Positions 1-17,499 of a stretch of 17,499 nt of DNA are shown here, one piece after another. The translations under genes and the position numbers were made by a program. The stretch is taken from NCBI GenBank assembly GCA_043822925.1, contig JBDRBF010000035.1, positions 1-17,499 of the forward strand, written 5' to 3'. The DNA comes from a bacterium (GTDB lineage: Bacteria; Babelota; Babeliae; Babelales; RVW-14). The stretch's first letter is position 1; the number at the start of each line of letters is the position of its first letter. The notes under the pieces were generated by a model. It had not been told where the DNA came from, made no database searches, and saw only the letters and a program-made list of their open reading frames with translations.

Positions 1-1
1 C

Positions 2-187
2 ACAGATGCAGAGCTATCTAAATATTTTGAAGACTTTACTAAAAAAAAGGATGACTTTTTTAAAACAGATGAAGAAATTCTTGCCGAGCGCGTGTCATCA
101 CTCCAGCAAGCACTCGAGTGTTTAAAAGAAAAACTTATTAAATTAAGTCACGAATTTAAAAACGTTCAGGAAAAAATTCACGAGTAG
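2..187 (+). CDS. 3' end of a hypothetical protein (starts upstream of the window) ending in a heptad/coiled-coil C-terminal motif
   Basis: Read by hand (not in the ORF track): frame 2 is open from base 2 to TAG at 185-187, giving TDAELSKYFEDFTKKKDDFFKTDEEILAERVSSLQQALECLKEKLIKLSHEFKNVQEKIHE*. Its C-terminus aligns without gaps to the C-terminus of the USP at 7580-7690. Confidence 0.75.
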   Translation, partial: TDAELSKYFEDFTKKKDDFFKTDEEILAERVSSLQQALECLKEKLIKLSHEFKNVQEKIHE

Positions 188-249
188 GCATAAATAAGCA
201 CAATTTAAAAGCTTTCGTACGTCGGCGCGCATAAACAAAACAAAAAACC

Positions 250-270
250 GGGGCACACGGCGTGTGCCCC
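250..270. terminator. GC-rich hairpin (intrinsic terminator or REP-like palindrome)
   Basis: GGGGCACAC-ggc-GTGTGCCCC, a perfect 9-bp stem. The A-run on its left gives a U-tract on the minus strand. It lies between the first gene and the yhcG-like gene. Confidence 0.5.
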
Positions 271-381
271 AAAAGTCTCCTAAAAACTTTTTTAACCCCA
301 AATATTGCACAACTTCTGGTAAAATATATACACTACAAAAACAAAGAGTATAAAAACTAAAAAACTGGGGAAAAGAGAGAT

Positions 382-1389
382 ATGAAAAAAAAATTTCAAC
401 CTCTGCGTAAAAGTAATATACCAGCAATAAAAGAATATACAGAAACGCTTGTCGCCCTCAAAGAAAGAATTCAAGAAGCTCAAACAAAAGCAATGCTTTC
501 GGCAAATAAAGAGTTCATAAAACTTTACTGGTTAATCGGACAAACAATTGTTGAAAAACAGGAAACCTGCAATTGGGGCTCGAACGTCATAGAAAAACTG
601 GCAATGGACCTACAAGCTGAATTTCCAGGCGTAGGCGGATTTTCCAGAGCAAACATATTTTACATGCGAGCTTTTTACATGGCATACGAAAAAGTCCAAC
701 GGGCCGTTGGACTTTTTGAAAAACTACCATTTATATCGATTCCATGGGGCCATAACGTCACTCTTATAACAAAATTAAAAGACAATAACACCCGCTTATG
801 GTATGCACAAAAAGCAATTGAAAATGGCTGGAGCAGAACAGTGCTTGAGCTGCAAATAGAATCAAAATTACACGCTCGAACCGGCAAAGGCTTTTCTTTT
901 GTAGGCCGCCAGTATCACATACAAATTGGCAGCCAAGATTTCTATATCGATCTCTTGTTTTATCACTTTAAACTTCGTTGTTTTGTTGTTGTTGAACTTA
1001 AATCGGGTGGATTCGACCCTCATGATGCCGGTCAACTTAACTTTTACCTATCAGCCATAGACAATACATTAAAATCCCCTGAGGACAAACCAACAATTGG
1101 ACTACTCTTGTGTAAATCAAAAGATAATTTGGTCGCTGAATACGCCCTTCAAAATATTCACAAGCCTGTAGGTATTACCGGATACAAAGCATCGCTACTT
1201 AAAAACTTACCAAAAGATCTTAAAAGTAGTTTTCCAACTGTACAAGAAATTGAAGCCGAACTAGAAAAACACACAATATTAAACAAAAAAATAACAAAGA
1301 AAAAGAAACAAACCAAGAAGCAAAAGATCACGACACAAAAACTCAAATCCCAGAACAAATCTGGGAAGATAAAAAAACCGATAAAATAA
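382..1389 (+). CDS. yhcG: YhcG/DUF1016 family PD-(D/E)XK nuclease-domain protein, with an apparent internal in-frame deletion and a Lys-rich tail
   Basis: Family motifs LYWLIGQTIVEKQ, WGSNVIEKLAMDL, GFSRANIFYMRAFY, IPWGHN, GWSRTVL, FVGRQY, FYIDLLFYH, VVVELK, GQLNFYL, PTIGLLLCK and AEYAL. Confidence 0.9.
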   Translation: MKKKFQPLRKSNIPAIKEYTETLVALKERIQEAQTKAMLSANKEFIKLYWLIGQTIVEKQETCNWGSNVIEKLAMDLQAEFPGVGGFSRANIFYMRAFYMAYEKVQRAVGLFEKLPFISIPWGHNVTLITKLKDNNTRLWYAQKAIENGWSRTVLELQIESKLHARTGKGFSFVGRQYHIQIGSQDFYIDLLFYHFKLRCFVVVELKSGGFDPHDAGQLNFYLSAIDNTLKSPEDKPTIGLLLCKSKDNLVAEYALQNIHKPVGITGYKASLLKNLPKDLKSSFPTVQEIEAELEKHTILNKKITKKKKQTKKQKITTQKLKSQNKSGKIKKPIK

Positions 1390-2102
1390 TGATCAAAAAA
1401 GAGATATTATTTATTTTAAAACGATACTTGCCCCATAAACAAAAAATATGCGCTCTTACGTTTGCGCATGGCAAAATAAATATTGTCATCCCGCAAAAAG
1501 CTTTATGCGAAAAATTATGGCCGGGCATGATGGTCGCCATGCCCCTACAAGAAACCCCAAACAACTATACAGCAAGCCAGGGCGATATAATATATTCCCC
1601 GCTTATCGAATCAAAAGAAGATCTTTTCTGGCTGCACCACTTATTAGAGCTCTGTTACTACTTTTTACCCATAAACGATCAAACCCCAGAAATATACAAT
1701 CACGTTTGTAATTATTTTTCCCTCCTGACCTACAGGAAATATTTTAAAAATTATGATATACTTATCCAAAAGCTCTGCATTGCACACTTTTTGTCACTAA
1801 CTGGATTATACGAAAACTCACAAGCCAATAGACTAAACATAAACAAGCATCATATAGACTCGCTCTTTCAGCAATTAATATCCACTTTTGCACAAAAAGA
1901 AACCAATCTAGACTGGCTCAAGCTCATGACAAAGAATTTAAGTACTGTAAAAAAACAAGATATTGCGTATATCGATAAATGTATTGAGAATGGGATCAGG
2001 AACCATCCGTGCCACAAACAATTTAAGACAACCCTTCGCCCCTCCCACGCCCAGGTGGCTTTGGAGGACAAACAAGCTCAGAGTGAGCATAGTTCAGGGT
2101 GA
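1389..2102 (+). CDS. recO: Divergent DNA repair protein RecO-like
   Basis: N-terminal OB-fold-like segment (FILKRY..KQKICALTFAHGKINIV) followed by a helical region (LHHLLELCYYFLPINDQTPEIY) and typical length. TAATG overlap with the upstream stop. Recognition is by pattern only. Confidence 0.6.
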   Translation: MIKKEILFILKRYLPHKQKICALTFAHGKINIVIPQKALCEKLWPGMMVAMPLQETPNNYTASQGDIIYSPLIESKEDLFWLHHLLELCYYFLPINDQTPEIYNHVCNYFSLLTYRKYFKNYDILIQKLCIAHFLSLTGLYENSQANRLNINKHHIDSLFQQLISTFAQKETNLDWLKLMTKNLSTVKKQDIAYIDKCIENGIRNHPCHKQFKTTLRPSHAQVALEDKQAQSEHSSG

Positions 2103-2104
2103 CA
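2031..2104 (+). repeat. GC-rich nested palindromic (REP-like) segment inside the recO 3' end
   Basis: Outer ACCCT/AGGGT (2031-2035/2096-2100), inner CCTCC/GGAGG (2041-2045/2063-2067) and GCTCA-gag-TGAGC (2076-2088). Much more GC-rich than its surroundings. Confidence 0.55.
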
Positions 2105-2125
2105 ATATAATAAGGGGTAAGACGT

Positions 2126-5100
2126 ATGAATATTAAATTATTAGCGCTCGTACTAAGCCTGCTTGGCAATATACCAAGCACCTATTGTATATTAGAGCTT
2201 ATTCAGCCCTCACAACAACCGCAACAACAACAGCAACAAGACATACTCTTTGCATCAGTAAGCAAACAAAGAGACAATCAATTCACACTACTACAACAAG
2301 AGTTGGAACAGTTTAAAAAAACAGCCCAATCAACAGTGATAAGTCTCAAAACCGAAAGTGAAAAGCTTTCCAAAGAACTTACTCAAGCAATAAAAACAAA
2401 AACAGAAACTCCCGCAAGAAACAAAAGAAAAATCGAATATTTAGATAAAAAAATAACGTTTCTAACAGAACAAAAACAAATTTTACTCACTATAGAAAAT
2501 ACATATAAAAGCATAGAAGAAACTCGCGAAAACCGTATTAAAATCGTTAAAGAAATAATAGATTTATTACTCGAAAAACAAACAAAACAGCTCAAAGAAA
2601 CGTACACCTGGCAAGAACTACTGGCTGAACAAGAAAAAGTAGCTGAAATAACAGGAAAAATAGTATTAACAAAGCACAAAAAAGATCTCGTACAAAAAAA
2701 CAAAACGTCAGAACAAGAAACTATCTCATCACTAAAAAAACAAACTGATATCAAAATTACAGAACGAGATAAAGCTCTTGCCGACCTCAAAGAACAATTA
2801 AAAAAATCAATAGACGAAGATCAAAGTCTCGCTGAAAGAATAGGGTATACAGAAAACATATTTAACAACGAAATCGCAAATCTTAAGAAAAAAGAAGAAC
2901 TCACGCATATTAAAATAGAAAAACTAGAACAAGAATCAAAGCTAAAAATTGACGAAATTGACCTATTTGAAAATCAACTAACACAAGAAAAAAATATTTT
3001 AACAGGCATCGAAAAACGATTACTCGTAACAAAAAAAGATGCTGAAAACGCTGAACAGGAAGCGAATAACGAAAATCAAAATGCATTAAAAATAAAAAAT
3101 GCACTTAATGCAAAAACAACTGAGTTACGCGCTAATAAATCAAAGCTTGATATTAAAATAGATCAACTCAACAAATACATTAAAAACCTAAAAGACGCGG
3201 GCAGACAAGAATCCGTCCAGACTCATCAAGCAAAAGCAGAACTCAAAAACATTGAATCACTCTATTTTGCCTTTGACCGTGAAATTAGCATGCTCAACAC
3301 ACAAGCAGATTTACTAGATGCTCAGGTAAAAGAGAAAAAATTATGGGCTGAACGTATAGACCTACATAGAAGACTTGCATCAAAAAAAGAGGATTTTGGG
3401 CCCCTGCTATCCAAATTCACGAGCAAAAGAGATGAAGATGCATCTATCTTAAAGAAGTTGCTAGACAAAAGACAGCAATCAACCGACGTGTCACTCGAAA
3501 TTGATAAAAAAAGCGCTCTTATAGAAAAAGATAAAACATACATACAAAACAAAAAAGACACGCTTTACAGAACCGACGAAGAAATATTTAACACAACCAT
3601 ACAGAATCTAGAAAAAGCAAAAAAACATCTTGAAAGCCAAAGAAAACTCTTTAGCCAAGAAAACATTGATACATCAAATTTAATCGAACGCCAAGAAAAA
3701 ATAATTAAACAATACGATGTAATTATCGAGATTATTGAAGCCAGAAAAACCGAACAGAATATTTGGGAACGCTCACCAAAAGCAATATCGCTCCCTGCAT
3801 TCAAAAAATCATTACTCGAAGCAGAACAGTTTTACAAAAAACTCTTCTGGGATACACCTGCGCACCTGGCCCCCTCTGTCATATTTGCTTCTCTCAAAAA
3901 CATATTATGGGCAGACTTTTTTGCGCTTATATTCTTCATAATATTCTTTTTATGCCTATTTTTTAGCACACGTAAAATTTTGGAAATAATACTTAAAAAA
4001 ATACAAAAAAACTTATCGACAGGTCGACAGCACATCAGCTCATTATCACTTAATACGGGCGTCACGATTGTCAAATTCGCACTCGAGCACTTATTTGTAA
4101 TCTCTCTCTGGACTTTCTTATATTTACACATAGTTTTTGACTTTGGATATATCTTTTTCTCTCTAAGATTTTTTGCAAAACCGTACTACATTACATTGTT
4201 TTATTTACTTACTATTCCTACAATGCTCTACTTATCACGCCAGTTATTGCTCATGCTTAAAGAGCTCAATAAACAACTCAGTTTCTTATTGTTTGCAGAA
4301 AAACTACAGGACAGATTCTTATTGCTTATATCGTCTTTTTGCTATTCGACAGCTATATTAATCCCGCTCAAGCTCGCTTTTTTAGCATACTTCCCAATGG
4401 AGCCAACAACTTTGCCAAACGTTATAAAAGCAGCCTACTCACTTATTCTTGTTGTTATTTTATTACTCTTTTTTAGCAAAGAAGACGTGCTCCGTATTAT
4501 CCCTTCCAGTTTTAAATTTTTAATTTTTATAAAGAAAAAAATAGACCAACACTACTATCCAGTATTTATATTTTTAATGGGCCTGCTTATTCTCGCTAAT
4601 CCATATATCGGGTATTTAAATTTATCCTGGTATCTGGCTTTTGCCGTTCCATCGACAGTGTTTTTTATTTATGCTCTATTTTTTACGCATAACTATATAA
4701 GAAAACAATCAATCTTCTTATTCGTCAAAGAAGAAGATGACGATATCGTAGATAAGTTTGAATATGCAAAAACCTATTATGGCATACTTGTTATTGTTAG
4801 CTTTATAGCACTCTCTCTTATTACATTCATACTTATTTCATATATCTGGGGCTATGAATATACCCTCACAGAAATCTGGAAAGCTTTTTCTGACCGTTGG
4901 GTACTCCCAATCACACCCGAATACAAACTTGGCCTTGTACAACTCTTATCTTTTATTATGTTTATTGTCTCCGGTATATTTATCTCCTCAATTATTCATA
5001 AGTTTATTTTAAAAAAATTATTTGAAATTTTACGCACTGAACCTGGCGCCCAAAACACGTACTCAAAAATGCTGCACTATACAATCATCTCGCTCGTAAC

Positions 5101-5758
5101 GCTCTTAGGCCTTATGTACATACATCTTGAAACACTCTTCTGGTACATTGGTACGTTCTTGGGCGTTGCAGTCGGTTTGGCCATCAAAGACATCGCTTCA
5201 GACTTTATCGCAGGGCTCTTTGTCTTAATCGAACGCCCAATAGAAATCGGCAATCTAATTACCCTAAACAACGAAGCCCATACACAAGGCGTCGTCCAAA
5301 AAATTAATGCTCGCACAACTATTGTCTCAAACAGATTTAAGCATTCTATTGTTATCCCAAACAAAGATATCGTTTCAAAAACTATATGCAATTGGGGAAA
5401 AGGACGCTTTGCTGTCGGATTTGAAGTAGAAATACGCGTTGACTATAACTCTGATATAGATCTAGTAAAAAAAACAATTCAAGAAGTTATTCAAACAAAT
5501 GCCGCTATATTGCGCATCCCTAAAGTTATTATTCGACTAGAAAACTTTGAAGAATCAGCTCTTTATTTTATGGTCCGCGCATTTATTAGCACCCGTCGCG
5601 TTAATGACCAATGGGATATCGCAGCGGAACTTCGTGAGCAAATGTTTAAATCGTTTAAGGCAAAAAATATTGAATTCGCTTTCCCACAAAATGTTGTTAC
5701 TATGCGCCCGAACAATAAAACACAAAGTCCAATAGCTGTTAAATTTGATAACGAGTAA
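2126..5758 (+). CDS. Large mechanosensitive channel, MscS family (MscK-like architecture)
   Basis: Signal peptide, poly-Q, ~500 aa coiled-coil region, about 11 hydrophobic segments, then the MscS core (GVAVGLAIKDIASDFIAGLFVLIERPIEIGNLI, GVVQKINARTT, IVIPNK, FEESALYF, IEFAFPQ). SD-like AAGGGG upstream. Confidence 0.92.
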   Translation: MNIKLLALVLSLLGNIPSTYCILELIQPSQQPQQQQQQDILFASVSKQRDNQFTLLQQELEQFKKTAQSTVISLKTESEKLSKELTQAIKTKTETPARNKRKIEYLDKKITFLTEQKQILLTIENTYKSIEETRENRIKIVKEIIDLLLEKQTKQLKETYTWQELLAEQEKVAEITGKIVLTKHKKDLVQKNKTSEQETISSLKKQTDIKITERDKALADLKEQLKKSIDEDQSLAERIGYTENIFNNEIANLKKKEELTHIKIEKLEQESKLKIDEIDLFENQLTQEKNILTGIEKRLLVTKKDAENAEQEANNENQNALKIKNALNAKTTELRANKSKLDIKIDQLNKYIKNLKDAGRQESVQTHQAKAELKNIESLYFAFDREISMLNTQADLLDAQVKEKKLWAERIDLHRRLASKKEDFGPLLSKFTSKRDEDASILKKLLDKRQQSTDVSLEIDKKSALIEKDKTYIQNKKDTLYRTDEEIFNTTIQNLEKAKKHLESQRKLFSQENIDTSNLIERQEKIIKQYDVIIEIIEARKTEQNIWERSPKAISLPAFKKSLLEAEQFYKKLFWDTPAHLAPSVIFASLKNILWADFFALIFFIIFFLCLFFSTRKILEIILKKIQKNLSTGRQHISSLSLNTGVTIVKFALEHLFVISLWTFLYLHIVFDFGYIFFSLRFFAKPYYITLFYLLTIPTMLYLSRQLLLMLKELNKQLSFLLFAEKLQDRFLLLISSFCYSTAILIPLKLAFLAYFPMEPTTLPNVIKAAYSLILVVILLLFFSKEDVLRIIPSSFKFLIFIKKKIDQHYYPVFIFLMGLLILANPYIGYLNLSWYLAFAVPSTVFFIYALFFTHNYIRKQSIFLFVKEEDDDIVDKFEYAKTYYGILVIVSFIALSLITFILISYIWGYEYTLTEIWKAFSDRWVLPITPEYKLGLVQLLSFIMFIVSGIFISSIIHKFILKKLFEILRTEPGAQNTYSKMLHYTIISLVTLLGLMYIHLETLFWYIGTFLGVAVGLAIKDIASDFIAGLFVLIERPIEIGNLITLNNEAHTQGVVQKINARTTIVSNRFKHSIVIPNKDIVSKTICNWGKGRFAVGFEVEIRVDYNSDIDLVKKTIQEVIQTNAAILRIPKVIIRLENFEESALYFMVRAFISTRRVNDQWDIAAELREQMFKSFKAKNIEFAFPQNVVTMRPNNKTQSPIAVKFDNE

Positions 5759-5815
5759 AATTTAATAAGCACAAGCCAGGGCCATAAACTGTTCTAAAAG
5801 ATAAGCAGGAGTAGT

Positions 5816-7690
5816 ATGAAGATCACGCGATTATCACGTCTTTTTTTCTGTCTTTTTCTTTTATTCACCACCCAAGTCTCTGCACAAAAGCCCCCAGCCT
5901 CACCAAATGCTGGTTGCTCTAACGAAAACGGAAACGACTGCTTCTTAAATGCAACCATGCAAGCACTTTTTCACACAAAGCCTCTTCGTAATTTTTTACG
6001 AAAAAACACACTCAATGATTACAAATAATCTGTCGCTATAAAAATAAAAAATCGACTTGATAATGAAATGGCAAATAACATCAAAACAGGATCGAAAGCA
6101 TTTCGAAAGACGATTACCTCTCACGCTGATGCACCTGAAAATATAAAAGATATGGCCAACGAACAACAAGATGCGAGTGAATTCTTAGCGTCCCTTTTAA
6201 TCATAATCAAAATAAAAAGGCAATATCGCCTTAAAATGGAAGATGAAATAAATTTATTTTTCACCCAAAACTTTAATTCTGGATCTCAAAATTATACTAA
6301 TGCACAAAAACTTTTCGAGTCAATATGGCGCGATTTCGAAACGACAGAAAGCGCTAAAATTCACAATGAAAAAACAATAAAAGAATGGTTCACAAAAAGC
6401 ATCGAAAAAAAAGAATTGGAGAGTATTATATACGAGCTCGAGAAACAACTATCCTCTATAATACTATCTGGATTGCCACAAACTAAAAAGTTTACAAACT
6501 TCTTAGAACAAAGAATAAAAAAGGGACAAGAAATAAACCTAGACAGAGGAAAATTTGAAAAAGCAAAAAAACTCTTAGATGACAAAATCATAGGCCCTAA
6601 AGACCTTATTAATTTAATCAATAAAACCATCGCTACCAAATTACTCGGAAAGAAACTCGATGAAAAAGAAAAAGAAGCAGGTCATTTTTTTAAAGTTTTT
6701 TTTAATAAATACGACGAAGATATAATAGACGAAATAGTACGCAGCTGGATGCAACTAAAAGAAGAAGATCCTATTACCAATAACGATTATTACACGTTAT
6801 TTAATGATTTGTGCAAATTTAAAAAAACAGGACTTAAATTCATAAATCTTACAGGACAAATTTATAAAAATTTTATAAAAAACATACAAAATAAAGACTG
6901 GAAAAGTTTTATTGAAACAAAAAATAAAGACCAAAAACATCAAGCCGCGTTCTCAGATATTTTTGAAATAAAAACAAAAGAAACAGTCTCATGTGAAAAA
7001 AACCACCTCAAAAAATCTGAAGCTCAAGACTACATACTAAAATTACCAATAGTAGATCCATTAGTAGATCCATTAACGCGCATCACATACACAACGCTCG
7101 ATGAATGTCTTCAAAAATACACAGAAAAAGAAGAACTAACTCAAGACAACCTCTGGAACTGCGAAGCCTGTAAAAACCTAGGGGAAAAAAATACAAAATC
7201 ATTCAAACAAATAATATTTCAAAAATTACCACCAATACTCATTATTAACCTCAAGCGCTTTTTATCTGGGGGGTTAGACGAAAAAATTACTGACCCAATT
7301 ACTTTTCCTGTTAATAATCTTGATATGTCTAAATATCTAAACGGACAAAATGCCACCTATAATCTTTATGCTATCGTCATACACTCAGGTGGAACCGGTG
7401 GCGGCCATTATTACACATATGCAAAATGGGATGGACATTGGTGGAAATATGACGACAGCAATGTAACACCAGCCGATGATCAAATCGAAACTATAGCAGA
7501 ACAAACGACTGAAGACGGCGGGCCATATATTCTCTTTTACGAACGCGCCGACATACAAAACGAACCATACGAAAAAAAAGACCCAATAACTAATAAAATC
7601 AATCAGTTAAAAAATACGCTTGAAATATATAAGAAGTCTTTAATAAAACTAGCTGATGCAATGCAAGAGATAAAAAAGAAAATTGGGTAA
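5816..7690 (+). pseudogene. Eukaryote-like ubiquitin-specific protease (peptidase C19/USP) with signal peptide, interrupted by one in-frame TAA at 6026-6028
   Basis: ORFs 5816-6028 and 6068-7690 share a frame, and the gap reads SVAIKIKNRLDNE with no further stop. Cys box GCSNENGNDCFLNATMQAL, QQDASEFL, Zn-ribbon CEKNH/WNCEAC, LPPILIINLKRF, His box YNLYAIVIHSGGTGGGHYYTY, WWKYDDSNV, PYILFYER. AGGAG SD before 5816. Confidence 0.88.
7050..7075 (+). repeat. 12-bp in-frame tandem duplication (VDPL VDPL)
   Basis: TAGTAGATCCAT repeated twice, followed by TA. Confidence 0.85.
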
Positions 7691-7696
7691 CGTTTT

Positions 7697-7821
7697 CTCG
7701 TGCTGAATAGCACGAAACTTATATTAGCCCCGTGTTTTAACGCGGGATAAAAAGTTGGTGGAGGCGATGGGAGTCGAACCCATGTCCGCAAAACCGGGAA
7801 TCCCAAGCGCTACATACTTAT
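7697..7821 (-). repeat. Direct-repeat copy of the tmRNA 3' end plus its downstream hairpins (att-like)
   Basis: 7756-7821 matches 8753-8818 at 63/66 nt. 7697-7720 is identical to 8685-8708. The second hairpin at 7725-7746 is a variant of 8713-8736. Confidence 0.93.
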
Positions 7822-8318
7822 TGAAACAATTTTTGGATAGTTGTAATCGGCAAAAAAAGAGAAAAATCACGATCGCTATATGGGACAAATCCATAACGTA
7901 AATAGAAGTTTTTAGCGCTTTCATCTTTAGCATCTACGACCACAGAAAAAAGAGCAATTTCCTGCGATACCCTCCAGGCACGAAATAAGGCATCCATAAG
8001 AAGATGTCTGCCAAAGCCCTTGCCCTGCATGTCTTTATCAACCGCTAAACGACCAATTCTAACCACTGGCAACGGATAACGAGGCAATTTTTTACGAGAC
8101 TCTTCAGTTAGTGATTCAAACCGAATCTCCCCCATACTTACCGTATAAAAACCGCTAACACACCCAGAATCCAGCAAAACATATGTTCGACCTACGTTTA
8201 AAGTATCATTTTTTTTGGCAAACTGTTTTAAATACCGATTAAGAACATCAACGCCACAATCAAAATTTTTATACGCCAACGGTTTTGCAAGAACAATCGA
8301 AACTATTGTTTTATCCAA
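7818..8318 (-). CDS. GNAT-family acetyltransferase toxin (TacT/AtaT-like)
   Basis: FDCGVDVLNRYLKQFA, GFYTVS, LPRYPLPVVRIGRLAVDKDMQGKGFGRHLLMDAL, VVVDAKDESAKNFYLRYGF. TTG start with AAGGG SD. Lies downstream of a DUF1778-like gene. Confidence 0.93.
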   Translation of the reverse strand: MDKTIVSIVLAKPLAYKNFDCGVDVLNRYLKQFAKKNDTLNVGRTYVLLDSGCVSGFYTVSMGEIRFESLTEESRKKLPRYPLPVVRIGRLAVDKDMQGKGFGRHLLMDALFRAWRVSQEIALFSVVVDAKDESAKNFYLRYGFVPYSDRDFSLFLPITTIQKLFQ

Positions 8319-8331
8319 AACTCAGCCCCTT

Positions 8332-8589
8332 TTATTTCTTCAAATATTGTTTGGCTGCCTTACGTAACCGCAGATTTGGCTTTATTGTGGCATCTAACGC
8401 TCGTAAAAAAATTTTCTTATCTTTATCAGACAAAACAATATCATCCTGCTGCTCGATAATAGCTTTTGTCCTCTTTATAACAGCATCTCGCACAAACTTA
8501 CTCACCGTCATGTGTAAAATTTCTGCAGCTTTGGCTATATCTCTCCGTTCTTGAGCAAGCGCCTTTACTTCTATTTTTTCCTGTCTCAT
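8332..8589 (-). CDS. DUF1778 (RHH) antitoxin, TacA/AtaR-like
   Basis: EKIEVK..QERRDIAKAAEILHMTVSKFVRDA..IVLSDKDKKIFLRALD..PNLRLRKAA. The ATG at 8589 has an AAGGG SD; the alternative start is 8604. Confidence 0.9.
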   Translation of the reverse strand: MRQEKIEVKALAQERRDIAKAAEILHMTVSKFVRDAVIKRTKAIIEQQDDIVLSDKDKKIFLRALDATIKPNLRLRKAAKQYLKK

Positions 8590-8684
8590 AAGAGCCCTTT
8601 GCATGGCAAAAACAACAAAATTATCTTTAATATATAATAATATGGACTTTGACCCCAGATCCCGACTACAGAAAATCCTGGTTC

Positions 8685-8736
8685 CTCGTGCTGAATAGCA
8701 CGAAACTTGTTTTAGCCTGGGGTTTTAACCCCGGGG
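8685..8736. repeat. Pair of hairpins downstream of tmRNA (terminator or REP-like)
   Basis: TCGTGCT-gaat-AGCACGA and CCTGGGGTT-tt-AACCCCGGG, duplicated at 7697-7746. Confidence 0.6.
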
Positions 8737-8752
8737 CATAAGATAAAAAAGT

Positions 8753-9137
8753 TGGTGGAGGCGATGGGAGTCGAACCCATGTCCGCAAAACCTGGAATTC
8801 CAAGCGCTACATGCTTATCCCTTGAATATTCTCTTACCTTCCTCAAAGGCATAAAAAATAGTAAGAGTCAGTTCAGTGATACAATTTTGCCACACAACTA
8901 AGAAGTCTTGCAAAAAGGTCCTGTCATTTTATACGAGTGAGCTTAGTGAACAGACACACCGGACTCACAAGAGGACTAAAGTACAGTTTAGGCGTAAGCC
9001 ACCGCTGCATTAAAGTCCTGAGCAACCATGTTTTGGTTTGCATTTATTGTTTGTTGAATGTTTATTTTACGAGTTTCCATACAAAGCTCGGCATGCTCTC
9101 AAAACACCTCATAATACGTCGAAGCCGTGACGCCCCC
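8753..9137 (-). ncRNA. ssrA: tmRNA (one-piece, 385 nt)
   Basis: 5' GGGGGCGTCACGGCTTCGAC and 3' ATGGGTTCGACTCCCATCGCCTCCACCA. The acceptor stem has a G3-U pair. Internal tag frame 9041-8988 begins after ATAAAT with GCA and encodes ANQNMVAQDFNAAVAYA*. Confidence 0.97.
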
Positions 9138-9189
9138 AACACAAATTTTTCAAAGACCGAATAGTTCAAATAGATTAAATTACCCCTTT

Positions 9190-9217
9190 AATATACGGTT
9201 TTTTGGCAAAAAATCAA
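9190..9217 (-). promoter_or_regulatory. Putative sigma70 promoter of ssrA
   Basis: Minus strand TTGATT-N16-TATATT, about 50 nt upstream of the mature tmRNA 5' end. Confidence 0.45.
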
Positions 9218-9336
9218 TCACAAAAAGACAAATTATTTTCAAATAGTTGCTTTTTTGGCATCTCAGGACTAAAAAGCCATTAATAAAACAGGCGTTTTAG
9301 CTGGTTTTTCCTATATAATCTGGCATACTAGAGTCT

Positions 9337-10311
9337 ATGAAAAACAAAAATATAAAATTCCTAAAAAATAGCATGTACGATCCTAAGCGCGACGCAATAA
9401 ATAAGCGTGAGTTACGTAATTTAGAAGATGAAGAGCATGACCTGCCAAGAAAGAAAAAATCTCTCGGGCAGCACTTCTTACGCAAACAATCAGTCGTCGA
9501 CAACATGATCTCGAGCGTTACCATCACCCCTGAAACTTCAGTCATGGAAATCGGCTGTGGTGACGGCTTCTTAACACAGGCAATACTTAATCAAACACGC
9601 TGCAAACAATTAACATGCTTCGAAATTGACCCTGAATGGGTCGAGTTTGTAAAAAACAAAATTAAAGACCCACGCCTTACGATTGTGCTAGAAAACATCT
9701 TAACAGTAAGTCTTGAGCCTCTCTATAAAACTAAACCATTAGTACTGCTGGCTAACCTGCCATACCAAATAACGTTCCCCATCATGTTCATGCTCCAAAA
9801 AGATAAAGCCCTCTTTCAAGAAGGCGTCGTTATGGTTCAGGAAGAAGTAGCGCAAAAAATAGTTTCTTCACGGGGAAAAACATATGGTCCAACAAGCATG
9901 TTTTTACAATATCATTTTACGTTTAAGCTACTTGAGAAAATAGAACCAGGCTCGTTCAGCCCACCGCCAAAAGTACATTCTCGTTTGATTCACTTTAAAC
10001 CAAAACTCGAAGTTACACCTATCAAAGACGAAGAGAACTTTTGGAAATTCTTAAAAACATGCTTTCAATTTCCACGCAGAACGCTCAGGAATAATATCAA
10101 AGCAACAAACTTTCTTCATCATGAATCTCTTACAGAAACGTTACTTGACCTAAGAGCTCAACAGCTTTCTTTTGAGCAATTTCTAGTCGTCTGGGATAAA
10201 ATATCTCCGGACTTAAAAACTGCTGTGCCCGGCCAAGCCTCGTGCAAAGCCTGGGAATCAAATTCAGACGACACAAAAACTTCACTCGATATGCTTAAGT
10301 TAACAAAATAA
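9337..10311 (+). CDS. rsmA: 16S rRNA adenine dimethyltransferase RsmA/KsgA
   Basis: KKSLGQHFL, EIGCGDGFLT, FEIDP, ANLPYQIT, MVQEEVAQKI, FSPPPKVHS, FQFPRRTLRNN, RAQQLS. The start may be 9373. About 35 extra C-terminal residues. Confidence 0.96.
   Translation: MKNKNIKFLKNSMYDPKRDAINKRELRNLEDEEHDLPRKKKSLGQHFLRKQSVVDNMISSVTITPETSVMEIGCGDGFLTQAILNQTRCKQLTCFEIDPEWVEFVKNKIKDPRLTIVLENILTVSLEPLYKTKPLVLLANLPYQITFPIMFMLQKDKALFQEGVVMVQEEVAQKIVSSRGKTYGPTSMFLQYHFTFKLLEKIEPGSFSPPPKVHSRLIHFKPKLEVTPIKDEENFWKFLKTCFQFPRRTLRNNIKATNFLHHESLTETLLDLRAQQLSFEQFLVVWDKISPDLKTAVPGQASCKAWESNSDDTKTSLDMLKLTK
10223..10255 (-). repeat. GC-rich palindromic repeat-like segment in the rsmA C-terminal extension
   Basis: Minus strand CCCAGGCTTTGCACGAGGCTTGGCCGGGCACAG, similar in layout to the inner element in recO (2040-2072). 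Confidence 0.45.
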
Positions 10312-10331
10312 AAAATTTTAACGGAGGCTCT

Positions 10332-12014
10332 ATGAAAAAGACAAAACGTTTTTCACATACGTTTACATGTACTCTTATACATACTTTTTTGACCATATTT
10401 ATAACGTTCTCGTCGCACTTATTTAGTGCAACACCAGAAGAAACGCGAAATAATACACTCGATATAAACATAAACGCTTTGACAGGACATACAACTCAAG
10501 AAACAGCTCAAAAAGCTCAAGAACCCAAAAAAAGCTGGAGCGAAATTTGCGAACAAAAAAAAGACGCTGTCGTACAAATTTTTGCATATGGTTGCCAGTA
10601 CAATCTATTTGAACCATTCAAAATGCCTGAAAATTTTAGCTCAACAGGAACCGGTTTTTTCATCAATAACGACGGCGACATACTCACTGCTTACCATGTT
10701 GTCGCGCAGTCAGTATCTCTAGAAATACAAATACCATCTCTAGGTAAAGAACGATTCCCCGTTATTTTTATTGGCGGATGCCCGCACAAAGATGTCGCTA
10801 AATTACGTTTAGCAGACGAAGTTTTAGCCCTCATAAAACAAAAATTTAACACACAAGAACTCAAATATTTAGAACTAGGCGACTCAGACACCCTACTAGA
10901 AGCTCAAAAAATAATGGCCCTCGGTTTTCCTCTGGGAGATGAAGAAATCAAGATTTCTGTAGGCGATGTTTCTGGCAGAAAAACAACCACATTAGGGGAA
11001 AGCATCCAAACAACAGCCCCTATAAATCCAGGCAACTCAGGTGGCCCGTGCCTCAACAAACAAGGCAAAGTTATCGGCATCTGCAGTTCTAAGAAAGTAG
11101 GAGAAGAAATAGAAGGCGTCGCATATCTTATACCTATAAAAAATATATTCCCCATCATGGATCAACTATGCAATAAAGCACTTATCAAAAAACCATATTG
11201 GGGGCTAGAAATACTCCCAACAACCGCTGACACGCTTGAATTCTTAGGCAATCCAATTGACGGCGGGATATACATAAAAAAAGTCGAAAAGGGCTCTTTA
11301 GCTGAAGAATATAAAATAAAAAAAAGCGACGTTTTATACAAAATAAACGACAAGCAAATAGACAAATATGGAGACATTGACTCCCCATGGGGCACCGGAA
11401 AAGTAAACGCGCATGACTATCTGGCCCGTCTTCCGCTTGGAAGCGTAGTAACATATACACTCTACAGACAAGGTAAAAAAATAGAAATCTCAGGAGAAAT
11501 AAAAAACCCCGATCAATACAAAATAAAACACATATACCCATGGATTGATGCCCCACTTGAATATGAAATTATCGGCGGCATGGTTATTGTAGAACTAACA
11601 TTAAACCACATAGATATACTAAAGAATACACCCTACAATTTCTCACTCATTAAAAAATATGCTGACGATGAAAATCGCCTCAAACCTCGTCTCATGATCT
11701 CTACTATATATCCCTCATCACCATTTCATAATACCCGCTGCTTTAGAGATGGAGATTGGATCATAAAAAAAGTTAACGGCATCAAAGTTTATACGATACA
11801 AGAATTCCGGCAGGCTGTACTGGATGGGGCCACAAATAAATCACTCACGGTTGAAACTACTGGAGGCTCATTTGCCGCCGTCAAAATAAGCGATATTATT
11901 AGCAAAGAAGACGAATTATCACACATATATTTTTATCCAAAATCTGAACTTGTCTCACAGTTAGCAGAAAGAAGCACTAAAGATACAAAAGAACTCGAAA
12001 ACATGCCTATTTAA
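10332..12014 (+). CDS. Trypsin-like serine protease with PDZ domains (HtrA/Deg family), paralogue 1, with signal peptide
   Basis: GTGFFI, LTAYHVV (His), KDVAKL (Asp), INPGNSGGP (Ser), a PDZ region and a YEIIGGMV second PDZ-like domain. GGAGG SD. Confidence 0.93.
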   Translation: MKKTKRFSHTFTCTLIHTFLTIFITFSSHLFSATPEETRNNTLDININALTGHTTQETAQKAQEPKKSWSEICEQKKDAVVQIFAYGCQYNLFEPFKMPENFSSTGTGFFINNDGDILTAYHVVAQSVSLEIQIPSLGKERFPVIFIGGCPHKDVAKLRLADEVLALIKQKFNTQELKYLELGDSDTLLEAQKIMALGFPLGDEEIKISVGDVSGRKTTTLGESIQTTAPINPGNSGGPCLNKQGKVIGICSSKKVGEEIEGVAYLIPIKNIFPIMDQLCNKALIKKPYWGLEILPTTADTLEFLGNPIDGGIYIKKVEKGSLAEEYKIKKSDVLYKINDKQIDKYGDIDSPWGTGKVNAHDYLARLPLGSVVTYTLYRQGKKIEISGEIKNPDQYKIKHIYPWIDAPLEYEIIGGMVIVELTLNHIDILKNTPYNFSLIKKYADDENRLKPRLMISTIYPSSPFHNTRCFRDGDWIIKKVNGIKVYTIQEFRQAVLDGATNKSLTVETTGGSFAAVKISDIISKEDELSHIYFYPKSELVSQLAERSTKDTKELENMPI

Positions 12015-12033
12015 TACATTTTTAAATATACGT

Positions 12034-12088
12034 TTAAATATAGATAGCGGCTCATAGTTTTTTACCATGAGCCGCTATCTATATTTAA
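12034..12088. terminator. Long perfect hairpin, probable bidirectional terminator
   Basis: 22-bp perfect inverted repeat TTAAATATAGATAGCGGCTCAT (12034-12055) and its complement (12067-12088) with an 11-nt loop, 20 nt after the protease stop. Confidence 0.7.
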
Positions 12089-12206
12089 GCCGTCGCAAAT
12101 CACGAATAATTTAAGCTCCCATCCCCCCCCCATCACGCCCTAAAAAATTTTAAACTATAGTGACCCCCATAGTCAAGACAATTTTTAGTCTTGCTTTTCG
12201 GAATTT

Positions 12207-13160
12207 TTAATAAGCCATCGGCACCCCCATTGATCTAATCTGTTGAACTGTAAATTTGCTATTACACACCATCGAAAATGAATCGAATTTTATAGCCACT
12301 TCAAACGTTGCGTAATAAATTTCATCAGGCCTTTTGTAGTCGAGCGACTGATAAAACCGTTCTCGATTATAAAAGTTGATGTAATCTTTCACAATCAATC
12401 GTACTTCTGCAATGTTTTCAAGGGCATGGAATCGCAATGCTTCATATTTAATGCTTCGCCAAAACCGCTCAATGATGATGTTGTCAGCCCATCGACCTTT
12501 GCCATCCATACTGATTTTTATGCCTTCTTTTTCTAAGCGACCAACCCACATTTCACTGGTAAATTGGCAACCCTGATCGCTGTTAAAAATTTCAGGATTT
12601 CCATGCATTAAGGCCACCTCTAACGCTACGATGCATGCTTCAGAATCAAGGTATGGCGATAGCGCCCAACCCATAATCTTTCGACTAAAAACATCGATGA
12701 TGCAAACCAAATAAACCCAGCCCCCACGTATTCTTATGTATGTGATATCGGTTTTCCATACCTGATTTGGGTGATCAATTACCAAATTTTTTAAAAGATA
12801 TGGAAACACTTTGTGCTCCTTATTTGGAATGCTCGTTTTTTTATAAGGAGCAACAGCACTAAGCCCTGTTAATGTCATAAGACGCTGTGTTTTCTTGATG
12901 TTATGCTTAAAGTTTTTTTCAAGAAGTGCTTCATGAATTTTACGATATCCGTAAAACGGATGACGTTCATATTCCCCTCGAATTTCATTCATGATTATCA
13001 CGTCTTTGTTATCGCTTTGTTTGAGTTTGTAATATAAGCCGCTACGATTGACATCAAGCAATTTGCATCGCTTAGAAAGACTCAATTTACTTTCGTGCTC
13101 AATCCATTGCTTACGCACCTGGATATCTAGCGACTGAGCACACGTTCTAAAAAATTGCAT
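12207..13160 (-). CDS. IS3-family transposase OrfB (DDE integrase core)
   Basis: HPFYGYRKI, PNQVWKTDITYI (D), IFNSDQGCQFTS (D), SMDGKGRWADNIIIERFWRSIKYE (E). In the -1 frame relative to orfA. Confidence 0.95.
   Translation of the reverse strand: MQFFRTCAQSLDIQVRKQWIEHESKLSLSKRCKLLDVNRSGLYYKLKQSDNKDVIIMNEIRGEYERHPFYGYRKIHEALLEKNFKHNIKKTQRLMTLTGLSAVAPYKKTSIPNKEHKVFPYLLKNLVIDHPNQVWKTDITYIRIRGGWVYLVCIIDVFSRKIMGWALSPYLDSEACIVALEVALMHGNPEIFNSDQGCQFTSEMWVGRLEKEGIKISMDGKGRWADNIIIERFWRSIKYEALRFHALENIAEVRLIVKDYINFYNRERFYQSLDYKRPDEIYYATFEVAIKFDSFSMVCNSKFTVQQIRSMGVPMAY
13095..13154 (-). promoter_or_regulatory. Programmed -1 frameshift signal fusing OrfA and OrfB
   Basis: Slippery T_TTT_TTA (13154-13148) in the orfA frame, followed after 6 nt by a 10-bp stem GTGCTCAGTC/GATTGAGCAC enclosing TGC-GTAA-GCA. 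SD-like AAGGGA upstream. Confidence 0.7.
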
Positions 13161-13405
13161 TCTTCCCTTACTTGTTCAAGCTCTGCAAGTAGCTTTTCGT
13201 AGGTTGGTTCTTTTTTTATCTTTCTTTTGTCTAAAAAAATTTCATAACCGTGTTCTTCAAGTTGCTGTTTCCATGCATACGCTTGGCTTGGTGAAATATT
13301 AAATTCGTGACATAAATCATCTACCGATTTATTACCTTTTATCATAGCCAAAGCTATTTTTGCCTTAAATTTATCATCATGATTTTTTTTCACACCATCA
13401 TTCAT
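13127..13405 (-). CDS. IS3-family OrfA (HTH), overlapping OrfB
   Basis: HDDKFKAKIALAMIKGNKSVDDLCHEFNISPSQAYAWKQQL plus a C-terminal zipper-like helix. Confidence 0.92.
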   Translation of the reverse strand: MNDGVKKNHDDKFKAKIALAMIKGNKSVDDLCHEFNISPSQAYAWKQQLEEHGYEIFLDKRKIKKEPTYEKLLAELEQVREECNFLERVLSR

Positions 13406-13494
13406 GAGAACGCCTTTCGAACAAAACCTTTTGTTAGATTCAACTTCCTCATGTTAATTTAAGCTTGTCATTGTTGTCCACGGTTTATCCTTAT

Positions 13495-13770
13495 TTAAAG
13501 CGATCGCAATAAGGAATCACGTTCTACAACAAGCCTGCCAATGATTGCATGAAATTTTTCAGCATCAGGGCTTTTCTTTGTTGCACTCTTACCATTTGAA
13601 AAAGCTTCAACGCCTCGTTCTTCAAGCTGCTTTTTCCATGCGTAGATTTGGCTTGAGGCAAGGGCAAACTCTTGGCATAATTCAGCCACTGGCTTATCAG
13701 CTTTTATAGCTGCCAACGCAACTTTTAACTTAAACTTATCTCTGTGAATTTTGTTTGTTTTGTCATTCAT
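13495..13770 (-). CDS. Second IS3-family OrfA-like HTH protein
   Basis: HRDKFKLKVALAAIKADKPVAELCQEFALASSQIYAWKKQL...IGRLVVERDSL. 34/57 identical to the other OrfA over the N-terminus (hand count). Confidence 0.9.
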   Translation of the reverse strand: MNDKTNKIHRDKFKLKVALAAIKADKPVAELCQEFALASSQIYAWKKQLEERGVEAFSNGKSATKKSPDAEKFHAIIGRLVVERDSLLRSL

Positions 13771-13994
13771 ATCAATGCCCCCCAGGCGTATTTTTATAGT
13801 TCATGTTTTTTGATGTCTAAATTCTCAAGTTACCCTGTCTAGTTTTATGGGGTCAGTATAAACATTGAATTTTCATGCTCTTTTATGTTTTTATAAAACA
13901 ATAAATGCGCTATTTTAATAATTCACGCACAAAGTACGCATAAAACATATTGGAAGCAATTCAAACAGAGAGACCTAAAAACAGAAAGATAACT

Positions 13995-15743
13995 ATGAAA
14001 AATTTAATGGAAAAAAAACTGCAATATATATTTAATATAGTATGTATAATTTTATTATTATTCAGTCCATCAAATATAAACAGCAAAGCTTATCCGCAAC
14101 TAAATCCCATAGAAACAGACTCCCAAGATGCACAAGATTTTGATGCTCAAGATTTTGATATTGCCGAAGATGATGACAATGATATTACGACATATATCCC
14201 AAACTGGGCAAAAGTACAAAAACGAGCAAAAGACACCGTCGTCCAAGTTTTTTCTCAAGTTTCAGAATTCAATTGGGAGCAACCGTACAAAACACCTGAT
14301 CAAAGCAGCGCATGCGGCACTGGTTTTTTTATCTATAATCAGGGCCACTTATTAACAAATTTTCACGTCATAGATGAAGCAGTAAGTATAAAAATCCAAA
14401 TACCAACACTCGGAAAAGAACGCTTTACAACAAAAGTTATTGGCGTCTGCCCAGAAAGAGATTTAGCATTACTCAAACTCACTGATATCTCTCGCACACA
14501 AATTATCAATAAACTTGGTAAAATTTCACACTTAAACCTAGGAAACTCTGACATCATACGCAGAACAAACCAGATACTTGCTCTCGGATACCCGCTCAGC
14601 CAAGAAAAACTCAAAAGCACTCAAGGCATAGTGAGCGGCAGAGAAAATATAGATAACGAGTCATATATTCAAATTACAGCTGCAATAAATAAAGGCAATT
14701 CAGGGGGCCCGTCACTCAATTCCAAAGGCGAGGTGATCGGCATCAATACTTGTGGCGTCTCAAAAGCTCAAAGTGTCGGCTATATTATTCCGATTAACGA
14801 CATCAAAAATGTTATTAAAGATTTGCACAAAGTACGCTTACTCAGGAAACCATCATTTGGTTGCATCATAAATAAAGGCACCAAAGAACTCGTTAAATTT
14901 CTCAATAATCCTGAACCAGGTGGACTCTATGTCTCACACGTATTCAAGAATACGTTACTTGAAAAAGCAGGCATCCAAGCAGGCGATATGATCTATTCCA
15001 TCAATAGTCGAGTATTTGATTTATATGGTGAAACACAAGTAAGCTGGGCTGAAGATAAAGTTCCTGCAACAGCCCTGGTCAATCGTCTTAAATTAGGCGA
15101 AAAAATTGGCATTGATTTTTATCGCAACGGAGAAAGAAAAATAACTTCTTTCAACTTTGATCTTCAACCAGAACTACCAATACGAACGATCTATCCAGAA
15201 TACGAAAAAGTTGATTACGAGATTATTGGCGGCCTAGTTATCATGGAACTATCACTCAATCATATTGACATATTTCAGAACAAAAACCCCATGTTAATTA
15301 AATACACTAAACGCGAACATCAATATAAATCACGGCTTATTATCACCCATATTTTACCCAATTCGCAAGCACAACAAGCACGCGTTATCTCAAAAGCTGC
15401 CATAATAAAAAAAATTAACGGCATTCCAGTTAATACACTTGCTGACCTGAGAGCCGCTGTAATCACAAACAAAGAATTCTTAAGCATCGCAACAGAAAAC
15501 AAAGAATTCATGGTTCTTTCTATGAAAAAAATTATAAAACAAGAAGACGCGCTAACTAAACGTTATTTTTATAAAAAATCTGAAATTTTCAAAGCATTTG
15601 AACCTGAACCAGAAATACTAGAAACACCAATAATACCTGAAACTCAGGTAACACCAGAACCTCCAGTGCCACCAACAAATCAAACGCCAATTATGCAAAT
15701 AATGCAAGAAGCTCAAGAACAGGAAGTCCAAGAACCAAATTAA
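13995..15743 (+). CDS. Trypsin-like serine protease with PDZ domains (HtrA/Deg family), paralogue 2
   Basis: LTNFHVI, RDLALL, INKGNSGGP, YEIIGGLV. Hydrophobic N-terminal signal/anchor, acidic linker with DAQDF twice, Pro/Glu-rich tail. Start uncertain (13950 TTG, 13995 or 14007 ATG). Confidence 0.93.
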   Translation: MKNLMEKKLQYIFNIVCIILLLFSPSNINSKAYPQLNPIETDSQDAQDFDAQDFDIAEDDDNDITTYIPNWAKVQKRAKDTVVQVFSQVSEFNWEQPYKTPDQSSACGTGFFIYNQGHLLTNFHVIDEAVSIKIQIPTLGKERFTTKVIGVCPERDLALLKLTDISRTQIINKLGKISHLNLGNSDIIRRTNQILALGYPLSQEKLKSTQGIVSGRENIDNESYIQITAAINKGNSGGPSLNSKGEVIGINTCGVSKAQSVGYIIPINDIKNVIKDLHKVRLLRKPSFGCIINKGTKELVKFLNNPEPGGLYVSHVFKNTLLEKAGIQAGDMIYSINSRVFDLYGETQVSWAEDKVPATALVNRLKLGEKIGIDFYRNGERKITSFNFDLQPELPIRTIYPEYEKVDYEIIGGLVIMELSLNHIDIFQNKNPMLIKYTKREHQYKSRLIITHILPNSQAQQARVISKAAIIKKINGIPVNTLADLRAAVITNKEFLSIATENKEFMVLSMKKIIKQEDALTKRYFYKKSEIFKAFEPEPEILETPIIPETQVTPEPPVPPTNQTPIMQIMQEAQEQEVQEPN

Positions 15744-15778
15744 TACGCGTATAAAAAATAAAAAAAGGGAGAAAGTAA

Positions 15779-17188
15779 ATGAGTAATGGACACGGGTCAC
15801 AAGCAAGCGTCGTACAAATTATCGTCCAAGCAACTTTATTTAATTGGATAGAACCATACAAATCTCCCGATCAACAACAAGCTTACGGCACCGGTTTTTT
15901 TATTGACGACAAAGGCTACTTAATAACAAACTATCATGTTATAGCCGGAGCAGCGAGCATCCAGCTACAAATCCCAACACTTGGTAAAGAGCGCTTCAAT
16001 GCAACAATAGCCGGCGCATGCCCAAAAAGAGATATAGCTTTATTAAAACTTACAGAAGAAGCATACAAAAACGTAACCAGTAAACTTGGTGGCATAAAAT
16101 ATCTCACACTCGGCGACTCAGATAAAATAATTCGCACACAAGAAATTTTAACACTTGGGTACCCACTCGGACAAGATGCTTTAAAAAGTACCCAAGGCAT
16201 CGTCAGTGGCCGACAAGATATTATGGGGGAATCTTTTATCCAAATAACTGCAGCATTAAACCCTGGCAATTCTGGCGGGCCATCGCTTGACGATACAGGC
16301 AACGTAATTGGCATAAACTCTGCCATAATACCGGATGCTCAAAACATTGGGTATATTATCCCGATCAGCGACGTCAAAAGTATTATTAACGATTTATTTC
16401 GCGTCACACTATTACGCAAGCCGATGCTCGGTTGCGACTTAAATTATGGTACCAAAGACATGCTCACGTTTTTAAATAACCCTGAACCTGGAGGCCTGTA
16501 TATCTCCTGCGTATACAAAAACATGCTTTTCGATAAAGCAGGCATACAAGAAGGCGACATGTGGTATCAAGTCAACGGATATGACATAGATATGTACGGA
16601 GAAATAAACGTTGACTGGAGCGAAGATAAAGTGCCTCTTTCAGCGCTTGTTAATAGATTCCAAATTGGTGAAAAAATAAATATTATTATCTATCGTAACG
16701 GCCAAAAAAAAGAACTAAACTTCTCGTTCGATCTACTAACCCCACTTCCTGTACGCATCATATTCCCTGAATTTGAAACGATAGACTACGAAGTTATCGG
16801 GGGCTTAGTTGTAATGGAACTCTCACTAAATCATGCAACATATTTTGAAGAAGTTAATCCGTTCTTAATAAACTACAGAAAACGCGATTCACAATTTGAA
16901 CCATGCTTAATTATTACGAACGTACTTCCAAATTCACAGGTATATAATGCCCGCACTATATTCCCGGGCAATATTTTAGCAGAAGTTAACAATACACCGG
17001 TCAAAACACTCGCAGATTTTAGACAAGCAGCTAAAAAAGATAAAAACTTTTTGTGCATGAAAACATCGAATAAAAAGTTTGTTGTACTGAACCTCAAAAA
17101 AGTATTACAAGATGAAGACTTTTTGACCAAAGAACATGTGTATAAAAAAACAAAACTCATCCAAGAACTCATCGATCTCACAAAATAA
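15779..17188 (+). CDS. Trypsin-like serine protease with PDZ domains (HtrA/Deg family), paralogue 3, no signal peptide
   Basis: ITNYHVI, RDIALL, LNPGNSGGP, YEVIGGLV. AGGGAG SD before the ATG. Confidence 0.93.
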   Translation: MSNGHGSQASVVQIIVQATLFNWIEPYKSPDQQQAYGTGFFIDDKGYLITNYHVIAGAASIQLQIPTLGKERFNATIAGACPKRDIALLKLTEEAYKNVTSKLGGIKYLTLGDSDKIIRTQEILTLGYPLGQDALKSTQGIVSGRQDIMGESFIQITAALNPGNSGGPSLDDTGNVIGINSAIIPDAQNIGYIIPISDVKSIINDLFRVTLLRKPMLGCDLNYGTKDMLTFLNNPEPGGLYISCVYKNMLFDKAGIQEGDMWYQVNGYDIDMYGEINVDWSEDKVPLSALVNRFQIGEKINIIIYRNGQKKELNFSFDLLTPLPVRIIFPEFETIDYEVIGGLVVMELSLNHATYFEEVNPFLINYRKRDSQFEPCLIITNVLPNSQVYNARTIFPGNILAEVNNTPVKTLADFRQAAKKDKNFLCMKTSNKKFVVLNLKKVLQDEDFLTKEHVYKKTKLIQELIDLTK

Positions 17189-17192
17189 CTCA

Positions 17193-17359
17193 ATCGGGTA
17201 CGAGGAAGCATCTAACTTCCTCGTACCACACCACCGCACGTATCGTTCGGTATACGGCAGTTCACGAAGCACTACGCAACTCATCATACCTTTGAACTAA
17301 ACTTATAAGCGCTTGTTCTTGCCAATGAGCAAGGCCGACGGAGCGCCCGCTGGGCGCAA
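17193..17359 (-). mobile_element. Internally deleted miniature class IIC group II intron (167 nt)
   Basis: Minus strand starts TTGCGCCCAGCGGGCGC, jumps to 25 codons resembling an IEP C-terminus (VGLAHWQEQALISLVQRYDELRSAS*, 17339-17262), then domain V ACTGCCGTATACCGAACGATACGTGCGGTGGT and domain VI ending TACCCGAT. Confidence 0.82.
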
Positions 17360-17499
17360 ATCGGGTAGGAGAAGTTCGCGCAAGCGAGCTTCGTCCTCCC
17401 ACACCACCGTACGTACTCATCGTATACGGCGGTTTCTTCTAACTTTTTTTTTCACAAAGATTCGAAAATCTCACAAAGACTTATAAACCCGTTTATTCT
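17360..17499 (-). mobile_element. 3' end of a second class IIC group II intron (continues beyond the window)
   Basis: Probable IEP C-terminus RINGFISLCEIFESL* (17499-17452), short domain V ACCGCCGTATACGATGAGTACGTACGGTGGT with CGC triad, and domain VI GGGAGGA...TCCT(A)CCCGAT with a bulged A. Confidence 0.88.

Follow-up and report, generated by a model that had tools for sequence, protein, structure and literature searches.

The DNA analyzed here, referred to as the window, is a stretch of 17,499 nucleotides at the start of contig C35 in a 1.52-Mb assembly (86 contigs, 37% G+C). The closest named relatives of its rsmA gene belong to Candidatus Dependentiae/Babeliales, with 60–68% identity. The window opens within the 3' end of an orphan gene and further contains a gene for a USP-type deubiquitinase, and both gene products end in a copy of the same motif (Table 1). 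The overlap between contig C10, on which the rest of the orphan gene lies, and positions 1–141 of the window is exact. About 277 codons of the orphan gene remain. Its 5' end on C10 is truncated by an adjoining IS3-type element, and the full gene could not be recovered: past this element, the next frame on C10 is a different gene on the minus strand. The orphan protein had no Pfam match and no relative among 34 family genomes, in agreement with the initial annotation, which had treated the upstream gene as something other than a USP paralogue. In this protein, the motif is followed by two residues and the stop codon (positions 185–187). The AT-rich spacer 3' of the stop carries a GC-rich perfect palindrome with 9-base arms and a 3-base loop, which may be a terminator.

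Table 1 Features of the window and of the adjoining contig C10
Feature	Position	Strand	Remark
IS3-family element, orfA + orfB	contig C10, about 2460-3730 (locus L072), upstream of window 1	-	
Orphan gene, 3' end	2..187	+	remainder on contig C10
Motif copy, columns 1-34, orphan gene C-end	77..178	+	E 2.7e-13
Palindrome	250-270		
Protein with MscS channel domains	2126-5758		
USP N-terminal piece: Sec-type signal peptide + catalytic Cys box	5816..6028	+	ends in in-frame TAA 6026-6028
USP remainder, Pfam UCH domain	6029..7540	+	same frame as 5816-6028
Hydrophilic linker, USP fold to motif	7541..7582	+	low-confidence linker in orthologue's model
Motif copy, columns 1-34, USP C-end	7583..7684	+	E 1.2e-13
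rsmA/ksgA frame	9337-10311		
HtrA/DegP-like protease gene	10332-12014		
Second IS3-type transposase, rve + HTH domains	12207-13770	-	
HtrA/DegP-like protease gene	13950-15743		
HtrA/DegP-like protease gene	15779-17188		

The USP gene ends similarly, with the motif, one further residue and the stop codon (7688–7690). Its UCH domain scored 122.3 bits against a cut-off of 23.9, and the Cys-box piece alone scored 37.5 bits. Because a single in-frame TAA separates the Cys box from the remainder, the gene as assembled is interrupted. The protein had been described as a signal-peptide-bearing USP; a Sec-type signal peptide is indeed present, but on the separate piece that the TAA splits off. In the single run (X3, from another groundwater study) of four with a contig over the site, one low-depth contig reads G at position 6026, which gives a sense codon, and the TAA is therefore either an error or specific to the strain. 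A look for RNA evidence returned no listed data set with the USP region. No such stop interrupts the orthologue P0003, which has 504 residues including the signal peptide and the Cys box. Outside the source genome, the layout of a USP with this tail was found in at least four other organisms (P0003, P0049/L045, L065, and the fragment P0061), and a related-locus search of genome contigs returned no USP relative. Secreted C19-family ubiquitin hydrolases with signal peptides have been reported from Babela massiliensis (PMC4378268). Like them, the window protein is a signal-peptide-bearing USP-type deubiquitinase from Dependentiae, whereas term searches of the parts of that paper that were accessible gave no shared tail motif for the Babela enzymes (PMC4378268).

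As for the other genes in the window, the protein encoded between the orphan and USP genes has 1210 residues, with MscS channel domains only in the last 190; its long N-terminal part had no Pfam match. The rsmA/ksgA frame has a 5' end about 45 codons longer than its relatives, which are 60–70% identical over about 80% of the query, and its true start probably lies further downstream. The second IS3-type transposase is located between the first and second HtrA/DegP-like protease genes. An HtrA query against genome contigs retrieved one unrelated Bacillota locus only.

The resemblance between the two tails was the starting observation of the initial annotation. Aligned without gaps, at a one-residue offset from the stops, they share 10/35 identities, as against 2–3 at other offsets. 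When 1988 C-terminal tails of the genome were compared with the USP tail, seven had at least 10 identities to it, of which five proved to carry the motif themselves and the other two show no relation to it. The match of the two tails by itself is thus borderline. Nevertheless, an HMM built from these two sequences alone already retrieved further strong copies, and the iterated profile converged at 29 reading frames in the source genome, which correspond to 28 distinct copies because two pieces split over contig ends were merged. There were no profile matches in shuffled frames. Reversed frames matched only in known carriers (27/27), because the motif is nearly palindromic, and the best forward match outside the carriers had an E-value of 0.68. 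The similarity of the tails is therefore genuine, and the family behind it is larger than had been claimed.

We found no family for this motif in Pfam, NCBIfam, or PDB. The NCBIfam search and the PDB profile search (best E = 0.47) gave chance-level matches only, and a search of the ESM Atlas gave no usable match to the motif. Leucine-zipper-like coiled coils are a well-known kind of module; within these searches, no description emerged of one serving a parasite as a common end tag for its exported proteins. Neither full-text literature searches on the motif and Dependentiae nor term look-ups in PMC6561590, PMC4378268, and PMC4776705 turned up a description of it. The two tails are copies of an undescribed, lineage-specific, predicted helical module of about 34 residues.

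The consensus of the motif is roughly DLxxQIxxLxxSLxxLKxKLVxLAxxLxxVKxKL, with a perfect 3-4 heptad pattern. Over 38 copies, the ten a/d columns are 89–100% hydrophobic, and the pattern extends over the four or more heptads expected of a coiled coil. Leu is invariant at columns 13 and 23 in the same copies. Column 17 is K/R in 100%, column 19 is K in 89%, and column 31 is K/R in 82%; columns 12 and 24 hold a small residue in 95%. Acidic residues account for at most 8% at the e/g columns and are mostly missing there altogether. A DNA repeat or cassette was considered as the source of the copies and rejected, given that their mean nucleotide identity is 46% and that all six Leu codons are used at the invariant Leu columns. 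In comparisons between genomes, identity was 44–84% over the motif and 20–39% over the remainder of the protein, in 6/6 alignable pairs (a seventh did not align). These comparisons show that selection acts on the peptide and not on the DNA, and that it is stronger than on the passenger.

The motif had been proposed to be strictly C-terminal, which did not hold. In the source genome, 10 copies are at the C-end, ending 0–3 residues before the stop, while 12 are at the predicted mature N-end, starting 6–12 residues past the hydrophobic core of the signal peptide. Two further N-end copies that fall outside this positional rule were recognized by eye (12–14 in total), so that the N-end is the commoner location, and four copies are internal. 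One internal copy, on contig C38, has an extra N-terminal domain followed by a unit of motif and Ulp1 domain; the same unit occurs on contig C29 immediately behind a signal peptide. The internal copy on C38 arose by fusion. The 28 copies read at the loci of relatives obey the same positional rule: a signal peptide precedes 8 of them, and another 10 are found no more than 8 residues from the stop. The remaining 10 are internal or unplaced, and some of these frames are cut by the ends of the stretch examined. Internal copies are more frequent in relatives, a point against the coiled-coil reading given below.

Between the motif and the remainder of the protein lies a linker rich in proline and charged residues. 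In the 20 residues flanking the motif on the passenger side, Pro makes up 9.0% (background 3.6%), charged residues 38% (background 23%), and hydrophobic residues 25% (background 37%). None of 2000 random sets reached the observed value for Pro, and none reached that for hydrophobic residues. In alignment A1, column 12 is Ser in 13/14 N-end copies of the source genome and Ala in 7/10 C-end and 3/4 internal copies, whereas it is Ser in the C-end copies of relatives. Within a genome, N-end and C-end copies therefore seem to proliferate each as a lineage of its own.

Proteins carrying the motif are otherwise diverse. After masking of the motif, the 29 frames fell into 23 groups without detectable mutual similarity, which bears out the suggestion of a modular tag outside the catalytic fold, carried by otherwise unrelated proteins. 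Together with the orphan protein, which had neither a Pfam match nor a relative in the family genomes, these unrelated groups also led us to reject simple paralogy of the two tails. The carriers comprise three ankyrin proteins (one with a phosphoesterase domain), one LRR protein, one Macro-domain protein, the USP, an IBR (RBR-ligase type) protein and its 39%-identical paralogue without a Pfam match, and a Ulp1-type peptidase and its 30%-identical relative, likewise without a Pfam match. The remaining carriers had no Pfam match at E up to 0.001, bar one sub-threshold match to DUF5921. Eukaryote-like domains (Ank, LRR, IBR, Ulp1, Macro, and USP) are thus enriched among the carriers, as had been anticipated, and so are signal peptides. 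According to a crude hydrophobic-core rule, a signal-peptide-like start was present in 23/25 carriers with a complete 5' end compared with 599/1072 background frames (Fisher p = 1.2e-4). A stricter ATG-start rule gave 17/29 carrier frames (the 5' end is incomplete in four of the 29) compared with 443/1072 background frames. Elsewhere in the source genome, a second USP on contig C31 and an ankyrin protein on contig C2 are without the motif.

The taxonomic range was determined with a profile (A2) to which ten copies from relatives had contributed. Of 261 genomes of the phylum, 13 contained the motif, all of one family. Within this family, 13/35 genomes including the source had 2–30 matches each, and presence was all-or-none per genus, with 7/19 genera positive. 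The 226 genomes of 20 other families of the phylum gave no match at E up to 1e-4, and five motif-free genomes of the family gave 1–2 chance-level matches each at E up to 1. Given the few matches in these motif-free relatives, the absence from the other families, and the zero matches in shuffled frames, we rejected generic coiled-coil noise as the origin of the family. A search of 1.84 billion representative proteins returned 44 matches at E up to 0.001, of which 24 are exact matches to the source genome's own proteins and three more have tails identical to its own. Their positions follow the same rule as in the source genome: eleven of the 44 lie within 3 residues of the C-end and four within 4–9 residues, 20 begin at residue 56 or earlier, five are internal, and four are fragments or doubtful partial matches.

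A quick, single-gene tree of secretin was inferred for 31/35 genomes of the family; G005, G014, G018, and G049, in which the copy is fragmented or ambiguous, were left out. The motif-bearing genera did not form one clade in this tree. Five changes are needed to explain their distribution, and at least four of them are forced by well-supported branches. The tree speaks against a single origin in one clade and points to either several losses or transfer between lineages.

In the AlphaFold2 model of P0003, the USP core is confident and is followed by a linker of low confidence, after which residues 469–501 form a single helix (pLDDT 83–89). In a further prediction, three motif copies with alignment A2 came together as a parallel in-register trimer, whose core is made up of the a/d residues and whose rim carries the e/g residues. 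The median ipSAE was 0.71 compared with 0.01 for the best control, partner pLDDT was at least 84, and 100% of contacts were common to three runs. In calibration of the tool, the pass mark was reached by 20/30 proteins solved as one-chain pairs and 1/23 solved as single chains; this calibration fits the trimer only roughly, because it is based on two copies and on alignments of its own. The trimer model may be generic, in that any leucine-rich amphipathic helix tends toward such a bundle. As the controls were unrelated natural proteins and not other zippers, the pass shows zipper-like behavior and not specificity for this zipper.

The Pfam family with the largest number of weak matches among the copies is CLZ (PF16526): 12/38 copies match it at E up to 1, always at profile positions 29–63 and always below the curated gathering cut-off (best 21.3 bits, cut-off 26.7). 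CLZ, from CNG channel A subunits, has a solved structure in which three helices form a parallel zipper (Shuart et al. 2011, PMC3265371). Like the motif, it is a short zipper beyond the functional domains, and its three-helix coil sets the number of subunits (PMC3265371). Unlike the motif, CLZ is a cytoplasmic element of animal channels that occurs strictly at the C-terminus; it follows a cyclic-nucleotide-binding domain, whereas the motif is carried by USP, Ank, LRR, IBR, Ulp1, or Macro proteins or by orphans. The two are alike as zippers, from which shared ancestry does not follow.

Dockerin modules and SLH domains are small modules at either end of many secreted enzymes, which they gather on a common structure. 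By analogy, the motif may follow a comparable logic, as a small module that is joined by a Pro-rich linker to either end of unrelated secreted proteins, but it differs from both in fold and sequence and could instead self-assemble. No dockerin signature was among the Pfam matches of the carriers or the motif copies, and no scaffold protein was found. Other shared tags include the C-terminal domains of T9SS and further C-terminal sorting signals. These are folded domains found strictly at the C-terminus, or membrane anchors, and each has its dedicated machine. The T9SS signals resemble the motif as a shared end tag on functionally diverse Sec-exported proteins. The likeness to a T9SS-type domain drawn in the initial annotation is nevertheless not supported, since the motif is a single 34-residue helix in the model, is found more often at the mature N-end, and does not vary together with secretin number.

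We give about an even chance to the reading that the motif is a coiled-coil oligomerization or docking module tethered to exported, mostly host-directed proteins. A tethered, self-contained helix at a free end, under stronger selection than its passenger, fits a module for assembly or docking after Sec export. Mechanistically, each carrier would present a self-standing amphipathic helix whose core comprises ten a/d positions, held by a flexible Pro/charge-rich tether at the mature N-end or the extreme C-end and rarely between two domains. The motif helices would pack as a parallel coiled coil, probably a trimer, and after export the carriers would self-associate, co-assemble, or dock on a common partner. 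This could give repeat proteins a higher avidity and bring enzymes, the deubiquitinase among them, to a high local concentration. We infer in this way the helix bundle, its trimeric stoichiometry, the function in oligomerization or docking, and the site of action. Among the three roles initially suggested, namely anchoring, oligomerization, and export, it is oligomerization that the trimer model most favors. On the other hand, a plain homotrimer leaves the strict conservation of the e/g positions unexplained, and such conservation of rim residues suggests co-assembly of different carriers, a common bacterial hub, or a host partner. Two heptad scans of the source genome found no acidic counterpart helix. 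Were the partner a host protein or host coiled coil, the basic zipper would bind it and bring different enzymes to the same host structure, a possibility that we consider rather doubtful. The surface e/g residues are conserved beyond the need of a bundle core, the motif is the best-conserved part of the carriers, the carriers are eukaryote-directed enzymes and repeat proteins, and neither the heptad scans nor the secretin comparison revealed a bacterial partner, all of which would suit a host target. However, no eukaryotic motif or family matched (best PDB match at E = 0.47, all Pfam matches below cut-off), and the predicted trimer would already account for the e/g contacts.

A sorting or secretion tag, as the initial annotation had it, would make the helix a handle for a second-step exporter (e.g., a secretin-based type II-like system) or for a surface-anchoring factor acting after Sec. 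The motif is almost confined to signal-peptide proteins and prefers the free ends of the mature chain, and the carriers, which would have to act on host ubiquitin, SUMO, or ADP-ribose systems, must leave the cell to reach these targets. Furthermore, the genome encodes three secretins and three T2SS-E type ATPases, and type II secretion is given as the only or main secretion system found in Dependentiae in two papers (PMC4378268, PMC4776705). Nevertheless, we regard this explanation as unlikely. A signal active at the N-end, at the C-end, and internally would be unusual, and the second USP and at least one ankyrin protein of the source genome are untagged. The motif is also absent from 22/35 family genomes and from 226/226 genomes of other families, yet about three secretins are present in each of the 35 family genomes, the 22 without the motif included. 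With secretin number as the measure, the proposed co-distribution with a transporter was not observed, an extra secretin was rejected as the partner of the motif, and no lineage-specific transporter emerged. Binding of an amphipathic helix to a lipid surface, be it the outer membrane of the bacterium, vesicles derived from that membrane, or a membrane of the host, seems very improbable to us. The C-terminal two-thirds of the motif do have a mean net charge of +3.2, with Lys beside the hydrophobic face at the polar/non-polar boundary and extra hydrophobic residues at b/c positions 15 and 21, as a membrane helix might. The hydrophobic stripe, however, is narrow, with the strict 3-4 spacing of coiled coils; lipid binding has no need of the conserved Ser/Ala at columns 12 and 24 or of the invariant Leu, and the model packs the helices together with predicted high confidence.

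Dependentiae are obligate protist parasites, and to our knowledge no principle of effector delivery or effector organization is known in them. A tag on about 28 exported, largely host-directed proteins provides a list of candidate effectors in this clade, many of them orphans. Signal peptides are borne by a large share of Dependentiae proteins; in Chromulinavorax they occur on 44% of the coding sequences (PMC6561590). The motif peptide is small enough for direct tests of assembly, partners, and location, and it offers an example of a short module that has spread to both ends of unrelated genes under strong selection. The zipper might couple effectors in a cellulosome-like manner, through mixed trimers or a shared hub, or else be the first linear transferable handle for secretin-based export; we hold this bolder proposal to be a long shot. 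If effectors were coupled, the members of such assemblies would include, for example, the deubiquitinase, RBR-type ligase, SUMO protease, macro-domain protein, and ankyrin proteins, and a hub would be located either at the surface of the parasite or on an organelle of the host. If the motif were an export handle, it would be the first such handle in a phylum whose effector delivery is unexplained.

Carrier genes are also clustered, with three in a row on contig C63 and three on contig C29. In the complete genome G006, six profile matches fall within about 28 kb (C1, 1.024–1.052 Mb). One small carrier spans contigs C81 (6109–6368) and C33 (2–313), which are joined by a 141-base overlap. It consists of a lipoprotein-like leader with a Cys, the motif, and a very acidic tail, in this order, and is a candidate for an anchored partner of the other carriers.
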